Part shown: positions 1-64,000 of the stretch, in pieces
How the letters are laid out: the number at the start of each line of letters is the position of its first letter
Numbering within the stretch: the first letter of the stretch is position 1
Origin: Escherichia phage vB_EcoP_HC-25922
Sequence record: OQ555404.1
DNA length: 64,000 bases
Strand: one strand, 5' to 3'
Made by a program: the position numbers and the translations under genes
Notes under the pieces: model-generated
Seen by the model: only the letters and a program-made list of their open reading frames with translations
Told to the model about the DNA's origin: nothing
Databases searched by the model: none

Positions 1-59
1 AGCCTTTCATCCCTTCTCAACATGAGTAGAAGAAATACGGGTGGGAAATCACTGGATAG

Positions 60-130
60 ATATACATGGGTAAATAATCAATGTGTAATATCAATGGGTA
101 GGTTAAAAATAGGTAGGTATGCCACTGATA
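60..130. repeat. short direct repeats containing ATGGGTA / AGGTAGGT units
   Basis: Repeated ATGGGTA at about 66 and 94 and AGGTAGG at 101-125 in a non-coding leader. Confidence 0.35.
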
Positions 131-340
131 GCAGGTAGGGCAAGGCTTAGAGCTTAAAGGCTGATTGATTTCCTAAAGGCAATTGCATCGGTAATAACCC
201 TTTTTTAAATGAGGACTCCCCCTTTTTAGGAAACGCGCTCGGAGAGGCTAGGTCCATCCGGTCAAATCAGAATTTTAAACTCTTATATATAACTATATAC
301 CCCAACGTTAGTTGTGGATTTAAGATTAAGGAACAACTTT

Positions 341-505
341 ATGTGGAAATTGAAGATGATTATCAGGCAGATTAAATGTAATCACGAGTACTACCCAATC
401 CGGATATCGAGAGGTGATGAACGGTTACATGCTTATTACAAGAGTACATGGAGGTGTGCAGATTGTGGTAAGGTTAAGAATAGTAAATGGGTGGATAGAC
501 TATAG
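341..505 (+). CDS. small Cys-rich (zinc-ribbon-like) protein
   Basis: ORF with AAGGA RBS about 9 nt upstream of ATG 341; cysteine pairs CNHEY...CADCGK; the longer GTG 314 start lacks an RBS. Confidence 0.35.
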   Translation: MWKLKMIIRQIKCNHEYYPIRISRGDERLHAYYKSTWRCADCGKVKNSKWVDRL

Positions 506-716
506 AGAGTATGGGGTGGCCTTAACATGACTGAAGAAGATTACGGTAGCTTCACCGAAGAGGATTATGAAGTAGAGTGGAGACATGCTCATGGGTATGA
601 GGTGGCCTTTATGGGTATGCCTTTACATCAGCGTACATAGGTTAGTACACGGGTGGGCCTTTAGATGAGTACGCCTTTATGGGTTGATCACTCTCGTTTA
701 TCAGAGGAGAACAAAT
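505..716. repeat. degenerate direct repeat array (GGTGGCCTTTA / ATGGGTATG units)
   Basis: At least five related units at 511-530, 591-627 and 648-690 in a non-coding stretch upstream of the packaging genes. Confidence 0.5.
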
Positions 717-965
717 ATGTTTCTAGACTTTTTATCAGAGGTACTTCCCTACTTCCGCACTGAGAAATGTGCATTTGTATTTGATGAAGGGGAGGAGGTG
801 TTGAGTTGTTTGGGTAGATTAGTAGACCTAGATGACGATGAAGATTTTGATGCTACGATGGATATTAGTTCATTGGGCTGGTTGTACATGAGATGCTTTG
901 TAAGTTACAAGGCTGAAACGTTTAAAGATTATCGCTATAGCGCTGAAGGAGAGAATGATGAATAA
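717..965 (+). CDS. hypothetical acidic protein
   Basis: ORF in frame with track ORF 684..965; AGGAG RBS immediately upstream of ATG 717. Confidence 0.4.
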   Translation: MFLDFLSEVLPYFRTEKCAFVFDEGEEVLSCLGRLVDLDDDEDFDATMDISSLGWLYMRCFVSYKAETFKDYRYSAEGENDE

Positions 966-1614
966 CAATATGACAGGAACTACTACACTGAATGCAATCT
1001 ATGAGAACATGGGATGTAAAGGCGAGGTTGTTTACAATGGCAATCTCCGTCCTTTATCAGAGGACATTTTCTATCTGAATCGTGTTCATGAAACTACTGG
1101 AGGTAAATCCCGAGTTGAGATGGTAAAACAACTGGCTCATGGTTCTGTGTACGGTTATGCTCCTTCAACCCGTGAAATATGGGAAGGTTTGATTCCTCGT
1201 ACAGAAGCTAAAGATGTGAAAGACTATTTCACTGTAGCAAAAGAAGTTAAACGTAAGTGTCCATCCAATTTAGAAGTTGTTCCGTATGTAGCTGACAAAC
1301 ATGCACACCTACCGGACTATGCCCGTGAGATGATTGAGATGATTGAAGAAGCCGAGTATGAAGCTCTGAATAATTATTTAAATTCAAAAGATCAATGGTC
1401 ACGTAATGTAGTAATTGATGAAGAAGGTAATGAAGTAGTTACGTGGGTACATGCTAGTGAACAAGCTCTGGACCCCGAGCTTGAAGAATACAAAAAATTT
1501 TTGGCGTCCTCTTCTTTTGAGGTAGAGAATGACAAATCTATTCCAGTTGGCTGGGAAGGTGAAACTGTAGCTCTCCAGACTTTGTTCAACCTACACGTAG
1601 GTGATGTAGATTAA
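955..1614 (+). CDS. hypothetical protein
   Basis: 219-aa ORF with GGAGAG RBS, followed by a hairpin terminator. Confidence 0.5.
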   Translation: MMNNNMTGTTTLNAIYENMGCKGEVVYNGNLRPLSEDIFYLNRVHETTGGKSRVEMVKQLAHGSVYGYAPSTREIWEGLIPRTEAKDVKDYFTVAKEVKRKCPSNLEVVPYVADKHAHLPDYAREMIEMIEEAEYEALNNYLNSKDQWSRNVVIDEEGNEVVTWVHASEQALDPELEEYKKFLASSSFEVENDKSIPVGWEGETVALQTLFNLHVGDVD

Positions 1615-1625
1615 TAAAAGGCGTT

Positions 1626-1652
1626 GCCTCCTCTCGTGGGAGGCTTTTTGTT
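1626..1652 (+). terminator. intrinsic terminator (GCCTCC hairpin plus T5)
   Basis: Stem gcctcc/ggaggc with short loop followed by ttttt directly after the stop at 1614. Confidence 0.55.
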
Positions 1653-1679
1653 ATAACGATAATGTAGAAGGAGTATAAG

Positions 1680-2147
1680 ATGTTTGGAGAAAAAGGAGAA
1701 CTCACGCCTGCACAGGTAGCTGAGATTACAGGAAGACTGCCCGGAGTAACGGAAGAACTTGAATCCAAGGGCATGGAACCAAGCACAGGGAAGTTCACTA
1801 AAGGTAATAAATTTGGACGTCCCAAAGGTAGTAGAGGTAAATTGACACAGCTCATGCTCGATCGTGTTGCTGCTAGTCATCTGTCTCCCGATGAAGTGTT
1901 GATTCAGATTTATGAAGATCCAAGTATTCCACCCGATCTTAGATTCAAGGCTGCAAGTAAAGTCGCTGATCTGGTATATCCTAAGGCAGCTTCTGTTGAG
2001 GTTAAGATTGAGGAAGAGAATGTAATCAATGAAGAATCACTGAACGCACAGATTCGAGACTTCTTGACTGGTGCACTGAAAGTGGATGTGCTACCTCCAG
2101 AGGACTCTGAGGACGCTGAAAAGGAGGAGGAAGCGGACGAGAGTTAA
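1680..2147 (+). CDS. hypothetical protein, possible terminase small subunit
   Basis: 155-aa ORF with GAAGGAG RBS; basic GRPKGSRGK segment and acidic C-terminus; sits immediately upstream of the large terminase. Position-based inference only. Confidence 0.3.
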   Translation: MFGEKGELTPAQVAEITGRLPGVTEELESKGMEPSTGKFTKGNKFGRPKGSRGKLTQLMLDRVAASHLSPDEVLIQIYEDPSIPPDLRFKAASKVADLVYPKAASVEVKIEEENVINEESLNAQIRDFLTGALKVDVLPPEDSEDAEKEEEADES

Positions 2148-2201
2148 TAGGAATAGAGGGGAGGGTTCTTTTCGCGAGGGATCTCTCCCTTTTTTATTTT
2201 A

Positions 2202-3756
2202 TTGGAGGAATATATGTCATTAGATAAAGAGATTTACGAAGCTCTAACTGGAGATAAATTGAGTGTAGAGGAAAAGAAAGCTTTGCTCAATATGTTAAAA
2301 GAAAGGGACCAGTGGAGAAAATATAATAAGATGTTAGCTTTTAAAGCTTACGACTTTCAGAAGAAATTCTATGCAGCAGGGTTGAAGCATCGCTTCCGAT
2401 TCCTGTGTGCAGCTAACCGCGTTGGTAAATCTTACAGCGAGGCATACGAGTTTGCTTGTCATGTCACAGGTCGCTATCCAACTTGGTGGACAGGTTACAG
2501 ATTTAATCGACCCATATTGGCTTGGGCGGTAGGGATTACAGGGGACTCTACAAGAAAGGTATTGCAAAAGGAATTGTTTGGAACACCTATCGGAAAGGAT
2601 ATGAATCTAATAGGAACAGGTGTTATTCCTCGTGATGCTATCGTATTGGACACGATAGAACGAGATGGGAACAAATTACAGATTGTACAAATTAAGCATC
2701 AAAACGCGAGAGGCGAGTTTGACGGTTTAAGTACATTAGAGTTCCGTTCTACCCAACAGGGTGAACATACATTGATGGGTGCTACAGTTGATTATATTTG
2801 GCTGGACGAAGAAGATCCATATGAATCTATGGCAATCTTCTCTCAGTGCGTAACACGTACACTTACAACTAAAGGTTTAGTTACTATTACAGCTACACCA
2901 GAGAACGGTTTAACAGAGCTGGTGGATAAGTTTATGAAAGGTGAAGGAGATGAGAACACAGGTTCTCTGTATTTCCAGAATGCTTCTTGGTGGGATGCTC
3001 ATGTAGATTTAGGTGGACATATCACTGACCAAGATATTAAAGACATGACTGAAGGTATTCCAACATGGCAGTTAGAGATGCGTTCAAAAGGTATGCCGTT
3101 GCTTGGTTCTGGTTTGATTTATGATGTATCAGATGACATGATTAAGTGTGATCCCTTTGAGATACCTGATACGTGGAAACGTGTTTGTGCTATTGATATT
3201 GGTATTGATCACCCGACAGCCGCTGTTTGGACAGCATATGATGCTAACACTGATACGATTTATGTTTATGACTGCTATAAAGAAGGTGGGTTTACTCCGG
3301 TGTACCATGCACCAGCTATTAATGGTCGTGGTCAGTGGATTCCAGTTATTCTTCCTCACGATGCCGATAATATTGAGAAGGGAAGTGGTTCGTCTGTTGC
3401 TCAATTCTATAAGAATGCAGGGGTTAATGTACAGAGTGATAACCTTCTACAACAAGATTGGAATGGATGGTAAGAAGAACTTCTTTGTAGAGCCGGGAAT
3501 TACTGATATTCGTGAACGTATGATGTCAGGTCGTTTTAAAATCTTTAACATTGCTTCGTGTGCTAAACTCTTTGAAGAGAAAGCTCGCTATCACCGTAAG
3601 GTTGGCAAGATTGTTAAGGAACATGATGACTTGATGGATGCTATGCGATATTCAGCTTGTTCTGTAACACATCGTGGACGTAGTAAGCATGATGCTAGTT
3701 ATGGTAGTTCATCGCTTTATCAAGACAATATTAACAGATGGAATCAGACCTACTAA
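2202..3756 (+). CDS. terminase large subunit; reading frame switches to +1 near 3470
   Basis: Walker A-like AANRVGKS, nuclease-domain motifs CAIDIGIDHPTAAVW and PHDA in frame 0 (2202..3473), then the C-terminal KEHDDLMDAMRY motif only in the +1 frame (to 3756). Confidence 0.75.
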
Positions 3757-3761
3757 AAATA

Positions 3762-3785
3762 GGGGAGGCTTTGTCCTCCCTTTAG
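3762..3785 (+). terminator. hairpin, possible terminator
   Basis: gggagg-ctttgt-cctccc stem-loop followed by ttt. Confidence 0.4.
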
Positions 3786-3821
3786 TAGTTCCTTCCAAGC
3801 TATCACCGAGGGAGAGATTAG

Positions 3822-6065
3822 ATGGCTAAGAAGAAATTTAGTGAAGATGTTTTGGATGAATTACGCGTTGACCTTCAACGTCGATTCAATTATGCTCAAG
3901 GTTATGTAGACTTAGCTGTAAAAGGCTATGCTCGTGAGGCTTGGGAATACTTCTATGGGAACCTTCCTGCTCCAGTTACTGCTGGTAGCTCTAGTTGGGT
4001 AGACCGTACGGTATGGGAATCAGTGAATGGTACGCTCCAAGATATCATTAATGTGTTCTGTTCTGGTGACGAAGCGGTAACTTTCGTAGCCGATAACCAA
4101 GAAGATAGTGATGCTGCTGACGTAGCCACTAAACTTGTCAACCAAATTTTGTTACGTGATAATCCGGGATACAATATTATCTCTTCAGCGGCACAAGAGT
4201 GTCTGGTTACACGTAACTCTTTTATTAAATATTATTGGGATGAACAAACTTCTACCCAAACAGAAGAAGCAGAGGGTGTTCCTCCGGAAGCTTTGGCTGC
4301 ATATGTCCAAGGTTTAGAAGCTGGTGGGCTTCAAGATTTAGAAATCTTTACCACTGACAACGAAGATGGTACAGTGGATGTTAAAGTAACTTACAAACAA
4401 ACAGTAAAACGCGTTAAAGTAGAATATGTTCCTTCAGAACAGATTTTTGTTGACGAACATGCTACCTCTTTTGCAGATGCTCAGTATTTCTGTCATCGCA
4501 CACGTAAATCTAAAGAAGATCTGGTTGCTATGGGCTTCCCTAAAGATGAAATTGAAGCTTTTAATGACTGGACTGATACAATGGACACCACTCAATCTAC
4601 TGTTGCATGGTCACGTACTGACTGGCGTCAGGATATAGATTCAGATATCGGTGTAGACACTGATGATATCGCTTCTATGGTTTGGGTTTACGAGCATTAC
4701 ATCCGTACTGGTGTACTGGATAAGAATAAAGAAGCAAAACTCTATCAAGTTATTCAAGCAGGTGAGCATATTCTCAGTTGTGAAGAAGTAACTAGCATTC
4801 CTTTTGTAACATTCTGCCCTTATCCTATTCCGGGTTCATTCTATGGACAATCTGTTTATGATATCACCAAAGATATTCAGGATTTGCGTACCGCTTTGGT
4901 TCGTGGTTATATCGATAACGTAAACAATGCTAACTATGGTCGTTATAAGGCTCTTGTAGGTGCTTATGACCGTCGTTCTCTACTGGATAACCGTCCGGGT
5001 GGTGTAGTAGAAATGGAGCGTCAGGATGCGATTGATCTCTTCCCTTACCACAATCTACCTCAGGGTATTGATGGCTTACTAGGAATGTCAGATGAGTTGA
5101 AAGAGACTCGTACTGGTGTTACTAAGCTTGGTATGGGCATTAACCCTGATGTGTTTAAGAATGATAACGCATATGCAACTGTTGGATTGATGATGAATGC
5201 TGCTCAGAACCGTCTCCGTATGGTCTGTCGTAACATTGCTCACAACGGTATGGTTGAATTGATGCGTGGTATTTATAATTTAGTCCGAGAAAATGGTGAG
5301 GTTCCTTTACAAGTACAAACCCCTCGTGGTATGGTTCAGGTTCATCCTAAACAACTGCCTGCTCGTCACAATCTACAAGTTGTTGTAGCTATCTCTCCTA
5401 GCGAGAAATCAGAACGTGCCCAGAAACTAATCAGCCTGAAGCAATTGATTGCTGCTGATGCTCAGTTAGCACCTCTGTTTACTCTGGAGCAAGATCGTTA
5501 CATGACTGCACAGATCTTCGAGTTGATGGGAATTAAAGATACTCACAAATACTTAATGCCTCTGGAACAATATCAACCGCCAGAACCTTCTCCGATGGAA
5601 ATCCTCCAGCTTGAGATGACTAAAGCACAGGTTGAGAACGTACAGGCTTCTTCTCAGAAGATGATTGCTGATGCATTCGACCAGCGTGAACGTACTACGT
5701 TTGAACAGCAGAAAGCTGCGGACGAGTTCAGCTTACGTCAAGAAGAACTGCAATTTAAGCAAGAGAATGCTGCTGATCAGATGACTTTGGAGAATCGTAA
5801 AGAAGACAACAGTGCTACACTTGAACAGGCTAAGCACAAGTTGGCTCTGCTCCAGCAACAGGTCCGTCAGTATGAATCTGTACTTAAAGAATTGCAGATG
5901 ACTCTTAATCATCAGGTCGATGTTGAGAAAGTTGCAAATCAGGCTAAAATTCAAGATAAGACTTTGGAACTCCAAAAGAAAGAAGCAAATGAAACTAAGA
6001 AAGAACAGCAAAGTTCAATCAAAGATTCACGGATTCCTAACCGTCGTCTTGGTAGTAGAAAATAA
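3822..6065 (+). CDS. portal protein (putative)
   Basis: 747-aa ORF directly after the terminase with GAGGGAG RBS; size, position and charged coiled-coil C-terminus fit a portal. Confidence 0.55.
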   Translation: MAKKKFSEDVLDELRVDLQRRFNYAQGYVDLAVKGYAREAWEYFYGNLPAPVTAGSSSWVDRTVWESVNGTLQDIINVFCSGDEAVTFVADNQEDSDAADVATKLVNQILLRDNPGYNIISSAAQECLVTRNSFIKYYWDEQTSTQTEEAEGVPPEALAAYVQGLEAGGLQDLEIFTTDNEDGTVDVKVTYKQTVKRVKVEYVPSEQIFVDEHATSFADAQYFCHRTRKSKEDLVAMGFPKDEIEAFNDWTDTMDTTQSTVAWSRTDWRQDIDSDIGVDTDDIASMVWVYEHYIRTGVLDKNKEAKLYQVIQAGEHILSCEEVTSIPFVTFCPYPIPGSFYGQSVYDITKDIQDLRTALVRGYIDNVNNANYGRYKALVGAYDRRSLLDNRPGGVVEMERQDAIDLFPYHNLPQGIDGLLGMSDELKETRTGVTKLGMGINPDVFKNDNAYATVGLMMNAAQNRLRMVCRNIAHNGMVELMRGIYNLVRENGEVPLQVQTPRGMVQVHPKQLPARHNLQVVVAISPSEKSERAQKLISLKQLIAADAQLAPLFTLEQDRYMTAQIFELMGIKDTHKYLMPLEQYQPPEPSPMEILQLEMTKAQVENVQASSQKMIADAFDQRERTTFEQQKAADEFSLRQEELQFKQENAADQMTLENRKEDNSATLEQAKHKLALLQQQVRQYESVLKELQMTLNHQVDVEKVANQAKIQDKTLELQKKEANETKKEQQSSIKDSRIPNRRLGSRK

Positions 6066-6074
6066 GGATACTGA

Positions 6075-6311
6075 ATGAATACAAGACAGCAATTCAATAA
6101 AGAGCACGCCGCCGCTTTGGCGGCTCTCAATCACAACGGCATTCTTGACGCAGCATTAGAGGCATTAAAAGAAACCCTCATGAGAGATATTGTATTAACC
6201 GAGGCTCATGAGAATAAGAAACGCGAAGAGTGTTATCAAAAGTATAAAATGGTTGGTAGCTTAAAAGAGGTCATAAAAGCTGCTATCAATAATGCAGGAG
6301 ATATTTCCTAA
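6075..6311 (+). CDS. hypothetical protein
   Basis: 78-aa ORF between portal and scaffold-like gene. Confidence 0.4.
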   Translation: MNTRQQFNKEHAAALAALNHNGILDAALEALKETLMRDIVLTEAHENKKREECYQKYKMVGSLKEVIKAAINNAGDIS

Positions 6312-7393
6312 TGGCAAATGATTATATTGACCCGAACGATTTTAAATCTTTCCTCCAACTAGACGACTTAAAAGGCTCCTTCAAAGAAGAGCTTAGTCAA
6401 TTAGAATCAGAACGTGAACCAGAAGTGAACATTGATGATGAATTCCCAGAACAGTCTGAGACTTTTGATCTTGATGCTTCCGACCTTCTCGGTGATGACG
6501 ATACGTTAGCGTTCGAAGATGAAGATGGTTGGGAAGATCGTGAAGAGGAAGGCGAAGAAGAAGAGGAAGAGTCTGAGTTCTCTGATGAAGACGATGAAGA
6601 AGATGATTCCGGTGAAGCAGATCACGATGAAGCTGCTAACAGTGATGAAGATGGCGAAGAAGGTGAAGTCTTTGACGTAGATTATGAAACTGTTATCACC
6701 CTTCCTGATGGTCGTGAGATGACTATTGAAGAGTTGTCTAATGGCTATTTGACTGGTGCAGAAATGTCCGAACGTGAGACTACTTTGCAGCGTCATGTTG
6801 AAGCTTTTGAAGAACGTGTTTCTGGCTTGGGTGATGTATTAGAACTAGCTGCCCTAGAAGCAGACCGAGTAATTGAAGATTACAACGGTTTTGATTGGGA
6901 CAAACTCGCACAAGAAGATCCTCAAGCTTATGTAGAAAATAAACGTTTCTTAGAAAAATATACAGCTCGTCGCCAACAGCTTGAACAAGCTCAGCTTAAA
7001 ATCAAGCAAGAAGCACTAGCAAAAGAACAACAGCTCTTCCAAGCTAAATGTACTGAGTGTGTAAGCGTACTTAAACGTGAGATTCCTAATTGGGATGACA
7101 ACTTGTATCAGAACCTGATGCAGTATGCAATCGACTTAGGTGCTACAGAAGAAGAAGTGCTGAAAGAGAACCGTCCGTCAATCTTCCTAGCTCTACACAA
7201 AGCATACCAGTTTGATAAAGGTAAGCAGCAGGTGATGGCTAAGATTAAACGTCCCGGCTCTCCACGCAAGGTTGTGAAGTCCGATGCTTCTAAGTCTCGT
7301 TCTTCCAATACGCCAGACAACGCTAAGGTTGCCAAGGCATTCTCAGAGGGTCGTATTCGTCACGAAGACGCATTTAAGTATCTCGTAGATTAA
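6311..7393 (+). CDS. acidic coiled-coil protein, scaffolding-like
   Basis: 360 aa with extremely D/E-rich N-terminal half and helical C-terminal half; lies between portal and capsid genes. Confidence 0.4.
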   Translation: MANDYIDPNDFKSFLQLDDLKGSFKEELSQLESEREPEVNIDDEFPEQSETFDLDASDLLGDDDTLAFEDEDGWEDREEEGEEEEEESEFSDEDDEEDDSGEADHDEAANSDEDGEEGEVFDVDYETVITLPDGREMTIEELSNGYLTGAEMSERETTLQRHVEAFEERVSGLGDVLELAALEADRVIEDYNGFDWDKLAQEDPQAYVENKRFLEKYTARRQQLEQAQLKIKQEALAKEQQLFQAKCTECVSVLKREIPNWDDNLYQNLMQYAIDLGATEEEVLKENRPSIFLALHKAYQFDKGKQQVMAKIKRPGSPRKVVKSDASKSRSSNTPDNAKVAKAFSEGRIRHEDAFKYLVD

Positions 7394-7433
7394 TCGACAA
7401 ATTTATTTTTAATAGTATAGGAGCTAATATAAC

Positions 7434-8492
7434 ATGGCAAATCCAACTTTATTTGTATCTTACGACCAGAATGGTAAAAAACTTTCTTTTGCTAACTGGA
7501 TTTCTGTCCTGTCTCCGCAAGACACTCCGTTTGTGTCTATGACTGGTAAAGAGTCTATCAATCAGACTATTTTCAGCTGGCAGACCGATGCTCTGGCGAG
7601 CGTAGATGCTAACAACGCCCACGTCGAAGGCTCTCGTGCTGAAGACGGCGAAATGAAACCGACTGTAATTAAGTCCAACGTTACTCAGATCCTGCGTAAA
7701 GTTGTTCGTGTTTCTGATACTGCTAACACCACCGCTAACTACGGTCGTGGTCGTGAACTGATGTATCAGCTGGAGAAGAAAGGTAAAGAGATTAAACGTG
7801 ACCTCGAGAAAATCTTGCTGTCCGGTCAGGCTCGTACCGATATTCTGGCAGACCAGTATCTGACCAACTCTGCAACTGATCCTGCTGTTGTAGGTCAGAA
7901 TGATACCTCAGCTGCTCGTAAGACTGGTGCTTTCCAGTTCCTGTGTGCACACAATGGTGTTGCTGGTGGTGTTGTTAAGAAAGAAGATGGTCCTGCTGAC
8001 CCGGATACTGGTGCAGTAACTGTTAAAGTTGCACAGAATGCTTCTAACCCGACTACTAACATCGGTTTTGATGAAGCTGATATCTTTGATATGACTCTGC
8101 AATTGTATACCGCTGGTTCTGAAGCAGACATCATCATGATTAACCCTGCTCACGCTAGTATTTTTGCTAAGCTTCAGGAAAACTCTGTTGGTTCTCGTCA
8201 GCGTATCTTTGAGAACACCAAACAGTTCATCTATGAAGTTAACAGCATCACTGACCCGCTGGGCCAGAGCTATAAAATCATCGTTAACCGTTGGATGCCT
8301 GCTGATGCAGTTTACTTCTTCCGCAGCTCTGACTGGACTCAGATGGTTCTTCGTGCTCCGAAACGTACTGAACTGGCGAAAGATGGTTCTTACGAGAAAT
8401 GGATGATCGAAATGGAAGTTGGTCTGCGTCACCGCAACCCGTATGCTTCTGGTGTACTGTTCACTGCTGCGGGAAAGGTGGGAGCGGCGTAA
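7434..8492 (+). CDS. major capsid protein
   Basis: 352-aa ORF with AGGAG RBS, strongly biased codon use, position after portal and scaffold, and a slippery site at its 3' end leading into an Ig-like extension. Confidence 0.7.
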   Translation: MANPTLFVSYDQNGKKLSFANWISVLSPQDTPFVSMTGKESINQTIFSWQTDALASVDANNAHVEGSRAEDGEMKPTVIKSNVTQILRKVVRVSDTANTTANYGRGRELMYQLEKKGKEIKRDLEKILLSGQARTDILADQYLTNSATDPAVVGQNDTSAARKTGAFQFLCAHNGVAGGVVKKEDGPADPDTGAVTVKVAQNASNPTTNIGFDEADIFDMTLQLYTAGSEADIIMINPAHASIFAKLQENSVGSRQRIFENTKQFIYEVNSITDPLGQSYKIIVNRWMPADAVYFFRSSDWTQMVLRAPKRTELAKDGSYEKWMIEMEVGLRHRNPYASGVLFTAAGKVGAA

Positions 8493-9271
8493 CAGTAGAT
8501 TCCGTAACTGTTAGTCCTTCGTCGGTTGCAAGCCTTCCGACGGGGGCTACTCAGCAGTTTACAGCTACAGCAGAAATGAGCGACGGCTCCACAAGCACAA
8601 CCGGATTTAATTGGTCCGTTGAGGGCGGTGGGGCTGTTTCTGTTTCTGGGCTATATACTGCACCGAGTACGTCGCAAGAAACCCCAGCAACTATTACGGC
8701 TACTAAAGGTGGTAAGTCAGGTACTGCTACAGTTCTATCTGTTTTTGAACCTGCTACTATTGAAGCCAAAGCTAACATCTCGGGTAAAGTAGGTGGAAGC
8801 ACCACAGCTTTTACTACAATGTTTACAGCAACTAACTCTTCAGCAGAAGATTATTCTTTTGTTGTATCTCCAACGTCAGCAGGAACCGTTAGTGCCGCAG
8901 GAGTTTTAACTTTAAGTAATGATGCAACTGGCACAGTTACTGTTAAAGCAACTCATAAAACTCAGTCAGGTGTTGAAGCCACTATAACCTTTACAGGTGT
9001 TGTTGCTAAAGCAGCTATTACTGGAAAAACCGTCACTGGTAAGGTTGGTAGTGATACTGTTACGTTTGCTGAGTTATTTACAGCAACTAACTCTTCAGCA
9101 GAAGATTACAACTTCGTATCAAGTCCTCCTGAAATGACTTCATCTATCGATGAGAGCACTGGTCTTGTTACCTTGGCTGCTGGCGCTACAGGTGATATCA
9201 CAATTACTGCTACTCACAAAACACAAACGTCTGTGACAGCAACTGCTACGATTACGGTGGTATCAGAGTAA
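8471..9271 (+). CDS. Ig-like (Big_2-type) C-terminal extension of the capsid protein, reached by -1 frameshift
   Basis: -1 frame open from inside the capsid gene; no independent RBS or start; slippery heptamer G_GGA_AAG at 8471-8477; three Ig-like repeats (VTVSPSSVASLPTGATQQFTAT..., two FTATNSSAEDY units). Confidence 0.6.
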   Translation, partial: GKGGSGVTVDSVTVSPSSVASLPTGATQQFTATAEMSDGSTSTTGFNWSVEGGGAVSVSGLYTAPSTSQETPATITATKGGKSGTATVLSVFEPATIEAKANISGKVGGSTTAFTTMFTATNSSAEDYSFVVSPTSAGTVSAAGVLTLSNDATGTVTVKATHKTQSGVEATITFTGVVAKAAITGKTVTGKVGSDTVTFAELFTATNSSAEDYNFVSSPPEMTSSIDESTGLVTLAAGATGDITITATHKTQTSVTATATITVVSE

Positions 9272-9378
9272 CTGTTATTCTACTAGCACTTATTGTCAGT
9301 GCAGGTGTGAAAATTACATTTAGAAAGAGTTCTGGTGTTTTCTGTAATCACTATGTTAAATCTAGTACATAAGAATAA

Positions 9379-9407
9379 AGCTGCCTTCGGGCGGCTTTTC
9401 TTGTTTT
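9379..9407 (+). terminator. intrinsic terminator (UUCG-loop hairpin plus T-run)
   Basis: agctgcc-ttcg-ggcggct hairpin followed by ttttcttgtttt. Confidence 0.6.
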
Positions 9408-9471
9408 AAGACCTATACACGACCGAATGTAATGTATATTCTTTGTCTACATACAACTAGGAGGACAATCT

Positions 9472-10224
9472 ATGGCTATGCCAGACGTTCAGAACCCAAT
9501 TAATACCTACGGATGGCTTAAGAAGGCTGTGTCCCTCTGGGCCGACCGTGATGACCCTGAATTTGTTAATCAGATTCCGAACTTTATTAACTTTGCAGAA
9601 AAGGAAATCTATCGTAATTTACGTATTCCTCCTTTGGAAAAAGAAGTATACTTAGATATTAAAGATGGTGTGGCTTTTATTCCACCAGACTATTTAGAAG
9701 CTCAGTGGATGATGAGAGCCAAAGATGGCACAATCTTCCAAGTAACCTCTCCTGAAGAGATTAGCTATCGTAGACAGCATGGAACAATTAACCCATCTCA
9801 CTGGAATAACCAACCTGTCAACTTTGCTCGTTTCGGTAGTCGTTTCATTTTCTACCCTAGCATCGAAGCAGATACCCCGTACTACCCTGATGATGGAAGC
9901 CCTTTGATTCCAGCAGAAAACTCAGTGATTCTTAGCTATTATGCAGACCCACCGGAATTCCATGAAGATACAGATACTAGTACTATTCTTACTATAGCAC
10001 CGGAACTTCTTCTGTACTTCACCCTACGTCATGCTTGTCTCTTTGTTCAAGATGATAATGGTGTTCAGAAATGGTCAGCATTAGGAAAAGCTATCCTTGA
10101 TGAAATGGTAGAACAGAATAAGAAACAAGAGTACTCAGGTTCACCTATCGCAATTCCGAATAACATGACTCGACTTCAGAGCAGCTTGCCTGATATTTAT
10201 GGTATTCGTACTTCTCGTGTATAA
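9472..10224 (+). CDS. hypothetical virion protein
   Basis: 250-aa ORF with AGGAGG RBS in the structural block. Confidence 0.45.
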   Translation: MAMPDVQNPINTYGWLKKAVSLWADRDDPEFVNQIPNFINFAEKEIYRNLRIPPLEKEVYLDIKDGVAFIPPDYLEAQWMMRAKDGTIFQVTSPEEISYRRQHGTINPSHWNNQPVNFARFGSRFIFYPSIEADTPYYPDDGSPLIPAENSVILSYYADPPEFHEDTDTSTILTIAPELLLYFTLRHACLFVQDDNGVQKWSALGKAILDEMVEQNKKQEYSGSPIAIPNNMTRLQSSLPDIYGIRTSRV

Positions 10225-10233
10225 GGAGATAAT

Positions 10234-12594
10234 ATGATCGTTTATAATAACCAAGCACCTGATGCAGTGAATAACGTTGGGCAGTTTGGTGCTACTGAAG
10301 GCTCTATTGGAGCTTATAAGCAAGCCGCAGAATATGCAGCTGACTCCAAATATTGGGCACTGTTAGCAGAGTCTAAGTTTGGTACAATTGATGACCTGAT
10401 CGCTGAAGTAGAACGTTTGTATCAGCAAGGTGTTCTGATGAAGCAGGATATCGAAGATCTTAAGCAGGACTTTAAAGATCAAGATGCTCGTCTGATGAGT
10501 TTGATTGCTCAAACTAACGCAGCGGTATCAGATGCGAATAATGCTGTAGCTCTAATTAATCAGAAACTTATTGAAGTCCAGAACCAGCTTGACGTTCTGT
10601 TAGGAATGTCCGTTGATGTAACCACACTTCCTCCGGGAACTCCGGCTACTGGTTCTTTTAATCCTAACACTGGTGTAATTTCTTTAGGTATCCCAGAAGG
10701 CGAACCCGGAAAGGATGGTTCTGTTAAGGATTTAGACACAGCTCCTACTGGTGTTCCAGAGCTAGGTGACTTGGGTTTCTATGTTGATAAAGATGACAAT
10801 ACCGTCCATAAAACTACTCTAGAGAATATTGCTAACTTAATCCCATCTGTTCGTTCTGTTTCTGTTAATGGGGGACCAGCTCTTGATGGAGAGGTTGCTC
10901 TAACAATCAACAAAGAGACAGTAGGTTTAGGAAATGTTCTGAATGTTGCTCAGTACAGTCGTCAAGAGATTAATGACAAATTTGACAAAACTACCAAGAC
11001 ATACCAATCAAAAGCAGAAGCTGATGCTGACGCTCAGTATCGTCAAGTTGGTGAGAAAGTCTTAGTCTGGGAAGCTACTAAGTATGAGTTCTACACTGTT
11101 GCTGCTAACAAAACATTAACTCCAGTTAAAACTGAAGGTAGAATTCTTACCGTTAACTCCCGTTCTCCAGATTCCAGTGGTAACATTGACATTACCATTC
11201 CAACAGGAAACCCTTCTCTGTATCTTGGTGAGATGGTGATGTTCCCTTACGACCCATCTAAGAATATCTCCTACCCAGGAGTTCTTCCTGCTGATGGTCG
11301 TCTGGTATCAAAAGAATCTGCTTCAGATTTAGGCCCATCCCTTGTCAGCGGACAGCTCCCTGTTGTTTCAGAAACTGAATGGCAATCGGGGGCTAAACAG
11401 TACTTCTCTTGGGGCAAGTTAGCAGACGGTATTACCGATGCGGATTCTACTAATTTTATCAACATTCGACTCCCTGATTGGACTGGAGGGGAGGCAATAA
11501 GAGCACCAGATTCTGATAAAGACTCTCAGTACAATGGGTCTGTACAGGCTCAGAAACCTTATGTTGTTACTGTAAATAACCAAGCTCCTGATGAGATTAC
11601 TGGTAATGTGAACATCTCCAGATCAATTTTAGGTGCTGCTTCTTCTGGAGCAAACTCTGACATTACATCTTTATCTGGACTCACAACACCGCTATCCATC
11701 TCTCAAGGTGGTACTGGAGCTAAAAATGCTGCTAGTGCCCGATCTAACTTGGGGTTGGGGAGTGTTTCCACTCTAGATAACGTCCCTATCGCTAGTGGTG
11801 GGACAGGGGCTGGAGATGCTGCTGGTGCAAGGTTTAATCTTGGGTTAGGTAACTCAGCCACAATGAATACCGGAACTAACAGTGATAATGTTCTTAAGGT
11901 TGGTGATTTTGGAATTGGAAGACCTGACGGCGCTCTTGTTTTTGATACTACTTCACAAGACCAACTTCTTGCTGGACTTGACACTTATGGGTTGTGTGTG
12001 TTTAGGAATAACCAACAAATAGCAGCACCTTGGGACATATGGAACTACTCCTCAAACCTTTTCTTTAGGGCGGGTGACACATACAGTATGATAAGTATTC
12101 CGTTTGAGTCTGCTGGTAAGATAAAAGTTTTTGGTGGTGCATCGGGCAGTGGGTGGAAAACCTCAAGGACGATATACGATACTATAAATACAACTGTTGA
12201 CGTCAATGGCTTTATTAAAGCAGCGTCACCAATAGTTAAGGTATTTCATGACGGAAGTTTTGAAACAAATGAACAATCTGATGGAGTTAGTGTTAAGAAA
12301 ATCTCCACCGGGGTTTATTTAATTTCAGGGTGTCTTGGTCTTAATTCTGATGCAGGATGGGGTGGGGTAGATGGAGGTTTTGAAATCCCAATAGACCGAA
12401 ACAAACAACCTAGAGTCTGGCTGGATTATGAGATTAAAGAAGATGGTTCTATTTTAGTTAAAACTTATCACAGAATCCATCCAACCTCTCCGGTTTTTGC
12501 TAGAAATGAGATAGAAGGTTTCTCTGACGGCGATCCTATTGATATCCCGAGTGATGCTTTTATCTCAGTTCGTGTTGAAATGCCATCCAAATAA
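10234..12594 (+). CDS. tail fibre protein
   Basis: 786 aa; phage tail-fibre repeat motifs (GGTGAKNAASARSNLGLG, GGTGAGDAAGARFNLGLG); GGAG RBS. Confidence 0.6.
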   Translation: MIVYNNQAPDAVNNVGQFGATEGSIGAYKQAAEYAADSKYWALLAESKFGTIDDLIAEVERLYQQGVLMKQDIEDLKQDFKDQDARLMSLIAQTNAAVSDANNAVALINQKLIEVQNQLDVLLGMSVDVTTLPPGTPATGSFNPNTGVISLGIPEGEPGKDGSVKDLDTAPTGVPELGDLGFYVDKDDNTVHKTTLENIANLIPSVRSVSVNGGPALDGEVALTINKETVGLGNVLNVAQYSRQEINDKFDKTTKTYQSKAEADADAQYRQVGEKVLVWEATKYEFYTVAANKTLTPVKTEGRILTVNSRSPDSSGNIDITIPTGNPSLYLGEMVMFPYDPSKNISYPGVLPADGRLVSKESASDLGPSLVSGQLPVVSETEWQSGAKQYFSWGKLADGITDADSTNFINIRLPDWTGGEAIRAPDSDKDSQYNGSVQAQKPYVVTVNNQAPDEITGNVNISRSILGAASSGANSDITSLSGLTTPLSISQGGTGAKNAASARSNLGLGSVSTLDNVPIASGGTGAGDAAGARFNLGLGNSATMNTGTNSDNVLKVGDFGIGRPDGALVFDTTSQDQLLAGLDTYGLCVFRNNQQIAAPWDIWNYSSNLFFRAGDTYSMISIPFESAGKIKVFGGASGSGWKTSRTIYDTINTTVDVNGFIKAASPIVKVFHDGSFETNEQSDGVSVKKISTGVYLISGCLGLNSDAGWGGVDGGFEIPIDRNKQPRVWLDYEIKEDGSILVKTYHRIHPTSPVFARNEIEGFSDGDPIDIPSDAFISVRVEMPSK

Positions 12595-12604
12595 ATTTAA
12601 GGAT

Positions 12605-12624
12605 GCCCTCTTCGGAGGGCTTTA
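12605..12624 (+). terminator. hairpin (gccctc-ttcg-gagggc), possible terminator
   Basis: UUCG tetraloop hairpin after the stop; only a short T-run. Confidence 0.4.
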
Positions 12625-12637
12625 TGGAGGATTATAA

Positions 12638-14833
12638 ATGTCTAGAGAATTAATGCCCAAATCTGGGATAATGATGCCTCACGTGGTAGTTACTAGAGAT
12701 GCCGCAGTTGTGGGTGTGTCTACAGTTGATGGCGTGGCAGGTGCTGTTAATTTAACAGATAAATATCTACAAAAGTCTGATGCTGAAGCAACATATCAAA
12801 CGAAAGCAGAAGGGGCTACTAAGCAATATGTAACCGATGCTATTAACCCTATTATGACAAATGCTCTGTTTAAAGATGACCCTTTTGTCAATAATGATAC
12901 ACCTATCCGCTCTGGTGGTGGTAACGGTGTTGAATCGGTAGACATGATTAAAGTCACTCCTGAGAATAATATCAAACTGGGGAGCTATGCTTCTTCTGTT
13001 CAGGGGGTTGAGATTCATTCTGCTGGTCGTCTTCAGGTTGTTGATCAGAACGATTCTGGAGTCGAAACTAAATACCCGATATACTCCAAAAGGTATCGCC
13101 CGGAAGTTGAGGATTTACCTTTCGCTTCAATCGGTTCCTACGTCAAAGATTCCAAAGGACGCACTATTGGTGTAACTCGTACTGGTATCAACTCTGATAT
13201 CAAACAACTTACCCAGAAGGTAACTTTCACTCAACCCGTTACTGTTCCTGATGCAGTTGGTGATTATGATGCGGTTACTTTGAGACAGCTTCGAAACAGC
13301 GGTGGTGGTTCTGGTGGTCCTACAATGAGTGGAATTTCTAACTTTGGGATTGGGGATTTTCATTTACGTGACAGCCGTGCTTTCATCCCAGCTTTTGAGG
13401 TAGTGTCTGATGGGCAGCTTTTGAATCGTGCTGACTACCCAGATCTGTGGGCTTATGCACAATTATTGTCGCCTATAGAGGATTCAGAGTGGCTTTCTGA
13501 CAAGTTTAAGCGTGGTCGGTACAGTACGGGGGATGGTACTACAACCTTCCGTGTACCTGACAGAAACGGCATTCAGGCTGGTTCTGTACGCGCTCTATAC
13601 GGTCGTGGTGATGGTGGGTCCAGTTCTGCTAACGGAGACATATTCGAATCCGCCGCACCAAACATCTGGGCGCGGACGGCAAGCTACTCCGGTTCCAGCT
13701 ATGCACAGGTTTTTGGTGATATAGCGCAGGGTGCCTTCGTAGCGGATAACACGCTGTTCCCTGCTGCTGCTGGTGATGCTATCCCAGATACAGGCGCAAT
13801 CGCTATCTCTGGGCGCTATAACACACTGACCTTTGACGCATCTCGTTCAAGCCCTATTTATGGCGGGTCCGTTGATGAGATTATGGGTCGTAACTTTGTA
13901 GGTGTTTGGACTATCCGTGCTCATGGTGGTTTTACTGCTGCTAACACCTCTTGGTCTGTTATTAACAGTGATGCAAACCGTCCTGCTGGTGGAACTAGGG
14001 TAACTAGCGGTTCAGTTGTTTCTGAATATAAAATAGGTTCAGAAGTAGAAGCCTCTACTACGCTCCAAACTGATGCTTATATCGACGGAGCTTATTATGG
14101 GATTATCAATGTTTATAATAAAACCAAAGGAGTTACCAAGCAATTAGCTTTTGACGATTCTGGAACCCTGAACTCTGATAGATATGTTGCTCGGTCTAGA
14201 ACATTGATGTCTTGGAATGAAACAGGAAGTCGCAGAGGGACGTTTTCTATAGACAACCAAGGGGTTGGTGCTAACTACTCTTTTAACTCTATACTGAGTG
14301 CTTCCCAAGCATCCCAAGGTGGATACAAAACTACTACCCATGTAGGGATGATTCACAATGATGCTGGATCTTTTGCTGATTCCTGTTGGCATGTTTCGGG
14401 AGATGAAGACAACAAATATGGTTGTCGTTTAACTCTCCGACCAAACAGGAACGAGATTTACTACTACACTTGGCAGCCAAGTTCAACCGGAACTTATACT
14501 CTTGCTATGAATCCTGTATCTGATGAAAAGTTGAAACATAACATCCAAGATATCTCTCCTGATGAAGCAATTCGTGCGATAAAAGGTTTGGATTTCAAAT
14601 CGTTTGTGTACAACAATGATAATCAAGGAAGAACTCGTCGTGGTATCATTGCACAGCAGGCAGAGAAAGTTGAACCTCTTTATGTTAAAACTCGTAAATT
14701 CCATGACAACGATGGGGTAGAGCAGGAACAGAAAGAGTTGGATGCAACTCCAATGCTTTTAGATACCATACAGGTTGTTCAAGATCTGCTGAAGCGTATT
14801 GAAGTTCTAGAAGCGAAGTTAGCAGAGAAGTGA
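12638..14833 (+). CDS. tail fibre or spike with C-terminal intramolecular chaperone (peptidase S74-like) domain
   Basis: 731 aa; C-terminal SDEKLKHNIQDI...GIIAQQAEKVEPLYV resembles the auto-cleaving chaperone domain of L-shaped tail fibres and endosialidases. Confidence 0.6.
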   Translation: MSRELMPKSGIMMPHVVVTRDAAVVGVSTVDGVAGAVNLTDKYLQKSDAEATYQTKAEGATKQYVTDAINPIMTNALFKDDPFVNNDTPIRSGGGNGVESVDMIKVTPENNIKLGSYASSVQGVEIHSAGRLQVVDQNDSGVETKYPIYSKRYRPEVEDLPFASIGSYVKDSKGRTIGVTRTGINSDIKQLTQKVTFTQPVTVPDAVGDYDAVTLRQLRNSGGGSGGPTMSGISNFGIGDFHLRDSRAFIPAFEVVSDGQLLNRADYPDLWAYAQLLSPIEDSEWLSDKFKRGRYSTGDGTTTFRVPDRNGIQAGSVRALYGRGDGGSSSANGDIFESAAPNIWARTASYSGSSYAQVFGDIAQGAFVADNTLFPAAAGDAIPDTGAIAISGRYNTLTFDASRSSPIYGGSVDEIMGRNFVGVWTIRAHGGFTAANTSWSVINSDANRPAGGTRVTSGSVVSEYKIGSEVEASTTLQTDAYIDGAYYGIINVYNKTKGVTKQLAFDDSGTLNSDRYVARSRTLMSWNETGSRRGTFSIDNQGVGANYSFNSILSASQASQGGYKTTTHVGMIHNDAGSFADSCWHVSGDEDNKYGCRLTLRPNRNEIYYYTWQPSSTGTYTLAMNPVSDEKLKHNIQDISPDEAIRAIKGLDFKSFVYNNDNQGRTRRGIIAQQAEKVEPLYVKTRKFHDNDGVEQEQKELDATPMLLDTIQVVQDLLKRIEVLEAKLAEK

Positions 14834-14837
14834 GATA

Positions 14838-14857
14838 AGCCCCTTCGGGGGCTTTTA
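14838..14857 (+). terminator. intrinsic terminator (agcccc-ttcg-ggggct plus T4)
   Basis: GC hairpin with UUCG loop followed by tttt. Confidence 0.55.
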
Positions 14858-14922
14858 GGAGTGAAACTGGTGAATAAGTAATGAAACTACTATATCCAAA
14901 AGGAAAATGAAAGGAGAAGAAA

Positions 14923-15141
14923 ATGAAAATGATGAAACAGGTAACTTATGGTCTAGCTTGCTTAGGGACAGGTTTTGTGATTTCCACAGCAGTACCTGTA
15001 AATGCAGTAGGCTCTCATTCTATTATAGAAGCTCCTGTAGAGAAGCTTAGTTCTCAATGTAAACAAAGGACCATTCAAAATAATTTGGTTGTTATTTGCC
15101 CAGACGCTCAATCTTCAGCTCTGAGAAAAATTCTTCCTTAA
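14923..15141 (+). CDS. small protein with N-terminal signal peptide or TM segment
   Basis: 72 aa; MKMMKQ then a hydrophobic stretch; AAAGGAGAAG RBS; immediately upstream of the lysozyme. Confidence 0.4.
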   Translation: MKMMKQVTYGLACLGTGFVISTAVPVNAVGSHSIIEAPVEKLSSQCKQRTIQNNLVVICPDAQSSALRKILP

Positions 15142-15174
15142 TTGACCTAAAATAACAACAAAAGGAGGTCAAAG

Positions 15175-15666
15175 ATGGACGCTATCGCATTGCCGCCTGT
15201 ACAGATGAGCCTAAGTCCGGCTGGTATGGAGTTTATTATGAAACATGAAGGCATGAGAACTAAAGCCTATAAAGACTCCGCTGGAATCTGGACTATATGT
15301 GTAGGGGCTACGCGCGATATGAATGGGTATCCAGTAAGACAAGGATTAACGTATTCTATAGAGGATTGTCTAGCTCTGCTAGATAGAGACACACAAGACT
15401 CTGTTCGTGCTACTCAGAAAAACATAAGAGTTCCTATGCTAGCTCATGAATTTGATGCTGTCACTTCTTTCAACTTTAATGTTGGTGGTGGTGCTTTGTC
15501 AGCTTCAAAACTTAGGAAAGTGATCAACGGAGATGTGAAGGGTGATGTTTACTCAGAGTTCTTACGTTGGGATAAGATAACTGTTAAAGGTGTAAAGCAG
15601 CGGAGTCCGGGACTTCACAATCGCAGGGTTGCAGAAGCAAATCTATACACTACAGGAAAATATTAA
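15175..15666 (+). CDS. lysozyme (T4 lysozyme-like, GH24)
   Basis: Catalytic triad spacing HEG...YKDSAGIWTICVG (E-8-D-5-T); AAGGAGG RBS. Confidence 0.8.
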   Translation: MDAIALPPVQMSLSPAGMEFIMKHEGMRTKAYKDSAGIWTICVGATRDMNGYPVRQGLTYSIEDCLALLDRDTQDSVRATQKNIRVPMLAHEFDAVTSFNFNVGGGALSASKLRKVINGDVKGDVYSEFLRWDKITVKGVKQRSPGLHNRRVAEANLYTTGKY

Positions 15667-15678
15667 TGGAGGTGCCTT

Positions 15679-16482
15679 TTGGCTATCGAAACAACTGCGG
15701 TAGTTACTACCGATTTAAACCCCCTATACCCACGGGACAGGGATTATCTTTATGAAGGGGCTGCCCAGATACGACTGGTCAAACAAGTATTAATTAACAC
15801 CTTTCCTAACATCACAGAGCCAGTTCAACTTGACTCAGATTCTTTCAACATCTTAGCAAACAAGGTTTCCTTTACTGGAGATTCTATGGATGTTGGAGGT
15901 TTGATGATCAAAAACTTAACTCCGGGAACTGGTGATAAAGATGCTGTAACCAAAGGTCAGATGGAAGCTTTCATGTTAAACTGGATGCAGAATAAACTCT
16001 ATCGTATTGGGGCTTACTATATCACTGAAGAAGATATCAACCCCGGAGATTCTAGCTCTCTTGGTTTTGGTTCTTGGGCTAAAGTAACTGGTGTTGTTAT
16101 GGGTACTGGTGTTGTTAACCCTGATGGCTCTGTTCCTAATGCTCAGCGTGTAGAGTTCCAAGCAGGTGGTACTGGTGGTCGTGTATTTAACACAATTCGT
16201 GCTGACAACATGCCTCTGACTACAATCAATGGTTCTAGTTTTCAAGTTAGTTCTTATTCTCACTCACATAATATCACAATGGGTCGTGGAGATGCTAGTG
16301 GTCACAACAGCAGTCCTAATTGGTATAGTCCGGGTGGTGGTTATACTCAGGTAACTGACACTAACACCCACTCTCACTCAATTACAGGTTCTGTTAGTTT
16401 TGGACGTGATGATGTATCAAGACAACCTATTAACACTTTGCCGCCTTTCAGAGCAGCGCATATCTGGAGACGTATTAGCTAA
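15679..16482 (+). CDS. tail fibre-like protein (TTG start)
   Basis: 267 aa; GGAGGTG RBS 5 nt before TTG; LTPGTGDKDAVTKGQ motif typical of tail-fibre proteins. Confidence 0.45.
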   Translation: MAIETTAVVTTDLNPLYPRDRDYLYEGAAQIRLVKQVLINTFPNITEPVQLDSDSFNILANKVSFTGDSMDVGGLMIKNLTPGTGDKDAVTKGQMEAFMLNWMQNKLYRIGAYYITEEDINPGDSSSLGFGSWAKVTGVVMGTGVVNPDGSVPNAQRVEFQAGGTGGRVFNTIRADNMPLTTINGSSFQVSSYSHSHNITMGRGDASGHNSSPNWYSPGGGYTQVTDTNTHSHSITGSVSFGRDDVSRQPINTLPPFRAAHIWRRIS

Positions 16483-16491
16483 GGAGGAATT

Positions 16492-19400
16492 ATGGCGCTT
16501 TATCCAATAAAATCTTTAGGGGCTGTAGGGGTTATTGCTGACCAAGCTCCGACTGATTTAGCACCTAATGCTTTCACTAATGCTATCAATGCCCGCTTTG
16601 TAGAGCAAAGAGTTTTTAAGACGGGGGGCAATGCCCCTCTTTCTTATGTAGAAGAAGATAAAGAGATTACACCACTTTCTTTTATATCAATGCCTTTTGA
16701 CTACTACAGTGCAGGTAATAGCTTTCTGATTGTTGGTACAGACAAAAAGCTATACAAGCTAACAGATGAAAGTTTGACAGATATTAGCCGAAAGGTTGCT
16801 ACTGTCACAAAAAGAGCTTCCGCTTCTATTAAGATATATCCAGTTGTTTCTCAGATTGTTCCTAAAGAAACTTCTATTTCAATGAATTTCAATCAAACTA
16901 AAACCTTGGAAGTTTCTATTCTTCCTGAAGATGCTAACAACACAGCTTTAGTTTGGGAGGTTAGTAATTCTTCTTATGGTAAAGTAGAAGCTGACACCGA
17001 GAACCCTAAAACTGCAACCTTGACGTCTTATGAAAAAGAAGGGAATTTAGTAGTTACTGTATCAACAGCTGATAAATCTATTAGTGCTCAGATTGCAGTA
17101 AACATCATAGACGGTGATTCTGGTATCTTCTTAAGTCAGGATACAATAACTGTCCGTAAAGGTGGTAACACAACGCTAACTGCTGTTACTGGAAAAACTC
17201 CTGTAACTTGGGTCTCTAGTAATGCTTCTGTTGTGTCTGTAACACCTAATGCTAATACACTGACAGCTACTTTGTCTGCTAATGGTGAGGGTACTGTAAC
17301 AATAACTGCTGATAACGGAACTAAGAGTGCTTCTTGTCAAATTACTGTTATATCTCAGATAGACAGTATCACTCTGAGTCAGACAAGCGTTCAAATGAGC
17401 AGGGGTACTCAGTATGTTTTAACTGCTACGGTTAATCCTTCAGATGCTCCCAATAAAAACATAACTTGGACTTCCTCTAATCCTGCCATTGCCACAGTTT
17501 CTGGAAATAGTACAGAAGCGGTAATAACAGGGTTACTAGCTGGGTTTACTGAAATCACAGCTGTTACTCAAGAGGGTGATAGATCAGCAACCTGTACAGT
17601 GAGAGTTGATTTAGCTGGGAGAATGATGCGAACTTCTGCAATGGCTTTATCAGAACCTGTTGTAGATTCTATACAAGAAGAAGAAACCAATAATACTCCT
17701 ATCGAATCAGAAGAGGTTTTGTATTTTGTTAATGAGCCATCTGGAGTTGATACCTCAGGGATGTATGAAGGTAACAACTTCTATGATTACTCAAACGTCA
17801 ATGATATGGAAGGTTTTGCACGAGCTGCACTTATGTCCAGCGATACTCCGTTGCAATCTTTATCACTAGATATCATCGATGCCTCTCTTGATGTTGGGGA
17901 AGATATTGTAATTACAGCCAATGCTTTGCCTGAGGGAGAGTATTTATATCAGTGGACAGTGGACAAAGCAGGATATGTTTCAACCACATCTACTACCGGG
18001 AAATCTCTAAAACTGACAGCTATTCGTAAAGGTGAGATCAAAGTTACTTGTACTGCTAGTCAAATGACTCAGAAAGATTATGATGCTTTTGACGACTATC
18101 CTTGGTATCACACCATAATCTCTAACTGTGCAGTGGCTACCACTCACTATGAAACACCACAGGTCAAAGAATTTGAATCTGAGTATTTCGTAGATCTTCC
18201 GGGATGGGGTGAGCAAACAGTCGTTGATAATGATGGCAACCCTTCTGTTAAGAAATTTAACTGGAAGTGTGAGCGTATTCGTGCATTCAACAACAGACTT
18301 TTTGCTCTGAATATGAGGGAATCTAATGCATCTGGTGTAACTACTCACTACCCTCTAAGACTTCGGTGGTCGAATTTCGCTAACGAAAACAAAGCTCCAT
18401 CTCTTTGGGATGATTATGCTTATGATCGTTTAACAACTTCAGACCTATCAGCAAACATTGTTGGTCAAACTGAGGCTTTGGAAAATGGGTACGCTGGGTA
18501 TATAGATTTAGCAGATTCTAACGGAAGCTTGATTGATGTACTTCCTCTGAAAGATTACCTTTTTGTTTACACGGAGTTCGAAACCTACATTGGTTCTCCA
18601 ACCAATAACACATATCAGCCTCTTATGTTTAAGAAGCTGTTTAATGACTCTGGCATACTTGCTCCTGAGTGTGCAGTTGAAGTCGAAGGTGGACACTTCG
18701 TAGTAACTCAAAATGATGTGATCTTACACAATGGTGCATCTAAAAAATCTATAGCATCTAACCGAGTCAAGAATCTTCTCATTAATGAGATCTGTCTAGT
18801 AAACCCTCTAGCTACTAGAGTTCACCTACACCAAGACAAGAAAGAGGTTTGGGTTTTATATGTAGGTCCGGGAGAGCCTAAAGAGAGTTTTGCTTGTAAT
18901 AAAGCCGCTGTTTGGAATTATGAGTTTGACACTTGGTCTTTCCGTACAATACCATATGCTCAGTGTATTGGGTTAGTCGATCCACCAGTTCTTGAGAGAG
19001 GTCCAATCTGGGCAGATTTTCAAGAGATCACTTGGGATAATCCCTCTATTAACCAATTAGTCTGGAGAAAGGATGCTAATAACTTCCGTCAAAGGATTAC
19101 AATAGTTGGCTCTTTCCTGAAGGGATTCTATCAAGTGGATGTTGGTGCTCTGGACTACATCTATGACAGAACCAATGATAGGATTATAGAAAAACCTTTA
19201 GAAATGAGGCTAGAAAGAACTGGTATTGATTTTGATAGTGTCACTAACGAGTGGAATCAAAAACATATTAATAGATTTAGACCTCAAGTCACTGGTACGG
19301 GTACTTATACTTTTGAAGTCGGTGGAAGTCAATTCTCAAACGAGTATGGACACAATCACTCAACTAAAGAGTTTAGGGTAGGCTCAGATCGTCATGTATC

Positions 19401-19512
19401 CGTGAGACTGAACCATCCATACCTATTCTATAATGTTATAGATAATGATGTTAACAGTAATGCTTCTATGAATGGTTTAACCATAGAGTTTAGTGTTGGC
19501 GGTCGAAGATAA
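16492..19512 (+). CDS. large virion protein with Ig-like (Big_2-type) domains
   Basis: 1006 aa; AGGAGG RBS; repeated beta-rich T/S/V segments resembling Ig-like domains; in the tail gene block. Confidence 0.5.
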   Translation: MALYPIKSLGAVGVIADQAPTDLAPNAFTNAINARFVEQRVFKTGGNAPLSYVEEDKEITPLSFISMPFDYYSAGNSFLIVGTDKKLYKLTDESLTDISRKVATVTKRASASIKIYPVVSQIVPKETSISMNFNQTKTLEVSILPEDANNTALVWEVSNSSYGKVEADTENPKTATLTSYEKEGNLVVTVSTADKSISAQIAVNIIDGDSGIFLSQDTITVRKGGNTTLTAVTGKTPVTWVSSNASVVSVTPNANTLTATLSANGEGTVTITADNGTKSASCQITVISQIDSITLSQTSVQMSRGTQYVLTATVNPSDAPNKNITWTSSNPAIATVSGNSTEAVITGLLAGFTEITAVTQEGDRSATCTVRVDLAGRMMRTSAMALSEPVVDSIQEEETNNTPIESEEVLYFVNEPSGVDTSGMYEGNNFYDYSNVNDMEGFARAALMSSDTPLQSLSLDIIDASLDVGEDIVITANALPEGEYLYQWTVDKAGYVSTTSTTGKSLKLTAIRKGEIKVTCTASQMTQKDYDAFDDYPWYHTIISNCAVATTHYETPQVKEFESEYFVDLPGWGEQTVVDNDGNPSVKKFNWKCERIRAFNNRLFALNMRESNASGVTTHYPLRLRWSNFANENKAPSLWDDYAYDRLTTSDLSANIVGQTEALENGYAGYIDLADSNGSLIDVLPLKDYLFVYTEFETYIGSPTNNTYQPLMFKKLFNDSGILAPECAVEVEGGHFVVTQNDVILHNGASKKSIASNRVKNLLINEICLVNPLATRVHLHQDKKEVWVLYVGPGEPKESFACNKAAVWNYEFDTWSFRTIPYAQCIGLVDPPVLERGPIWADFQEITWDNPSINQLVWRKDANNFRQRITIVGSFLKGFYQVDVGALDYIYDRTNDRIIEKPLEMRLERTGIDFDSVTNEWNQKHINRFRPQVTGTGTYTFEVGGSQFSNEYGHNHSTKEFRVGSDRHVSVRLNHPYLFYNVIDNDVNSNASMNGLTIEFSVGGRR

Positions 19513-19518
19513 CAAATA

Positions 19519-19545
19519 GGGGCTTCGGCCCCTTTTATTGTTTTT
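19519..19545 (+). terminator. intrinsic terminator (ggggc-ttcg-gcccc plus T-run)
   Basis: Perfect GC hairpin with UUCG loop followed by ttttattgttttt. Confidence 0.65.
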
Positions 19546-19559
19546 AATTGGAGGTACTT

Positions 19560-20528
19560 ATGGGTGCTGGAGGTTTTCGAAAGAATACTGGTAGAAACAA
19601 CACCACACTTCCGTACAATGTTGGTTTTCTAAACAATGTGCAGGATACAGAAACTTACAACGTTGCCGTCTATGATGAACTACAAAAAGTTAGTACAGCA
19701 ACTAATCAGATGTTTCAAGCTATTGATGAAATACATGAAGAAATTGATGTTAGGATTAAAGCTCTTAATGCAATGAATCTTCAATTTGATGAACTTGAAA
19801 ACAGAATTACTACAGAGATCGAAACAGCTATTGCTGATATTCAAACACAGATGGGCAATCTGTCCACTGAAGATATTTGGGATAATTCAGTACAACCGCC
19901 AGTTAAGCTAGAAAGTTCTATGGCAGGGTTTAAAACTTCTATAGAAGGTAATGAGGTTAAGATACAATCTGTTGAGGGAATCGTAAACCAGCAGGGAGAG
20001 GAAATTGGCTTAGTTCAAACAGAGATCTCCAACATTAACAGCAGTCTATCTTCTTATATGAAGCTATCTGACTACGAGGCTACGTGGGGGGTTAACTCAA
20101 ATGTCAACGGTAGGTATGCTGGTGTCAAGTTAACTAACAACGGAACAAACAGTCAATTCCAAGTAACAGCTAACAAATTTATTGTTGGTGATGGCAGCTC
20201 TGGTAACACACCTTTTGTGTTTGAGGGTGGTAGGGCTAGAATGGAGTTCGCTGACATAAAGAACGTCAACATCACAACTGCTCAGATTGCCAACGCTAGG
20301 ATCCAATGGGCACAGATTGATAACGTATCTATCTCCAATGCTCAGATTCAGAATTTATCAGCGGATAAAATCACTGCTGGTTCTATGTGGGGTTCTAACT
20401 GGAGACTTACTGTTGGTGGTGATTTTGTTATGGGTGGTACAGGTGGTTCTCAGTTGTGGATGAATGGTAATAGAATAGATTTTTATGATGGGAGTGGAAC
20501 TCTTCGCATAAGAATAGGGAGTTGGTAA
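19560..20528 (+). CDS. hypothetical tail-associated protein
   Basis: ATG 19560 with GGAGG RBS (the track start 19548 is TTG); coiled-coil N-terminus, beta-rich C-terminus. Confidence 0.45.
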   Translation: MGAGGFRKNTGRNNTTLPYNVGFLNNVQDTETYNVAVYDELQKVSTATNQMFQAIDEIHEEIDVRIKALNAMNLQFDELENRITTEIETAIADIQTQMGNLSTEDIWDNSVQPPVKLESSMAGFKTSIEGNEVKIQSVEGIVNQQGEEIGLVQTEISNINSSLSSYMKLSDYEATWGVNSNVNGRYAGVKLTNNGTNSQFQVTANKFIVGDGSSGNTPFVFEGGRARMEFADIKNVNITTAQIANARIQWAQIDNVSISNAQIQNLSADKITAGSMWGSNWRLTVGGDFVMGGTGGSQLWMNGNRIDFYDGSGTLRIRIGSW

Positions 20529-20529
20529 C

Positions 20530-21564
20530 ATGGCATATGGAATATGGACACGCCCGGTTGGTCCGGGTCCAGCGGCCCCTGCTGATATTTATATTGATAG
20601 TGGTAGCACATTCCCTCAACTCAGAAATAGGGTCAGTGGGAATTTCTCTTTTAGTGGAAATACCTGTGACTTGCCTATAAGTGGTTGGGATGGTAGTGGT
20701 CAGATAGTTATAGTTCCAACAGGGTCTGTTGTTTGGGAGAGATACATACCTCCCAATTTAACATCTGATGTATATTGGATAACTGACATATCTGTTATTA
20801 ATAACTCAACCTTCAGAGTTACTATGGACTATAATGTAAACGGTTGGATATTTGATATGGCTTTTAATGTGTATCAAATATGGCCTAGAGCTAATAGGAA
20901 CTATGGAATCACATTCTCCAACTCTGCTGACTATTTCTCAATCTCTGATTCTGGAGTTGTTGGTCAATGTATTTGGGCTTGGGAAGGTGACATAAATGGT
21001 TCTCTTCAAATACCAGATATTGGTGGTTTTGATATGAGCCGAGCAACTGTCTACGCAAATTGGAGTAACGGAGGAGCAGGGCTTCTATACAATCCATCCA
21101 ATAGGGTTGTTTATGTGTACCAGAACAGGTCTCATGATAATGGTAACACAAACCAAACAGGATCCATTGGCGGTGTTAGAATTGCCGTCTTCTGTGATGG
21201 TTCTGGAGTACCGACTCATAATGGAGGTTTAAATATCTTTTCTCCAAATGGGTCTCAGTGTGTATTTTCTACATATAGAACCCCTTTTAGTGTTGAGGGA
21301 TTTATGCCTATGAGTGGTGGTAACACATCTCTGGCCTATCCAATGATACCACTATCTTACGGAGCCGGAGCAATAAGAGGCAGGACTAGTGGTTGGTATT
21401 TTCAACACACAAGATCTCACATGATGAATGGCTCTTCTTTCAGCACAGGTTTCGGTAGGATGATTTACTCTTGGAGTGACCAATACGATTTAGGAGGAGG
21501 TGGTGCTCTCGGATTAAGCATTCCGATATTAGATGCTAGGAAAATATTCAGGAGTATACAATAA
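20530..21564 (+). CDS. hypothetical tail fibre or receptor-binding-like protein
   Basis: 344 aa, G/S/N-rich and beta-rich; tightly packed after the previous gene. Confidence 0.45.
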   Translation: MAYGIWTRPVGPGPAAPADIYIDSGSTFPQLRNRVSGNFSFSGNTCDLPISGWDGSGQIVIVPTGSVVWERYIPPNLTSDVYWITDISVINNSTFRVTMDYNVNGWIFDMAFNVYQIWPRANRNYGITFSNSADYFSISDSGVVGQCIWAWEGDINGSLQIPDIGGFDMSRATVYANWSNGGAGLLYNPSNRVVYVYQNRSHDNGNTNQTGSIGGVRIAVFCDGSGVPTHNGGLNIFSPNGSQCVFSTYRTPFSVEGFMPMSGGNTSLAYPMIPLSYGAGAIRGRTSGWYFQHTRSHMMNGSSFSTGFGRMIYSWSDQYDLGGGGALGLSIPILDARKIFRSIQ

Positions 21565-21573
21565 GGAGTTATT

Positions 21574-22371
21574 ATGTCAATTAGAATGGGTATTGAAGAA
21601 CTAGACCCAATGGTTCAACAGGCTTCAAAGAAGTATGGGATTCCTGCTGCTTTGATTCATGCTGTAATCCAAAGAGAGTCTAGTGGTCGTCCTACAGTGG
21701 CTTCTGGAACTGGTCCTGTAGGTTTAATGCAGATTAGTAAAGGGTTGGCTAAAGATTACGGTTACAAACTTGAAGATAGGTTAGACCCTGCAAAGAATAT
21801 TGACATGGGTGCTAGATATTTAAGAGATAACCTGAAAGCTTTTGACGGTGATGTGAGGAAGGCTTTGGTGGGGTATTCAGAAGGGACTGGTGGTGCTAAG
21901 CAAATGTTTGCTGGTAAGAAAGGGTTTACACCTCAAGCTTTAGATTCAATGAATAATAAGCTGTTCCTACCATTCTTTGATAAGAATACAGCAGCGGCAC
22001 AAGTGGCTAATCCTGTAGGTGCTTTGAAAGCAGTACAGCCTGTGGACCAGTTTGATTCTAATACGCTGACTAGAGAAGGTGCTGCAAACGCTCCTACTCA
22101 AGCAGAGATAGCTGCAAGCAAGGCTGGAGCTTTAGGTGGTCGTCCTGTAGAGTTTTACTCTGATGAACAATCTACTGGGGAAAATCAAAAACCTCAACAG
22201 AACTTTGGAAATGCTGTATTGGCAGCTGCTTCTATGCTTGCAGGAAAACAGCCTAACTCTCAAACCGTACAGAGAGCACATGCCCCTACTCAAGCAGGTT
22301 CTCGATATAGTCCACAAACACAAGCCGTGCTGAGACGTTTGTCTAGCATAGGTACTGATATTTACAGATAA
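21574..22371 (+). CDS. lytic transglycosylase (SLT domain), probably virion-associated
   Basis: QRESSG...GPVGLMQI matches the SLT catalytic Glu and GLMQ motifs; located in the structural block. Confidence 0.65.
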   Translation: MSIRMGIEELDPMVQQASKKYGIPAALIHAVIQRESSGRPTVASGTGPVGLMQISKGLAKDYGYKLEDRLDPAKNIDMGARYLRDNLKAFDGDVRKALVGYSEGTGGAKQMFAGKKGFTPQALDSMNNKLFLPFFDKNTAAAQVANPVGALKAVQPVDQFDSNTLTREGAANAPTQAEIAASKAGALGGRPVEFYSDEQSTGENQKPQQNFGNAVLAAASMLAGKQPNSQTVQRAHAPTQAGSRYSPQTQAVLRRLSSIGTDIYR

Positions 22372-22380
22372 GGAGGACGT

Positions 22381-23433
22381 ATGTCTCTTTTCGGTTCTGC
22401 TCCTAAATCTAAGACTACGGTAGCTCCGTCTTCTCAGGTTGATGCTCTTCTGAAACAGATTGTAGCAAATGCTCAGGCTATGAATCAAAACGATCAAGGT
22501 TTTATTAATCGTAACATAGCAGGTTTTAATGAAAATCAAACAGCAGCTCTTTCTAATTTAGCAAATTCTAACACACTCAACCAACTCAGTCAGATGTACA
22601 CCCCTAGAACTCAACAAGGGTTGGACCAGATGAATGAGTTGGCTCAGAAATATCAAAACCTAGTTAATAAGGGTGGTATCTCCGCTCAAGATGTTAATAA
22701 TTTTAGCTCTGGACTGAATAACTCTGCATTAGCTAAATCCACAGGTAAAGCTGCTGCTAATGTGTCTCTTGGTAATGGCTCTGATTCAGGTTCTCTGAGA
22801 CGTGCTGCTGCTCAAGGTGCTGCTCTTTCTTCAGCGAATACAAATCTTTCTCGTTCTATTCAAGGTAAGAATATGGGTGTTAACACTCTTCTGAATAACA
22901 ACTCCTATCAGCAAGGTTTGCTCAATGCTCAGTCTGGTTTAGCAAATCAGAACCTGAATCTAGGAGCTGCTGGGGTACAAGCTGGTCAACAGGCAATACA
23001 TAATCAGCTCACTGCTGGAAACCTTCAACAGCAGCAAGATCAACTCCAAGCTAACAACAATTGGGAGAATGCTATTGGCAGTCAGCAGTATGGTTGGAAT
23101 CAGCTTAACAATCAGCTTAATGTATTAAACTCAGTAAGTCCAATGGCTGGGTACACTATTACTAATAGAGGTGCTGCCCCTAATGCTTCACAACAAATCC
23201 TTGGTGCTGGGGTTACTGGTCTTGGTATTGCTGGTCGTCTAGGTGCTTTTACCCCTAATCAGCAAACTACTAATGCTTGGAACTCATACAATGCTTCTGG
23301 AGGTCAAGCTGGGATGGCTGGTCCTATGATTGGCGGCTCAAACCTGTCTCAACAGAATGGTCAGAGCAACTGGTTATCTACCGCAGGAAGTAATATCTTA
23401 GGTGGTGTTCTAGGAGCCTTTGGAGCAAATTAA
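22381..23433 (+). CDS. Q/N-rich low-complexity virion protein (paralog 1)
   Basis: 350 aa; N-terminus MSLFGSAPKSKTT; Q/N/G-rich; paralogous to the next gene. Confidence 0.45.
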   Translation: MSLFGSAPKSKTTVAPSSQVDALLKQIVANAQAMNQNDQGFINRNIAGFNENQTAALSNLANSNTLNQLSQMYTPRTQQGLDQMNELAQKYQNLVNKGGISAQDVNNFSSGLNNSALAKSTGKAAANVSLGNGSDSGSLRRAAAQGAALSSANTNLSRSIQGKNMGVNTLLNNNSYQQGLLNAQSGLANQNLNLGAAGVQAGQQAIHNQLTAGNLQQQQDQLQANNNWENAIGSQQYGWNQLNNQLNVLNSVSPMAGYTITNRGAAPNASQQILGAGVTGLGIAGRLGAFTPNQQTTNAWNSYNASGGQAGMAGPMIGGSNLSQQNGQSNWLSTAGSNILGGVLGAFGAN

Positions 23434-23442
23434 GGAGGAGCT

Positions 23443-24411
23443 ATGGCTTTATTCGGTGGTGGGAGTAGCAAGACTACTTCTAAAATGACAAGACCTGACT
23501 ACATTCAGTCCTATATTGATCAGTTGGTCAATCAGGTTAATAACACTAGTTCAGGCGATTATGTGTATCGAGAAAATGTTGGACTTAATCAAAACCAGCA
23601 AGAAGCTCTGAATAATCTATCACAATCTGGTGCATTAGGTGCACTTTCTTCTCAGTATATGGATGCTGCTCAATCTGGCTTAGGTTATCTAGATAATGCA
23701 TACTCTGGATATAACAACCTGTCTAACTCTGGTCAAATCACTGGGGAACAGATTGGTGCTCTTGCAGGCCAGCTCTATGACGATGAGGCTGTGCAAGCAG
23801 CTATTGCAGCGAATAATGAACAAACCCAACAGAGTTTGGCTAGGAATGCACTTCCTCAAATCTCTCAGCAGTTTGCTGGTCAGCAAGGTTCTGGTGCACG
23901 TATGGCTAAATCTTTTGCTCAGGGTGATGCTCTGAACCAGATGCAGAACACAGCAACCAATATTACTAATAGTGCTTATGACTCCGCTCTAACTCAAGCA
24001 CAGAACATTCTTTCTGGTAATAGACAAACACAAGCATCTGCTTTAGGTGGTTTATCTAACATTGGCTCCAATCTTGCTAATCTAGGAAACCAAGCTGGTC
24101 AGTTATCACAACAGCAAATGATGAATCAGTGGAATGCAGGACTGCAACAGCAGCAACAACAGCAGTCTGATTTGAACAATGCTTATGAGAATGCTCAGAA
24201 TGCCGCTAATTGGGGTTGGCAGGATATTAACAATCAACTAGGTGCTGCCGGGGTTCTTAATGGAGCTTTAGGGACAACCACAACTACTAAAACATCTGGT
24301 GGTAGTGGAGGCTTCCTAGGTGGTGCTGCTAGCGGTGCTGCTGCTGGTTCAGCTTTTGGCCCTTGGGGTGCTTTAGCTGGCGGTGTTATCGGTGGATTAG
24401 CTAGCTCTTAA
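23443..24411 (+). CDS. Q/N-rich low-complexity virion protein (paralog 2) with Gly-rich C-terminus
   Basis: 322 aa; N-terminus MALFGGGSSKTT; poly-Q; C-terminal GGFLGGAASGAAAGSAFGPWGALAGG. Confidence 0.45.
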   Translation: MALFGGGSSKTTSKMTRPDYIQSYIDQLVNQVNNTSSGDYVYRENVGLNQNQQEALNNLSQSGALGALSSQYMDAAQSGLGYLDNAYSGYNNLSNSGQITGEQIGALAGQLYDDEAVQAAIAANNEQTQQSLARNALPQISQQFAGQQGSGARMAKSFAQGDALNQMQNTATNITNSAYDSALTQAQNILSGNRQTQASALGGLSNIGSNLANLGNQAGQLSQQQMMNQWNAGLQQQQQQQSDLNNAYENAQNAANWGWQDINNQLGAAGVLNGALGTTTTTKTSGGSGGFLGGAASGAAAGSAFGPWGALAGGVIGGLASS

Positions 24412-24425
24412 TTAGGAGAATAATT

Positions 24426-26093
24426 ATGCAACAAACTTCTTATGCGTATCTTCGCAGTCAAGACCCAAGAAATCAGATTTATGGTGTTAAACAAGGGGCC
24501 GCTTCGGCCTCTCCATACATGGCAAGACCTGCTTATCCAGCTGCTGATGTTTCTATGTATAACCGGAGACCTCCTGCTTCTCCTGTAGGTTTGTCTTCTC
24601 TTGTTGCCAATGCTCAAGAAGACCAAGAAGCTATGTTAAATCCGGGATTTAGACAGCGCCTTATGGAAGCAGAGAATCAAGGAACTCCTACAAGCCTTCA
24701 GGGTATTGATATTGGTGAACCAGCTCCTGCTATGAATAACCCAGATCTATCCTCTGATGAGGGTCTACAAGCTGCTGGGTTGATGCCTAGTGACCCACTT
24801 CCTGTTACTCCTCCTCGTAAACCTCTGGAAGAAACAGATAAAGAGTTCTCTCCAGTTCAGGTGGAACAGGCTCAGAATGTTATTAACACTTTAGCTAATA
24901 GTAATCCAGCTCCTGAAGGTATGGCTGGTGCAACTCGTGCTAAAGACCAAGAACGTATTAATAATGATATTATGGAAGTAGCTAAAGCTAAAGACCCAGC
25001 ACAAGCTTGGAATGAGCTTCAGAAGCAACCGTTCTATCAGAAGTCTAGTTTCTACACTGGCTTAATGGGTGTTGGTCTTTCTATCATGTCAGGTAAATCC
25101 CCTATTGAAGCTTTCCAGATTGGTTCTGGCTTAGCTGCTCAGGATGAAACTAAACAACAACTAGAAGCCAATCGCGATGCTCTGTTAGAACAAGGCTATT
25201 CTCAAGATTCAGTTGCTGCTGCAATTGCTTCGGGAGATCCTTCCCTTCTCAAAATGCGTCAGATTAGTCCTCAGGAGAAGATGGCTCTTGCTGCTCAGGA
25301 TGAAGAACGTGCTAATCGTGAGTGGGATAGACGTCAACAGATTCAGGATCAATCAGTTCGTGAACGTGCTGCTGAGACTCGTCGTGCTGCTGAAGAACGT
25401 GCTGATGCACAATTTGCTAAACAGAAAGAGCTTATTGAATATCGTGATAAGGTTAAAGCAGACCGCGCTGAACAAGCTGCTCAGAGCTTCAACTTCAGTA
25501 CGAAAGAGCTTCGTAACGTTCAGAATACTGCTGAAGGTTCTGTTGCTAAGCAGTGGGCAGAAAAAGCTGCTCTGTTTAAACAGTCTCATAAGGACTTGGA
25601 TTTGGCAGATCAGGCTATTAAAGATAAAGACTACCAATCCGCTCGTACCGCTTACATGCAGGCTATTATGAACTCCGCAAGGGCAGAAATTGGTGCTAAC
25701 CGCTCTCTCCAAGCTGATGACTTGGCCCACTTTGCAGAAGATCCATCAATCTTTGTTAAGGTTGGTAATACTTGGTCACTTAAAGCAGGCTATCGTCCTT
25801 CTGATGCTGCTCTGTCATACGCTCGTAAGCAGGCAACTGTTGGTGCTTCTTCGGCTGACAAAGGTGTTCTGGAGTCTAAGAAATCAACTATTGATGCTTA
25901 TGTGGGTTCTGGCATGAACAAGAAACGTGCAACAGCTTTGGTTAACCGTGGTATACCTTCTGGCGGTTTCTATGACCCATACAAGACTTTTGATGCAGAA
26001 GCTGAAGAATCTGTTGGTGGAGATGCTACAAATCCTCGATTAGCAGGTGCTCTTTCTTCTTCAGCGGCAGATACGAGTTGGATGTTCCAGTAA
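24426..26093 (+). CDS. hypothetical virion protein
   Basis: 555 aa, helical and charged; precedes the 1481-aa protein. Confidence 0.45.
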   Translation: MQQTSYAYLRSQDPRNQIYGVKQGAASASPYMARPAYPAADVSMYNRRPPASPVGLSSLVANAQEDQEAMLNPGFRQRLMEAENQGTPTSLQGIDIGEPAPAMNNPDLSSDEGLQAAGLMPSDPLPVTPPRKPLEETDKEFSPVQVEQAQNVINTLANSNPAPEGMAGATRAKDQERINNDIMEVAKAKDPAQAWNELQKQPFYQKSSFYTGLMGVGLSIMSGKSPIEAFQIGSGLAAQDETKQQLEANRDALLEQGYSQDSVAAAIASGDPSLLKMRQISPQEKMALAAQDEERANREWDRRQQIQDQSVRERAAETRRAAEERADAQFAKQKELIEYRDKVKADRAEQAAQSFNFSTKELRNVQNTAEGSVAKQWAEKAALFKQSHKDLDLADQAIKDKDYQSARTAYMQAIMNSARAEIGANRSLQADDLAHFAEDPSIFVKVGNTWSLKAGYRPSDAALSYARKQATVGASSADKGVLESKKSTIDAYVGSGMNKKRATALVNRGIPSGGFYDPYKTFDAEAEESVGGDATNPRLAGALSSSAADTSWMFQ

Positions 26094-26163
26094 TCTAAGA
26101 CCTAAGTCCTATCTCTTATAATGTATATAGGAGGTAGGACATTTTTATTTATAAGGAGACGTT

Positions 26164-29100
26164 ATGGCTAATTTAAAATCGTGGGAAGAAGCTTCCAAAG
26201 CTCCTGCGTATCTGAACGCCTCTCCAGAGCAACAGGCTCAAATGAGAGAACAATACAAGGCAGCAGGGGGCACTATTCCTGAGACTCAACCACAAGAGCA
26301 ACCACAACAAGAAGAACGAGGTGCTATTGGGGAGTTTGCTCAAGGTGTGTCTAACGCTCTTCAATCAGGTGGTGCTAACATTGCAGCTAGTGCTGCTAAA
26401 GGTTTAGGTGGGCTGGTAGAGATTGGTGAAAACCTAACTGGTTCGGAAACAAGCTATGGTAAGCGCATTCAAGAGAACTCTAAGCAATTGCTGGAAGAAC
26501 GCTTATCCAAGATAGAAGATGGTTTTGGTAAAACAGCTGGTCAGTATGCTGGTGTTGCTGCTGATATCGGTTTGACAGTTGCAAACCCTGCTGTTGCTGC
26601 TGCTGTGATTGCAGCTCGTGAAACAGGTCGTGCTTATGCTGATCAAACTCCTAAAGAAGATGAAGATAAATCAGTTTTAGATGCCGCTCTTGTTGGTGGC
26701 GCTAACTACGCTGCTCAGAAGATCCTTCCGGGCATGACTGGTACAGCTTCTACTACTCTTGGTCGTGTAGGACAAAGCGTAGCCTCTAACGCAGTTGCTG
26801 GTGCTAAGGGTGGTGCTATTGTAGGTGCTGCTGAAGCTCAGAACAAATATGGGGATGATACTACTCTCGCTAACGTCTTAGAAGGGGCTATTGAAGAGGG
26901 TGCACTTGGTGCTGCTTATGGTGGGGCGATTGGTGGAGTTCATGGGTTAATAAGCCGTCCTAGCCCTCAAGTGTTTGATCGTACTCCTGAGCATGTTAAG
27001 ACTGACATTGCTGCTGAAGATGAGGCTATTCGTAAAGCTACTAACGCTGATGAACTTCGTGAAGCCTATGCTAAAGCTGAGAATGCTAATGCTGCCTCTG
27101 CTTTAAACCTTCTGGATGAAAATGGTTTCCGAATCACAGATGCAGTTGCTATGGACTCTCCTGCTGTTCAGCGTATTTTAAATACAGACCAAAGCCGCGC
27201 TGAGAAGGCTGCTACGGTTCAGAAAGATAGCTCTAATGTTCCCGGTCTCAATCCTCTCGCTTCTCCTAAGAAGACTCAAGGTAAAGCTTTTGCTGACAAT
27301 GAGTACAACCAGAAACAAGCTGTGGCAATGAAAGATGCAATGGCTGACTACACTAAAGATAACACCAAAGCCCTTACTGATGTTCTAGACAACCTAGACC
27401 GAGAGTTAGTAGCTCTGAGAGCAAGTGGTGATTTTACTGGTAGTGCTATTGACATTAAAAACCGTACTCAAGCTGATCGTGATTTTATTGATGCTTATAA
27501 AACTTTTTACAGTGAAGCTAATCGTTTCAAAGCTCGTGATGGTGAAGACCTAAACAACTTCATTGATAAAGCTACTCAGTTGCAGAAGCTCTCTGAAAAT
27601 GTTTCTCCAGAAATGAAGAAGGCCATTGGTGGATTAAAGAAACTAAAAGGTATGCCTGAAGGTTTTAACCCTATCCAAGATGCTTTCACTCTGAATAATA
27701 CAGCTAAGTTCATGAGTAACCAAGACCGTGGTTGGACCTCTCTGACTGATGACGGTTTTCGTGAAGCTCCGGCTCCTGTGTTAGTTAAGAATCCTCTCGG
27801 TGCAGCCAAGTATGTACTTAACCGCTTTACTTCCGATCGTGCTCGTGCTCAACGTGAGAAGCAACAGTCAGCTAATAGTGAAGCTATCCGCTCTTTGGCT
27901 AGGGCTGATTTAGAAGTACAACGAGCTAGGACTCAGGCTGAAGAAGCAAGAGCAAAAATGGAAGAAGAACCAACCACAGAAGACATCAAATTCCGTACTC
28001 AAAATGATGCACCTTCCGAACCGGTTCGTGAGGAGCCTTCTGCTACTACTGTGACGGAAGAAATTCCTTCCTCTCCAGCTCCAACTGAAACACCTCTTAC
28101 TGCGAGGGATTTGGTTGCTCAAAGACGTGCTCTCCAACAAGCAGAGCTTAGACGTCAAGAAGCTGAAGCTGCTCAGGCTCAAGAAAGTGCTACACCAGAA
28201 CCTGAACCACAGCAAGAAGCTCTTACAGCTAGAGAATTAGTAGCTCAGCGTAGGGCTGTAGCAGAGGCTAAGAAACGTCAAGAGGCAGAAGAAGCAGAAC
28301 GTGCTAAAGAAGCTCCTAAGGAAGCCGTAGAAGAACCTAAAGAGAAACCTGAGCCATTACCTGCTCGTGCTCCTAAAGCTCCTGAGAAGGCTCCTGAGCC
28401 TGTTAAACCGTCACTTGGTGTAGAGCGTCTAGCTTCTATGTCAACTGCTGCTCGTCAAGCAACGAAAGACCGTGCTGATCGATTTGCTCGTTCTTTGTAT
28501 TCGGCTGCTGCTAAAGCTAAAGCCACTGCGGAAAATTTCCTTTCTTACAAGGGAGATCCTAAAGAGCTTATGCGTCGTATCCGTCAGGAAGACCAAGCAA
28601 ACAACACACAGCGTCATGAAGAGATGGCTAGAAACCAACTAGCTTCACAGCAAGGCATTGCTTCTGCTAAATCTCAACATGTTCGTGCTTCTTTTGCTGA
28701 TTGGGTGAAAGAACGTGGGTTGCCTTCTGATATTGCTACTAAGGCTTTACGGGCTGAAGAGAAAGGTTTAGGTGGGAACGTCACAAGTCTAGATTCACTG
28801 AAGCGAAGAGCTGAGCGTTTATATCAGAAACAAAGAGATGATGAGTTTGACCGTCTCTATCGAGAGGCTCTGGAAGAGAATAAAGCTTTTGATAAGAGAG
28901 ATGCTCCTAAACTGGTAGACCAGAAGAAAGAGCTTCAGGATGAAATTGGTGCGTTGCTTGATGCTGAACCATTACGTCCTGCTCAGAAAGATGCTATGCG
29001 TAGGATTATGGAAGACTTCGTGGAGAGTAAGTTTAAATCTTCAGAGAGAGCTGGAAGGGTTGAGGCTTTGGAAGTTGGTCAGATGAAGGATGTGTGGGAT

Positions 29101-30609
29101 GGGTTTATTAATACCTATAACCGAGAAGTTAACATGTTCAACAAGGCTAACAAGAATTCTCAATACGAAGCAGCAGCTAAACACTTGCAAGCACGTCAAG
29201 AACGTCTTGAGACGCTCCGTAACAGAGCTAAGGCTCGCAGTGATGCTAAGGCAGCCATGGAGGCTGAGAAGCAGTCCTTGGAGGCTATAGCGGCTCAGAA
29301 ATCAGAGATAGAGAAGATGTTCAAAGAATTGCCTGAAAGTGTCAGAGAGGCTCAGGAAGGGCGTACTTTGAAACAGCTTGCTGCTCACCATGATAAGAAC
29401 TCTCCAGTACCACCAGAGCGTTTCCGTAGTATCATTGAACGTATTCACAACGCTGAGAGTGATTACCTCGATCGCAAACGTCGTTTGACCGAAGCAGAGG
29501 AAGATGCTCGTGAAGCTAAGTGGAATAGGATGTATGAACAGGCTGAGGAAATGAACCGTAAGTTTGATATCGATGCTAGAGTGAAGAGAGATAAGGCTCT
29601 GAAGGAAGCTCAAGAACGAGAGAATGACTTAATGGCAGTTCAACGTCAGCGTGACGACATTCATAAGCGTTTGGTCAATACTCTGGAAGAGAAGGGAGTT
29701 TCTAGAGAAGATGCTGAAGCATATGCTGGGTCTTACATGGATAATCGGTATGCTTTGTTAGAGAAACCAATGACTCCAGTGGAACATCAGAATGCTCGTG
29801 CTCGTATCGAATCTGACGTAGAGAAGTTTGTTAAGAAATACGAAACAGCTACTCCAATCGAAAGAGAGATTGCTAAAGCAACTGGTGATGCAGATGGGAA
29901 ACCTTCTGACTTAGATGCAGAAACATTAAAAGCTATCGAAGATGCTCGTAAAGTTGATTCCGATTTTAAGAAACTCTTAGATGAAGAGAAGGAAATGGAG
30001 AAGATTCGTTCAGCTCTACCTGAAGATGAAAGATCTCAGGCGAACTCTGATATTCTGGAAAGTATTAAGAAACAGGAAGATGATTTTGCTAGCAAAGCAG
30101 AGAAAGCTTTTATTGAAGGGAAGGACTTGCAGGAGTTAGCGAGTGTTGCAGAAGTTCTAGATAGGGTTCATGGTGCAGACAAGGCTGGTAACAACCGTCG
30201 ATTTGTACGTGCTCTACAGACTGCTGCCGAGAACAAGAAACGTTATGGGGATAATCCAGTGGCTTGGTTTAGTGCTGATGATTATTCTGCTATTGCGAAA
30301 CTTGGTGCTGCTTCGGCAGGTGGTAACAAATCTCGAGCACTTGAGAAGATCTTTGGTTCTACAGCAGAACAAGCTAAAGGGAAACTTTTAGGGCGGGATG
30401 ATGTAGCTAAGATTAGACGTGTGATTGAAGCGAATCCCAATGTTAAGATTCCTTCTTACAAGACAACTACTCGACAAGAGTACATGCAGTTCTTGGAGAA
30501 GTATAATGACGAGGGAGAGTTGAAAGTCAAACGTGGTTCTCTGTCTGACAAGTTGGAGAGAGGTAAGCGTCAAGCTAAACTCCGTGTTAGAGTTCGAGCT
30601 AAGGAGTAA
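26164..30609 (+). CDS. large alpha-helical virion protein (tape-measure-like or internal core protein)
   Basis: 1481 aa, Ala-rich N-terminus, long coiled-coil regions, internal repeat LTAR(D/E)LVAQRRA; AAGGAGA RBS. Confidence 0.5.
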   Translation: MANLKSWEEASKAPAYLNASPEQQAQMREQYKAAGGTIPETQPQEQPQQEERGAIGEFAQGVSNALQSGGANIAASAAKGLGGLVEIGENLTGSETSYGKRIQENSKQLLEERLSKIEDGFGKTAGQYAGVAADIGLTVANPAVAAAVIAARETGRAYADQTPKEDEDKSVLDAALVGGANYAAQKILPGMTGTASTTLGRVGQSVASNAVAGAKGGAIVGAAEAQNKYGDDTTLANVLEGAIEEGALGAAYGGAIGGVHGLISRPSPQVFDRTPEHVKTDIAAEDEAIRKATNADELREAYAKAENANAASALNLLDENGFRITDAVAMDSPAVQRILNTDQSRAEKAATVQKDSSNVPGLNPLASPKKTQGKAFADNEYNQKQAVAMKDAMADYTKDNTKALTDVLDNLDRELVALRASGDFTGSAIDIKNRTQADRDFIDAYKTFYSEANRFKARDGEDLNNFIDKATQLQKLSENVSPEMKKAIGGLKKLKGMPEGFNPIQDAFTLNNTAKFMSNQDRGWTSLTDDGFREAPAPVLVKNPLGAAKYVLNRFTSDRARAQREKQQSANSEAIRSLARADLEVQRARTQAEEARAKMEEEPTTEDIKFRTQNDAPSEPVREEPSATTVTEEIPSSPAPTETPLTARDLVAQRRALQQAELRRQEAEAAQAQESATPEPEPQQEALTARELVAQRRAVAEAKKRQEAEEAERAKEAPKEAVEEPKEKPEPLPARAPKAPEKAPEPVKPSLGVERLASMSTAARQATKDRADRFARSLYSAAAKAKATAENFLSYKGDPKELMRRIRQEDQANNTQRHEEMARNQLASQQGIASAKSQHVRASFADWVKERGLPSDIATKALRAEEKGLGGNVTSLDSLKRRAERLYQKQRDDEFDRLYREALEENKAFDKRDAPKLVDQKKELQDEIGALLDAEPLRPAQKDAMRRIMEDFVESKFKSSERAGRVEALEVGQMKDVWDGFINTYNREVNMFNKANKNSQYEAAAKHLQARQERLETLRNRAKARSDAKAAMEAEKQSLEAIAAQKSEIEKMFKELPESVREAQEGRTLKQLAAHHDKNSPVPPERFRSIIERIHNAESDYLDRKRRLTEAEEDAREAKWNRMYEQAEEMNRKFDIDARVKRDKALKEAQERENDLMAVQRQRDDIHKRLVNTLEEKGVSREDAEAYAGSYMDNRYALLEKPMTPVEHQNARARIESDVEKFVKKYETATPIEREIAKATGDADGKPSDLDAETLKAIEDARKVDSDFKKLLDEEKEMEKIRSALPEDERSQANSDILESIKKQEDDFASKAEKAFIEGKDLQELASVAEVLDRVHGADKAGNNRRFVRALQTAAENKKRYGDNPVAWFSADDYSAIAKLGAASAGGNKSRALEKIFGSTAEQAKGKLLGRDDVAKIRRVIEANPNVKIPSYKTTTRQEYMQFLEKYNDEGELKVKRGSLSDKLERGKRQAKLRVRVRAKE

Positions 30610-30616
30610 ACAAGAA

Positions 30617-30656
30617 AAGCCCCCAACCTGTAAAAAGGAAGGGGGCTTCTTTATTT
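30617..30656. terminator. bidirectional hairpin terminator at the convergent module junction
   Basis: 8-bp stem aagccccc/gggggctt with T-rich tracts on both sides, between the last + gene and the first - gene. Confidence 0.5.
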
Positions 30657-30726
30657 CTAGATGTTAGAATCCATCAAATTCATCATACATCCCAATTTTC
30701 TTCTTCAAAGTCAATCATAAAACCTC

Positions 30727-31026
30727 CTAGATTAAATCGTAATACTTAATAATATCAGAGAGCTTAAACTCTCTAATGTCATTCTTGTCATTATCCCAAG
30801 CAGTCATTATCCAACAAGGTTTGCCCCCATTATGATAAGGGGAAGAAGCAACTGAGGTTCGTATAGGAATAACGGAGCGGTCTGCAATCTCGCCTCTCCA
30901 ATTACGATAGCTAAAGCGAAGAATTTGTTTCGTAGATACTTGATCATTTGTGCTTTCCTTGTTCATTGATTCAAAGACTTCTTTTTCTTCAGGAGTCTCT
31001 AGATTTTTTAAATTCACGTCTTGCAT
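30727..31026 (-). CDS. hypothetical protein
   Basis: Internal ATG 31026 with AAGAGGAAAA RBS; the longer track ORF overlaps the upstream gene. Confidence 0.4.
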   Translation of the reverse strand: MQDVNLKNLETPEEKEVFESMNKESTNDQVSTKQILRFSYRNWRGEIADRSVIPIRTSVASSPYHNGGKPCWIMTAWDNDKNDIREFKLSDIIKYYDLI

Positions 31027-31393
31027 CGTTTTCCTCTTTAGTTTTAATCTTATGGCACGGTTCTTTACATAAGACCTGAAAGCCATCTTTCTCAACCAAA
31101 GCTCTCTCAATAATCTCATCCCAAGTAGCTTCACGGTCCACTGGAACAATAGGCTCGATGTGGTCGACAGCCACCTCTTTCAGAGGAGAGTCATTACCGC
31201 ACATGGCACACTTGTAGTGCATTGCCAGCTTGCCAGTCTTAGGATTGATTTTACGTTCTGTCTGAGCTTCTTTGAGAGCATCAAACATAGGCTTCCACTT
31301 TCTAGTCAGAGAACGAATCCCTGACTTAATGAAGGAGTTGTAACGTGCTTCAGTCCACTGATTTGAACATCTTGTCTTCTCAGCCTTCGCCAT
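30989..31393 (-). CDS. HNH-fold nuclease-like protein
   Basis: CAMCGN...VDHIEP...LCKEPCHKIK fits CxxC...DH...CxxCH spacing of HNH endonucleases. Confidence 0.4.
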   Translation of the reverse strand: MAKAEKTRCSNQWTEARYNSFIKSGIRSLTRKWKPMFDALKEAQTERKINPKTGKLAMHYKCAMCGNDSPLKEVAVDHIEPIVPVDREATWDEIIERALVEKDGFQVLCKEPCHKIKTKEENDARREFKKSRDS

Positions 31394-31571
31394 AACCTAC
31401 ATCCATATCAGCGTCTTCCCAAATGCGTTTATTGACTCGGTGTGATTCTTTATCAGCACGAGGGATACGACCTGTGCGACGATCAAATGCTTGGTGCTTA
31501 ATCTTTTGATCTTTACGAGATTCACGAGTAGAGAAGTTTTCATCATACGAACGATAGTCAAATTTACCCAT
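31380..31571 (-). CDS. hypothetical small basic protein
   Basis: 63-aa ORF with AAGGA RBS. Confidence 0.35.
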   Translation of the reverse strand: MGKFDYRSYDENFSTRESRKDQKIKHQAFDRRTGRIPRADKESHRVNKRIWEDADMDVGYGEG

Positions 31572-31581
31572 TATAATATCC

Positions 31582-32403
31582 TTATTCCCAAGTTTTATCT
31601 AACCATGACCAATCAAAGAGGTCACCTTCAGCTTGTCCAACGAAGAGCAATCGAGCGTTTTCTAACATCTTATCTTCTGCTTCTTCCTCGAACCTCTTAT
31701 AGTATTCCATTCGTATAATATGATAAAGAGTCCACTTATCGAATACCTTCTCAATAAGTTTGATTGCAGCCTTGCTACCAATGCCTTTACGGCGCATAAC
31801 CAAGTTGCCACCCCACATCATTTCAACCTTCTCACCACAACCGGGAATATTATCTGTATTATCCCCAATCAACATTTGGTAGAAGAAATTCTGCCATGCT
31901 ACTTCTTCTGATACATAATGAGGAGGTACTTCTTTCTGTCTTTCTCCACAAGCCCAACGATAATGCCATCCGGGAGTGATTAACAAATCTTTATCACGAG
32001 TACAGATAATCGTATTCTTATCTCGTCTCTGTCTTTCAGCTAGGGCATCATCTGCCTCTCTCCCAAAGACTTCTACATACTCGTAATTTTCTTTAATATA
32101 ATCACTAACGTTCTGCCAGTGGTGGGGTCTTTCTCCCGGTGGGCGATTAGCTTTGTAGCCTTGCTGTTTAGCAATGTTAAATCGAAAATTACCACCTTCG
32201 CTGAAGTAAAAGATTGTTTTCTCGCAACCAGACCTTGCAATGATTACATCTATTTTATGCTGAAGTCGTTCAATCAAGAATCCATAATCAACTGGAACAC
32301 GACCTGTGTCTAGAAAAGGATGCTCTTGTGTAAGAGCACCGACTTCATATCGCAGAACATCTGCATCCACAATTGCTACTTCAGGATAGATTACATCAGA
32401 CAT
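31582..32403 (-). CDS. 5'-3' exonuclease / flap endonuclease (FEN, PIN-like)
   Basis: Motifs IVDADVL, GYKANR, EADDALA, TRDKDLL, IGDNTDNIPG, GIGSKAA; start set at ATG 32403 with GGAGAG RBS. Confidence 0.8.
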   Translation of the reverse strand: MSDVIYPEVAIVDADVLRYEVGALTQEHPFLDTGRVPVDYGFLIERLQHKIDVIIARSGCEKTIFYFSEGGNFRFNIAKQQGYKANRPPGERPHHWQNVSDYIKENYEYVEVFGREADDALAERQRRDKNTIICTRDKDLLITPGWHYRWACGERQKEVPPHYVSEEVAWQNFFYQMLIGDNTDNIPGCGEKVEMMWGGNLVMRRKGIGSKAAIKLIEKVFDKWTLYHIIRMEYYKRFEEEAEDKMLENARLLFVGQAEGDLFDWSWLDKTWE

Positions 32404-32992
32404 AGAGTTCTCTCCGTGTCCGTACAACAATCCAGTTTAAATAATCTACTGCATCTTCTACAGTAGAATTATTCGCTAGGTAGTATGTATTTCTCTGACT
32501 GCCTTCAATGTAGGAACGAGAATCTCCTTTAAAATCACAACCTTCACGAATCACCTGAATTACCTGAACATGGAAATGTTTCTCTAGTTCTTCAACTTCG
32601 GCTTTGAACCCACCATCAGAGAAGACGATAACATCATTCTGTGATGGGATACGTTGTTGAATACTGCTAACAGCAAGTTTACCCATGCAGGTCTCACCAA
32701 ACATAGGTTTCAGGTAATCCTCACTAGTTGCAATCATCAAGTCTCGAACTGACTTACCGTCCCATTCAGGACGGCTATGTTCTTTCCACTCACGGTCGTT
32801 GTACAGCTCCATGAACTCATAAAGAGGTAGACCTAATGCAGCAGCAGCCACTCGATATATAGGCTCCTTAAAAGCCTTTACATGCGGCCTAAACTCGGTG
32901 TTACCAAGTGTTTTCTCTAACCAAGAATTAGCGATTGTATCTTTACCACAACCCGGTGGTCCATTCAGAATTACTACTAATGGTTTACTCAT
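32396..32992 (-). CDS. P-loop nucleotide kinase (dNMP kinase-like)
   Basis: Walker A GPPGCGKDT at the N-terminus; 198 aa. Confidence 0.5.
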   Translation of the reverse strand: MSKPLVVILNGPPGCGKDTIANSWLEKTLGNTEFRPHVKAFKEPIYRVAAAALGLPLYEFMELYNDREWKEHSRPEWDGKSVRDLMIATSEDYLKPMFGETCMGKLAVSSIQQRIPSQNDVIVFSDGGFKAEVEELEKHFHVQVIQVIREGCDFKGDSRSYIEGSQRNTYYLANNSTVEDAVDYLNWIVVRTRRELYV

Positions 32993-33642
32993 TATTGAAT
33001 CATCCCTTGAAGATCTTCTTTATCAAAGTGCTTCTCTACTACCGCTTCATACAGATCACGATTCTCTGAATAACGACGATAGAAGGTTCCGTGTGAAATT
33101 CCCAACTCTTGCTGGATGTGATCATGTGGGATGCCGAGAAAGAGCATTGAGAACATGCTTGCCATCTTACGGTTTTCCATAATGTCACTCAGGTCTTGGA
33201 AGAAGAAAAAGATTCTAGATTCCAAGAACGGGTCTCCAGTAGAATCATGCTTATCCATCGCAATCTCTAAAGGACTTTCCCATGAATTCATCTCAGGAGG
33301 TCTAAACATATCAGCCTCTGGAATAGAGTAGATACGTCGGTCTCCAACTGTCTGGCGATTAGAACGAATCGACCAGATGATATTCTTGACACGATAAGTC
33401 ATGTGCTCAATATCTTTTTCATCAGTGAGCAGAAGTTCTTCTTGCTTTGCAAACACAAAACGCCAAGCGTTCAGTAATACTTCCTGAGCAACATCCTCTG
33501 CCTCGTGATAGTCTTTAATGTCATACATAAAATACTTATGCACAACTTTCCAGTTCTCTCGATAAAATTCATCGAAGGTTGGATAATATTTAATAGGAAT
33601 GCCATGAATACGATAGCGTGTGGGTGTTGTCTTCTTCTTCAT
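32992..33642 (-). CDS. sigma-70 family (ECF-like) sigma factor-like protein
   Basis: Region 2-like [14 protein letters not shown] and region 4-like [11 protein letters not shown] helix-turn-helix. Confidence 0.5.
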
Positions 33643-33666
33643 AAGTCGTCCTTAACTTACTTTATG

Positions 33667-33891
33667 TTAGGCTACACAGAATAGATACATTGCTGTGTCA
33701 GGACAAGGAATGGCTGTCTGAATACCACTTACCTTAATCCACATATCTTCTTCAGAGTCATAATAGGCCCAATAGGATTGGTCTCCATCTACAAAGAACT
33801 TAAAAGTTCGTCCCCAAACTTGATTGTTGTATTCCCATACTGCATGAAGTTGAGTAACGCCTTCTGGTATTGTAAGTTCTGCTCTTATCAT
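33667..33891 (-). CDS. hypothetical protein
   Basis: 74-aa ORF. Confidence 0.35.
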   Translation of the reverse strand: MIRAELTIPEGVTQLHAVWEYNNQVWGRTFKFFVDGDQSYWAYYDSEEDMWIKVSGIQTAIPCPDTAMYLFCVA

Positions 33892-34148
33892 TGTATCCCT
33901 CTCTCTTTGAGAGCTTTAAGTAAACCATTGTGATTAGCAGCACAGGTTGTATAATTATCCTGATACCACTCAAGTGTTGTTGCAAGTGCTACTCCCTGTC
34001 CACTCTGAAGTAAAGGGAGGTCTATATCACACTCAGTTTTTAGGTTTGTTGGTAAGGGCACTAACTGCCTGCTGTTGTCTCTCGTTGAACAAGCTGACAT
34101 ACTCATCGCTAGCACACACATTGTAAAAAACTGGCTTAGTCTTTTCAT
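33888..34148 (-). CDS. o-spanin (outer-membrane lipoprotein), embedded in the i-spanin 3' end
   Basis: Signal sequence ending MSAC (lipobox-like Cys), Pro-rich mature part; out-of-frame overlap with the upstream ORF is typical of embedded spanins. Confidence 0.5.
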   Translation of the reverse strand: MKRLSQFFTMCVLAMSMSACSTRDNSRQLVPLPTNLKTECDIDLPLLQSGQGVALATTLEWYQDNYTTCAANHNGLLKALKERGIQ

Positions 34149-34380
34149 AATGCATCTCTTTGTAAATAGTTTCTGTGTTCTTCTTCCAGTTTGATAAACT
34201 AGTTAGAACTTTCTGAGCCACTTCATCAGCAGCCTTAGCTCTCTCAATCTCGATCTCTTGTTGTTTCTTCTCTTGGTCAAGAGTGTTACTATCATTTCTA
34301 TATTGCTCAAACTTCATGCCACCAAAGAAAATAATAGCTGTGAAAATAAGAAAGCCTATATTGTTTTGAAGCTTTTCCAT
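34033..34380 (-). CDS. i-spanin (Rz-like)
   Basis: ATG 34380 with GGAG RBS; N-terminal TM segment then coiled coil; the track 34404 start would read through the terminator T-run. Confidence 0.5.
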   Translation of the reverse strand: MEKLQNNIGFLIFTAIIFFGGMKFEQYRNDSNTLDQEKKQQEIEIERAKAADEVAQKVLTSLSNWKKNTETIYKEMHYEKTKPVFYNVCASDEYVSLFNERQQQAVSALTNKPKN

Positions 34381-34390
34381 TTTAACTCCA

Positions 34391-34415
34391 ACGAAAAAAG
34401 CCACCCGAAGGTGGC
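34391..34415 (-). terminator. hairpin terminator (agccacc-uucg-gguggcu plus U6)
   Basis: On the - strand: U-run after a GC hairpin with UUCG loop; one of three near-identical copies. Confidence 0.5.
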
Positions 34416-34439
34416 TAAGCTATTACAAGGAGAGATTCA

Positions 34440-35180
34440 TTAGAAAGGGCTGTCATCTTCTTCAAAGGTAGACTGCGGCTCTTCGTTAATAGTAGGGATA
34501 CTTGGAGTAGCATCTTTCTGTTCAGTATCAGAAGCTTTAGTAACTTCACGACCAGCCAGAGGGATGTTCTTAGCATCATTAGCTTGGGTCAGAAGATTAC
34601 GTTGGAATGGGAAGATTGCTTGATAAGCAGCCAAGTTAGCATCAGTCTCAGCATACGGTTCGAAGAAGATCAACTCACTACGAGGGGCACCTACAGCATC
34701 ACGATATTTGGTAGGGATTGGAGTGATACTCTTAATGGAGTTTTTCTTCTCACCAGCTTTGTTTACATAGGAATTAACCAGAATGTTAACAGGCTGACCT
34801 AGCAGCATATCTTTAAACCAACCCAAATCACCTTTCAGTGCTTGAACACTTGGGTCGATCATTTTGATCAGATTCAGAATACCAGAGTTCTTAGCTCGTG
34901 GGTTTACGTCGAAAGTTTTAAACTGGCAAGCAGGACGAGGGTCCAGAGGTTTGCCTTCATTATCAGTCCCTGTTGCATCCACGCCAATCAGTTCAAAAGC
35001 CAAGTCCATACGGAAAGCTGGGTTCTTAGGAGTAACTGCTTTAGTCTTAGGGTCAATCCAAGGGTCACGATTGTGAACACCTAAACCTACAACACGAACA
35101 ATACGTGCTTCGTACTCACCATCAGGGATTACATCGTAGTTGGATTTACGGGATACAGACAGTTCAGGGATCATAGACAT
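34440..35180 (-). CDS. single-stranded DNA-binding protein (putative)
   Basis: 246 aa with acidic C-terminal tail FEEDDSPF resembling the SSB tip DDDIPF; AAGGAAA RBS. Confidence 0.5.
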   Translation of the reverse strand: MSMIPELSVSRKSNYDVIPDGEYEARIVRVVGLGVHNRDPWIDPKTKAVTPKNPAFRMDLAFELIGVDATGTDNEGKPLDPRPACQFKTFDVNPRAKNSGILNLIKMIDPSVQALKGDLGWFKDMLLGQPVNILVNSYVNKAGEKKNSIKSITPIPTKYRDAVGAPRSELIFFEPYAETDANLAAYQAIFPFQRNLLTQANDAKNIPLAGREVTKASDTEQKDATPSIPTINEEPQSTFEEDDSPF

Positions 35181-35598
35181 ATTAATATTTCCTTATATAA
35201 ATTTAAGATTGTTGCTCTCTTTGAGCGGTTTGTATACTATATACATTACACTTATACAGATAAGGTTCTATTATACTATAACCTTTTTGGTAGTAGATAA
35301 TAACAAATAGTAATGTATATATATGGTATAGCTAGTAAAGCTATTGCAGGCTTGTATATTGGGCAATTCATAGAATCCCTTGCAAGTACCGAAGGGCAGG
35401 AGCCACCTGCGAGATAAAAATAGAGAATTAAGGAAATCCTTGATTTAGGTTGTAGGGACTCCTAGGGACTTTGATTCTCTATTTAAAAGAATATTAATTA
35501 CTTACTACCTAAATAATTAACTAACTTACTTAAACCAAACTCAAGAATAATAGATAAAAAGATTATTCCTAAGAAAGCTAAAAAGTAAAGGATATAAG
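35181..35598 (-). promoter_or_regulatory. 418-bp AT-rich non-coding region with repeats and palindromes (candidate promoter cluster or origin)
   Basis: No ORF on either strand; TATACTATA twice (35233, 35273), TAGGGACT twice (35451-35470), palindrome CTTGCAAG, hairpin GCAGG-agcca-CCTGC. Confidence 0.35.
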
Positions 35599-35763
35599 TT
35601 ACCATTCAAGTAAACCTTTAAAGTTAGTTTGTTCTACTATCCTCTGATAATGAAGATTAGAATCAGCTTGTTTCTTTAACATCTCATTATATTTATCTCT
35701 GATAGAGTCTTTATAAACTACAGGTTCTTTAAATAATGAGATCTTGTTCTTTTCTTCTTTCAT
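35599..35763 (-). CDS. hypothetical small protein
   Basis: ATG 35763 with AGGAAGG RBS; 54 aa. Confidence 0.3.
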   Translation of the reverse strand: MKEEKNKISLFKEPVVYKDSIRDKYNEMLKKQADSNLHYQRIVEQTNFKGLLEW

Positions 35764-36232
35764 CGAAAACCTTCCTAATCTCTTGCAGAGAAACAGCTTT
35801 ATAATTAATTTGCTCCATTGATGTACAGAAATATCTCCAATCATCAATTACATGATTATGGGTATGAGCATAAATATTAAACTTCCCTCTCATTTCATCA
35901 GTGTGAATAGGAATATGAGTTACCCAAAACTCTTTATATTTATAATCACCAGAGATTCTACGGAAGACTTTCATCATATCAGGGAGAAGTTCTAACCTGT
36001 CATGGTTTCCTAAGACTAGATGCTTCTCTCCTTTTACTTCAGCGATGATATCAAGGGCATACTTTTCAAACACCCAATCACCGGTAAAGAAAGTTTTATC
36101 ACGTTTAGTAACATGGTCAAACGCTGCTAAGATAGCGTTGTCGTGTTCTTCAATACTACTAAACCTCTTCCTAAAGCTACAGATGTTACGATGGCCTAGG
36201 TGACCATCACCTGCAAAATAAACTTCAGCCAT
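35729..36232 (-). CDS. metallophosphoesterase (calcineurin-like)
   Basis: GDGHLGH and GNHD metal-binding motifs; start set at ATG 36232. Confidence 0.6.
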   Translation of the reverse strand: MAEVYFAGDGHLGHRNICSFRKRFSSIEEHDNAILAAFDHVTKRDKTFFTGDWVFEKYALDIIAEVKGEKHLVLGNHDRLELLPDMMKVFRRISGDYKYKEFWVTHIPIHTDEMRGKFNIYAHTHNHVIDDWRYFCTSMEQINYKAVSLQEIRKVFDERRKEQDLII

Positions 36233-36375
36233 TCTCGTATGTGTCCTCATAATATGAGTAGTTGAAGGATTCAGCTTTCGTTTCAGCCTCCTCCATATCG
36301 TCTGTTTCCAGAATCACTCTCCAGCCAGAACCGTTAGGATATTCAGCTCCCTCATCTAGCCAGACTTTGTATCGT

Positions 36376-36579
36376 TTAGATTGTGCAACCATCGCAGATG
36401 TAATCTCCGCTTAGAGACTCTTGCAAGAGCCGGGATTGTTCATCTGATACCAACTTGTCAACCTCTTCTTTCAGAGCCATAAGATCAACAAAGGTTAGTA
36501 GCTCGTGTCGGTCAGCAATCACTTGGTATTTGTAGTCATTAATATGTGGTGCGCTTTGTACGACGTAAATATTAGACAT
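36376..36579 (-). CDS. hypothetical small protein
   Basis: 67 aa; AGGGAG RBS. Confidence 0.45.
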   Translation of the reverse strand: MSNIYVVQSAPHINDYKYQVIADRHELLTFVDLMALKEEVDKLVSDEQSRLLQESLSGDYICDGCTI

Positions 36580-36803
36580 TATAAGATCTCCCTTTGTTTA
36601 GCGTTAATGACTGACATTGCTGTGATTGGGTTGTTTGTTCCAAGATATTCCAGAACAGGGACACCCTTAGTCGGTTTATCAGCCTCTGTGTAATTCTTAA
36701 CCTTGCCACCAAGAACCTCTAGAGAAGCCTGAGCTTCCGCTTCATCATAGTGAATTCGGTCAACTGTTTTCTTTCCAATCCTATAAGTGTGAACGTAAAT
36801 CAT
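36579..36803 (-). CDS. hypothetical small protein
   Basis: 74 aa; GAGGAAG RBS; start overlaps the previous stop. Confidence 0.45.
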   Translation of the reverse strand: MIYVHTYRIGKKTVDRIHYDEAEAQASLEVLGGKVKNYTEADKPTKGVPVLEYLGTNNPITAMSVINAKQREIL

Positions 36804-36985
36804 TTAACTTCCTCAATATCAACTAATTCAAAACTTCCTATTTCTTCAAGCTTAATAATCTCTTTAACCTTCTCAACAGCTTTAATAGGGTTTTCTTCTT
36901 CTACAACTTTACACCCTGATACTTCAAGACTGCCTGTTCCACGAAGGTATAAATTCAACTTATAAACTACTTTGTAGTATTTCAT
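36800..36985 (-). CDS. hypothetical small protein
   Basis: Start ATG 36985 with GGGAG RBS. Confidence 0.4.
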   Translation of the reverse strand: MKYYKVVYKLNLYLRGTGSLEVSGCKVVEEENPIKAVEKVKEIIKLEEIGSFELVDIEEVK

Positions 36986-37139
36986 CGTGCTCCCAATTTC
37001 TTTCATAATATCCAGAGTTGTAGTTTAGGGCGCATTTCTCGGCCTCTTCTATGTCGTCTGTGTTTAGGATATTAACCCAACCACCAACTTCATCAAAACC
37101 CTCTTCTACCTCATTGAACCACACGCTGTATTTCTTCAT
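36960..37139 (-). CDS. hypothetical small protein
   Basis: Start MKKYS at 37139, overlapping the upstream stop in an ATGA arrangement. Confidence 0.4.
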   Translation of the reverse strand: MKKYSVWFNEVEEGFDEVGGWVNILNTDDIEEAEKCALNYNSGYYERNWEHDEILQSSL

Positions 37140-37315
37140 CTTGATAAGACCCTTCCCCAATCCTTGGTGTAACATCGACCATCAACCCACTTGGTCTCTG
37201 ATTTAAACTCTTGAGAGATTCTTGTTTCACAGTCTTCTTTACTGTAATCACCAAGAGCATCCATCACCCAAAGAAACAGAGCAATTACAATAGACCAGAT
37301 TAGAAACTTCTTCAT
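37136..37315 (-). CDS. small secreted or membrane protein (below the track cutoff)
   Basis: 59-aa ORF MKKFLIWSIVIALFLWVMDA...; ATGA overlap with both neighbours. Confidence 0.35.
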   Translation of the reverse strand: MKKFLIWSIVIALFLWVMDALGDYSKEDCETRISQEFKSETKWVDGRCYTKDWGRVLSR

Positions 37316-37704
37316 CGTATCACCAGAGGCTCTTCAGAGTACACAGGAGAGGTTATTTCTACCGGAGGTGCTGCTCTAAGGTCATTAAGTCTTACGCCCT
37401 TCAGCATACCATCTAGGTGGTCCATTTTAGGGATACCTACAGGGAAGTCATCAATCCAAACATCCACAAAGAAACCCAAGCTCTGAGTGACGGAATCCTT
37501 CTGAACACCATTGCAAAAGATAACAGGAATATCTAGACTTGCTGCATCTGCTAGAAGCTCCTCATTTGAATACCCATTAGGTTGAGCAAAACGATAGGTG
37601 ACAATACGTACATCATGTCCACGAGATTTCATAAGACCTACAATGTGGGTCCACATCTCTTTGTCCACTGTAAAAGTATCATCATAATCTAAACCAATAT
37701 TCAT
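37312..37704 (-). CDS. hypothetical protein
   Basis: 130 aa; AAGAGG RBS. Confidence 0.4.
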   Translation of the reverse strand: MNIGLDYDDTFTVDKEMWTHIVGLMKSRGHDVRIVTYRFAQPNGYSNEELLADAASLDIPVIFCNGVQKDSVTQSLGFFVDVWIDDFPVGIPKMDHLDGMLKGVRLNDLRAAPPVEITSPVYSEEPLVIR

Positions 37705-37717
37705 ATTAGCCTCTTAG

Positions 37718-37744
37718 ACAAGAAAAGCCACCCGAAGGTAGCTT
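37718..37744 (-). terminator. hairpin terminator (gcuacc-uucg-gguggc plus U-run)
   Basis: Second copy of the AAAAGCCACCCGAAGGT motif. Confidence 0.45.
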
Positions 37745-37988
37745 ATTTATTCTGTGTTTCCAGTTCGCTGATACGAACTTTCAAACCGTTAATCTCAGCC
37801 TGAGCAGCTTCTAGTTTAATTAGGGCTTCTTCAGCGTCAGCTTCTGTTTGAAGAACCGCAGTGGTTAGTTCGTATAAAGCTTGGCGGAGAGAGTCTTTGC
37901 CCATAGCATGAATCTGTGCAACAAAGAATTGCTTACCTTCCGTGGTTTCCAAAGTCTCTTTTAATTCTTTAGATGTTAAAGTCATCAT
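37743..37988 (-). CDS. coiled-coil protein
   Basis: 81 aa, helical heptad-like sequence. Confidence 0.4.
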   Translation of the reverse strand: MMTLTSKELKETLETTEGKQFFVAQIHAMGKDSLRQALYELTTAVLQTEADAEEALIKLEAAQAEINGLKVRISELETQNK

Positions 37989-38155
37989 TACTCCCTTTCA
38001 TAAATTTTAAGAACTGTACCGCCATCTGCTTCAATCTGAGCAACTACTTCATCGCGCTCTTTATCAGAATAAACCAGTTGGTTGTGAAATTTGCCTGTAC
38101 TGTCTTGGAAATATACATTCCATTTTGGAGCAGGTTTACGAATCAAATCCATCAT
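37988..38155 (-). CDS. hypothetical small protein (below the track cutoff)
   Basis: 55-aa ORF MMDLIRKPAPKWNVYFQ...; stop overlaps the next start. Confidence 0.3.
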   Translation of the reverse strand: MMDLIRKPAPKWNVYFQDSTGKFHNQLVYSDKERDEVVAQIEADGGTVLKIYERE

Positions 38156-38286
38156 TGATCTTTCTCCTCTCGTTCAACCCATGTACGGAAAAGCTCCCCA
38201 TACACTTTGGCATCATCAAAACGTCCTTCTTCCTGTGCGAGTTTTTGTTGCTTCAAGCACCATTCAGAACTTTTTACTTCTTCCAC
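38153..38286 (-). CDS. hypothetical small protein (GTG start, below the track cutoff)
   Basis: 44-aa ORF with AAGGAGACAAGGAA RBS before GTG; stop overlaps the next start. Confidence 0.25.
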
Positions 38287-38367
38287 TTCCTTGTCTCCTT
38301 AAAAAGAACTAATCAATAAGACTAGTTCATTTCGTAATACGATTCAGCTCTTCCACTGAACTAATCA

Positions 38368-38679
38368 CTACTTCTCCACCACAAAGAGGTTAACTTCAAT
38401 GAAAGTTTCGTATTGTGTTGACTCCTGCTTACGGGTGTAGTAGAAATGACGACCTTCTAATGCACCTCCGTACTGAGTGGCACATCTTTTAACCATCTCT
38501 TTTATCACATCTACAACTGATTCGCCTTTCCACGGACGTAACCCCTGAGTTGGGACTTTTGCTGTACAGGTTACTTGTGTGTAACCTACATCTTGTAGAG
38601 ATATCTCAAGAATCAGCTTTGCCCAAGCATCAAAATTAAGCTTGGGGTTATATTTAACTTCAGTTTTGATATCAATCAT
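38368..38679 (-). CDS. hypothetical protein
   Basis: 103-aa ORF immediately downstream of the polymerase gene. Confidence 0.45.
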   Translation of the reverse strand: MIDIKTEVKYNPKLNFDAWAKLILEISLQDVGYTQVTCTAKVPTQGLRPWKGESVVDVIKEMVKRCATQYGGALEGRHFYYTRKQESTQYETFIEVNLFVVEK

Positions 38680-40526
38680 TAGTGAGTATGATTCCAGTTT
38701 AATCCAATCTTACAATCTGATGCAAGAGGACATTCCATCTTGAGGTATTCCCCTGCTTTACGAACACATTCTTCAGTGAGGGTACGAAGTTTGTTAACAT
38801 CATCACGATGTACAGTGAACTGTCCTTCATCATGCATGTCAATAACCTTCGCACAACGAACACCATCCCGCTCAATCCATTTATTGAGGAATAGCATTGC
38901 ATACTTCATAACAATCGCCCCAGCGCTCTGTAAGAGTGTATTTAAGGCTTTATGGACCATAACCTTTCCAGTTGCATCTCTTCTCATTGTAATACGACGT
39001 CCATCCACACCGTAGATATATCCACTTTGCGCTTTCTCTGTCATACGTTCAATAAGGATTGCAATACAAGGGTTCTCTGCTAAGAATCTTGCTCTCATGA
39101 TAGCCCCTTCGTCAGAGCCACCACCTACAATACTTCCTAACTTAGCGTCACCTGCCCCATAGTTAAAGGCATAGATAAACGTTTTAGCATTATCACGAGT
39201 AGGAAGGCCAGCAAGTTTTTGGTTATGTGAGTGAATATCTCCTTCTAAAAGAATATCTCTATACATAACAGCAGAAGCTAGACCACGTTCAGCTTCTCGT
39301 TTCTTAGCCGGGTTGTTTTCTCGCTCTGCTTCAGCGAGCATCTCACGACATTCTTTAATAAGGTAGTGAGCTAGCATCCTCAGCTCAAGACCAGAGCCAT
39401 CGTAACCTAAGAAGATTTCACGACCAGCAGGAACATAGAACTTATAGGCACCTACGGGTTTGTCTTTCTTGCCCGGTTTTCCCACTTCGTAGATAATGTT
39501 AGTACCCTTTCGTACGTAACACCCATCAGGGATATGGTTGGTAATGATGAAAGGATGGTTATGACTATCGTCTGAGGAATAGTCAGATTGAAAAAGACTG
39601 CGGCACTCGTGACCAAACAAACCGCGAGAAGGAATATTAACAACAATGCGATGTTTAAAACGAAATGTCGGAGTAGCGCAGCTATTAGCTTCGGCGGACA
39701 ACTTACCATCTTTACGTTCCTTGTCGATAAGCCCGCTAATCAAACCTAGCCTGTGAGCCGCTACAACGCGTCTCTTAAGCAAACTTCCTACACCCCCTAG
39801 CTCACCCCCAAGCCCCTCTTCAAGAGTCTCCTCAAGGTTTGTAGGGGCTGTGGGCCACTTGTTTGATGTAGCCAAAGCTTTTTTGATTTCATCAAAGGTT
39901 ACAGGTTTCTTCCTATTCGGATTAAGACCTAAACCACTGACGTAGGCTTTCATGTAGTTGACAGTGTGATAACGGAAATGTTTATCCAAAAATCTTCGGA
40001 TATCAGCATCTATCATCTCCGCTGTCTGTTTCTCTTTAGCATTACCTCGAATCCAAGCAGAATACCATGCAGAGTATGTACCATACTTCTTCATAGCTCT
40101 ACGGATTTCAAATGTATTCCAAGGTTTCTTAGAATAATTCCACTCTGGAGGTATGAAGCCCTCATCCATCAAGGCTTCTTTAATACGTGCATCTTTCGAT
40201 GGGTCGAAGTCTACATACTCAACGCAAGTAAACGCCCCACCGATATCTTCTCTTTTAAGACCAACCCTATCGCAATAGAGCTGAGGCCACTTCTGTAAAG
40301 CACCTGATTTCTTAAAAGGCTTAGCATAAGTTGAACCATCCACCCGCATTTTAGGGAGGAGAGGAATCAGTTCTTTATCAATATTGACAATAATCTCTTT
40401 GAGAAGGTGAACAAACCACCGAGCGTTTCTTCTGTTGAAGTTGACTCCATGCTTCGCTTGTTTTGAGATTATATCAGCGACTGTCATCTCCGTTATGAAA
40501 GGTAACTTATCAGGGTTATCCATCAC
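38679..40526 (-). CDS. DNA polymerase, family A (Pol I-like) polymerase domain only
   Basis: Motif A DGSGLELRMLAHY, motif B RDNAKTFIYAFNYGAG, motif C HDEGQF; no exonuclease motifs in the N-terminal region. Confidence 0.85.
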   Translation of the reverse strand: MMDNPDKLPFITEMTVADIISKQAKHGVNFNRRNARWFVHLLKEIIVNIDKELIPLLPKMRVDGSTYAKPFKKSGALQKWPQLYCDRVGLKREDIGGAFTCVEYVDFDPSKDARIKEALMDEGFIPPEWNYSKKPWNTFEIRRAMKKYGTYSAWYSAWIRGNAKEKQTAEMIDADIRRFLDKHFRYHTVNYMKAYVSGLGLNPNRKKPVTFDEIKKALATSNKWPTAPTNLEETLEEGLGGELGGVGSLLKRRVVAAHRLGLISGLIDKERKDGKLSAEANSCATPTFRFKHRIVVNIPSRGLFGHECRSLFQSDYSSDDSHNHPFIITNHIPDGCYVRKGTNIIYEVGKPGKKDKPVGAYKFYVPAGREIFLGYDGSGLELRMLAHYLIKECREMLAEAERENNPAKKREAERGLASAVMYRDILLEGDIHSHNQKLAGLPTRDNAKTFIYAFNYGAGDAKLGSIVGGGSDEGAIMRARFLAENPCIAILIERMTEKAQSGYIYGVDGRRITMRRDATGKVMVHKALNTLLQSAGAIVMKYAMLFLNKWIERDGVRCAKVIDMHDEGQFTVHRDDVNKLRTLTEECVRKAGEYLKMECPLASDCKIGLNWNHTH

Positions 40527-40539
40527 CCACTCCTTATAG

Positions 40540-40893
40540 TTATTGGTATATTAAGTCTGTGAATGCTTGGTTGTCTTCAACAATATCTAAAGCTTCATAT
40601 GAATCAGCCAATTCATCCACATAAAAGACTGCTGGAATATCTTCTGCTCGCTGTCTACGAGATTCCCTTTGTTCATTGATATTTCTTTGAACCTGTGCAA
40701 GTTTCATACCCCACACCTGCTCATACAACTCTGGATATTTGTCACTAACCACTACATAATTTCGAGCTGGTTGGTTTCTATTAATCTTCGCTGTCAACTC
40801 AATAAACTGGCGAAACTCTTGAATAGAGAGGTTGTCATGAATATTATCCCATTTGAGAACGCAGTGACGTTCTAGGCGTTGAGGTACTGGCAT
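40540..40893 (-). CDS. hypothetical protein
   Basis: 117-aa ORF. Confidence 0.45.
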   Translation of the reverse strand: MPVPQRLERHCVLKWDNIHDNLSIQEFRQFIELTAKINRNQPARNYVVVSDKYPELYEQVWGMKLAQVQRNINEQRESRRQRAEDIPAVFYVDELADSYEALDIVEDNQAFTDLIYQ

Positions 40894-40896
40894 AAC

Positions 40897-41154
40897 TTAC
40901 TCCACTGTCGGGAATGGTTTTAGGTTGTTCATGGCTGTACGAACATCAGCACAGATTTCAGGATCACGATAAGAGAGGAATTTACCATCCTTACCACGAA
41001 TCATTACATTAGTCCGTGCTGTTTTATTAGGCAATAAAGAAATCCCTCCAATAAGATGGTTGGTAGGGTGTTGTCCTTGATTAACCTTGTAGTCATGAGT
41101 CTGAGCGTCACCGTTAAAGAGATGATCACGAATTTGGATTAAGCTAATCTTCAT
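40897..41154 (-). CDS. small protein, tandem paralog 2 (NKTARTNV...DGKF...NLKPFP family)
   Basis: Start at MKISL; shares core NKTARTNVMIRGKDGKFLSYRD...NLKPFP with the upstream gene. Confidence 0.45.
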   Translation of the reverse strand: MKISLIQIRDHLFNGDAQTHDYKVNQGQHPTNHLIGGISLLPNKTARTNVMIRGKDGKFLSYRDPEICADVRTAMNNLKPFPTVE

Positions 41155-41155
41155 A

Positions 41156-41407
41156 TTATGCACCAAAGTTAGGGAAAGGTTTCAGATTTTCAATAGACTT
41201 AGCAATACGCTTAGGAACAGCCTTATCACGGAAGGAGATGAACTTTCCATCAGGACCACGAAGGGCTACATTAGTACGAGCTGTTGTTTTGTTAAACTGA
41301 ATCATCTCAACAGAGCTTGTAACATTTTCTACAGGAAAAGTATAGCTCTCAGTTGTGTTCAGAGAAGGGAGGAAATCAGTTACAGTGATGTAAGTTACTT
41401 TAGACAT
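41156..41407 (-). CDS. small protein, tandem paralog 1 (NKTTARTNV...DGKF...NLKPFP family)
   Basis: Start ATG 41407 with AAGGTAA RBS. Confidence 0.45.
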   Translation of the reverse strand: MSKVTYITVTDFLPSLNTTESYTFPVENVTSSVEMIQFNKTTARTNVALRGPDGKFISFRDKAVPKRIAKSIENLKPFPNFGA

Positions 41408-41427
41408 ATTTATTACCTTAGGTTCTA

Positions 41428-41458
41428 TAAAAGAAAAGGCCACCCGAAATGGGTAGCC
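41428..41458 (-). terminator. hairpin terminator (ggcuaccc-auuuc-ggguggcc plus U-run)
   Basis: Third copy of the GCCACCCGAA hairpin family. Confidence 0.45.
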
Positions 41459-41463
41459 TTATA

Positions 41464-41781
41464 TCAACTTGAGCTTAAAGCTCCTTTGCGACCGCCTGCT
41501 GATTTTCCAGCACGATCTCCACTTTTGCCGCCGTTCGAGCGATTTCGAGAGACTGATTCAACACGTAAGTTACTTGACGCATTAGAACCTCCCGACTTGA
41601 TTGATCGTTTGTGTCCAACATCTTTACCTCGGACAGCAGCTTTTCCATCGCGCTTTTCAACGATGCGACGTGCACGGTGGCGCTGAGCATCTCCGCTCTT
41701 GCTACCAACGCCGGTCTCACCCCTTGCGATTGCAGTTCTTCGTTCTTGTGCATAATCACGTTTCGCCTTATCGTTCATCAT
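41464..41781 (-). CDS. small highly basic G/S/K/R-rich protein (possible nucleic-acid-binding)
   Basis: ATGATG start with AAGGAG RBS 5 nt upstream; 105 aa; a second almost fully overlapping ORF exists in another frame. Confidence 0.4.
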   Translation of the reverse strand: MMNDKAKRDYAQERRTAIARGETGVGSKSGDAQRHRARRIVEKRDGKAAVRGKDVGHKRSIKSGGSNASSNLRVESVSRNRSNGGKSGDRAGKSAGGRKGALSSS

Positions 41782-41825
41782 AACTCCTTAATATATCAGT
41801 GTACACTAAGGAGTATACATTATGT

Positions 41826-42563
41826 TTATGATTTTTCAGATTCCATTGCTTTAACAATAGCTTTACAGAAACCTGAACGAACAATATCATCTGATTCGCC
41901 ATCTACTAGAGCGGCAAATTCAAATAACTGGTGACGGTAGATGAAATCAGTAGCCCAATCAAGACCGCTCTCACCACGCATGTCGTGCTGGTTAGTGTCC
42001 CCCATGCAGAACATCTGAGAGGTTTCACCAAGACGTGTCATGATTGAATATGCTTCATCAGGAGTAGTGTTCTGGAACTCATCAACAATCACGATAGCAT
42101 CGTTGAACGAGCGACCGCGTAGATATTCCAGAGGTACGAACTCAATATTACCATTACCTACTTGACATTCGTAGAAACCTTTACCGTAGCGCTGAGTAAT
42201 AACATCAACGATTGGCATTAGGTATGGTTCAAACTTCTCACGAAGCCCACCGGGAAGTAATCCAAGACTATTACCCATACCAACAGCAGGTCGGCTTAGG
42301 ATAATCTTCTCAATCTTCCCACTCTTCAGAGCATCAATCACTGTAGAAGTGATTACGAAGGTCTTACCACAACCAGCAGGAGCATCTGTGAATACAACCT
42401 GTTTGGTTTTAATTGCATCAAGCAGCTCACTCTGGAATTGGTTCTGAGGTACTACCGGCTTAGCAAGAACTACTTCTTCAAATTCCCGCTTTCCTTTCTT
42501 GGTGACGAGAGCTTCACGACGTAATTCTCTCCGTGATGCTTTCCGAGATTCTCTACGACTCAT
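41826..42563 (-). CDS. phoH: PhoH-like ATPase
   Basis: Walker A GCGKTF in a PhoH-like context; GGAGGTAGGAA RBS. Confidence 0.8.
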   Translation of the reverse strand: MSRRESRKASRRELRREALVTKKGKREFEEVVLAKPVVPQNQFQSELLDAIKTKQVVFTDAPAGCGKTFVITSTVIDALKSGKIEKIILSRPAVGMGNSLGLLPGGLREKFEPYLMPIVDVITQRYGKGFYECQVGNGNIEFVPLEYLRGRSFNDAIVIVDEFQNTTPDEAYSIMTRLGETSQMFCMGDTNQHDMRGESGLDWATDFIYRHQLFEFAALVDGESDDIVRSGFCKAIVKAMESEKS

Positions 42564-42741
42564 TTCCTACCTCCGTGTTCTTCATATAAGAAGCTACAGG
42601 ATTTACACTCTGAGCAATGGATACCTATAACCTTAATTTCGACAAACTTCTTATTCTTCCCTTTAGTCGGGGAGCCTTTGGCAAGCTCCCGTATTACTTT
42701 CGAGTCCAAATGGAGAAGAGTTGATTCACATTTAAAACATT

Positions 42742-43062
42742 TCAGATTGATTTGTCCTTATGTAAACGGTATACTTCAGTAGCCATACAAGCTATACGCT
42801 CGTCATGTGGGAGATGCATACCAGTAGAGCCGTTCCATCCTTCGAACTCTGAATCAAAGAATCCAATAGGCTCGGGATACATCTCTTGCAAGGTGGTTAA
42901 GTCATCAGCCACTTGTTGCCACTTATCGTCAGACCAGATTGGGTCATCCAACCAATAATACAAATAGGAGTGGATAAGCATCTGTGTTCTATGTCGTTTA
43001 ATCACTTCAGCAGGACTGATTTCATTTCCGTTACCAGTCCTAAATGTATTATTGTTGATCAT
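42742..43062 (-). CDS. hypothetical protein
   Basis: 106-aa ORF. Confidence 0.4.
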   Translation of the reverse strand: MINNNTFRTGNGNEISPAEVIKRHRTQMLIHSYLYYWLDDPIWSDDKWQQVADDLTTLQEMYPEPIGFFDSEFEGWNGSTGMHLPHDERIACMATEVYRLHKDKSI

Positions 43063-43538
43063 TCCAAAACCCTTTCTTCTAAATCATAAAAGATTTGATT
43101 TGTCCCATTATTCTCAACAAGCACTGTTCCATTATCTAGCAGGGTAGCAACTTGGGAATAAGGAATGTTCTTTAACATCAGAGCATTAATGGTCGGCTTG
43201 TTTTTGAAGTAAGCGACAGGCTCAACATAGAAGGAAATCCCACGACTTCCTTTAATTGGGGTGCTTGAAGATAGAACCCAAATTGTTTCTGGCTTGTCTA
43301 TTTCCTTTTCAACACCAACCTCAACAAGAGAGTCAGCAGCGAAACCTACAGGACGCCTAGAAGAACCAAGCAACCGAACATATCCCGGTAATTTTGACAT
43401 ATTAGACCAACTACCAGTGTTTTCATTAAACACAGGTCTTACATCACCATATGCCCAAACCAGATTATCATAGTCACGGGCTATGTATTTAACCCAATCA
43501 GGAACATCATACTCCCTTCCTTCAAAAATAGCTTTCAT
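43059..43538 (-). CDS. hypothetical protein
   Basis: 159-aa ORF. Confidence 0.45.
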   Translation of the reverse strand: MKAIFEGREYDVPDWVKYIARDYDNLVWAYGDVRPVFNENTGSWSNMSKLPGYVRLLGSSRRPVGFAADSLVEVGVEKEIDKPETIWVLSSSTPIKGSRGISFYVEPVAYFKNKPTINALMLKNIPYSQVATLLDNGTVLVENNGTNQIFYDLEERVLE

Positions 43539-43766
43539 TTAGATAACCTTGTGCTTATAGATGTTAGGGTTGTAGTAATGCAACCAGTTTATGTATTGCT
43601 TCTGTTCGAGGTAGTGCCTGCAATCATGACAAAAAGCATGACCCAAACCTGTTTCCTCGTTCAGCTTGAAATTGATAAGAAGCTTCTGCTTTCGACAGAA
43701 GCTACATGCTTTAGTGGGCTTCACGTAATGCATCCCAAGAGATTGGATATATTTTACGAAGCTCTT
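43539..43766 (-). CDS. Cys-rich small protein (zinc-finger-like)
   Basis: CSFCRK...CHDCRH cysteine pairs; start moved to an internal Met to limit overlap with thyX. Confidence 0.35.
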   Translation of the reverse strand, partial: KSFVKYIQSLGMHYVKPTKACSFCRKQKLLINFKLNEETGLGHAFCHDCRHYLEQKQYINWLHYYNPNIYKHKVI

Positions 43767-44361
43767 CATCAATGGTTGATGCGAACACTCGTACTTCGTA
43801 CTGAGCATGGTCTGACAGTCGCTGACGACACAACTCTGACCAACCATATAGAGAACCGGTCCATACCCACTCAGTGATCATACCCTGAGGTAATACGAAT
43901 CGAGCTTGTTCTGGAGCAATGAACTTAATCAATTCATCATACGACTCAAGAGCTGTTTCATATGCTCGGTTAATCAGAACTAGTGCAGAGTTTTGTGCTC
44001 CTGTGGTGAGGAGATTCCCTGCACCTGCATGGAGGTCCGAAGGTCTTTCAAAAATCTCTTTAGGGATGAAGAGTTCAACTGCTCCATCTTTATACCGCCG
44101 GGACATTTCGTTCCACGAGAATCCAACTTGATGCTTGCCCAGCTGTCTCGCAATTGCGATTGGCGCTTTGCATCGGAAGCTAATTGTCGGATGGCGGAAT
44201 GGTGTGACATGCTTTTCTCTGGCAAGGAACTTGATAAGGCGTTCATCTCGTTCATTTAACTCTCCTTCACGAGTAACCCCAAAGGAAACTCGAGCTGCAT
44301 TAACAACAGATTTATCAGAACCCATTGCTTCAATTAGTGTTGCTTGTAATTGTTCGTTCAT
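43711..44361 (-). CDS. thyX: FAD-dependent thymidylate synthase ThyX
   Basis: ThyX signature RHPT...SWNEMSRRY (RHR...S motif). Confidence 0.8.
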   Translation of the reverse strand: MNEQLQATLIEAMGSDKSVVNAARVSFGVTREGELNERDERLIKFLAREKHVTPFRHPTISFRCKAPIAIARQLGKHQVGFSWNEMSRRYKDGAVELFIPKEIFERPSDLHAGAGNLLTTGAQNSALVLINRAYETALESYDELIKFIAPEQARFVLPQGMITEWVWTGSLYGWSELCRQRLSDHAQYEVRVFASTIDEELRKIYPISWDALREAH

Positions 44362-44375
44362 CCTTGAATTCTTCC

Positions 44376-44591
44376 TTAGTAATGAATCTTTTTATAAATC
44401 AGGTTGCTTCCACTTTCTGTTTCAATCCCTTTCTGGATTGTAATCTTAGAAGCACCGGTATTAGCAATTTTTAAAGCTCGTTTAAAGCGGCGAGCCTCTC
44501 TCCGTGTTGTGTATGAGGAGAAGCTAGGGATTGTACTATCAAAATTAAACCACTTAACTACCCAAAAAGTAATCCAAGGTTTCTTTTCCAT
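44376..44591 (-). CDS. small protein, family A member 1 (W..W...TRxEAR...KxxY family)
   Basis: 71 aa; shares W-rich N-terminus, TRREAR and C-terminal KKIHY with two other ORFs. Confidence 0.45.
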   Translation of the reverse strand: MEKKPWITFWVVKWFNFDSTIPSFSSYTTRREARRFKRALKIANTGASKITIQKGIETESGSNLIYKKIHY

Positions 44592-44592
44592 A

Positions 44593-44868
44593 TTAAATAC
44601 CTTTCAGAGCTGTATCTAAAAACGCACGGAGGTTTGATTCAGTTTGCATACCGGACAAGCTGTAGTGAGCACCACTGTTCATGTTAGGAACCACAAAGGC
44701 TGGGATACTGCGAACACCATATTCAATGGCTCGCTCTCGACCATCACCTTCAGAGATATTTACTTCTTCAACTTCTACGTTGTAATCAGCTACAACTTTC
44801 TTAAACACAGGAGCCATAGCTGCACATGGAGCACAGGAATTACTATAAAACTTAATTACTTTACTCAT
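44593..44868 (-). CDS. thioredoxin/glutaredoxin-like protein
   Basis: CxxC active site (SNSCAPCAAM); start set at MSKVIKFY with AAGGA RBS. Confidence 0.65.
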   Translation of the reverse strand: MSKVIKFYSNSCAPCAAMAPVFKKVVADYNVEVEEVNISEGDGRERAIEYGVRSIPAFVVPNMNSGAHYSLSGMQTESNLRAFLDTALKGI

Positions 44869-45058
44869 TTTATTCCTTGTTAATAAACAGATTGATATGA
44901 CGCTGGGTAGCAGGAACAACAATAAAAGACTTATACTGCCCTTTTGCTAAATCATGAGCAATCTTCTTTGTCTGACCAAGACCCATCACACAGCCACTAA
45001 CGATAATGGCATGTGCTTGTAATTCTTCAGGTAGGTTTAGTTTCACTCTTTGGGTTCC

Positions 45059-45244
45059 TTATAGCATACAAAGAATAATAACAAGAGGTAGTGTTATAGC
45101 AAAATGTACCAGAACAACACTACCCAGCTTGATAGCTTTAACATCCTCTTCTGCTGGGTTTTCTTTAATTGCTAAATTTCGAGCTTTATATATAACAGTA
45201 CCAACTATTAACGACCACACGGCCCACACAATCAGTGAAATCAT
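45059..45244 (-). CDS. small membrane protein (family B, intact copy)
   Basis: 61 aa, two hydrophobic segments flanking KENPAEED. Confidence 0.45.
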   Translation of the reverse strand: MISLIVWAVWSLIVGTVIYKARNLAIKENPAEEDVKAIKLGSVVLVHFAITLPLVIILCML

Positions 45245-45253
45245 ATCAAACCC

Positions 45254-45440
45254 TCATGCAGTCAACAGGTGGAGAAGGAAAGGAATGACAACAGAGAAGA
45301 CTACCAGAGCAATGCTGCCATGTTTAATGGGTTTAGCGTCATTCGGGTTCTCTTTAAGCATCTGTTTCTGAGCTACATAAACGATACCGCCAACAAAAAA
45401 TTGCCCATACAGACCATACGATTGCTGAAAACATACTCAT
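45254..45440 (-). pseudogene. family B paralog disrupted by a frameshift in a T6/A6 homopolymer
   Basis: ATG 45440 with AAGGA RBS; reads MSMFSAIVWSVWAIF then stops; one frame over continues VGGIVYVAQKQMLKENPNDAKPIKHGSIALVVF, paralogous to 45059..45244. Confidence 0.4.
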
Positions 45441-45497
45441 ATCCTTATAAAGAAGTTCGCCCCACCTCTTGAACAAAGAGACAGGGCGGAGGTTTGA

Positions 45498-46073
45498 TTA
45501 GTAAGACACATCACCACTGGAGTGGGACATGTTGCTCTTGACGAAGTAACAGAACTTGCCAAGACCTTCATTAATTTCTTGAAGCATACTCTGGTCCACT
45601 GGATAGGTGCACAAGTCTGAATCAAACTCATCCATCTTCTCAATGATACACATAAGAGTCATGCACATGTCGGAAAGCATACCGTCCATGTCAAGATCAG
45701 CGTTACCTTCTCGGAACCAAGCATGACCTAAATAATTACTAGCAGTAGCATCCACTTTAACACAATGAAAGCGCATACGCTCTGCTATTCGGTCGCCTGC
45801 CTCACGAGCATAATCTTCTAGTTCATCGAACATACCATGAACACCTTGGAAACCAGCTCCAGAGACGTTCCAGTGGTAGTTCTTTGCTTTGATGTGTAGA
45901 AGTTCAAGGTTAGCTTGCACACCACACAAGATGTGTTCTAAACTGTTACCGCTAATCAGTTTATTCATTCCCTCAAGACGAGAGATAGAAGAGTCAGTAG
46001 TAGAGAATGGGTTGCTAGAACCCACTCGTGTTAGTTCTGGTAAGTCGAAGACATTATTATGCATTAGGTGCAT
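45498..46073 (-). CDS. Dps-like ferritin-superfamily protein
   Basis: Dps signature KNYHWNVSGAGFQGVHGMFDELEDYAREAGDRIAERM (HWNV.G..F...H..FEE...D.IAER). Confidence 0.7.
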   Translation of the reverse strand: MHLMHNNVFDLPELTRVGSSNPFSTTDSSISRLEGMNKLISGNSLEHILCGVQANLELLHIKAKNYHWNVSGAGFQGVHGMFDELEDYAREAGDRIAERMRFHCVKVDATASNYLGHAWFREGNADLDMDGMLSDMCMTLMCIIEKMDEFDSDLCTYPVDQSMLQEINEGLGKFCYFVKSNMSHSSGDVSY

Positions 46074-46404
46074 CCCCTTCTAAGTTAGTTGAATTAGCTA
46101 CATTACGAGCAATGTTATCCATGACCTGCTGTGTAATAACAATACAATTCTGAGGGTCTACTGATTTAGAACGCCCCATCTCAGGGTCATAGACTTTGAC
46201 TCGCTTGGCTGTTGAGCCAGTAACTTGCAACACTTTGAGAAGATAGCCTTGGTTTCCAATAGACCATGCAACAACATCACGATTCTTGATATAACGACCA
46301 AGCATGTCACGATGATAGAACTGCTGCATAACTTTAGCTTTGCTAATCTCTTCAGATGGCGGGGCCACTTTACTCAAATCTAACATAACTCTCTCCTGTT
46401 TCAT
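46057..46404 (-). CDS. hypothetical protein
   Basis: 115-aa ORF. Confidence 0.45.
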   Translation of the reverse strand: MKQERVMLDLSKVAPPSEEISKAKVMQQFYHRDMLGRYIKNRDVVAWSIGNQGYLLKVLQVTGSTAKRVKVYDPEMGRSKSVDPQNCIVITQQVMDNIARNVANSTNLEGDAPNA

Positions 46405-46456
46405 ACAATATTCTTATACTGTATATACATTTGAGAGTTATCATATCTACTACCAA

Positions 46457-46672
46457 CTAGTAATAAACCTTGCTGGATATGAATCCAGCACTGTTATGGA
46501 TATTTTCAATCCAACGATGAATCTCCACCTTTTCAGCGATTCCTAAAGCTTTTGTAGCTTTTATAGTTTTCTTAGCAAGACGAGCCTCTTGTCTTGTGTT
46601 GAATAATTGAATACAATCACCACCAAGAGCTTTGTTAGCCCATTTAGTACGAACTGCCCATAATTTATCCAT
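46457..46672 (-). CDS. small protein, family A member 2
   Basis: 71 aa; TRQEAR and C-terminal SKVYY conserved with members 1 and 3. Confidence 0.45.
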   Translation of the reverse strand: MDKLWAVRTKWANKALGGDCIQLFNTRQEARLAKKTIKATKALGIAEKVEIHRWIENIHNSAGFISSKVYY

Positions 46673-46884
46673 TAGTAATGTACCTTTCCGCTGATATAGA
46701 AACGACCTGATTTAAAGTCTTGAGCTTTGTGGATAGTGATCTTATTAATTGTGCTTTCACAACTTAATAAGAACTTCTTATGAGCGCGAGCTTCTTGACG
46801 GGTATTCCTAATACCCATTGACTCTGTACCACTGCTCCAGTGAATACGAACTACCCAACGTCTTTTCATTGTTCCAAACTCCAT
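46672..46884 (-). CDS. small protein, family A member 3
   Basis: 70 aa; TRQEAR and C-terminal GKVHY; tandem with member 2. Confidence 0.45.
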   Translation of the reverse strand: MEFGTMKRRWVVRIHWSSGTESMGIRNTRQEARAHKKFLLSCESTINKITIHKAQDFKSGRFYISGKVHY

Positions 46885-47075
46885 TATCTGTCAACCGATT
46901 TAGGGACAAACTGCATTACACAGACCTGACTACGAGGGAGATTTATTTCACAAGCGGCTCTTCTCGTCTCAATCTTAACGCTAGAATCTGGACCAACGTT
47001 AGATATAAATACTCCCATAGCAAATGCCCCAACTACAAAACCTATAGCTAAGTAAGTAGCTTTTTCTTCTTTCAT
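46884..47075 (-). CDS. small membrane protein
   Basis: 63 aa with hydrophobic segment YLAIGFVVGAFAMGVFI. Confidence 0.35.
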   Translation of the reverse strand: MKEEKATYLAIGFVVGAFAMGVFISNVGPDSSVKIETRRAACEINLPRSQVCVMQFVPKSVDR

Positions 47076-47080
47076 CTTGG

Positions 47081-47614
47081 TTATACACCCTTAGATGCAA
47101 CTACACCATTACTGCCGTTGTATCGACCCTTCACTGCATAAGAGTCATCACCAGCGTGAGAGTGTTCGAACATAACCATTTGACCAACACGCATCCCAGC
47201 ACGAACTCGTAAGCTATGATTATGGGTAACGTTATGAAATTCAAAGGTTAGTTTACTGCTGTTAAACCCTGCATCAGCCCAACCAGCATGGAGGTGGTTT
47301 AAACCACAACGAGCCATTGAGGAGCGAAGTACAAACAGGCTTGAGATGTTATCTGGAAGGTTAAACTCTTCCATTGAGTGCGCTAAGAAGAATTGCCCCG
47401 GAGTGATAACAATACCATCTTCAGGGATTTTTACTTCTTTCCACTTGAGGTTTTCTTTAGCATCAATGTCAACAATTCCGTCAGCCTGTTCTTCAACAAG
47501 GATAGTATCACCAATACGGATATCCACGCTAGCAGCGTTAACATATTTATGCTCCGCATCTAAAAAGCCATTATCAATAACGCTGTGTAATTCTTGAGAA
47601 CCTAAAAGACTCAT
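47081..47614 (-). CDS. dCTP deaminase (dUTPase superfamily)
   Basis: VDIRIGDT and GWADAGF...LTFEFHN...GQMVMFE match dCTP deaminase/dUTPase signatures. Confidence 0.75.
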   Translation of the reverse strand: MSLLGSQELHSVIDNGFLDAEHKYVNAASVDIRIGDTILVEEQADGIVDIDAKENLKWKEVKIPEDGIVITPGQFFLAHSMEEFNLPDNISSLFVLRSSMARCGLNHLHAGWADAGFNSSKLTFEFHNVTHNHSLRVRAGMRVGQMVMFEHSHAGDDSYAVKGRYNGSNGVVASKGV

Positions 47615-49074
47615 GAGTTTCTGTTTCCTTGTACAGATGATGCCAAATTATTAATCATGTTACGAGCTGTTTCACGAGATAGTGTAACACCTGCTAAGTT
47701 GTTATGAAGCTCACCAGATAGCTCACGAGCAGCAGCTCGAAGTTCTGTACCAAGTGTAGTATCGGAGTGAGCCAAACCATTACGACGACTATAAGGTCGA
47801 GGAGCTTCGTTAGCGTCATTAGCCAATGATGCAAAACCAATATGAGCAGCTTCACGAGCCGCTATAGTTGACACTCGATCTTCCGTAGGGGTTGGCAAAT
47901 CACCAACTTCTACACGTTCTATATCACCAGCACGTAGACCCTGAACGACTGAGCTTACTGTTTCCCATGAACGACGAGAACGCTGTAAATCACCCATTGA
48001 CGGAGAAGAAGCAGGTCGAACAGTTACTCCACCTGTATCATGAGTGACATGCCATGTACGAGTATCCATTCCAGAAGAGCGTGCACTACCAAAACTGCCA
48101 GTGAAAGTGTCACGAGGTGCCATTGTAGGAGGAACTGCGAATCTTTCCTGTTGCCAAGAATCGCGTCTGTTAGTTCCCGGAGTCCAAGGCTGCGTGATTG
48201 CTTCAGCACCTATAGTGGTTAATCCGCTAGACCATTCTGTCTGTAGGTTAACTTCCTCGTCCAGATAACTACGACCCCTTTCCTGAGGAATGTTTAATAT
48301 AGTTTCCATCATCTTCAGGGTATAATGACGACGCTGATTCTGATATAAATTTACACCAGCCATAGGTCCAACTAAATCACTAATCAGGTGAACTTCTGGC
48401 TCACCGAAAGCTCCCATTGCAAGGTGCATATATTCGATAGAACTGCTATAAACTGCAACAGTTGCTTCAGGCCACTTTTTGTGAACATACTTCATTTCAC
48501 GACTAGATACCACAGGAATGTCACGAGTGTATGACATTGCAAACAAACCTTCGTTTGACACATACATGTCATCAAGAGACATGAACCCCTGACAGATCAT
48601 AGGAAAGCGACGGCTTAAAGTATCCATATCCAAAGGTAGATTAATCATCATCTGGATTTTAACTTGATCAATCTCAATTTCCAGAATCTCTTGGAAAGTG
48701 AAAAGTGATTCAGTATAGGTTGTTCCACTGATAGGCTGAACTAGTCGAGATGTAACTTGAAGCCCCTTACTCTCTGTCCAAGACAAGAAGTTGTCAAGGA
48801 ATAGTGCAGCATTACTTACGTTAGCAGGGCTGTTTTCCTGACGAGTGTTCCAACGGAACCCTCCTTGAACTAGGAAGATATCAACATCATTCGGAGTTCG
48901 ATTTTGGAAGAACGTATCACGGATAGCACCACCTGCAATGACAGGATAGATACCATCAGGGACTACGTTATCTCTGATCAGATTGCGAATCAGATCAAGC
49001 CCTACGCTGAGGGCTTCTCCTTCTTGAAGGTTTAATTCAGACAATGGAATCTTAATCATTTCTACATTTTCCAA
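47611..49074 (-). CDS. Pol-beta-superfamily nucleotidyltransferase (CCA-adding enzyme or poly(A) polymerase-like head) with low-complexity C-terminal region
   Basis: AGGAIRD plus 9 aa plus DVD matches the GGxVRD...DxD head motif of tRNA nucleotidyltransferases; C-terminal 200 aa S/T/R/A-rich. Confidence 0.5.
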
Positions 49075-49610
49075 TTTAGAGATGGGGGATTCTTATAATC
49101 AAATCCAGCCATTTGACAAAGACACATGTAAACTTTAACTGTCAAGTTAACGTCTTGCTCACAATAGGTGAACATGTCTTCAGTGAATGCGTCCCATGCC
49201 TCCTCCTGTTCTCCATAATCTCCTTTCAGCTCCCCAAGAAACTCGCCCCATTGTTTGAGGCCGTGACCACGAGGGCCATGTCTAGGGTCGCCTTTGGGGT
49301 ATTCTGGACTATCACCAATACGGTCAGGCTTGAGATATCTACTCAGGCACAAAGTATCGAAGACGTTAAAGCGAAAAGGTATCACATGAGAATAAAACTT
49401 AAACAAAGCAGGAAGGTCAAAATCAATAATATTGTGACCTATTACTACATCAGCTTCTTTCAGTTTGTGTAGTGCTTCTTCAATTTGGTGAGGGCGATAC
49501 CCCCACCGCTCTCCAGATAATACATCAAATATCCAGATACACCAGACATTCTGAATACCATCATAGAGATTATCCCCCTCGATATCAAACGCATACAGTT
49601 TCTTTACCAC
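49062..49610 (-). CDS. 3'-5' exonuclease (DnaQ-like proofreading domain), separate gene
   Basis: Exo I FDIEGD, Exo [10 protein letters not shown], Exo III YCEQDV. Confidence 0.65.
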
Positions 49611-51394
49611 GGACGTGCCTCCCCTTCTTGTGCAAGTAAGGAAGCTGCATCCTCTCCATTGGTAACGGTAAAAGGATGCTCTTCATCAACTTCATGATCT
49701 TCTCGTTCTACAAGACGACCTGTTTCATTGATGTATTTGGTATAGCAAACCCCTGTCTGTCCATAGTTACGCTCTTTGAGCAGTCGTATGATTGACAAGT
49801 TTTTACCTAACCCATCCGCTTGTTTATTACGTTCAAAACCAATAATACACTGACACCAGCGCATCAATGAACGTGAACCAGTAAACTGTACTTCTTTAAC
49901 CTGACCACCTTCTTCGTGGGGTGCACCACCTGCCGGAGCGTTCAAGTGAGATAATACAAAAGCAGTGAAGTCTAATTCCTTACACATACCAGCAAGCTCT
50001 GAAGCAATCTTGCTGATTTCTGTGTTTACCTCAGATGGGGTTAAGTGAGATACCAATGCAGTGATGTTATCAAGAATGATAAATTTACACTGATTCTCAA
50101 CTACCCAAAAGCGAATACACTGCTTAATGTCTTCCCACTCGTTCTGCCCAAAGTTGTCATACAAGAAAAACTTATCAGCGTATCGAAGTGCTTCATCTCG
50201 TAGCTGGCTTTCTTCGTACTCAACATCTGGTCGGTGGAATGGAATAGATGCAGATTTACCTGCAATGTTCTTAACAGACATGCCTACCTTCTCTTCCAAG
50301 AAGAAGCCACCACCATTAAAACCATGCTCAAGGCAAAGCCATGCTACTAGTTCGTGTGCGATTAAGGTTTTACCTGAACCAACACCACCGCCGATTGCAA
50401 CCATCTCTCCCCAACGAATACCAAAGGTCATGTCGTTAAGAGTTTTCCACGGATAAGGAATACCCCATTCCGCTTTCTTCAGAGCATCTTCGAGGCAATC
50501 AAAAACTGTAACAGCTCCAGCAGGGGATTCCCGCTTAGCTGAATATTTCAGATTGTTGAAAAGCTCTTGACCTCTCCCTGCAAGTAACATGTCGTTTGCA
50601 TCTTTGATTTCCTTTTCTTGTCCGTTATAAGTGAACGTACCTTTTGGAATCCTTGCAAACTTAACATGCGGGTACAGAGAACGACCCTTAGTTAAAGCAA
50701 TCTCACCTGCATCATCATTGTCCATGCAGAGTACAATCTCCTCGAAACCATTAATAAAATCACGGTTTCTTGATAATACAGAAGAGATTGAACCTGCACC
50801 GAACGGAAGAGAGACGCAAGCAGGTTTGATGTTAGTTGCGTTTGTAAACGCGGTAAGTACGTGGAACCCAGACATACAAGAGAGAGGATCTTCAAAGATG
50901 AAGAGTTTCTTGTTGTATACGTCACCACGTTGTGCTTGAGCCATACCAAACAAGTCGGCTTCTTTCACATTACCTACATAATAGAACTTCTTGCTGTCTA
51001 GAAGTTTTACTTCATATCCAACAATGTTCCCATCACGTTCACGAGGGAAGAAGTAGCTGTCAGGAGTTTGACCATCTGTTTGGCTTAAACCGATACGGCA
51101 TCCATAACGTTCAGATACAGCTTTAGGGATTAAGCGACGAGTCAACTCTCCCTGAGGAAGCTCTAAGCAATCGTCTAAGACTTCTCGGAGTTCTTCAGGG
51201 GACAGCTCTTTCTTTTCATTAGGAGTGGGCGTCGTTCCTTTCTCGAAGATTTCATACGCACCACATCTGTTACATGAACCCCACTCCTCACCGGACTCTT
51301 CATTTCGGAAGAGAATCATGTGATTGCGGGTCTTATCACGACCATGAGAGATACACTCTTTACAGCCCGTGTCTCCCAAAATGATCTTTGACAT
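49604..51394 (-). CDS. primase-helicase (zinc-binding and TOPRIM-like N-terminus, DnaB-like helicase C-terminus)
   Basis: N-terminal Cys cluster CKEC...CNRCG; [16 protein letters not shown]-like acidic motif; Walker [10 protein letters not shown]. Confidence 0.75.
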
Positions 51395-51429
51395 GCTCTA
51401 TCCTCCTTGGAATTCCTTGAGCAATCTTC

Positions 51430-51636
51430 TTAGTAAAACGATCGTATTTCTTCCCACACATCATCTTGCAAGTTTCTAAAACCCTGCAAGGTTTGCTTTG
51501 TTCTGTGAATAAATTCTTCAGAGTGCTTATCAGGTGTGAGCATACTGACAAACTTTTCATAGCGATTAATCTTCCACCGCATCTTCAAGTAGTCAGATTC
51601 CAGCTTTCTTAACTTCTGCCTGTCAGTTACTGTCAT
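51430..51636 (-). CDS. hypothetical small protein
   Basis: Internal start ATG 51636. Confidence 0.35.
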   Translation of the reverse strand: MTVTDRQKLRKLESDYLKMRWKINRYEKFVSMLTPDKHSEEFIHRTKQTLQGFRNLQDDVWEEIRSFY

Positions 51637-52054
51637 CCTTCTCACCTGCCAGATATGCTGTCCAGTCACCAGATTCAACCAGAACATCTTGTTCTTCGTC
51701 GATGTGATAAATCCACGCTTCCACAGTTTCACCGCTGTCCAATAATACTGGAATCAGTGTACGCTTGTAAAAGGTGTATGGGTTATCATTACCACGATGA
51801 CCTTCCAGACCGTCATACGGACCTTCCAGACCAGCTTGGGTTGTTTCAAAGACTTCTACACGAACAGGCTTACCGTTGCTGTCATGCTCCAAAGATACAC
51901 TTGGGAAGTATGCTGTGCAATACTGATACAGGTTACAGTTGTTTACTGTCCACCCTTCACCAATAGACACACCACCTGCACGAGCATTGATAGCGTGGTT
52001 GTGTTGACCTTTACGAAGAGAACCATACGTTGCAACTAATACTTTATCAGACAT
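51623..52054 (-). CDS. gamma-glutamyl cyclotransferase-like (AIG2/GGCT family) protein
   Basis: N-terminal VLVATYGSLRKGQHNH matches the YGSL(R/K).G motif of GGCT/AIG2/YtfP enzymes; AAAGGTAA RBS. Confidence 0.65.
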   Translation of the reverse strand: MSDKVLVATYGSLRKGQHNHAINARAGGVSIGEGWTVNNCNLYQYCTAYFPSVSLEHDSNGKPVRVEVFETTQAGLEGPYDGLEGHRGNDNPYTFYKRTLIPVLLDSGETVEAWIYHIDEEQDVLVESGDWTAYLAGEKDDSN

Positions 52055-52058
52055 TACA

Positions 52059-52256
52059 TTACCTTTTGTTTAAAATTTCTTTTGTACAAGAAGTCCCGTT
52101 ACACACGAGAACTGTTTGAGTTATAGAATCGACAACTGTTACATGGCTGCCGCATTGAGTTATGATTTGACCTCTCCCTGAATCTTTAGAGATGCATTCA
52201 TCAGCGGCGATCGCTGACACACTGAATAAGGAGAGGAAAAATAGAATCTTTTTCAT
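52059..52256 (-). CDS. small secreted Cys-rich protein
   Basis: Signal peptide MKKILFFLSLFSVSAIA followed by a Cys-containing 45-aa mature part. Confidence 0.4.
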   Translation of the reverse strand: MKKILFFLSLFSVSAIAADECISKDSGRGQIITQCGSHVTVVDSITQTVLVCNGTSCTKEILNKR

Positions 52257-52262
52257 GGCTGC

Positions 52263-52679
52263 TTACCAATCATGTTGGAAACCAGAATATCCAGAGAAGA
52301 TGATTGATCGGATTGGCTTTTCAGGGAATTCTTCAAAACATCCCTTAATGGCTTTCTTGGTTTCATCAGAAATTGACTCTTTTTCACCAAACCAATATTC
52401 TTCAAAAATATCAGAGAAGATATAAGTTCGGTATCTTTCCAAGTCATAAAAACCTTCCACTGCACTTGTAACAGCTCTACTAATTACACTTGAAGCTACA
52501 GGAAATAAGTCACCGTGTTCCAGAAACAAGCACCAACGATCAAAGAGAGGAATCTCTTCATCTTTCAGAAGACTTTCTAACTCTTCCTTTGCCTCTTTCT
52601 TGTGCTTCTCAAAGAGGTTTTTGGAATACTCTACATCTAAGATACGACTTTTAAACATATCCAGTTTATTATTAACCAT
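52263..52679 (-). CDS. hypothetical protein
   Basis: 138-aa ORF. Confidence 0.45.
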   Translation of the reverse strand: MVNNKLDMFKSRILDVEYSKNLFEKHKKEAKEELESLLKDEEIPLFDRWCLFLEHGDLFPVASSVISRAVTSAVEGFYDLERYRTYIFSDIFEEYWFGEKESISDETKKAIKGCFEEFPEKPIRSIIFSGYSGFQHDW

Positions 52680-52736
52680 TTTACAACCTCTAGTTAAATT
52701 CGAACTAGCCTCCTCTTTCGAAGAGGCTAAAGCAAA

Positions 52737-52922
52737 TTATTCTACTTCGAAGTGTTTGATCACACCAGTCAGTACATCAGATTGGAATGTACCCACTAGC
52801 TCTGTACCTCGGAAGAAGTTAACACTTGTTCCAAGTGCTTCAAAGCGATCTGCTTGAATGTCCAGAGATTGAATATTTCCTTCTGCTGACATTGTACGAA
52901 ACATGATTGTGTATTTATTCAC
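52737..52922 (-). CDS. hypothetical protein
   Basis: 61-aa ORF. Confidence 0.35.
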   Translation of the reverse strand: MNKYTIMFRTMSAEGNIQSLDIQADRFEALGTSVNFFRGTELVGTFQSDVLTGVIKHFEVE

Positions 52923-53161
52923 AGACTTGTTACTCCCTTATCTGCTTGTGCAATTGCGATGATACGCTCAGCACATTCCATTGAATATTTATCACCTCGT
53001 TTGAGGAAGGTGATGATTGCAGAGAACTGATTACCAATCATTCTCTTATTTGTGATACCGAACTCTTCACAGAGTTGGTTGATAGCTTTACGAGAGCCTA
53101 CAATCAGAGGCTCTTTTTCTTCGGTCATTCCACGGCTGATCAAATCTTCGATAGACAACAT
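52919..53161 (-). CDS. hypothetical protein
   Basis: 80-aa ORF. Confidence 0.4.
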   Translation of the reverse strand: MLSIEDLISRGMTEEKEPLIVGSRKAINQLCEEFGITNKRMIGNQFSAIITFLKRGDKYSMECAERIIAIAQADKGVTSL

Positions 53162-53187
53162 TACAAATTCCTTTTTGTTTAATTTAA

Positions 53188-54423
53188 TTACAGAGTTACT
53201 GCTACTTCGCTACCTTCAACATTTACAGACTCTAACTTGCGAGGGTTATGAATCTGGACTGGATTGACCGGAACGTTCCAACCACTGCGGTAGAAGTTAC
53301 GACCATCACAGAACAGGATGACATTGGCAGACATTGCATTCGGTTGCAGGTTGTTGTGGACATGACGGATATTTGCAATCCAGTAGCCACGAGACAAAGT
53401 GTAGCCAGTAGGTGCATTACGAATAGTTTGAGTATTCATCTGACCTTCCAGTTGCATTTCTTCAGGAACCACATCAACTGAATCAATCGGCTGTGCTACT
53501 TGTCCTTCCAGTGCAAAGTTTTCATCATCAGCACTTTCAATATCATCCACTAACTCACCGTCTCCATCTTCAATCGGAGTCTGGTAAACCACTTTATACT
53601 GAGGAGTATAGAGAGGGTTCTGAGCTTTAACAAACTCAAGAATGTTATGACGGTAGGTATCCAGAGTTGTACCAGTCAGGCCCGGTGCTGTATTAACTTC
53701 CAGTACCCACGCTTCTTGACCTTTGGTGATAATATCAACTGCACCGAAATCCAGACCCATTGATTCAACAGCTTTCACTGCATTGATCAGAGAGGCGTCA
53801 TTCGGAGCATCTGTGAAGGAGCTTGAGTAAACCCAGCCAGTGTGGTGATTACGAATATCTTCACGATAGTTAGGGTCTTCGCGATAACCATTGCGACGAA
53901 TCTTCTTCTGAACATAGGTGATTACACCTTTGAACACATGGACACGCCACTCACGACGTGGGCCTTGAATGCCTTTAGTGTACAGTTCAGCTCGACCAAG
54001 ACCATCACCCGGTTCTACAACAACAATGCCCGAACCAGAGTGACCAGTCAGCTCATGGCGCTCATACACAATATTACCAGTGTTTGACCACTCTTGAGCA
54101 GTCTCTTGAACATCTGTGTATTCCACAGTTTTAACACCTGCTTGGTCCATCACGCTGAAAGCACGACGTTTGTTCGCTGCCATATGTAAGGCTGCGGTAC
54201 GGTTAAGGACGGTTGCAGAACCAAAGAATGATTCAGGATAGCGACGGTTCCCGTAGTTAACAACCACATCACCTTCACGAGAACGCCAGCGGCTATTCTC
54301 TGAAAGAAGACCCATCACGTTAGCATTGATGCGTTCATCACGGATAGTATCACTGATAGCAGATACTAGAGCGTTAACAGAATCAGACGGGCCATACGGA
54401 AGAACACGGATACGAGTAGTCAT
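53188..54423 (-). CDS. ATP-grasp family ligase
   Basis: AWVLEVNTAPGL matches the ATP-grasp Mg-binding E-x-N motif (as in RimK, D-Ala-D-Ala ligase); Gly-rich HSGSGIVVV segment; 411 aa with an extra C-terminal region. Confidence 0.6.
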   Translation of the reverse strand: MTTRIRVLPYGPSDSVNALVSAISDTIRDERINANVMGLLSENSRWRSREGDVVVNYGNRRYPESFFGSATVLNRTAALHMAANKRRAFSVMDQAGVKTVEYTDVQETAQEWSNTGNIVYERHELTGHSGSGIVVVEPGDGLGRAELYTKGIQGPRREWRVHVFKGVITYVQKKIRRNGYREDPNYREDIRNHHTGWVYSSSFTDAPNDASLINAVKAVESMGLDFGAVDIITKGQEAWVLEVNTAPGLTGTTLDTYRHNILEFVKAQNPLYTPQYKVVYQTPIEDGDGELVDDIESADDENFALEGQVAQPIDSVDVVPEEMQLEGQMNTQTIRNAPTGYTLSRGYWIANIRHVHNNLQPNAMSANVILFCDGRNFYRSGWNVPVNPVQIHNPRKLESVNVEGSEVAVTL

Positions 54424-54425
54424 TT

Positions 54426-54647
54426 TTAGATACCTTTTAGTTTAAGAATTTCGTTACGACAGGATTGAATTTTAGCTTCGATTGCCCAATACTCAGCGAA
54501 CATTTCGTCTTCTTGGGCATCACTTGGAGAGTCGATTAAGTTAAAAGCAAACGGATACAGCTTTCGCTGCTCCGTTACCAGTTGTTGAAGTCGGAGTTGT
54601 TGATACTCCAGCATTGTCAGGTGAGGCTTAGCTCCCTTGCTTGACAT
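54426..54647 (-). CDS. hypothetical small protein
   Basis: ORF between the ATP-grasp and amidotransferase genes; start uncertain (TTG 54656, ATG 54647 or 54614). Confidence 0.3.
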   Translation of the reverse strand: MSSKGAKPHLTMLEYQQLRLQQLVTEQRKLYPFAFNLIDSPSDAQEDEMFAEYWAIEAKIQSCRNEILKLKGI

Positions 54648-54861
54648 GAGGCTCAACTTTAATCCCCTTCATTTTAACATAGTCAGCCAACACGTTATTG
54701 ATAACGGTTGGAAAAGGGATTTCTACTGGAGAGTCAACCAGCTTCCCAATACCTTCTTGCATCCACTTCTGGATTGCTCGGAGGTTATCACATCCTGTGC
54801 TTGTCATCGGAATACGGCGGGTAGTTACCACGTTATCCAACATCAGTTTACGAACTTCCAT
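54628..54861 (-). CDS. hypothetical small protein
   Basis: 77 aa; AAGAGG RBS. Confidence 0.4.
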   Translation of the reverse strand: MEVRKLMLDNVVTTRRIPMTSTGCDNLRAIQKWMQEGIGKLVDSPVEIPFPTVINNVLADYVKMKGIKVEPHVKQGS

Positions 54862-54872
54862 AACTATACCTC

Positions 54873-56906
54873 TTAGTGTTTACCTTTACAGTAATCTGAA
54901 TTACAGATCACCCTGTTTTCTTTGTTCAGTGAGCAAGTTTCTGCATCACGCCACGGAATTTGTTTATAACAGACTGCACAAAACCCAATTGAAGTCCAGA
55001 GGGCTTTTGTAAACTCAGCTGTTCGTTGTCCATCGTAACTGACAACTGTTTTTCGGAGAGAGGTTGACTTTTCTGGAAATGTCTCCGCTTTCTCAGCGGG
55101 TACCTCCTTTGGGGCATTCTTTGGACCATAAACAGAGATGGCATAAGTATCACCACCACGTTTTTCCAAATACGAATTAGGAACATCTGCAAGTGTGATG
55201 TCCCCTGAACGTTTTGCTGAGCTGACCATTACAATCATACGGCTAAGCATACGTTCATCAACACGAACAGCTACTTCAGGACGACGTGGGTTGGTTGTGT
55301 CTACTGCTTTAGTCCAAATATAACCTTCAGATAGAGTAACATTCTTTACTTTATCTTTGATTTCTTTGGAGCAGATATAACAAACGTCTTCACCACGAAG
55401 TTTACTCATTTCGTTGTCAAACTCGAAATCAGTCTTGACTTCACCACAGATAGCACATACACCCAAAGGCACATCTTCTTCCTCTTCAGAGGTTTTAGAT
55501 AACGCTTCGAAGCATTCTGGATGCCAGTATGCCTGATAAGCAAACACAGCCTTACGAGCATCTTTCCAGTCAATGTGCTTATCACAACCACCACAGTCAC
55601 CATGAGAGTGAGATTCCCAGAACTTACGAGTGACTTCTACACCATTCTTAGTGATGAAGGAGTCCTCTGCATCAAAAGGGATATCATCATCAAAATCAGC
55701 AGTAGTGCTTTGAGGCTCCTTATCTGTAGCATCAACAAACAGCCCTGAAGTTAGTACGAGGCGAATCATACTGTCCACTTCGGAGATACAAGCAATCGTC
55801 CCGCGATATACTACCTTTGGGTTTTCAAGAGCCTTAAGATATTCATCTTTGGCTACGTTGTGAACATCCCCTTCGACATACTCTTGAGCTTTATCATCGT
55901 AGATGTAACCAACCATCTTACCACGATCTGTGTTGTTATAAGCATGGAACTCGTGAGGAATAATATCCACACGACCATCACGACGATAAGGAAGACCACG
56001 ATCGGCAGCCAGTTTGTTCTGGTCTTCAATCGCTTTACGACGACGAATGTCTCCGCTTGTCACGCCGGGCTTGTCGTCTTTGTTTCCGTAAATGTCGCTT
56101 GTGCTGCTGCTTGATTTGTTTGTCTGTTGGTTCTGATAAAGAGAGGAGTTCGAGTAATAGCCGCCCCAGCGACTCGTTACCGTAAAAACCGGAAGCGTGT
56201 GCTCCACCTCTTGAACCAGAGTCATACGACTGTTAGACACATCAAAGATATACTCAGTTCCCACTTTACATTCGAAGTGGTCATTGATACGGTTCTTATG
56301 GGACTTAGAACGCTCTAAAATCCACATAAGCATAGCTTCTTCAGAAGCTCCAAACCAATCCAAACCACAGCGGGCTAGGTGGAAAGGACGCTCATCATTA
56401 CGGATAATGTGAAGTGTGTTGTCTTTAGCATCATGCCAAATCAAAGTGAATGCACCATCCAGTTTTTGGATAGTCTCTGCTGCTCCAATGGTGTTAATTG
56501 AGTGGCAGATGTTTTCACTATCAACTTCGAAACGCTTACTGTCAGGAAGGAGATCTTGATCTAACAGGGTTCCATTATGAACCAGAGTAATATCCCCGTG
56601 AGTAAATGGGTGAGCATTTCGAGCATTGACAGCCCCACGAGTGGCATGTCGGCTGTGACCAACAATCCACGAAGGAGGAACTACGTAGTTCGTAAGCCCT
56701 TTGGTAATATTTGTATATTCTGTCTGGAGCATAAAAGCATAAGAAGGAAGAGCTTCTTTATAAGAGAAGACTTGCTTTTCACCTTTACGCTGACCAAACA
56801 CACCAGTTGAGTGCTGTCCACGGAAAACACCAGCATACAGAAGTTGGTTGAAAATGTCCAAATCTGCTGAGGTCATGTTGCCGCCAGCTAATACGATACC
56901 ACAAAT
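54873..56906 (-). CDS. PurF-type class II (Ntn) glutamine amidotransferase domain fused to a Cys-rich C-terminal domain; probable ATT start
   Basis: In-frame upstream of the track ATG lies K-I-CGIVLAGGNM, matching the PurF N-terminus MCGIVGIAGVM; also FRGQHSTGVF, VGHSRHATRG...HPF, LVHNGTL; AGGTGG RBS 8 nt before ATT 56904-56906; C-terminal CxxC clusters. Confidence 0.7.
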   Translation of the reverse strand: MCGIVLAGGNMTSADLDIFNQLLYAGVFRGQHSTGVFGQRKGEKQVFSYKEALPSYAFMLQTEYTNITKGLTNYVVPPSWIVGHSRHATRGAVNARNAHPFTHGDITLVHNGTLLDQDLLPDSKRFEVDSENICHSINTIGAAETIQKLDGAFTLIWHDAKDNTLHIIRNDERPFHLARCGLDWFGASEEAMLMWILERSKSHKNRINDHFECKVGTEYIFDVSNSRMTLVQEVEHTLPVFTVTSRWGGYYSNSSLYQNQQTNKSSSSTSDIYGNKDDKPGVTSGDIRRRKAIEDQNKLAADRGLPYRRDGRVDIIPHEFHAYNNTDRGKMVGYIYDDKAQEYVEGDVHNVAKDEYLKALENPKVVYRGTIACISEVDSMIRLVLTSGLFVDATDKEPQSTTADFDDDIPFDAEDSFITKNGVEVTRKFWESHSHGDCGGCDKHIDWKDARKAVFAYQAYWHPECFEALSKTSEEEEDVPLGVCAICGEVKTDFEFDNEMSKLRGEDVCYICSKEIKDKVKNVTLSEGYIWTKAVDTTNPRRPEVAVRVDERMLSRMIVMVSSAKRSGDITLADVPNSYLEKRGGDTYAISVYGPKNAPKEVPAEKAETFPEKSTSLRKTVVSYDGQRTAEFTKALWTSIGFCAVCYKQIPWRDAETCSLNKENRVICNSDYCKGKH

Positions 56907-56983
56907 TTTCTAATCCACCTGAAGGGTAAACCCTTTCATCTAATTAACCTTTAAATGCGCCCTGTATAAGAGCGCCCGTTGTG

Positions 56984-58084
56984 TTACAGCAGTCGTTCTA
57001 ATTGCATTTCCAGATGGTCTGGAATATAACCAGTGACGTTATCATCACTGCTACCTGATTCACGCATCAATGCAAACATGTGACGAATTTCACGAACCGT
57101 TGCGATTCGAGTGCTTTCAATCTGAGGGGTGTAGTAGGTCATGATCTCTTCGTAGACACTGTTGGCATTACCGCGCACATATCCCAAGAAACCATAGAAG
57201 TCATTCATATCACGTAAGTTGATAAGGACTTCACCATCAGGGCCAGTCTGTTGCACACGAACACGACCAACCAAAGTTACAGATTGCTCACGACAGAAGA
57301 GAATATCACGAGCAAGACGATACCCTTCAGTGAGATCACTGTCTCTTGGAGTATAGTCTAGGGGTAGATGTTGAATCATAGGAGCGAAGCGCAGCTCATT
57401 CAACTTCTCAACATAAGCTTCATTGTCTAAATCTGCATATTCAACAGCCAGTTTCTTGAGAACCAAGAAGCGGTTGACCAGATTCAGAAGTTGGCTCTTT
57501 TTCCACTTCGGCTCTGAGATACGGAACTCAACAGAACCAAATTGAGATAGAGGCAAAAGATTAAGGGAGGTATATTTATCCCAGCTATTAACAAGAGAGT
57601 GGAAGAAAGCTTCCCCGTCTCGGTTGAACGCTGACGAAGCATTCATAACTTGTGCTTGAACGACAGCAAAAGCTGGACAGAAGTTGCTACGATAGCGATG
57701 GTATCCAGAACATTTGAACATCATCTTTTCATAGAACGTCCATCCAAGAATAACTTTCTTAAGGATATTACTATCAGCGTCACGCATATCCATATGAACG
57801 TGAGTGGAGCAGCGCCAAGTTCCCTCGGCTCCAGAATCCTGTACTGCTTCACTCAGATTGTTAATAGCACGAAGTAATTCTTCACCGTTGTAAGGTCGTG
57901 CACATACTAATTCACAACCATCACGAAGAGAGCCATCTTCAGTACAAACCCACATATCAGCGTCAATGTCAGTTGTACCTTCGACTTCTAACTCAATACC
58001 AACACCACACTGAAAAGCAATACTTGGATGCGGTTCAGATAAGCGAGGGTTACGGTATCCAAAAACTTGTGCTACGGTTGTCAT
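56984..58084 (-). CDS. glutamine-synthetase-like carboxylate-amine ligase (amidoligase, YbdK/GCS2-like)
   Basis: GIELEVEG (E.E motif), DGSLRDGCELV and STHVHMDM (H.H motif) in the order seen in GS-like COOH-NH2 ligases. Confidence 0.55.
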   Translation of the reverse strand: MTTVAQVFGYRNPRLSEPHPSIAFQCGVGIELEVEGTTDIDADMWVCTEDGSLRDGCELVCARPYNGEELLRAINNLSEAVQDSGAEGTWRCSTHVHMDMRDADSNILKKVILGWTFYEKMMFKCSGYHRYRSNFCPAFAVVQAQVMNASSAFNRDGEAFFHSLVNSWDKYTSLNLLPLSQFGSVEFRISEPKWKKSQLLNLVNRFLVLKKLAVEYADLDNEAYVEKLNELRFAPMIQHLPLDYTPRDSDLTEGYRLARDILFCREQSVTLVGRVRVQQTGPDGEVLINLRDMNDFYGFLGYVRGNANSVYEEIMTYYTPQIESTRIATVREIRHMFALMRESGSSDDNVTGYIPDHLEMQLERLL

Positions 58085-58707
58085 AATGATTCCACCAACT
58101 CTACATTATATGATGACAGGTCTGAAGAAATATGCTTGAACTTCTCCAGAAGGTTTAAAGATTGACGACCATTGTCGCCATAACCAGCTTCAAGAAGCAC
58201 GTTTCCAACGTAAGCCCCTTTGTAATAAACTTTTCCATCGACAGGATTGATATAGATGAAACGAGTAACCAACCCTTCAAACTCTGGATTAAACAGGTTG
58301 TACACCAAATCACCCGGAATCGAACGTCCGAGAGAAGGTGGAGTACCACGAAGTTTATTCCCCATCAAGCCTTTAGCTCGCTGACGAACAGGGTTGATAT
58401 GGGTCCAGCTCACCATGTTATTGCCATGCTGAAGGTATCCTACATCTGGAGACTCCAGAATGAGGCTGTGATCAAACACTGGGATATTACTAACAATCTG
58501 ACGTTCAAACTGACCTTCGGAGTTTTTAGTCCAGCGCTCCGCCTCAAACACTAAAGACATTTCAGCGTCGTGTGAGTAGTCGTCGATATCAAAGTTACCT
58601 TGCTGACGAACATCAAGCACATATAGAGGGAGGTTTTTACCATCAGGTGATCGCTGAGCAATCCATGTTCCACAATAATAGTGTTGAAAATCTCTTAACA
58701 AGCTCAC
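58081..58707 (-). CDS. hypothetical protein
   Basis: 208-aa ORF within the ligase locus. Confidence 0.45.
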   Translation of the reverse strand: MSLLRDFQHYYCGTWIAQRSPDGKNLPLYVLDVRQQGNFDIDDYSHDAEMSLVFEAERWTKNSEGQFERQIVSNIPVFDHSLILESPDVGYLQHGNNMVSWTHINPVRQRAKGLMGNKLRGTPPSLGRSIPGDLVYNLFNPEFEGLVTRFIYINPVDGKVYYKGAYVGNVLLEAGYGDNGRQSLNLLEKFKHISSDLSSYNVELVESL

Positions 58708-58716
58708 AATATCACC

Positions 58717-59523
58717 TTATACAATCTGGAGTTTAGAGGAGAATTTATCCGCTTCTTTAACATCGTTACTGTTGATGATGTTGTGAAGCTTTTCAATTGG
58801 AAGGCGAGAGTGAAGTGACATCAATACTTCCATATCACAGCCTTGAACAACCTTATCAACTTGCTCATAAACAAACTTGCGGGTTGACTTCTCGCCAATC
58901 CAGAAGTTAGAAAGAGAACGATATTCAATACCGTAATCTTTGTAGCGAATGGCAGAAGCCTTTCCGTATAACTCTTTACGACGAGTATCTTTATCCATGA
59001 TCACAGCTGGCAAGGACAGGAAGTAATCACACAACACACCCAACATCATTTGAGTCTGACGACTAATTTCCAGCGTACCAGTGACGCCAAGGTGAACATG
59101 ACCACCAGCAGTACGCAGACCTTTGTCTGTCGCTACTGGAGATGGGTTTTTCTGACCAGTGAAGGCGTTGAAATCAGGAGTACAACCAAATACAAAGGCT
59201 GACGGATGGAAAGATTCCATCTCTTCTGAAGTGAACACATGAGAGCTAATCCCAAGTGCTGCCTCCATGCCACGTTCATTGAGAACTTTGTTAGTCAGAT
59301 CAATACCACGCTGAATGTTATCATTAAACGCTTCAAACCCTTTCTGTGGGTTAATATCGAACTCGGCCAGAACGTTGTCTTCTTGAAGACGAACATCAGG
59401 GGCCAGATCAATTTTGTTGTCTTTAGAGCAGCCCAGCTTACCAGCCACAGAGGTGATAATACCAGAAGCAGTACGAACAAACATTTCAGGGTCAGAACCA
59501 ATAAGGAAAGCACGCTTAGTCAT
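58717..59523 (-). CDS. second, divergent GS-like ligase-like protein
   Basis: Start ATG 59523 with GGAG RBS; AFLIGSDPEMFV and GGHVHLGV resemble the G.E.E and H.H ligase motifs, but divergent. Confidence 0.4.
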   Translation of the reverse strand: MTKRAFLIGSDPEMFVRTASGIITSVAGKLGCSKDNKIDLAPDVRLQEDNVLAEFDINPQKGFEAFNDNIQRGIDLTNKVLNERGMEAALGISSHVFTSEEMESFHPSAFVFGCTPDFNAFTGQKNPSPVATDKGLRTAGGHVHLGVTGTLEISRQTQMMLGVLCDYFLSLPAVIMDKDTRRKELYGKASAIRYKDYGIEYRSLSNFWIGEKSTRKFVYEQVDKVVQGCDMEVLMSLHSRLPIEKLHNIINSNDVKEADKFSSKLQIV

Positions 59524-60466
59524 TGTAATACTCCACGAGTTCATCAAAAAGGGAAACAACACGAGCACCAGCTTCTTCTGGTGTCATTGAGGAAGGTACT
59601 GCTTGCATCAGACGTTCGATAAAACTTCGAACAGTAATTCTGTCCATACGCTGATCTAATACTTCTCGCTTGTGACCTGCACAAGTTGACCAGAGACGTA
59701 ACCACTCACTCATACTCTCATAATGGTCAGGGTCTTGGTCACGACGACGTGCCATACGACGGAGAACTCCATCATTATGGTTTCGTACATAACCATCTCG
59801 GTTGTCATCAACACCGAATACATTCTGAACCCATACGTTTTCAGAAAATTCATCAGTGGTGCAAATTAATGGCAGAAATGCAATTGCACTCATGTCGCCA
59901 TCAAAATAAGTCGCTGCTGACTCATCGGTTGAGCCTACGTCATTACTATAACACCAGCGACCAAAGAAGTTACGACTTAAACCAGCTAAGCGTAGAGCTA
60001 AACCGATTCGTTGTCGCTTAAGCAACTCTTCCTTGTCTTGTACGCCTTCCTGAAGGAACTCCATTCCATTAAAATCACCATCCAAATAGCTACGGATGGT
60101 CATTAGTCCAGTAAACACCTTGTCTGCTGGATGGTTTCGAAGGTTCACGGCAATGGAGTTCACCGAAGTGACAGAGAACATATCTTTATAGCAAGACATT
60201 GAGTTAAAAATATCTGTTGCTTCAACTAAAGCTCTTTCGATATCTTTAGCTGGCACGCCATAAAAATTGTGAGGCCAGAAGTTAATAACTTCAATTTCTG
60301 AAGTTCTATCACGAAGGCTTGTTCGGTTACGACTTTCACCGTTAATGTCTGTAACAGAATACATGTGCATACAGTTAAAAGTACCAAAGCAAGCTCTTCC
60401 TTTGAACACTGACTCACCGAAATCCTCTGCCGATGTTACCGGAGCAATCGATGCGGAGATTGACAT
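59516..60466 (-). CDS. hypothetical protein
   Basis: 316-aa ORF. Confidence 0.45.
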   Translation of the reverse strand: MSISASIAPVTSAEDFGESVFKGRACFGTFNCMHMYSVTDINGESRNRTSLRDRTSEIEVINFWPHNFYGVPAKDIERALVEATDIFNSMSCYKDMFSVTSVNSIAVNLRNHPADKVFTGLMTIRSYLDGDFNGMEFLQEGVQDKEELLKRQRIGLALRLAGLSRNFFGRWCYSNDVGSTDESAATYFDGDMSAIAFLPLICTTDEFSENVWVQNVFGVDDNRDGYVRNHNDGVLRRMARRRDQDPDHYESMSEWLRLWSTCAGHKREVLDQRMDRITVRSFIERLMQAVPSSMTPEEAGARVVSLFDELVEYYND

Positions 60467-60474
60467 ATTCGCCT

Positions 60475-61692
60475 CTATTTATTAAAGAATAGTTTTTCCA
60501 TAATGGTTTCCCACTCTTCTGAGGGGAGGGTTGAGAACCCGTTTCCGTGAAGCCTGTTTGTCATGCAACTAATAATATTGTACATGTTGTAGCTTCGGGT
60601 GGATTCTGTTCCATTGTTCCAGTTATAACCGAAAACAATTTTATCGAAGGAGGTTTTATCCGTAGTTACTTCTCGGATAAACTCAACCAAGAGCGATTTC
60701 TCTGTGATGACCGCACGTTCACCATCTGGCAGATTGCAATACTGAGGAAGAAGGATTGGTAAGAACATCGAATTGTTCACTCGACAATCACGAACACCTT
60801 CACTGCGATAGATTAGGCTTGAGAAGTCTTCATCACGCAGGTGTCCTTCACCTTCAGTGTATTCACACTGTCGCCACTTGGTCTGGCGAGGCTCAATCAT
60901 TGTACTACCAACGCCTACTGTATACAGAGACGCTTGGAAAATACATGAATCGTAATCATTCCCTGTTAAAGCAACTTGCTCGTTGCCGAACACATCCACT
61001 GAAGAGTTAATCAGTCGGCTGAATGCAAGAGAGGCTAAAGGGGACCAGCCTTTCTTATACATCTTGTTCAGCATTTCATACACAGCAGATTTTTCATCAT
61101 CTGTATAGAATGTACGATTCAGCATCAGATAGAACAGAGCGCGATCAGCAGGACAACCATCAGTACAAACACCCATGAATCCTACTTCATGCCATACCAG
61201 ACATGAGTCAGAATCTTTATCCATGAATGCTTCAAAGGCTTCCATTACAGCCCTGTCAGTAACATCAGGACGGTTGTTTTCTTCTGCCCATGTTTCTACA
61301 TGAGAAGGAGGACGAGGGTCTCCATTCTCCACCCCTTCGCGGAAATATTGAGTGGTAATAGGCTTTTTATCACCATAACGTTTTACACCATAAGCGGGAA
61401 GGTGTGTACCAGAGTTCCAGATGTACTTAATTTCGGACATAGGCATCATGTTTTCGAGAACGTTCTCTTCAGCAGTGCCTTGACGAACCATCATATTTTC
61501 ACTCCACACCTTAATGCGGATATTCCAGCCGTAGTTGCTGTCATACGTGTTATAATAATCAGGATCACCATCTTCATCTTCATCATAATCACCACCCTGA
61601 TAGTAACCTGCTTTCAGGAAACCATAACAAGGAGGCCAAACAGTTACAACGTCTTCTGATTCTTTCCAGCTTTGAAGTGTTACAGGGAACAT
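60475..61692 (-). CDS. hypothetical protein
   Basis: Start ATG 61692 with AAGAGGT RBS (the track 61791 start overlaps the upstream gene); 406 aa with acidic DYDEDEDGDPDYY segment. Confidence 0.45.
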   Translation of the reverse strand: MFPVTLQSWKESEDVVTVWPPCYGFLKAGYYQGGDYDEDEDGDPDYYNTYDSNYGWNIRIKVWSENMMVRQGTAEENVLENMMPMSEIKYIWNSGTHLPAYGVKRYGDKKPITTQYFREGVENGDPRPPSHVETWAEENNRPDVTDRAVMEAFEAFMDKDSDSCLVWHEVGFMGVCTDGCPADRALFYLMLNRTFYTDDEKSAVYEMLNKMYKKGWSPLASLAFSRLINSSVDVFGNEQVALTGNDYDSCIFQASLYTVGVGSTMIEPRQTKWRQCEYTEGEGHLRDEDFSSLIYRSEGVRDCRVNNSMFLPILLPQYCNLPDGERAVITEKSLLVEFIREVTTDKTSFDKIVFGYNWNNGTESTRSYNMYNIISCMTNRLHGNGFSTLPSEEWETIMEKLFFNK

Positions 61693-61702
61693 TTTTACCT
61701 CT

Positions 61703-62065
61703 TTACTCTGATACCAGAAGGCCCAGAGATTTGCGAATGTAGTCAATACTACGGAAGTTTCGATAGTTCTCTTGGAAGCGCATCTTTTCAAATTCAGCTT
61801 CCTGAAGTTCTAACTCTGCCGCTTTATATCCCGATAAAGCTAAACTCACCACATCCTGAGGCAAGACATTACGACGGCGAATAAGATATTTATTCGCTTT
61901 TAGTTTACCTTGTGCACGAGCCATTTTGGCCTTTGCCGCCTTGATACCATGAGAAATCCAAAGCAGTTGCTGTTTCAGATCTTCCTCATCCATACCACCT
62001 AAGTCATTTGCTACTTTATGAAGCGTAGACAGGTTCACATGGCCTTTAATGGGGCGTAGGTTCAT
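61703..62065 (-). CDS. hypothetical protein
   Basis: 120 aa; AGGAGAAG RBS. Confidence 0.4.
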   Translation of the reverse strand: MNLRPIKGHVNLSTLHKVANDLGGMDEEDLKQQLLWISHGIKAAKAKMARAQGKLKANKYLIRRRNVLPQDVVSLALSGYKAAELELQEAEFEKMRFQENYRNFRSIDYIRKSLGLLVSE

Positions 62066-62229
62066 AACTTCTCCTGTTTGTCACATTGATTGGTTAGCCA
62101 GTTGTAAGACCCTCTGTTATTCTTGCTTAACTCGCAAGATGCAAAAGAGTACATCCTGACAAACCCCACAGTGGCTAAGCAAATAAAGATTGCTGCCAAT
62201 AAGAACTTAACTTTCAACTTATTATCCAT
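62062..62229 (-). CDS. small membrane protein (below the track cutoff)
   Basis: 55-aa ORF MDNKLKVKFLLAAIFICLATVGFV... with AAGAAGAGG RBS; stop overlaps the next start. Confidence 0.3.
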   Translation of the reverse strand: MDNKLKVKFLLAAIFICLATVGFVRMYSFASCELSKNNRGSYNWLTNQCDKQEKL

Positions 62230-62470
62230 ACAACCTCTTCTTTGAACTTAAAAAAGGACTCTCCTAAGAGAGCCAAGCTTTAAGGCCAATTAAATAGATA
62301 TCACCCAATATCTGTGGATAACCTGCTCTTAAAATATTCTATCCGACGGATGTTCGAGGATTATTCCTCTCCCTAGCATCGGCCCCATACGGGAAAGATT
62401 AAATTAAGTTTAGGTTAGTTGAGCCAGAATAGCTCACATAGCCCTCTGATACTCACAAGGGCTATAGATG

Positions 62471-62719
62471 TTACTCTGCGGCTCCGTCGAATCGGAGGAT
62501 TGCTGCTGGAACAGGGTATACTTCCAGATCTTCATCCAGTCGGTACAGGTGCCCTGTGCTTAAATTTACAGCTGTTACTGGCTTAGAATGACCTCCAGCC
62601 TGTATGGAAGGGACTCTGATAAAGAACTCTTCCGGATATTCAACAGAGTGGAACACACTCCCTGAATAGAGATTCTTTATTTTGGAAGTTTGTTTAGGAG
62701 TTTTATCGGCAATTTGCAT
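62471..62719 (-). CDS. hypothetical protein
   Basis: 82-aa ORF. Confidence 0.4.
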   Translation of the reverse strand: MQIADKTPKQTSKIKNLYSGSVFHSVEYPEEFFIRVPSIQAGGHSKPVTAVNLSTGHLYRLDEDLEVYPVPAAILRFDGAAE

Positions 62720-62952
62720 TACAGACCTTTCTTAGCACGATCTTTGGCAGTTTTGCCAGTGCGGATACGATGGGAAACATTAACCAGCTCGCCACCTTCG
62801 ACGATGGTCACGCTTTTGTTTTTCGCAATATCAAACACAGTTTTCTCTGTACCGCCCAGACGAATCTGTTTAGGCTCGCTGTGGGTCTGAGTTGATTTAG
62901 ACTGGAACTGGAACGGCTGACGGATGGCATCAATTGCACTAGCTTTAGACAT
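62719..62952 (-). CDS. hypothetical protein
   Basis: 77-aa ORF; stop overlaps the next start. Confidence 0.4.
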   Translation of the reverse strand: MSKASAIDAIRQPFQFQSKSTQTHSEPKQIRLGGTEKTVFDIAKNKSVTIVEGGELVNVSHRIRTGKTAKDRAKKGL

Positions 62953-62979
62953 ATTTTATTACCTTAAATTAAAGAGATA

Positions 62980-63393
62980 TTAAACAACGAATTGGAACGC
63001 TTCGTATCCAAACTTGTATAAGAAATCGTGTTTGAACTTTACTACACGACCACGATCGCGGAAAGCTTTCAGGCGACTGCTGAACCCAACCATTGGCTCA
63101 GGGTCAATAGGGCTACGAATCTTCATAGCTATAGAGTGCAGCTTGAAGCGTTTACCAGTGCTACAGGCCATCATCACATACTCCATACGAGTAGTCCAGA
63201 TGTTGAGCACCATGCTTGTTTTCTCCGCTGACCAACCAGTCTTGCGGGCGATTTCTTTATGGACATTAAGCTCCAAAGGAAGAGGGAATTGCTTGTTGAA
63301 TGAAGCCGGATATAGCTTGACCAGAAGGTCAATGTTTTCTTTATACGTTAAGTAAGCCAATTTCTTGCTTACGTTAGGGAATTTCCCAGACAT
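62980..63393 (-). CDS. ProQ/FinO-domain-like RNA-binding protein (putative)
   Basis: LVKLYPASFNKQFPLPLELNVHKEIARKTGWSAEKTSMVLNIWTTRMEY resembles the ProQ N-terminal FinO domain pattern. Confidence 0.45.
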   Translation of the reverse strand: MSGKFPNVSKKLAYLTYKENIDLLVKLYPASFNKQFPLPLELNVHKEIARKTGWSAEKTSMVLNIWTTRMEYVMMACSTGKRFKLHSIAMKIRSPIDPEPMVGFSSRLKAFRDRGRVVKFKHDFLYKFGYEAFQFVV

Positions 63394-63591
63394 TTTTGAA
63401 GCTCCAAAACAGCGCCGAAAAGAGAGGCGTCATAGTAGCTAAAAGGAGGAGAGAAGAGGGCTTATTTACTTGCTTTTTTCTGTCCGTTAATGTACCAGAT
63501 AACTGAACCGTCAGGCTGTCGTTGACCGAAGCCTTTCAAGTTAACCATTTCTTCTTCAGAGTAGGCACGTTTTCTCACTGATTTTCTCCTG

Positions 63592-63849
63592 TCAGTAGAA
63601 GGTGTGTGTAGAGTCGTCGTTCATAGATAACCAAACGAAGAAGACAATCACACAGAAAGCAATAATACCGAGAGTTGCAAGGATTATAGTGTTAGCTAAT
63701 GTGATATCTAACACGCTTTGCAGATACATAAAGAACTGTACGACACCACATACCATCAGCACAACCCCAACGACAATGAGGAGCCAATATGTGCAGAGAA
63801 GGACTGCATCTAATAGTGATACATACTTTGGATGATCTTTATGTCTCAC
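63592..63849 (-). CDS. small integral membrane protein (GTG start)
   Basis: 85 aa with two long hydrophobic segments. Confidence 0.4.
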   Translation of the reverse strand: MRHKDHPKYVSLLDAVLLCTYWLLIVVGVVLMVCGVVQFFMYLQSVLDITLANTIILATLGIIAFCVIVFFVWLSMNDDSTHTFY

Positions 63850-63991
63850 TGATCTTTTCCACTAAATCCAGAGTTGCTGATTCAAATACAACACCAACTA
63901 CCATATTAGGTGCCATATTACGAACGTATCCGCTCTGCATAGACACGGCCCGAGAGTATTCAGAACCGTTAGAACTTTTGTTTACCTTCAT
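63839..63991 (-). CDS. hypothetical small protein near the window edge
   Basis: ORF from ATG 63991 (MKVNKSSNGSEYS...); about 50 aa; below the track cutoff. Confidence 0.25.
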   Translation of the reverse strand: MKVNKSSNGSEYSRAVSMQSGYVRNMAPNMVVGVVFESATLDLVEKISET

Positions 63992-64000
63992 GTAAAGGGT

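What the first reader, a model, noticed from the sequence alone, without database searches (positions are those of the whole stretch)
60..716. Iteron-like degenerate direct repeats upstream of the packaging genes
The leader carries ATGGGTA / AGGTAGG repeats (60-130) and an array of at least five related units at 511-690 (for example gtatggggtggccttaaca, atgggtatgaggtggccttt, atgggtatgcctttaca, cacgggtgggcctttagatg, agtacgcctttatgggttga) in a non-coding gap. Tandem degenerate repeats at this position are typical of packaging recognition sites, replication origins or regulator-binding arrays.
Basis: seen in the sequence. Interest (0 to 1): 0.45.

Follow-up and report, generated by a model that had tools for sequence, protein, structure and literature searches.

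The report
Repeat array beside phage genome end
The repeats are real: a phiEco32-type coliphage carries five same-direction copies of a 15-base two-part motif just inside its terminal repeat. The same motif core sits at the sites where the genome ends are cut, so the array is most likely a docking site for the DNA-packaging enzyme.

Summary
The window starts at the left end of a phiEco32-like podophage (97.7% identical to vB_EcoP_SU7). The repeats at 60-130 are real but lie inside the direct terminal repeat (DTR, about 1-249).

The 511-690 array is real and sharper than described. It holds five same-strand copies of a bipartite unit, RTGR-N4-S-CCTTWA, at 511, 597, 611, 649 and 665. No comparable cluster occurs elsewhere in the 64 kb.

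Fifteen relatives carry 4-7 units at the same place. The motif is conserved while the spacers, copy number and reading frame vary.

Phages from other families (TerL about 60% identical) have the same kind of array upstream of the same small-terminase-like gene, with a lineage-specific second half.

In 12 relatives the motif core plus a CAGNG element directly precedes the left-end cut (…GCCTTAA…CAGTGCT|AGCC). The DTR's right edge has the same layout.

The region is not simply non-coding: it holds a zinc-ribbon-like ORF and an optional acidic mini-ORF.

Best reading, at moderate confidence: a terminase recognition array, comparable to phage lambda's terminase-binding site cosB or T7's SRL array. 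I found no description of it in the papers I could search. Binding has not been tested.

The parts
1..249 (.). Left direct terminal repeat (DTR), with boundaries placed by homology
   Evidence: Window position 1 equals record position 1 of SU7 and NC-B. The repeats are identical at both ends of the records for phiEco32 (193 bp), 4E8 (206 bp) and NC-B (250 bp). All three end at the same alignment column, which is window 249: …GGAGAGGCT|AGGTCC. The window does not include the right genome end, so this phage's own DTR could not be checked.
37..139 (+). Short repeats inside the DTR: AYGGGT at 37, 66 and 94; AGGTAGG at 111 and 133; decayed copies near 81 and 110
Evidence: Relatives have AYGGGK clusters in their DTRs and 300-450 bp before the right DTR. 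P59 has ACTATG repeats upstream of its putative DTR end.
174..188 (-). One inverted copy of the array unit inside the DTR (ATGCAATTGCCTTTA). A second bare core, GCCTTTA, lies at 155-161 on the - strand.
   Evidence: PWM score 13.1, the best hit in 64 kb outside the array, though within chance range on its own. The equivalent inverted unit scores 20.0 in the phiEco32 DTR, 12.8 in Paul and 13.1 in PAS59. It is absent from 4E8 and LAMP.
198..252 (+). Right-edge module of the DTR: CCCTTTTTTA…CCCCCTTTTTA, then 13 nt, then GAGAGG, then CT|AG
   Evidence: This is the most conserved stretch of the DTR. The C/T-tract pair was noted for SU10 in PMC4281155. Its layout (core-like element, spacer, CAGNG-like element, CT|AG) matches the left-end junctions.
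341..505 (+). Gene 1: a small ORF (54 aa) with a C-x-H…C-x-x-C pattern, which I read by eye as zinc-ribbon-like. In relatives its stop codon lies in the first array unit.
   Evidence: (phrog_7696, unknown function). No homologue was found in the fetched loci of distant phages that still have arrays.
491..505 (+). Decayed unit 0 (GTGGATAGACTATAG). Relatives have GTGGATAGGCCTTAA here.
511..525 (+). Array unit 1: ATGGGGTGGCCTTAA
   Evidence: PWM score 22.2.
527..640 (+). Optional acidic mini-ORF (MTEEDYGSFTEEDYEVEW…) inserted into the array
   Evidence: Absent from SU7, NC-B and 4E8. Present in TH43, phiEco32, MN03 and Bas89, with 6-7 synonymous against 9 non-synonymous codon differences over 25 codons. 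It accounts for most of the extra length relative to SU7.
597..625 (+). Array units 2 and 3: ATGAGGTGGCCTTTA and ATGGGTATGCCTTTA
   Evidence: PWM scores 23.2 and 20.2.
626..638 (+). Motif B copy (CATCAGCGTACAT), directly after unit 3
   Evidence: Conserved in most relatives. Related TCAG[CT]GTA and CAGTGTA motifs follow units in distant lineages.
649..679 (+). Array units 4 and 5: ACGGGTGGGCCTTTA and ATGAGTACGCCTTTA
   Evidence: PWM scores 14.3 and 20.8.
697..707 (+). TTTATCAGAGG, one of three exact copies. The others are at 731-741 and 1053-1063 (the last reads CCTTTATCAGAGG).
   Evidence: This 11-mer occurs only at these three places in 64 kb. It resembles the junction sequence TTATCAG[T/G]GCT|AG.
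717..1614 (+). Genes 4 (717-965) and 5 (955-1614), of unknown function, lying between the array and the packaging genes
   Evidence: Neither was found in the fetched loci of distant lineages that keep the array.
1626..1668 (+). Terminator-like hairpin plus T-run (1626-1654), then a late-promoter-like TAATGTAGA (1660-1668)
   Evidence: The consensus for promoters read by the phage sigma factor gp36 is AATGTA / tAATGTAtA, taken from PMC12276001 and PMC4281155.
1680..2147 (+). Small-terminase-like gene (gene 6 homologue), carrying an invariant GRPKGSRxK motif
   Evidence: The family profile's two best PDB hits are the PaP3 and NV1 small terminases (6w7t, 7joq), at a weak E of about 0.005. The gene lies next to terL in distant relatives. 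PMC9965538 assigns it as TerS. The motif is close to HMGA1 AT-hook 2, GRPKGSKNK, from PDB 2ezd.
2214..3756 (+). Large terminase gene, split in this window by a 1-nt insertion near 3440

Best explanation
The 511-679 array is a cluster of double-stranded-DNA binding sites for the phage's packaging machinery. The likeliest binder is the small-terminase-like protein encoded at 1680-2147.

Each unit has two short contact points about one helical turn apart: RTGR, and S-CCTTWA. Five to seven units, all pointing the same way, sit just inside the left terminal repeat.

Proposed mechanism (inferred, not shown). On replicated concatemers, an oligomer of the small terminase loads on this array. It reads the A/T part of each unit in the minor groove with its AT-hook-like GRPKGSRxK arm. 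This brings the large terminase to the nearby junction. The junction carries single copies of the same core plus a CAGNG element, immediately before the two cuts (…CT|AG…) that bound the terminal repeat. The array would thus mark phage DNA for packaging and fix where, and perhaps in which direction, packaging starts.

Shown here: the array, its motif structure, its conservation, its link to the terminase genes, and the shared motifs at the cut sites.

Inferred: which protein binds, and that binding serves packaging.
For: 1. Clustering. There are five high-scoring units within 170 bp. The only other hit at or above score 12 in the 64 kb is the inverted unit in the DTR. In the complete SU7 genome, every hit scoring 17 or more lies in the array (seven units); the rest score 10-14, including the weak DTR copy.

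2. Selection on the motif rather than on the sequence. Among 74 distinct units from 16 phages, ATG at positions -9 to -7, S at -1 and CCTTWA are fixed, while the 4-5 nt between them are free. Copy number is 4-7 and spacing is mostly 14 or 16 nt. Units fall in all three reading frames, so this is not a peptide repeat.

3. The degeneracy is strand-symmetric: position +4 is 47 T / 27 A and position -1 is 51 G / 21 C. This is expected for reading duplex DNA, not RNA. RNA folding of the array is unremarkable (z = -0.42 and +0.89), and no Rfam family matches the array.

4. Association with terS. Phages of other taxa all have same-strand arrays of ATGR-N5-xxxxxx units upstream of the homologous terS-like gene. 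These are Grimontviridae (P59, SeKF_80), Aquaneticvirus (APT65), PJNS034 and IMG/VR contigs L034-L036. The second half differs by lineage: CATCAA, GCATGA or CCCTGAA. In contig L052 (TerS 76% identical), three CCTTWA units lie 69-115 nt before the terS start. More distant terS-like loci show none, which serves as an empirical control. Genes 1, 4 and 5 were not found in the fetched loci of those distant phages, so they are unlikely to encode the binder.

5. Link to the genome ends. In 12 relatives the left-end junction reads [SCCTTWA or GCCTGTA] - 0 to 24 nt - CAG[T/A/G]G.CT | RGCCTYTC. The left end itself starts AGCCTTTC. The DTR's right edge has the same layout: CCCCCTTTTTA - 13 nt - GAGAGG - CT|AG. 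A DTR-end-like element lies 90-150 bp before the first unit in P59, APT65 and L035.

6. The candidate binder has an invariant GRPKGSRxK motif. This is close to a solved minor-groove-binding AT-hook.
Against: - No binding, footprinting or genetic data exist. The termini of this particular phage are inferred by homology.
- In this genus the array is 260-440 bp from the DTR's right edge and about 510-680 bp from the left cut. That is further than lambda's terminase-binding site cosB lies from its cut site cosN.
- A gene (341-505), two more genes and a terminator separate the array from the cut sites and from terS.
- The array lies in a transcribed early leader on the sense strand, so a role at the RNA level is not excluded.
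- The TerS assignment is weak: PDB profile hits have E about 0.005, the AlphaFold model has pLDDT 66, and no fold match was found.
- TerS sequence similarity does not track the motif type cleanly. The APT65 protein resembles the CATCAA group but its array is GCATGA.
- The AT-hook resemblance rests on 7-8 of 9 residues.
- The PWM was trained on orthologous units, so the window scores are not independent.
Confidence: 0.5

Rival explanations
1. The array is an operator or roadblock for transcription control. A phage or host DNA-binding regulator would bind it to control the left-end early operon (genes 1-5) or nearby promoters read by the phage sigma factor.
For: - The array lies inside the early left transcript, between a conserved promoter-like region (about 260-293) and gene 4.
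- SU10's left-end genes are described as sigma-70 driven and early.
- Motif B (CAGTGTA, TCAGCGTA) resembles the -10 element AATGTA recognised by the phage sigma factor gp36. It often follows a unit, and in relatives it occurs on both strands.
- In L052 a TAATGTAAA motif immediately precedes three units.
Against: - The genes flanking the array differ completely between lineages, while the array stays with the DTR end and terS.
- Other gp36-type promoter matches in the window carry no units.
- Promoter control does not explain why the same core sits at both cut sites.
- No regulator gene is conserved next to the array.
Confidence: 0.2
2. The array acts at the RNA or translation level. The units would work in the mRNA leader as binding sites for a translational regulator, as restart signals, or as tiny ORFs. 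Read in frame, a unit is ATG-xxx-xxS-CCT-TAA, which translates as M-x-x-P-stop.
For: - All units are on the sense strand of transcripts leading to gene 4, or to terS in relatives.
- An ATG is fixed 9 nt before CC, in frame with CCT-TWA. When W is A, the unit ends in a stop codon.
- Several units contain GAGGTGG or GGGTGG, which resemble a Shine-Dalgarno ribosome-binding sequence.
Against: - About two-thirds of units have TTA rather than TAA, so most are not closed mini-ORFs.
- Most unit ATGs follow CCTTTA, not a ribosome-binding site.
- The W and S degeneracy fits duplex DNA.
- A good inverted copy sits in the DTR.
- Core copies lie at the cut sites in untranslated DNA.
- There is no RNA structure signal.
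Confidence: 0.1
3. The array is a replication origin, with iterons bound by an initiator.
For: - The repeats are direct and lie near a genome end.
- The origin of this phage group is unknown.
Against: - No initiator-like gene is adjacent. Genes 1, 4 and 5 have no such hits.
- Units are 15 nt at 14/16-nt spacing, so neighbours are out of helical phase.
- No DnaA-box or origin-type feature was noticed, though no formal search was made.
- The replication genes lie more than 30 kb away on the other arm.
- The motif's presence at the cut sites is unexplained by this model.
Confidence: 0.07
4. The units have no dedicated function. They would be recombination linkers or decaying duplications that mark where small genes are swapped in and out.
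For: - The region is highly mosaic. The mini-ORF is inserted between units in some phages only, and copy number varies between 97%-identical genomes.
Against: - Neutral duplicates would not keep ATG, S and CCTTWA fixed while their spacers diverge.
- They would not be retained, with a changed second half, across phage families.
Confidence: 0.08

Closest known systems
Phage T7 SRL array (heptamer repeats just inside the left terminal repeat)
   Same: Checked here on NC_001604. The T7 terminal repeat (1-160, a length I recall from memory; the record excerpt does not annotate it) holds 3 copies of CCTAAAG. Directly inside it, at 175-361, are 11 same-strand C[CA]TAAAG units at 13-bp spacing, followed by the phage promoter phiOL at 405. 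The layout matches: a few copies in the repeat, a one-direction array just inside it, and a phage-type promoter-like element beside it. Both phages have short DTRs and package from concatemers.
   Different: - The T7 unit is a simple heptamer at regular 13-bp spacing. Here the unit is a bipartite 15-mer at 14/16-nt and irregular spacing.
- T7 has a mirror array (SRR) before the right repeat (from memory). Here only one core copy plus a different repeat (AYGGGK) sits there.
- The copy in this DTR is inverted.
- A gene separates the array from the DTR in this genus.
- The sequences are unrelated.
- To my knowledge the role of SRL is itself unsettled (from memory).
Lambda cosB (R1-R3 sites bound by the small terminase gpNu1 next to cosN)
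   Same: Several copies of a short site for the small terminase lie on one side of the cut site and next to the terminase genes, positioning the nuclease. The facts about cosB are from memory; only the analogy is proposed.
   Different: - Lambda makes 12-nt cohesive ends, not a duplicated terminal repeat.
- The lambda R sites are 16 bp, three in number, lie within about 150 bp of the cut, and work with the host protein IHF.
- gpNu1 uses a winged helix-turn-helix, with no sign of an AT-hook.
- Binding has not been tested here.
Repeat-based pac sites: SPP1 pacL/pacR boxes and the hexamer repeats of the P1 pac site
   Same: Short repeated boxes flank the first cut and are recognised by the small terminase (from memory).
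   Different: Those phages package by the headful mechanism, giving permuted ends. Their boxes are fewer and lie within or beside terS. Here the ends are fixed and the array has 5-7 oriented bipartite units.
Plasmid and phage origin iterons
   Same: Direct repeats of a protein-binding motif in one orientation.
   Different: No initiator gene is nearby, the units are shorter, the spacing is not in helical phase, and the motif is shared with the terminase cut sites.

Membership tests
Terminase recognition site (pac / cosB type) | Lies next to the site where terminase cuts the concatemer | tested here: inconclusive
   The array begins 262 bp inside the homology-defined right edge of the DTR and about 510 bp from the left cut. 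In relatives it lies 90-150 bp from the DTR-end element. This is nearby rather than adjacent, and the termini of this phage were not mapped.
Terminase recognition site (pac / cosB type) | Contains repeated short motifs shared with, or flanking, the cut site | tested here: met
   There are five oriented units. The same core plus a CAGNG element sits directly before the left-end cut in 12 relatives. A T-run variant sits at the right edge of the DTR.
Terminase recognition site (pac / cosB type) | Stays with the terminase genes through evolution | tested here: met
   Arrays of the same design lie upstream of homologous terS-like genes in at least 7 further lineages, while the other neighbouring genes change.
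Terminase recognition site (pac / cosB type) | Is bound specifically by the small terminase | not testable with these tools
   Only indirect evidence: an AT-hook-like invariant motif in the candidate protein and W/S degeneracy in the site.
Terminase recognition site (pac / cosB type) | Is required for packaging or for correct ends | not testable with these tools
   Needs phage genetics or a transduction assay.
T7-type arrays flanking the terminal repeat (SRL/SRR) | A same-strand short-unit array directly inside the left terminal repeat, with copies also inside the repeat | tested here: inconclusive
   The array is same-strand and inside the DTR. However, it is 262 bp away with a gene in between, and the only DTR copy is inverted and absent from 4E8 and LAMP. 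The T7 layout was verified.
T7-type arrays flanking the terminal repeat (SRL/SRR) | A matching array before the right terminal repeat | tested here: not met
   The right ends of phiEco32, 4E8 and NC-B show no unit array. They have only one weak core at the junction and a separate AYGGGK cluster. The right end of this phage is outside the window.
Replication-origin iterons | An adjacent gene for the cognate initiator | tested here: not met
   Genes 1, 4 and 5 give no initiator or replication family hits. The replication genes lie more than 30 kb away.
Replication-origin iterons | Repeats phased on one face of the helix beside an AT-rich unwinding element and host-factor boxes | tested here: inconclusive
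   The 14/16-nt spacing is out of phase with a 10.5-bp helical turn. No formal search for an unwinding element or DnaA boxes was made.
Structured cis-regulatory RNA | Stable or conserved secondary structure, or a match to a known RNA family | tested here: not met
   Folding z-scores are -0.42 and +0.89. No Rfam match lies in 1-2150.

The most novel reading that the evidence does not exclude
Elongated-head (C3) podophages that make short terminal repeats but have no RNA polymerase of their own may use a packaging signal of a new design. It would have two parts. The first is an oriented array of bipartite sites that loads a ring of small terminase through AT-hook-like arms. The second is single 'core + CAGNG + CT|AG' modules that specify the two staggered cuts bounding the repeat. 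The variable second half of the unit would set the packaging specificity of each lineage.
Probability: 0.3. Interest if true: 0.65.

Novelty: new variant of a known kind. Interest (0 to 1): 0.5.

Why it matters
How phiEco32-type phages cut and package their genomes is described as unknown in the group's own literature (PMC4281155). They make T7-like terminal repeats but lack the phage RNA polymerase that T7 needs for this step.

This work supplies concrete candidate signals, conserved across several phage families:
- an oriented bipartite array;
- a short module at both cut sites;
- a candidate binding protein with a recognisable DNA-binding motif.

Together these make the question directly testable by gel shift, footprinting, transduction assays and targeted mutation.

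Two practical points follow. These phages are being developed for therapy, and knowing the packaging signal bears on transduction risk and on engineering them. The lineage-specific second half of the unit would also be a natural system for studying how packaging specificity evolves.

Tried and rejected
- Tandem Repeats Finder found nothing. The array is a motif cluster, not a regular tandem repeat.
- GCCTTWA is not enriched over the whole window (17 found, 15.6 expected). Only its clustering is significant.
- A peptide-repeat reading (PLWV, AFMG) was rejected because units occupy all three reading frames.
- Structured RNA was rejected on folding z-scores and the lack of any Rfam match in the array.
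- The sigma-70 consensus scan found no + strand promoter in 1-2300. The conserved 260-293 region looks like a weak promoter by eye only.
- Gene 1's product as the binder was rejected because it was not found in the fetched loci of distant lineages that keep arrays.
- Confirming TerS by structure failed. The AlphaFold model had pLDDT 66 and Foldseek found nothing below E = 2. BLASTP against LUZ24 TerS found nothing, and hhalign gave only 14.6% probability. The only positive evidence is the two weak top PDB profile hits to small terminases.
- No clean co-variation was found between overall TerS similarity and motif type (APT65 does not fit).
- Pfam does not call an AT-hook in the protein, and a PDB search with the TerS motif peptide found nothing.
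- Literature searches for a prior description of the array (SU7, SU10, YF01 and Privateer papers) and for T7 SRL/SRR papers found nothing usable. Pavlova 2012 is not held.
- A search for 'core…CAGNG.CT|RG' modules in distant lineages gave a single hit, in P59 and its near-identical contig L032. It could not be interpreted without mapped ends.
- LUZ24 and Vibrio phage KIT05 (TerL about 40% identical) have other repeats or none of this type.
Full report
**What the window is**

Bases 1-4000 match Escherichia phage vB_EcoP_SU7 at 97.7% identity, and about 100 other phiEco32-like podophages (Gordonclarkvirinae) at lower identity. Window position 1 coincides with position 1 of the SU7, NC-B and UKE3 records.

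The ORFs downstream are:
- a 155-aa gene at 1680-2147;
- the large terminase at 2214-3756;
- the portal gene at 3822-6065.

**Terminal repeats**

This group has short direct terminal repeats. They are 193 bp in phiEco32, SU10, YF01 and Paul, by experiment or read analysis (PMC4281155, PMC9965538).

I confirmed identical repeats at both ends of the phiEco32 (193 bp), 4E8 (206 bp) and NC-B (250 bp) records. In the multiple alignment all three end at the same column, which is window 249: …GGAGAGGCT|AGGTCC.

The first part of the finding (60-130) therefore lies inside the terminal repeat. The second part (511-690) lies 260-440 bp inside the genome from the repeat's right edge. The window stops at 64 kb, so this phage's own right end could not be examined.

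**Checking the observation**

Tandem Repeats Finder reports nothing.

GCCTTWA is at chance frequency across the window (17 found, 15.6 expected). However, five + strand copies lie in 519-679, where 0.02 would be expected. AYGGGK is similarly clustered in 1-249 and 480-700. These p-values are post hoc. The independent test is that 15 relatives carry the same array at the same place.

**Anatomy of the unit**

I aligned 74 distinct units from 16 phages on CCTTWA. This shows a bipartite unit, RTGR-N4-S-CCTTWA:
- ATG sits at a fixed distance (-9 to -7) with information content of 0.9, 1.2 and 1.6 bits;
- S at -1 carries 1.2 bits;
- the 4-5 positions between the two halves carry almost none.

The two halves are about one helical turn apart. 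Units follow each other mostly at 16 and 14 nt, for example 16, 14, 16, 14, 38, 16 in SU7.

The window has units at 511, 597, 611, 649 and 665, and a decayed one at 491. Their CC positions fall in all three reading frames, so the repeat is not a peptide repeat.

Position +4 is T or A (47/27) and position -1 is G or C (51/21). Degeneracy of this strand-symmetric kind is what reading of duplex DNA produces, especially through the minor groove. It is not expected for RNA recognition (my inference).

A PWM built from the relatives scores the five window units at 14-23. The next best hit in 64 kb (13.1) is an inverted unit inside the DTR at 174-188. That score is within the range reached by chance. 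However, phiEco32 has an inverted unit scoring 20.0 at the equivalent place, and Paul, NC-B and PAS59 have weaker ones. 4E8 and LAMP have none.

In the whole SU7 genome every hit scoring 17 or more lies in the array. The remaining hits score 10-14, and one of them is the DTR copy.

**The region is not a plain non-coding gap**

ORF 341-505 is conserved in all 16 phages. It has a C-x-H…C-x-x-C pattern, which I read by eye as zinc-ribbon-like. In relatives its stop codon lies in the first unit.

The window also carries a mini-ORF from 527 (MTEEDYGSFTEEDYEVEW…). SU7, NC-B and 4E8 lack it. TH43, phiEco32, MN03 and Bas89 have it, with many synonymous differences, so it is probably a real small gene inserted between units.

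Genes 4 and 5 (717-1614), a terminator-like hairpin (1626-1654) and a late-promoter-like TAATGTAGA (1660-1668) lie between the array and the terS-like gene.

**Distant relatives**

I used the large terminase and the 155-aa protein to reach other taxa:
- Proteus phage P59 and Salmonella phage SeKF_80 (Grimontviridae);
- Aeromonas phage APT65 (Aquaneticvirus);
- Escherichia phage PJNS034;
- several IMG/VR and Logan contigs.

In these, TerL is about 60% identical and the 155-aa protein 42-76% identical. An unbiased repeat finder recovered arrays of the same design, on the same strand, upstream of the homologous gene:

| Lineage | Unit |
|---|---|
| P59 | TATGACATGGCATCAA |
| SeKF_80 | ATGAnnnnCCATCWA |
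| L034 | ATsACCTCCCATCAA |
| PJNS034 | TATGAGGTGGCATGA |
| APT65 | ATGACCynGCATGA |
| L035 | TATGAnTrGsCATGW |
| L036 | TATGACCyTCCCTGAA |

The first half of the unit and its spacing are kept. The second half is lineage-specific.

In L052 (76% identical protein) three CCTTWA units lie 69-115 nt before the gene's start codon. terS-like loci at 27-42% identity show nothing comparable, which serves as an empirical control.

Genes 1, 4 and 5 and the mini-ORF have no homologues in the fetched stretches of the distant loci. The array therefore does not depend on them.

An element like the DTR end (CCCyTTT…CCCCCTTTTTA) lies 90-150 bp before the first unit in P59, APT65 and L035.

The conserved order is therefore: terminal repeat, array, small-terminase-like gene, large terminase, portal. 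Gordonclarkvirinae have extra genes inserted on both sides of the array.

**Link to the cut sites**

In 12 relatives where the junction between the right unique DNA and the repeat can be read, the sequence just before the left end takes one form:

[SCCTTWA or GCCTGTA] - 0 to 24 nt - CAG[T/A/G]G.CT | RGCCTYTC

Examples are CCCCTTAACAGAGGCT|AGCC (Bas87), GCCTGTACAGTGCT|AGCC (SU7, phiEco32) and GCCTTAACTAGATTGTTATCAGTGCT|AGCC (NC-B). The DNA further upstream is unrelated between these phages.

The left end itself begins AGCCTTTC, a near copy of the core. The right edge of the repeat has the same layout: CCCCCTTTTTA - 13 nt - GAGAGG - CT|AGG, at window 217-252.

Inside the window, core-plus-CAGNG modules recur at:
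- 620-638;
- 674-707;
- 726-741;
- 1051-1063.

The 11-mer TTTATCAGAGG occurs three times, at 697, 731 and 1053, and nowhere else in 64 kb.

The array thus shares its motifs with both places where the ends are made. This is the strongest argument for a packaging role.

**The candidate binder**

A profile of the 155-aa family gives the PaP3 and NV1 small terminases (6w7t, 7joq) as its two best PDB hits, though only at E about 0.005. PMC9965538 reports the same assignment by profile comparison.

BLASTP against LUZ24 TerS, a monomer AlphaFold model (pLDDT 66) and Foldseek added nothing.

The family has an invariant G-R-P-K-G-S-R-x-K motif. The second AT-hook of HMGA1, solved on DNA (PDB 2ezd: …PRGRPKGSKNK…), shares 7-8 of these 9 residues. 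An AT-hook reads A/T runs in the minor groove, which would fit the TTWA part of the unit. This is an inference from a short motif, and Pfam does not call it.

**Rival explanations**

- *Transcription control* is the main rival. The array lies in the early left transcript, and motif B (CAGTGTA, TCAGCGTA) resembles the AATGTA element read by the phage sigma factor. This does not explain the motif at the cut sites, or why the array persists while its neighbouring genes change.
- *RNA or translation roles* are weakened by the W/S degeneracy, the inverted DTR copy, the lack of structure and the fact that most units are not closed mini-ORFs.
- *Replication origin* has no initiator gene and no helical phasing.
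- *Neutral duplication* cannot explain motif-specific conservation across families.

**Comparison with known systems**

The nearest layout is the left end of T7. I checked it directly. There are three CCTAAAG copies in the first 160 bp (the terminal repeat, by my memory of the literature). Eleven same-strand C[CA]TAAAG units follow at 13-bp spacing just inside it (175-361), and then promoter phiOL.

The differences are:
- the bipartite unit;
- the irregular spacing;
- no mirror array at the right end;
- the inverted DTR copy;
- the intervening gene.

In function the proposal resembles lambda's cosB or the SPP1 and P1 pac boxes (facts from memory). None of the defining biochemical features could be tested here.

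**Novelty and verdict**

None of the papers on SU7, SU10, YF01 or Privateer mentions the array. SU10's authors note only the C/T-tract pair in the repeat, and they call the packaging mechanism unknown.

My verdict has five parts:
- The packaging interpretation is the best supported, at about 0.5.
- The 'non-coding' and 'iteron' labels are imprecise.
- The 60-130 repeats are a separate family inside the DTR.
- I rate the finding a new variant of a known kind, of moderate interest.

Noticed in passing
window 3430-3475 (terL, 2214-3756): The large terminase gene is split. A 1-nt insertion near 3440 (GAGTGATAACC against SU7's GAGTGAGACC) shifts the frame, giving ORFs 2202-3473 and 3148-3756. This may be a sequencing error, a defective genome or a recoding site.
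   Followed up: partly
L009 (NC-B) 2313-2420; L008 (4E8) 2411-2500; L007 (phiEco32) 2459-2522: About 300-450 bp before the right terminal repeat, relatives carry 3-6 AYGGGK units. In NC-B and 4E8 these are followed by TATAATGTAA, which resembles both a sigma-70 -10 element and the gp36 promoter motif, and which points towards the repeat. This recalls T7's phiOR. It lies outside this window.
   Followed up: partly
L022 (Proteus phage P59) 2736-2755; also 1850-2180 and 2243-2290: P59 has TTTTATCAGAGACT|AGAATAGG about 60 nt before its terS-like gene. This matches the left-end cut consensus of the phiEco32 group. P59 also has about 15 ACTATG repeats upstream of a DTR-end-like element (…GCGTGCT|AGCATCC). 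Privateer-type phages are reported to have 'novel ends', and these may be the cut sites.
   Followed up: no
window 955-1614: Gene 5 is labelled 'ABC transporter' in RefSeq and PHROGs (phrog_12176), but it has no Pfam support. The name looks like a propagated annotation. In L052 a longer homologue carries four or five CCTTTA cores within its first 70 codons.
   Followed up: partly
SU7 record MZ342906 ends; PAS59 record OQ921332 (L012 1-275): The 'terminal repeats' in these two records do not match the family's DTR boundaries: 53 bp in SU7, and 275 bp spanning the junction in PAS59. They look like assembly overlaps. By homology the true repeat would be about 250 bp.
   Followed up: partly
window 77-90: TCAATGTGTAATATC inside the DTR resembles the gp36 promoter motif tAATGTAtA by eye. 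No formal match was made.
   Followed up: no
window 255-293: GGTCAAATCAGAATTTTAAACTCTTATATATAAC, just past the DTR, is nearly invariant in all relatives and in L052. It is probably the promoter of the left early operon (4E8 annotates a promoter here), but the sigma-70 consensus scan did not call it.
   Followed up: partly

Follow-up and report, generated by a model that had tools for sequence, protein, structure and literature searches.

The large terminase gene terL of Escherichia phage vB_EcoP_HC-25922, a member of Suseptimavirus (Gordonclarkvirinae), is divided between two reading frames by one extra A. This record-specific base is probably a sequencing, consensus or assembly error, as comparison with related sequences suggests, and it is most likely absent from the DNA of the phage itself. 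All coordinates refer to the window, that is, the whole stretch of 64,000 nucleotides that was analysed.

Structure of the terL gene

The following features of terL are used below.

2214..3473, plus strand: 5' part of terL as deposited, 419 aa and TAA, identical to WEU69017.1 (exact match)
3442..3756, plus strand: 3' part of terL in the +1 frame, with the remaining half of the nuclease domain and, in it, KEHDDLMDAMRY; lies in an ORF at 3148..3756 with a Terminase_6C match
2214..3756, plus strand: whole terL, 1543 nt in the record vs 1542 nt (513 codons and stop) in relatives
3440..3442, plus strand: terL lesion, T-A-A in the record vs G-A in relatives in the alignment with IME267, SU7 and E20-1

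Frame 0 is open from TTG 2202 or ATG 2214 to the TAA at 3471-3473. Counted from the ATG, it encodes 419 aa ending in ...QSDNLLQQDWNGW (also written ...GVNVQSDNLLQQDWNGW). This product has the ATPase domain together with the first half of the nuclease domain, which is RNase H-like; both CAIDIGIDHP and PHDA are present in the product. The Walker A and B motifs of the ATPase, AANRVGKS and DYIWLDEED, are present in the terL translation. The +1 frame stays open between 3148 and 3756, with the translation ...FYNKIGMDGKKNFFVEPGI...KEHDDLMDAMRY...; from about 3442 it reads ...TFYNKIGMDGKKNFFVEPGITDIRERMMSGRFKIFN...KEHDDLMDAMRY.... In GenBank only 3463..3756 is annotated as the 3' CDS, starting at an internal ATG and encoding 97 aa (WEU69018.1, exact match). 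WEU69017.1 and WEU69018.1 are separate CDSs of vB_EcoP_HC-25922, both named 'terminase large subunit'.

The first ORF matches Pfam family Terminase_6N (E 1.3e-14), and the tail in the +1 frame matches the C-terminal end of Terminase_6C (E 3.6e-08). Thus this is not a chance pattern of ORFs but a single terminase gene extending over two frames. The ORFs and the Pfam matches agree with the sequence-only reading, which had assigned the ATPase, CAIDIGIDHP and PHDA to frame 0 and the C-terminal motif to a +1 frame open to 3756. As deposited, the acidic metal-binding motifs of the nuclease domain are not all in one polypeptide, the split being at residue 409. The truncated TerL would end in the peptide NAGVNVQSDNLLQQDWNGW.

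The lesion was placed by alignment to IME267, SU7 and E20-1 and by tables of indels relative to IME267, UKE3 and SU7. The relatives have GAGACC where the record has GATAACC, that is, a G>T substitution at 3440 and one extra A at 3441/3442 (in wider context, GTGAGACCTTC in relatives vs GTGATAACCTTC in the record). The substitution changes GAG to GAT (Glu409>Asp), and the +1 shift of frame comes from the extra A. The last 104 codons are thereby pushed into the +1 frame, and hence the gene was annotated as pieces of 419 and 97 aa. The frames share 30 nt (3442-3470). The switch of frames had been put near the TAA at 3471 in a range starting at 3440; this starting coordinate proved exact, but the shift takes place ten codons (29-31 nt) upstream of the TAA at 3471-3473 and not at the stop codon.

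Distribution of the extra base among relatives

The closest counterparts are the TerL proteins of the Suseptimavirus phages IME267, SU7 and 101114UKE3 (QYC96883.1, QWY14122.1 and QZI79139.1; 513 aa), whose genes have about 99% nucleotide identity to terL of the record. The gene order is also the same in all four: hypothetical genes, terL, portal. In IME267 and SU7, a single terL CDS of 1542 nt (513 aa) is annotated, followed by the portal gene. Unlike these phages, the record has the extra A at 3441/3442 together with G>T at 3440, and its terL ORF is in two pieces.

A megablast search of 50,697 phage records with the region 2202-3760 produced 97 matching records. All of them are podoviruses of E. 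coli or Shigella from the Gordonclarkvirinae (Suseptimavirus and Kuravirus), with identity up to 99.0%. In the alignments with the closest relatives (H1-H5, H7-H9, H11-H14), 1559 query bases correspond to 1558 subject bases. A sensitive blastn search with 3400-3480, again matching 97 records, gave 80 nt vs 81 in the record in all matches listed; identity among these matches does not exceed 97.5%, which equals one gap and one mismatch. An indel was among the explanations offered by the sequence-only reading, and it is borne out by the continuous 513-aa ORF of the relatives, one base shorter than the record. The same comparison had been named there as a check, with a continuous ORF speaking against a programmed frameshift, and a continuous ORF is what the relatives have.

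Environmental sequences were scanned with the pattern AATGTACAGAGTGA-N{1,2}-ACCTTCTACAA, which accepts either form. One contig of IMG/VR and five metagenome contigs matched, and all six have the short, in-frame form; the GTDB genome collection contains no match to either form. The metagenomic relative L015 (about 85% identical) reads GATACC, with Asp409 and an intact frame. Thus the substitution by itself is a tolerated polymorphism; what is aberrant is the extra A alone. An exact-protein lookup of both pieces returned a single NCBI record and no second copy of the variant, and no contigs encoding the 419-aa product are on record. A search for a publication on HC-25922, from which the sequencing platform could be learned, found none.

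At larger distances, tblastn with the repaired protein matched 408 records with identities between about 99% and about 30%, including P22-like phages (at about 32%) and LUZ24-like phages. At least 80% of the protein is covered in one place in 400 of the 408 records. In 59 of the 60 rows listed, the match is a single piece reaching residue 479 or beyond, that is, past the break at residue 409. The possibility that TerL naturally ends at ...WNGW is ruled out: the relatives encode 513 aa and WNGW is off-frame sequence. Homologues with such an end had been suggested as a possible finding, and the tblastn matches listed contain none.

The repaired protein

Deletion of one A yields a terL ORF of 513 codons. 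The repaired TerL differs from those of IME267, UKE3 and SU7 by two residues, I18V and E409D, and the other differing codons (13-21) are all synonymous. The 314 nt 3' of the lesion contain no differences from these three phages (100% identity). Decay of a pseudogene is ruled out, as this downstream segment is unchanged and there is one residue change away from the lesion.

The repaired TerL contains Terminase_6N at residues 66-258 (E 1e-14) and Terminase_6C at residues 326-482 (E 1.4e-14). It also aligns with the nuclease domain of P22 gp2 (4DKW) over residues 297-480 (E 2.7e-31), across the break. Thus the RNase H-like fold is interrupted midway, since both the Terminase_6C span and the alignment with 4DKW extend across residue 409. 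The repaired protein resembles the P22 nuclease, whereas the deposited form is cut at residue 409.

In SPP1 G2P (His400 and Asp403) and T4 gp17 (Asp542), the C-terminal His/Asp metal-binding residues are essential for the nuclease (PMC2685612). The tail in the +1 frame carries the C-terminal His/Asp motif, the counterpart of these residues.

The terL gene of vB_EcoP_HC-25922 is an ordinary 513-codon large terminase gene of the P22 gp2 type. The extra A at 3441/3442, beside the GAG>GAT substitution, most likely arose by an error of base calling, consensus building or assembly, and the phage itself most likely makes normal full-length TerL. The wild-type-like peptide expected over the lesion site in this case is NAGVNVQSDTFYNK.

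Recoding and a two-chain enzyme

The overlap of the two frames, 30 nt long, suggests another possibility, namely a programmed +1 frameshift producing full-length TerL, either at the TAA (TGG-TAA-G) or at CUU-CUA-C (3444-3450). This is highly improbable. Known +1 shift sites are CUU-UGA-C in prfB of E. coli and CUU-AGG-C in the yeast element Ty1. The terL overlap is like them in having CUU followed by a slowly decoded codon, here the rare leucine codon CUA, and the resemblance is a loose one. A shift at this site would give a 513-aa TerL with ...SDNLYNK... (...QSDNLYNKIGMDG...), three residues off the relatives, and a junction peptide NAGVNVQSDNLYNK. However, unlike the sites of prfB and Ty1, the motif in terL is not conserved: it was created by the insertion itself and occurs in no relative. 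The two-frame layout is found in none of the six environmental contigs and in no related phage record listed (97 matched). There is no GGAGG-like or other Shine-Dalgarno-like stimulator upstream of any candidate site, and RNA structure gives no support either, as the fold of 3425-3560 has z = +0.71, with 155 of 200 shuffled sequences folding at least as well. No slippery site was found near the terL break.

The site at the stop codon, which the sequence-only reading had proposed for a programmed shift, is ruled out by pairing rules, since tRNA-Trp, once paired with UGG, cannot pair again with GGU. The proposal fails on other grounds as well: the arrangement is not conserved, it has no stimulator, and the actual shift is 30 nt upstream.

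A variant of the same idea accepts the extra A as real: the phage would stay viable because peptidyl-tRNA-Leu slips by +1 from CUU to UUC at 3444-3450 while CUA waits in the A site. This, too, is very doubtful.

TerL could also be a natural enzyme of two polypeptides, with the 419-aa and 97-aa pieces made separately and then assembled. The GenBank label 'terminase large subunit' on both pieces agrees with this, and interrupted terL genes do exist in some relatives, but there the interruption is a group I intron at another place. On the other hand, the break is mid-fold and not at a domain boundary, and the 97-aa piece lacks residues 409-416. The ATG at 3463 has no recognisable Shine-Dalgarno box, unlike the starts of terL and portal, and no relative among the matches listed has this arrangement. 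The existence of a two-chain TerL is thus extremely improbable. Splitting by an intron or intein is ruled out for the record, as the region of the break differs from the relatives by 1 nt only.

A second insertion and the quality of the record

One more insertion of the same kind was found in the window.

45395..45400, minus strand: second insertion of an A (A5>A6 on the plus strand), breaking a conserved 59-aa ORF (45254..45434)

The hypothetical 59-aa ORF has homologues in IME267 (QYC96939.1), UKE3 and SU7. The A5>A6 change is absent from these three phages and from the other full-length matches listed, which have 220 nt vs 221 in the record. After removal of one A, the ORF product is identical to that of UKE3 at 59 of 59 positions. 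Probably, the insertion at 45395-45400 is another indel error of this record.

When 91 CDSs of IME267 were mapped onto the 64-kb window, four were flagged. Two of the four are in divergent or replaced regions. Breaks by single-base indels within conserved sequence affect only two of the 91 CDSs, terL and the 59-aa ORF. Both breaks consist of one A added beside an A or several As, and both are private to the record. A generally noisy, frameshift-rich assembly is ruled out by the same count; apart from these two breaks, the assembly looks clean in the window.

An alternative to an error is a real and very recent mutation in the sequenced stock, truncating TerL inside the nuclease domain. The genome would then be defective, or it would be maintained, either by rare spontaneous +1 shifts in 3442-3470 or because wild-type siblings complement it. 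The lesion does not have the most typical signature of an error: it is not in a long homopolymer (A to AA) and is joined to an adjacent substitution. Taken as a compact G>TA change, it could just as well have arisen by one real mutation. The window elsewhere is largely free of frame-breaking indels, and the perfect identity downstream suits an artefact and a very recent event equally. However, TerL is essential for a propagated phage isolate, and the catalytic residues are in the missing segment; thus a null allele should not be the consensus of such an isolate. Further, the variant occurs in no independent assembly, and the second private insertion of an A that breaks an ORF points to a technical cause. 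Two such insertions in one record, one of them in an essential gene, fit technical indel errors better than two real mutations. A real mutation is therefore unlikely.

Several other differences from the relatives were seen in the window. Single-base deletions are located at 61693, 62953 and 63393, directly upstream of start codons on the minus strand. They fall in T-rich spacers between the ribosome-binding site and ATG, are intergenic, and do not break any frame. These deletions could be either real variation of spacer length or further miscalls in homopolymers. Compared with IME267, UKE3 and SU7, the window has two insertions of 20 nt and several of smaller size near its left end, at 498-600. 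The region consists of related GG..CCTTAA and ATGGGTATG-like motifs and overlaps a small ORF of IME267 (285..449); no repeat was called at 498-600 by Tandem Repeats Finder. The source record, of which the window is the first 64,000 nucleotides, is 70,042 bp long vs 75.7-76.6 kb in the closest relatives, and window position 64,000 corresponds to position 64,758 of IME267. Thus about 5-6 kb may be missing at the right end, or there may be deletions in that part.

Interrupted terL and polymerase genes in related phages

In the record of Escherichia phage E20-1 (OP293233), terL is also annotated in several pieces named 'terminase large subunit', and it is 97-98% identical to intact relatives. However, it contains two in-frame stops and odd substitutions (for example HDDLMD>HDVLMD) at other positions, and not a frameshift. 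The three 'terminase large subunit' CDSs at 1513-3054 (L003) are in one continuous frame, and portal, too, has been given the label terminase. The stops and unusual substitutions suggest that E20-1 is an error-rich record.

Genuine interruptions of terL were observed in the Kuravirus-like contigs L010, L011 and L012, with a mechanism and a site different from those of the break in the record. These contigs contain an insert of about 750 nt in terL directly after the Walker B motif DYIWLD, at residue 198; in L010 (Logan SRR20950716_2081, 74 kb) the insert site is at 3598-4325. Within the insert of L010, a group I intron is recognised by Rfam model RF00028 at 3628-3845 (70.2 bits, E 1.4e-17). 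The insert also contains an ORF of 148 aa with a weak HNH match (E 0.0084, below the Pfam cutoff). Exon 2 restarts at EEDPYES, and the 198-aa product of exon 1 of the interrupted gene is encoded in at least 24 contigs. No group I intron insert was found in terL of vB_EcoP_HC-25922, either at residue 198 or at the break.

The DNA polymerase gene of SU7 is in pieces around an ORF encoding a homing endonuclease (SU7_49/50/51; L008 39150-40000 / L009 1-1601). The gene is continuous in IME267 and in the window of vB_EcoP_HC-25922. The split in SU7 is a further sign of the traffic of mobile elements in essential genes of the subfamily.

Implications

If the extra base were real, terL of vB_EcoP_HC-25922 would be a rare essential phage gene kept working by leaky frameshifting, and for this there is no support here. 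The split terL is ordinary, and it matters mostly for quality control and correction of annotation. The record should hold one terL CDS of 513 codons, or a frameshift flag, instead of two proteins. The truncated WEU69017.1 and WEU69018.1 enter protein databases, where they can distort the phylogeny of terminases and the prediction of packaging type.

Follow-up and report, generated by a model that had tools for sequence, protein, structure and literature searches.

A conserved GGGAAAG slip site and the probable fusion of capsid protein to Ig-like modules in Escherichia phage vB_EcoP_HC-25922

In Escherichia phage vB_EcoP_HC-25922 the major capsid gene is overlapped at its end by a reading frame in the −1 register, which runs on past the capsid stop codon and encodes Ig-like modules. 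This raises the question whether the Ig-like sequence is a gene of its own or the carboxy-terminal part of a second, longer capsid protein which is made when ribosomes slip back by one base. An earlier note, made from the sequence alone, had proposed the latter. The locus was now analysed in a window of 64,000 nucleotides of the sequence record OQ555404.1, to which all positions refer; features are on the plus strand unless stated otherwise.

The open reading frames surrounding the locus match the Pfam families SU10_portal (3822–6065), SU10_MCP (7434–8492, E=2.6e-79), and SU10_adaptor (9472–10224). The stretch from 7434 to 9271 is 98.9% identical at the nucleotide level to phage NC-B and 84–94% identical to dozens of Kuravirus-like E. 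coli and Shigella podophages, and the capsid protein shares about 94% of its residues with the major head protein of SU10 (cryo-EM structure 7Z45). By these Pfam matches and sequence identities the window is assigned to a phiEco32/SU10-like phage of the subfamily Gordonclarkvirinae. The gene order of portal, small open reading frame, scaffold, major capsid protein (MCP), and adaptor is common to the window and its Kuravirus relatives. The unit of capsid gene and extension is closed by an intrinsic-terminator-like hairpin with a T-run at 9377–9408, counterparts of which are annotated in SU10 and Paul.

The MCP gene (7434–8492) is preceded by a GGAG Shine-Dalgarno sequence at 7420–7423, encodes 352 amino acids in the zero frame, and terminates at the TAA at 8490–8492, which ends the short, major form of the capsid protein. 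The slippery heptamer G_GGA_AAG is located at 8471–8477; its position and the end of the capsid reading frame at 8492 had both been given correctly in the earlier note. With the phase taken from the ATG at 7434 the zero-frame codons read GCG GGA AAG, which is the X_XXY_YYZ register for tandem tRNA slippage, with GGA in the P site, AAG in the A site, and re-pairing on GGG and AAA. This heptamer is identical to the site in the tail chaperone genes G/GT of phage lambda. The single tRNA-Lys of E. coli has a preference for AAA, and on this heptamer both tRNAs can re-pair. By itself the heptamer is not rare, as the window contains four copies of GGGAAAG when both strands are counted, but the copy at 8471–8477 is the only one which stands in frame in a long open reading frame and is followed by a long open −1 frame. 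The other copies (41172, 62391, and 33281 on the minus strand) were rejected as shift sites because none of them is in frame in a long open reading frame. A T_TTA_AAC at the end of the minus-strand open reading frame 58707–58081 was likewise rejected, as the downstream gene there has a start of its own and the overlap is an ordinary ATGA.

The first codon past a −1 slip is GGT at 8477–8479, and the frame then stays open until the TAA at 9269–9271. This extension (8477–9271) consists of a GGSG linker and three Ig-like modules. It comprises 264 codons after the lysine of the slip site or 259 beyond the MCP stop; the open frame had been recognised before, with a figure of 260 codons. The chance of a random frame remaining open for this length is about 3e-6 by our own calculation, (61/64)^266. 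The fusion of 7434–8477 with the extension has a computed length of 612 amino acids and a mass of 64.3 kDa, compared to 38.6 kDa for the short form. A larger species is thus predicted as before, with a difference of 25.7 kDa instead of the approximately 27 kDa of the earlier note. Translation confirms the proposed junction, ...FTAAGK followed by GGSGVTVDSVTV, the extension beginning with GGSGVTVDSV. The lysine at the junction is a trypsin site; a peptide spanning the junction can be obtained with chymotrypsin or Glu-C, for example TAAGKGGSGVTVDSVTVSPSSVASL. The tryptic peptide which starts with the first residues of the extension is encoded 5' of every possible start codon.

Module 1 (8495–8728, residues 7–84 of the extension) is a Big_2 domain (PF02368), matched with 39.7 bits at a gathering cut-off of 22.8, and it begins 5' of any possible start codon. 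It was assigned by the Pfam match since its AlphaFold2 confidence is low, which is due to homologue rows being truncated at mis-called starts. Module 2 (8750–9004, residues 92–176 approximately) and module 3 (9005–9262, residues 177–262 approximately) are the first and the second copy of a repeat of about 85 amino acids, delimited by AlphaFold2, Foldseek, and alignment. Both are predicted by AlphaFold2 to be all-beta sandwiches with pLDDT values above 90, and Foldseek matches the models to LigA Big domains, RTX adhesin repeats, and cadherin/Ig arrays in the PDB. For modules 2 and 3 the resemblance to Ig domains is one of fold only. With one Big_2 domain and two beta-sandwich repeats, three Ig-like repeats is a fair description of the extension.

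For comparison 28 Kuravirus-like loci from isolates and metagenomes were collected (IMG/VR, metagenomes, and GenBank). GGGAAAG occurs in the same frame, 13–19 nucleotides 5' of the MCP stop, in all 28; one of the counts used a pattern which required the heptamer, and a separate pattern-free scan yielded no Kuravirus-like locus lacking it. The loci represent 23 distinct contexts of 150 nucleotides, all of which contain the heptamer, with varying third positions around it. The −1 frame is open for 178–545 codons in 27 of the 28 loci, and the +1 frame closes after 2–7 codons in every one. The single exception is the deposited SU10 sequence, in which the −1 frame is closed after 11 codons, an early closure likewise remarked on in the YF01 paper (PMC9965538). 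The extension of the window, with its 264 codons, falls within this range, and the length varies because the copy number of the repeat differs and because some relatives carry an extra C-terminal domain. In the 27 codons just past the MCP stop dN/dS is 0.20 in the −1 frame and a serine codon has switched from TCC to AGT; both other frames of this stretch hold stops in 17 out of 17 distinct sequences. In 27 of the 28 loci the extension has remained intact and is subject to purifying selection.

A −1 frameshift which joins capsid protein and Ig-like domains is already published for the Kuravirus group, namely for phiEco32, SU10, Privateer, YF01, and Paul. SU10 has the heptamer GGGAAAG and two forms of the head protein, 38.5 and 55.4 kDa, as determined by mass spectrometry (PMC4281155). 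Two capsid forms of phiEco32 are quoted in the papers on SU10 and Privateer (PMC4281155, PMC7881722). Privateer has the same heptamer, shows two bands in SDS-PAGE, and its long form was identified by LC-MS/MS (PMC7881722). A −1 slip at GGGAAAG has also been described for YF01 "and other group phages" (PMC9965538). The two pieces are annotated as a join in the GenBank record of YF01, in the RefSeq record of Paul, with the note "Frameshift at GGGAAAG", and in that of Privateer. The arrangements in phiEco32, SU10, Paul, and YF01 have the same SU10_MCP family, heptamer, position, and Big_2-type extension as the window, and nothing essential differs. The Proteus phage Privateer, a member of Grimontviridae, shares heptamer and frame with the window and contains the long form in its virions, but its MCP is just 58% identical, its stop adjoins the heptamer (GGA AAG TAA; G_GGA_AAG_TAA), and its extension of 168 codons past the stop has I-set-like sequence. 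The features which a −1 frameshift into the Ig-like domains predicts at the level of sequence were all found, and close relatives provide experimental support for the same site; what is unsupported in the earlier note is only a stimulatory role of its hairpin. With the published cases of SU10, Privateer, YF01, and Paul, the interpretation of the note is right and the feature is already known for the phage genus.

More distant relatives reach a similar product in other ways. In P0058 (585 amino acids, locus L015) and P0021 (490 amino acids, locus L016) SU10_MCP and Big_2 form one uninterrupted open reading frame, as was checked on the contig DNA, and the junctions between capsid and Ig-like parts align with the predicted frameshift junction. 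A clade of Aeromonas and soil phages (LAh/L009) carries G_GTA_AAG at the same place, followed 6 nucleotides downstream by a GC hairpin and by an Ig-like −1 open reading frame of 88–169 codons. The metagenomic phage L014 has A_AAA_AAG at this place. Phages resembling 7-11 (Salmonella SE131, loci L015 and L028) arrive at the same outcome, a plain MCP and an MCP with C-terminal Big_2 domains, without a frameshift: they have two tandem MCP paralogues, the second of which continues in frame into Ig domains, and the two genes are separated by a strong hairpin resembling an intrinsic terminator.

The Ig-like open reading frame could nevertheless be an independent gene which uses its own, possibly non-canonical start past the capsid stop, the heptamer being coincidental. 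Most GenBank and RefSeq records annotate it in this way, as an "Ig domain containing protein", and the paper on the cryo-EM structure of the SU10 head, in which no Ig density was seen, treats gp10 as a separate protein (PMC9509320). Separate Ig-like genes with their own start in related phages had also been named in the earlier note as an observation which would speak against a fusion. The records which have such a gene, however, let it start +6, +12, +33, +84, or +127 nucleotides past the MCP stop; none of these starts is conserved, all of them cut into the Big_2 domain, and five differing starts are what gene callers produce when no real start exists. Among the loci compared no conserved initiation codon or Shine-Dalgarno sequence was found for the −1 open reading frame, and the first in-frame ATG, GTG, or TTG is found at +30, +54, +105, or +144 nucleotides from the start of the heptamer, varying from phage to phage. 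In the window the first downstream start is the ATG at 8576, which is inside Big_2, lacks a Shine-Dalgarno sequence, and is replaced by AAA in the other subclade, comprising half of the relatives; purifying selection acts on the 27 codons before it, which belong to Big_2. Upstream, the −1 frame contains a single ATG, at 8399; it was rejected as a start, as it is inside the MCP gene, is not conserved, and is located where the −1 frame is closed in many relatives, in which this frame opens just 76–154 nucleotides before the MCP stop. The claim that the extension has neither a start codon nor a ribosome binding site of its own has held. As the heptamer is moreover present in 28 of 28 loci and distant relatives encode the fusion in a single open reading frame, an independent gene is very improbable.

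A slip site could also be present as a decaying or very inefficient relic with negligible slippage and an extension which does nothing for the virion; SU10 appears to be such a case. This is suggested by the shut −1 frame of SU10, by its head without Ig density, and by the absence of a canonical stimulator. Early closure of the frame together with the lack of Ig density means that the long form is dispensable in at least one relative, SU10. Against a relic in general stand the intact extension under purifying selection in the other 27 loci, its expansion up to 545 codons in some phages, and the long forms observed in Privateer and, through mass spectrometry, in SU10 itself, so that we regard this explanation as hardly credible for the window. 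Least probable of all is a junction of the two frames in the RNA through transcriptional slippage, or an in-frame fusion which only looks broken owing to an error of assembly or sequencing: nothing specific speaks for either except that in-frame fusions exist in distant relatives, while the same frame arrangement and zero-frame stop recur in 28 loci which were obtained independently, from isolates as well as metagenomes, and the A-run of only 3 nucleotides is well below the roughly 7–9 nucleotides which transcriptional slippage needs. Taken jointly, an independent gene, a non-functional relic, and an RNA-level or assembly artefact retain a small share of the probability.

The reading which we prefer is that a −1 tandem slip at G_GGA_AAG very probably gives rise to a minor capsid–Ig protein of 612 amino acids which is incorporated into heads. 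Most ribosomes would translate 7434–8492 to the 352 amino acid, 38.6 kDa capsid protein with HK97 fold. A minority would slip at 8471–8477, where the tRNA-Gly on GGA and the tRNA-Lys on AAG would move back by one base to GGG and AAA. Translation in the −1 frame from the GGT at 8477 to 9271 would then yield capsid residues 1–348 followed by the GGSG linker, Big_2, and the two further Ig-like modules. The long form would co-assemble as a minority of the capsid subunits and display its Ig-like array on the surface of the head. A comparable strategy is found in 10A/10B of T7, T3, and K1F, where ribosomes shift to −1 shortly before the major capsid gene ends and make a minor subunit with a C-terminal extension, which is displayed by a subset of the capsid subunits. 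T7 probably differs from the window in having another slippery sequence, a capsid protein of another sequence family, and a much shorter extension. The lambda G/GT system resembles the window in that a −1 shift of low percentage, placed towards the 3' end of the upstream open reading frame, fixes the ratio of short to long product; it concerns a tail chaperone, however, and its long form is an assembly factor which is not kept in the virion, whereas that of the window would be structural. The rate of the lambda G/GT shift is about 3.5%, as quoted in the YF01 paper (PMC9965538). By analogy, the slip in the window probably has an efficiency of a few per cent. An external location of the Ig array on the head and a role in adhesion to carbohydrates or surfaces appear plausible.

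Stimulatory structures or Shine-Dalgarno-like elements are common for bacterial −1 frameshifts, yet they are not obligatory. A Shine-Dalgarno-like element about 10 nucleotides upstream of the heptamer was not found in the sequence. Classical stimulatory structures follow the slip site after a spacer of 5–9 nucleotides, and nothing significant was found at this spacing from the heptamer, for which reason the efficiency of the slip may be low. The earlier note had pointed to a 7-bp hairpin following the site, which was considered as a stimulator. The inverted repeat TAACAGT/ACTGTTA does exist, one base away from the coordinates given there, with arms at 8490–8496 and 8507–8513, a loop of 10 nucleotides, and its beginning 12 nucleotides 3' of the heptamer. 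It is, however, not the local minimum-energy fold (z +0.27 against dinucleotide shuffles), its stability compared to synonymous recoding is at chance level (z −0.4), and its 3' arm is taken up by a stronger hairpin at 8506–8559. It is invariant in 17 distinct relatives and therefore offers no covariation evidence, and in Bas93 and Bas94, where the stop codon has moved, it loses one pair. As neither null model sets it above chance, as it does not vary, and as a stronger fold competes with it, this hairpin was dismissed as a stimulator and is unsupported as a functional element. A stem-loop enclosing the heptamer (CTGCTGC...GCGGCGG), proposed in the SU10 paper (PMC4281155), was not accepted as a downstream block either, since its 5' arm would already be within the ribosome at decoding. 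The region 8440–8530 as a whole folds no better than shuffled sequences (z −0.37).

A different element emerged further downstream, a long imperfect hairpin within the extension open reading frame at 8506–8559, with 18 consensus pairs and a loop at 8526–8536. It starts 28 nucleotides past the heptamer and 13 nucleotides past the MCP stop, and has a folding energy of −26 kcal/mol (8504–8563). Compared to synonymous recoding with the phage's own codon usage its stability corresponds to a z of −5.0 in the window and of −4.8, −6.0, −3.4, and −5.1 in four divergent relatives; at most 2 in 1000 recodings are as stable as the native hairpin. Among 286 segments of sixty nucleotides covering MCP and extension it is the strongest outlier, with a z of −4.6 versus −3.2 for the next independent segment. 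In 14 distinct sequences 99.2% of the cells at paired positions can pair, compared to 94% after shuffling of columns and 29–48% with slid partners. One pair is seen as U-A, G-C, and A-U, another one as G-C and U-G, and four more show compatible one-sided changes. These apparently compensatory changes are good evidence for the hairpin, though not conclusive because the independent substitution events are few. An Rfam search of 8300–8800 yielded no family even at E values up to 10.

This distal hairpin is not a classical frameshift stimulator, as at a distance of 28 nucleotides it is outside the mRNA channel of a ribosome with GGA and AAG in its P and A sites. It may have a function as an RNA element within the capsid operon, which we would put forward only tentatively. 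Acting over an unusual distance, it could adjust how much short and how much long capsid protein is made. A second possibility is a decay barrier or processing site by which the capsid message with its heavy translation is shielded from the extension, where translation is sparse; the hairpin would then be the counterpart of the terminator between the capsid genes of the 7-11-like phages. In the G_GTA_AAG clade a second hairpin (z −3.4) occurs at +24 nucleotides, a distance similar to that of the hairpin in the window. No published description of the 8506–8559 hairpin was found in the literature, which was covered incompletely, and the hairpin may be an addition to the published picture. The same may apply to the comparative pattern, in which the SU10_MCP family arrives at a capsid of two isoforms by at least three routes, namely slippage on different motifs, a pair of tandem paralogues with a terminator between them, and constitutive fusion.

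For annotation the matter is settled in that the capsid gene is to be entered with two products joined at 8477, and not as a capsid protein next to a separate "Ig domain containing protein", while most public records of this phage group keep the form of a separate gene with inconsistent start codons. The fusion would place a variable Ig-like array on part of the head in gut-derived E. coli phages. While not new for this group of phages, this is of relevance to ideas on the adhesion of phages to mucus or cell surfaces and to a use of the site for capsid display.

Most GenBank and RefSeq records of Kuravirus-like phages list the reading frame that continues the capsid gene in frame -1 (8477-9271) as a gene of its own, named either "Ig domain containing protein" or "hypothetical protein"; the survey took in the loci L001, L003, L036, L043-L050, and L053-L057. 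Five different start-codon offsets are found for this separately annotated extension, and among the records inspected a join is annotated only in YF01, Paul, and Privateer. The extension is of modular build. In an alignment of the extensions in which an Ig-like repeat of about 85 amino acids is visible, the copy number of this repeat ranges from none to at least four in the relatives, with two copies in the window (8750-9262). Many relatives carry an additional C-terminal domain of about 110 amino acids with the end ...FRTYIVKSGA, which is absent from the extension of the window. In phage Bas86 an HNH endonuclease gene (4024-4536 of the collected locus) separates the Ig extension from the adaptor gene. 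In the window this interval (9272-9471) is a spacer of 200 nt that holds nothing but a terminator.

Within the extension reading frame a long, conserved hairpin is located at 8506-8559. Its stability greatly exceeds that of synonymous recodings of the same stretch (z about -5), and it shows compensatory changes among Kuravirus-like phages. As it lies 28 nt from the slippery heptamer G_GGA_AAG, it is too distant for a classical stimulator. No mention of this hairpin was found in the accessible literature.

In the deposited sequence of phage SU10 (KM044272) the -1 frame is shut 11 codons past the heptamer, the local sequence (1391-1440 of the collected locus) being GACACTGTCTACTG versus GACAGTGTGACTG in relatives. 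This closure is consistent with PMC9965538 but fits poorly with the 55.4-kDa form detected in SU10 by mass spectrometry (PMC4281155); the strain may have mutated here, or the sequence may be in error.

Other clades have other slip motifs at this position of the capsid gene. In seven loci from Aeromonas LAh-like and soil metagenome phages (L009-L012, L026, L027, and L032) the capsid gene ends with ...AAG GTA AAG GCG TAA at about locus position 4909-4924 and is followed by an Ig-like -1 reading frame of 88-169 codons. The slip is likely to take place at the noncanonical G_GTA_AAG, which a GC-rich hairpin follows after 6 nt, and a frameshift annotation is absent from the records of these loci. 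On the minus strand of the window (58081-58160) a T_TTA_AAC close to the end of a 208-amino acid reading frame, the -1 frame of which runs on for 365 codons, was rejected as a frameshift site, as on inspection the next gene simply starts at the stop of this reading frame, in the common ATGA overlap.

Three or four paralogues of the capsid gene (Pfam SU10_MCP) stand in tandem in a 124.9-kb IMG/VR contig (L014, 1-4933), in Aeromonas phage APT65 (L041, 2569-6763), and in Cronobacter phage GAP52 (L040). The final paralogue of the IMG/VR contig terminates with the dnaX-type heptamer A_AAA_AAG and a 40-codon -1 extension. In the GAP52 record the portal gene (1-1096) is split into two overlapping coding sequences, 1-393 and 356-1096, an arrangement that might stem either from a frameshift or from faulty sequencing in that record. 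The 7-11-like relatives, Salmonella phage SE131 (L042, 1485-4261), L015 (690-3469), and L028, have their capsid genes paired in tandem, a short capsid protein together with one to which Big_2 domains are joined in frame. A strong terminator-like hairpin with a T-run lies between the two genes (2445-2470 in SE131 and 1647-1677 in L015). In 7-11-like phages the same capsid of two isoforms, a plain protein and a form with C-terminal Ig-like domains, is reached by a transcriptional route.

What the first reader, a model, noticed from the sequence alone, without database searches (positions are those of the whole stretch)
32992..33642. Phage-encoded sigma-70 family sigma-factor-like protein
The protein has region 2-like ([17 protein letters not shown]) and region 4-like ([11 protein letters not shown]) segments, is 216 aa, and sits in the replication block upstream of the spanins. 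It may redirect host RNA polymerase to phage middle or late promoters, which would explain why I could not find convincing host-type -35/-10 promoters in front of the structural genes.
Basis: partly seen in the sequence, partly recalled or inferred. Interest (0 to 1): 0.45.

Follow-up and report, generated by a model that had tools for sequence, protein, structure and literature searches.

The report
Known phiEco32-type phage sigma factor

Summary
The ORF is real: 32992-33642, minus strand, 216 aa. The window is a phiEco32-like E. coli podophage (Gordonclarkvirinae, Suseptimavirus-like). The protein is 80% identical over its full length to phiEco32 gp36. gp36 is a phage sigma factor that forms a holoenzyme with E. 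coli RNA polymerase core, and its structure is solved (PDB 9m7y chain F, E=1e-117). All 20 residues shown to contact the clamp helices, the -10 element, the -35 region and the flap-tip helix are kept, one as a conservative M-to-L change. The partner protein gp79 is encoded at 52919-53161 (-). The gp36 promoter element tAATGTAtA occurs five times exactly (0.53 expected). With two one-mismatch variants, it sits at all six positions syntenic with phiEco32 P6, P13, P26, P40, P58 and P68. Sigma-70-type promoter matches are at chance level. Curated profiles are only sub-threshold (Pfam Sigma70_r2 19.1 bits against a cut-off of 24; no region-4 hit). A predicted model nevertheless retrieves ECF sigma factors after 9m7y. 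Verdict: observation confirmed, interpretation supported, already known, low interest. Side observation: a seventh, unlisted gp36-type promoter on the + strand (35289-35319) precedes a ~170-nt, near-invariant structured element.

The parts
32992..33642 (-). Sigma factor gene (216 aa), ortholog of phiEco32 gene 36
   Evidence: ORF. 80% identity to phi32_36. PDB 9m7y_F E=1e-117. PHROG 1740 E=1e-43.
33334..33642 (-). N-terminal, sigma2-like domain (res. 1-103): clamp-helix binding and -10 recognition/melting
   Evidence: Domain limits from PMC12276001. D44, E47, E49, D50, E54, E79, H80, Y83, R84, W90, S91, S94 and N95 are all conserved. Pfam Sigma70_r2 matches res. 26-61 at E=0.0011.
32995..33225 (-). 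C-terminal, sigma4-like domain (res. 140-216): flap-tip-helix binding and -35 region contact
   Evidence: L140 (M138 in gp36), I144, F168, L169, Y188, R189 and F206 are conserved. The model has helices at 140-215. The paper describes a sigma4-like fold.
52919..53161 (-). gp79 homologue (80 aa): predicted inhibitor of sigma70/sigmaS holoenzyme and activator of the phage-sigma holoenzyme
   Evidence: 76% identity to phi32_79, E=2e-47. Function from PMC12276001.
1660..1668 (+). P6-like late promoter element TAATGTAGA, 11 nt before the gene6-like ORF (1680-2147)
   Evidence: Same variant as phiEco32 P6 in Table S3 of PMC8948821. A terminator hairpin lies just upstream at 1626-1644.
9430..9438 (+). 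P13-like late promoter element TAATGTATA before the gene13-like ORF (9472-10224)
26119..26127 (+). P26-like late promoter element TAATGTATA before the gene26-like ORF (26164-30609)
35240..35248 (-). P40-like middle promoter element TAATGTATA. It heads the operon gene40-like, spanins, sigma, dNMP kinase, exonuclease.
   Evidence: Conserved in 8 of 8 aligned relatives.
41814..41822 (-). P58-like middle promoter element TAATGTATA before the gene58-like ORF (41464-41781)
46424..46454 (-). P68-like middle promoter: GGTAGTAGATA block (G at -37, A at -34), 11-nt spacer, AAATGTATA
   Evidence: P68 is the promoter in the cryo-EM complex, where -37G and -34A are contacted by R187 and Y186.
35289..35319 (+). 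Candidate seventh gp36-type promoter on the + strand: GGTAGTAGATA, 11-nt spacer, TAATGTATA. It is not among the six published promoters.
   Evidence: Both blocks are invariant and the spacer varies in 8 phages of 3 genera. Absent from Table S3.
35325..35491 (+). Near-invariant structured non-coding element downstream of the candidate + strand promoter
   Evidence: ~100% identical to phiEco32, whereas the flanking genes are ~80%. Kept in all 98 relatives. Pair counts. RNAalifold gives -36.2 (+ strand) vs -25.9 (- strand). No Rfam hit.

Best explanation
The ORF encodes the phage's own promoter-specificity (sigma) subunit, the ortholog of phiEco32 gp36. It is made as a middle-gene product. It binds E. 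coli RNA polymerase core. Its sigma2-like N-terminal domain sits on the beta' clamp helices, and a long linker threads the active-centre cleft like sigma3.2. Its compact sigma4-like C-terminal domain sits on the beta flap-tip helix. The holoenzyme recognises a single strong element tAATGTAtA (AATGTA at -14 to -9), melts DNA from -11, and makes an auxiliary contact near -37/-34. This turns on middle operons (P40-, P58- and P68-like) and the late structural and lysis operons (P6-, P13- and P26-like). The co-encoded gp79 homologue is expected to displace host sigma70/sigmaS and stabilise the phage-sigma open complex, which switches transcription from host and early genes to middle and late genes. 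Shown here: orthology, conservation of all mapped functional residues, the partner gene, and the cognate promoters at syntenic positions. Inferred from the phiEco32 experiments: RNAP binding, promoter specificity, timing, and the gp79 effects.
For: The ORF is real and conserved. It is 80% identical over its full length to phi32_36, and the same protein at 100% identity is annotated 'RNA polymerase sigma factor' in phage Bas87. PDB 9m7y_F matches at E=1e-117, and at 2e-117 with a family profile. PHROG 1740 matches at E=1e-43. All 20 mapped functional residues are conserved or conservatively replaced. Eleven of them are invariant and three more (S94, L169, I144) at least 90% identical or substituted only conservatively across 19 homologues at 43-97% identity. 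The AF2 model has two helical domains and a disordered linker. Foldseek finds 9m7y_F at 6e-19, and then almost only ECF sigma factors. Sigma70_r2 is the only recurrent Pfam family (14 of 19 members). A gp79 homologue is present. TAATGTATA occurs exactly 5 times against 0.53 expected, with 0 of 100 shuffles reaching 5. The six syntenic promoter positions carry exactly the published variants. Sigma70-type promoter matches are at chance. The published biochemistry and structure are in PMC12276001 and PMC8948821.
Against: No experiment exists on this particular phage. Curated sigma-70 family profiles are not reached: Pfam PF04542 scores 19.1 against a cut-off of 24, TIGR02937 scores 20.6 against 42.9, and there is no region-4 match. 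20% of residues differ from gp36, and there is a 2-residue insertion in the linker. A terminator-like hairpin at 34399-34416 (-) lies between the gene40-like ORF and the spanin/sigma genes. How much sigma transcription comes from P40, and how much from read-through of upstream transcripts, is therefore unknown. The two original JMB papers (Savalia 2008, Pavlova 2012) could not be read here.
Confidence: 0.95

Rival explanations
1. It is an ordinary helix-turn-helix DNA-binding regulator (TetR-like, DUF1492-like or terminase-small-subunit-like). It would act as a repressor or activator, not as an RNA polymerase subunit.
For: There are weak C-terminal HTH-type hits: TetR_N E=0.064, DUF1492 E=0.028, phrog_309 terminase small subunit E=0.36, and TetR-family PDB chains at E=0.02-0.3. 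No sigma-70 profile reaches its curated threshold.
Against: All these hits are insignificant and cover only ~30-45 residues. The full-length ortholog is seen in a cryo-EM open complex occupying the sigma2 and sigma4 positions on RNAP, and it directs transcription in vitro. The fold search returns ECF sigma factors spanning both domains, and no TetR regulators.
Confidence: 0.02
2. It is a sigma factor that works alone as a late-only factor with a bipartite promoter, like Salmonella phage 7-11 gp47. There would be no gp79-type switch and no middle class.
For: 7-11 and GAP52 belong to the same wider phage group and use such a system. In this window the -35 region blocks differ between promoter classes.
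Against: 7-11 gp47 is only ~15% identical to gp36 and uses GTAAtg-N16-aCTA, and 7-11 lacks gp79. The window protein is 80% identical to gp36. The window has a 76%-identical gp79 homologue. It carries the gp36 single-element motif at the three middle-promoter positions as well.
Confidence: 0.02
3. The gene is a decaying or non-functional copy in this particular genome. A frameshift elsewhere in the window suggests sequence damage or errors.
For: The terminase large-subunit homologue in this window is split by a one-base insertion near 3440.
Against: The sigma ORF is intact and full-length. It is 100% identical in protein sequence to the copies in three viable isolated phages (IME267, 101114UKE3, Bas87). 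Every mapped functional residue is intact.
Confidence: 0.01

Closest known systems
phiEco32 gp36 (phi32_36, YP_001671781.1; PDB 9m7y chain F)
   Same: Full-length ortholog at 80% identity and the same length class (216 vs 214 aa). It has the same genomic position downstream of gene 40 and the spanins. All mapped RNAP- and DNA-contact residues are the same. The promoter element is the same and sits at the same six syntenic positions. The partner gp79 is present.
   Different: 20% of residues differ, mostly in helix 1, the 66-78 loop and the linker, which carries a 2-residue insertion. The neighbouring genes differ: the phiEco32 gene 35 (GTP-binding domain) and gene 37 (macro/Appr-1-p domain) are absent here. 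A 74-aa ORF stands in the gene-37 position, and the dNMP kinase is 198 aa instead of 297 aa.
Bacterial ECF (group 4) sigma factors, e.g. M. tuberculosis SigE/SigH/SigL, P. aeruginosa AlgU, E. coli sigmaE
   Same: Two-domain sigma2-linker-sigma4 architecture of about 200 aa, without regions 1.1 and 3. After 9m7y, the fold search returns almost only these proteins. Weak region-2 profile matches occur.
   Different: Sequence similarity is below the curated thresholds, and region 4 is not detectable by sequence. In the ortholog, helix 1 of the NTD is rotated ~70 degrees, sigma4 helix 4 is shorter, and the flap-tip helix binds a hydrophobic groove in a ~100-degree rotated pose. The promoter is dominated by one -10-like element, not a bipartite ECF -35/-10. 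No anti-sigma factor is known; a co-activator (gp79) is used instead.
Salmonella phage 7-11 gp47 (SaPh711_gp47)
   Same: A phage-encoded sigma in a related prolate-head podophage group. It drives late genes from host RNAP core, with promoters at similar genome positions.
   Different: It is only ~15% identical to gp36. Its promoter is bipartite, GTAAtg-N16-aCTA. There is no gp79, no middle class and no host shut-off.
T4 gp55 and B. subtilis phage SPO1 gp28/gp34 (own knowledge, not tested here)
   Same: Phage-encoded divergent sigma-family proteins. They redirect host RNAP core to phage middle or late promoters that are dominated by a single -10-like element.
   Different: No detectable sequence relation was seen in any search here. 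T4 gp55 lacks a sigma4 domain and depends on gp33 and the sliding clamp.

Membership tests
phiEco32 gp36 family (PHROG 1740, phage RNA polymerase sigma factor) | Full-length sequence similarity to gp36 | tested here: met
   80% identity over 214 aligned residues. phmmer against 9m7y_F gives E=1e-117. PHROG 1740 gives E=1e-43 over residues 1-215.
phiEco32 gp36 family (PHROG 1740, phage RNA polymerase sigma factor) | Residues mapped by cryo-EM and mutagenesis: clamp contacts (D44, E47, E49, D50, E54), -10 recognition and melting (E79, H80, Y83, R84, W90, S91, S94, N95), -35 contact (Y186, R187), flap-tip-helix groove (M138, I142, F166, L167, F204) | tested here: met
   19 of 20 are identical and M138 becomes L140. 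Residue list from PMC12276001.
phiEco32 gp36 family (PHROG 1740, phage RNA polymerase sigma factor) | Cognate tAATGTAtA promoters in front of middle and late operons | tested here: met
   5 exact copies against 0.53 expected. Six syntenic sites carry the published variants.
phiEco32 gp36 family (PHROG 1740, phage RNA polymerase sigma factor) | Co-encoded gp79 partner | tested here: met
   An 80-aa ORF at 52919-53161 (-), 76% identical to gp79, E=2e-47.
phiEco32 gp36 family (PHROG 1740, phage RNA polymerase sigma factor) | Binds RNAP core and confers promoter-specific initiation | not testable with these tools
   Shown only for phiEco32 gp36.
Sigma-70 family, ECF / group 4 | Region 2 profile match at the curated threshold (Pfam PF04542; NCBIfam TIGR02937) | tested here: not met
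   PF04542 scores 19.1 bits against a cut-off of 24 (E=0.0011). TIGR02937 scores 20.6 against 42.9. The signal is consistent but weak: 14 of 19 homologues hit PF04542 at E<=0.01.
Sigma-70 family, ECF / group 4 | Region 4 profile match (PF08281 / PF04545) | tested here: not met
   No hit for the window protein. Only 1 of 19 homologues hits PF08281, at E=0.0036.
Sigma-70 family, ECF / group 4 | Sigma2-linker-sigma4 fold | tested here: met
   The AF2 model (pLDDT 74.8) has two helical domains and a disordered linker. After 9m7y_F, Foldseek against PDB returns SigE, SigH, SigL, AlgU, SigW, SigK, RpoE and BldN, with probabilities up to 0.98 but E-values of only 0.014-2. The solved ortholog is described as sigma2- and sigma4-like with deviations.
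Sigma-70 family, ECF / group 4 | Bipartite -35/-10 ECF-type promoter and a cognate anti-sigma factor | tested here: not met
   The promoters share a single strong -10-like 9-mer. The -35 region blocks differ between promoters. No anti-sigma is known; gp79 acts as a co-activator.

The most novel reading that the evidence does not exclude
The regulon of this sigma factor may include a seventh, undescribed promoter on the + strand (35289-35319), back-to-back with P40. It would drive a ~165-nt, near-invariant, structured non-coding RNA (about 35326-35490) that runs antisense to the direction of the middle genes. Such an RNA, or a transcription-activated DNA element such as a replication origin, would be a new component of the gp36/gp79 switch, conserved across Kuravirus, Suseptimavirus and Nieuwekanaalvirus.
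Probability: 0.3. Interest if true: 0.45.

Novelty: already known. Interest (0 to 1): 0.1.

Why it matters
For the genome scan, the finding explains the transcription logic of the window. Early genes use host sigma70. Middle and late genes use the phage sigma together with gp79, so no host-type promoters precede the structural genes. In practice it corrects annotation: the identical protein is labelled 'hypothetical protein' in RefSeq records such as IME267 and 101114UKE3. It also gives exact promoter coordinates for this genome. Scientifically it adds nothing new about the sigma factor itself, because gp36 is biochemically and structurally characterised. The only possibly new element is the unlisted + strand promoter and its conserved downstream element.

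Tried and rejected
1. Single-sequence Pfam and NCBIfam scans gave only sub-threshold region-2 hits. Alone they could not decide the question.
2. A family profile against PDB sequences added only weak ECF hits, SigW at E=0.029 and SigK at E=0.037.
3. The one-mismatch motif search is not enriched on its own (24 matches against 19.2 expected). Only the exact matches and the syntenic placement are informative.
4. Sigma70-type promoter scans near the gene and in the late region are at chance. No dedicated host-type promoter for the sigma gene was found.
5. The Savalia 2008 and Pavlova 2012 JMB papers are not held. How gene 36 is first transcribed, and whether a rightward transcript at gene 40/41 was ever seen, could not be checked.
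6. For the conserved intergenic element: no Rfam family and no tRNA or tmRNA. The single-sequence fold z-score is only -1.55.
7. The 34-aa + strand ORF 35313-35417 starts inside the promoter motif, so it is unlikely to be on the transcript.
8. GC skew flips at ~30.6 kb together with gene orientation, and gives no origin signal at 35.3 kb.
9. Literature searches for phiEco32 with ncRNA or sRNA found nothing relevant.
10. L002 and L003 were not exported to the sandbox, so phiEco32 proteins were obtained through the translate tool.

Full report
OBSERVATION. An ATG-initiated ORF of 216 aa lies at 32992..33642 on the minus strand (DNA). The ORF is kept at 60-100% protein identity in all 98 related phage records, so it is a real gene. 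One correction concerns orientation. All genes from about 30.7 kb onward are on the minus strand. The transcription order is gene40-like (34440-35180), i-spanin (34033-34404), o-spanin (33888-34148), a 74-aa ORF (33667-33891), sigma, dNMP kinase (32396-32992) and exonuclease (31582-32430). The sigma gene therefore lies downstream of the spanin genes, not upstream.

WHAT THE WINDOW IS. A 5-kb stretch around the gene is 97.4% identical to Escherichia phage IME267 (Gordonclarkvirinae, Suseptimavirus). It is 90-97% identical to other members of this group and more distantly related to phiEco32 (Kuravirus). The window runs from near the left genome end (gene5-like) through the late + strand genes and into the middle and early minus-strand genes.

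IDENTITY OF THE PROTEIN. Curated profiles give only weak region-2 signals. Pfam Sigma70_r2 scores E=0.0011 and 19.1 bits against a gathering cut-off of 24. NCBIfam sigma70-ECF TIGR02937 scores 20.6 bits against 42.9, and about 15 other ECF models hit residues ~22-63 at E between 4e-6 and 0.1. No region-4 model matches. In contrast, PHROG 1740 ('RNA polymerase sigma factor') matches over residues 1-215 at E=1e-43. tblastn places the protein at 80% identity on phiEco32 gene 36 (phi32_36, 'RNA polymerase sigma factor'). The same protein at 100% identity occurs in IME267 and 101114UKE3, where it is annotated 'hypothetical protein', and in Bas87, where it is annotated 'RNA polymerase sigma factor'. 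A solved structure exists: PDB 9m7y chain F, 'RNA polymerase ECF sigma factor', E=1e-117.

[quoted passage not shown] Early genes use the sigma70 holoenzyme, and middle and late genes use the gp36 holoenzyme. gp79 inhibits the sigma70 and sigmaS holoenzymes and stimulates gp36-dependent transcription 3- to 4-fold (PMC12276001).

In the 3.4-A open complex on promoter P68, the gp36 NTD (residues 1-103) sits on the clamp helices like sigma2. A long linker threads the active-centre cleft like sigma3.2. The CTD (residues 138-214) sits on the flap-tip helix like sigma4. Acidic residues D44, E47, E49, D50 and E54 bind the clamp. W90 and Y83 stack at the upstream fork junction. E79, H80, S91, S94 and N95 read -14A, -13A, -12T and -11G. 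R187 and Y186 contact -37G and -34A. M138, I142, F166, L167 and F204 form the flap-tip-helix groove. Mutations of these residues or bases impair transcription. The promoter consensus is tAATGTAtA, with the start site 6-8 nt downstream. Six promoters were mapped, in front of genes 6, 13, 26, 40, 58 and 68 (PMC8948821).

TESTS ON THIS WINDOW.
- Residues. All 20 residues listed above are present at the aligned positions; the only change is M138 to L140. In an alignment of 19 homologues at 43-97% identity, D44, E47, D50, E79, Y83, W90, S91, N95, F168, Y188, R189 and F206 are invariant.
- Partner. An 80-aa ORF at 52919-53161 (-) is 76% identical to gp79.
- Promoters. TAATGTATA occurs exactly five times against 0.53 expected, and no shuffle of 100 reaches five. 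Four of these lie 32-59 nt upstream of the gene13-, gene26-, gene40- and gene58-like ORFs. One-mismatch variants lie upstream of the gene6-like ORF (TAATGTAGA, 1660) and the gene68-like ORF (AAATGTATA, 46424). These are exactly the six variants listed for P6, P13, P26, P40, P58 and P68 in Table S3 of PMC8948821.
- -35 region. The P68-like site keeps G at -37 and A at -34.
- Host-type promoters. Sigma70-type matches are at chance both around the gene (15 against 11.5+-3.4) and in the structural region (42 against 42.1+-7.1).
- Fold. An AlphaFold2 model built on the 19-sequence alignment (pLDDT 74.8) has two helical domains joined by a low-confidence linker at residues 99-122. Foldseek against the PDB gives 9m7y_F at E=6e-19. 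About 25 further hits are almost all ECF sigma factors (SigE, SigH, SigL, AlgU, SigW, SigK, RpoE, BldN), with probabilities up to 0.98 but E-values of only 0.014-2.
- Sequence profiles. A family profile against PDB sequences adds only weak ECF hits, SigW at 0.029 and SigK at 0.037. Sigma70_r2 is the only Pfam family hit by most members, 14 of 19.

MECHANISM AND MEMBERSHIP. The protein is a member of the gp36 family, and every family feature that could be tested here is met. It works like an ECF-type sigma and has that fold. It does not reach the curated sequence thresholds of the sigma-70 or ECF families, and its promoter architecture and flap-tip-helix docking deviate from theirs. I therefore describe it as a divergent, structurally sigma-70-family-like phage sigma, and I do not file it as a formal ECF member.

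The sigma gene lies in the operon headed by the P40-like promoter, which is itself gp36-dependent. This implies positive feedback. First expression must then come from read-through of upstream transcripts. That step is an inference, because the Pavlova 2012 paper could not be read. A terminator-like hairpin at 34399-34416 (-) lies between the gene40-like ORF and the spanins.

RIVALS. A generic HTH regulator is supported only by insignificant C-terminal hits and is contradicted by the ortholog's structure. A 7-11-type late-only sigma is contradicted by the 80% identity to gp36, the presence of gp79, and the middle promoters. A dead gene is contradicted by its identity to the copies in viable isolates.

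NOVELTY. The finding is already known. The only residual value is in annotation.

SIDE LEAD. The fifth exact motif copy (35311-35319) is on the + strand, in the 317-bp gap between the gene40-like and gene41-like ORFs, back-to-back with P40. It shares the upstream block GGTAGTAGATA with the P68-like promoter in the same register, with G at -37 and A at -34. The bipartite pattern occurs twice in the window against 0.00 expected. The site is present in phiEco32 at 36704 (+) but is not among the six published promoters.

Across eight phages of three genera, both blocks are invariant while the 11-nt spacer varies. The ~170 nt downstream are nearly 100% identical between the window and phiEco32, whereas the flanking genes are ~80% identical. 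The region is kept in all 98 relatives.

A 5' hairpin shows compensatory changes (CG, AU and UA at one pair; UA and GC at another) and three GC-to-GU changes. The long 3' hairpin is invariant and rich in G.U pairs. These would be A.C mismatches on the minus strand. Overall, 97.3% of cells are paired against 40-52% in the slid controls. RNAalifold gives -36.2 kcal/mol on the + strand and -25.9 on the minus strand. The caveats are that only eight sequences were used and that the structure was derived from those same sequences.

There is no Rfam match, and no relevant paper was found. An alternative reading exists. On the minus strand the long hairpin is followed by TTTTTAT, so it could simply terminate gene-41 transcripts.

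Noticed in passing
window 35289-35491 (+): A seventh gp36-type promoter-like site (GGTAGTAGATA, 11-nt spacer, TAATGTATA) lies on the + strand, back-to-back with P40. It is not among the six published phiEco32 promoters. It is followed by a ~170-nt element that is near-invariant across three genera, with a covarying 5' hairpin and a G.U-rich invariant 3' hairpin. It could be an ncRNA, an antisense transcript, or an origin-like or terminator element. No Rfam family matches.
   Followed up: partly
window 3440-3441 (terL homologue, ORFs 2202-3473 and 3148-3756): The terminase large-subunit homologue is split into two overlapping ORFs by a one-base insertion (GAGTGATAACC here, GAGTGA-GACC in phiEco32). 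The closest relatives align 301 window bases to 300 of their own bases and annotate an intact terL. It is either a sequencing error or a real frameshift.
   Followed up: partly
window 1626-1644 and 9377-9398 (+): GC-rich terminator hairpins with T-runs lie immediately upstream of the P6-like and P13-like late promoters. These form terminator-promoter modules that partition the late region.
   Followed up: no
window 34399-34416 (-): A terminator-like hairpin (AGCCACCTTCGGGTGGCT followed by TTTTTCG) lies between the gene40-like ORF and the spanin/sigma genes. Expression of the sigma gene from P40 would need read-through.
   Followed up: no
window 32396-33891 compared with phiEco32 33777-35273: The gene content around the sigma gene differs from phiEco32. 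There is no homologue of gene 35 (GTP-binding domain) or gene 37 (macro/Appr-1-p domain). A 74-aa ORF (33667-33891) occupies the gene-37 position. The dNMP kinase is 198 aa instead of 297 aa and abuts the sigma stop codon.
   Followed up: no
window promoters at 9430, 26119, 35240 versus 1660, 41814, 46424, 35311: The -35 regions fall into classes. The late P13- and P26-like sites share TAAGACCTA at -38 to -30, and P40 has the related TAGAACCT. The P6-, P58-, P68-like and new + strand sites have GG.A with G at -37 and A at -34. This may underlie the middle versus late timing or the dependence on gp79.
   Followed up: partly
RefSeq NC_070983.1 (IME267) and NC_070982.1; locus L004 3501-4151: The identical sigma protein is annotated 'hypothetical protein' in several GenBank and RefSeq records of close relatives. 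This is an annotation gap and not a biological difference.
   Followed up: yes
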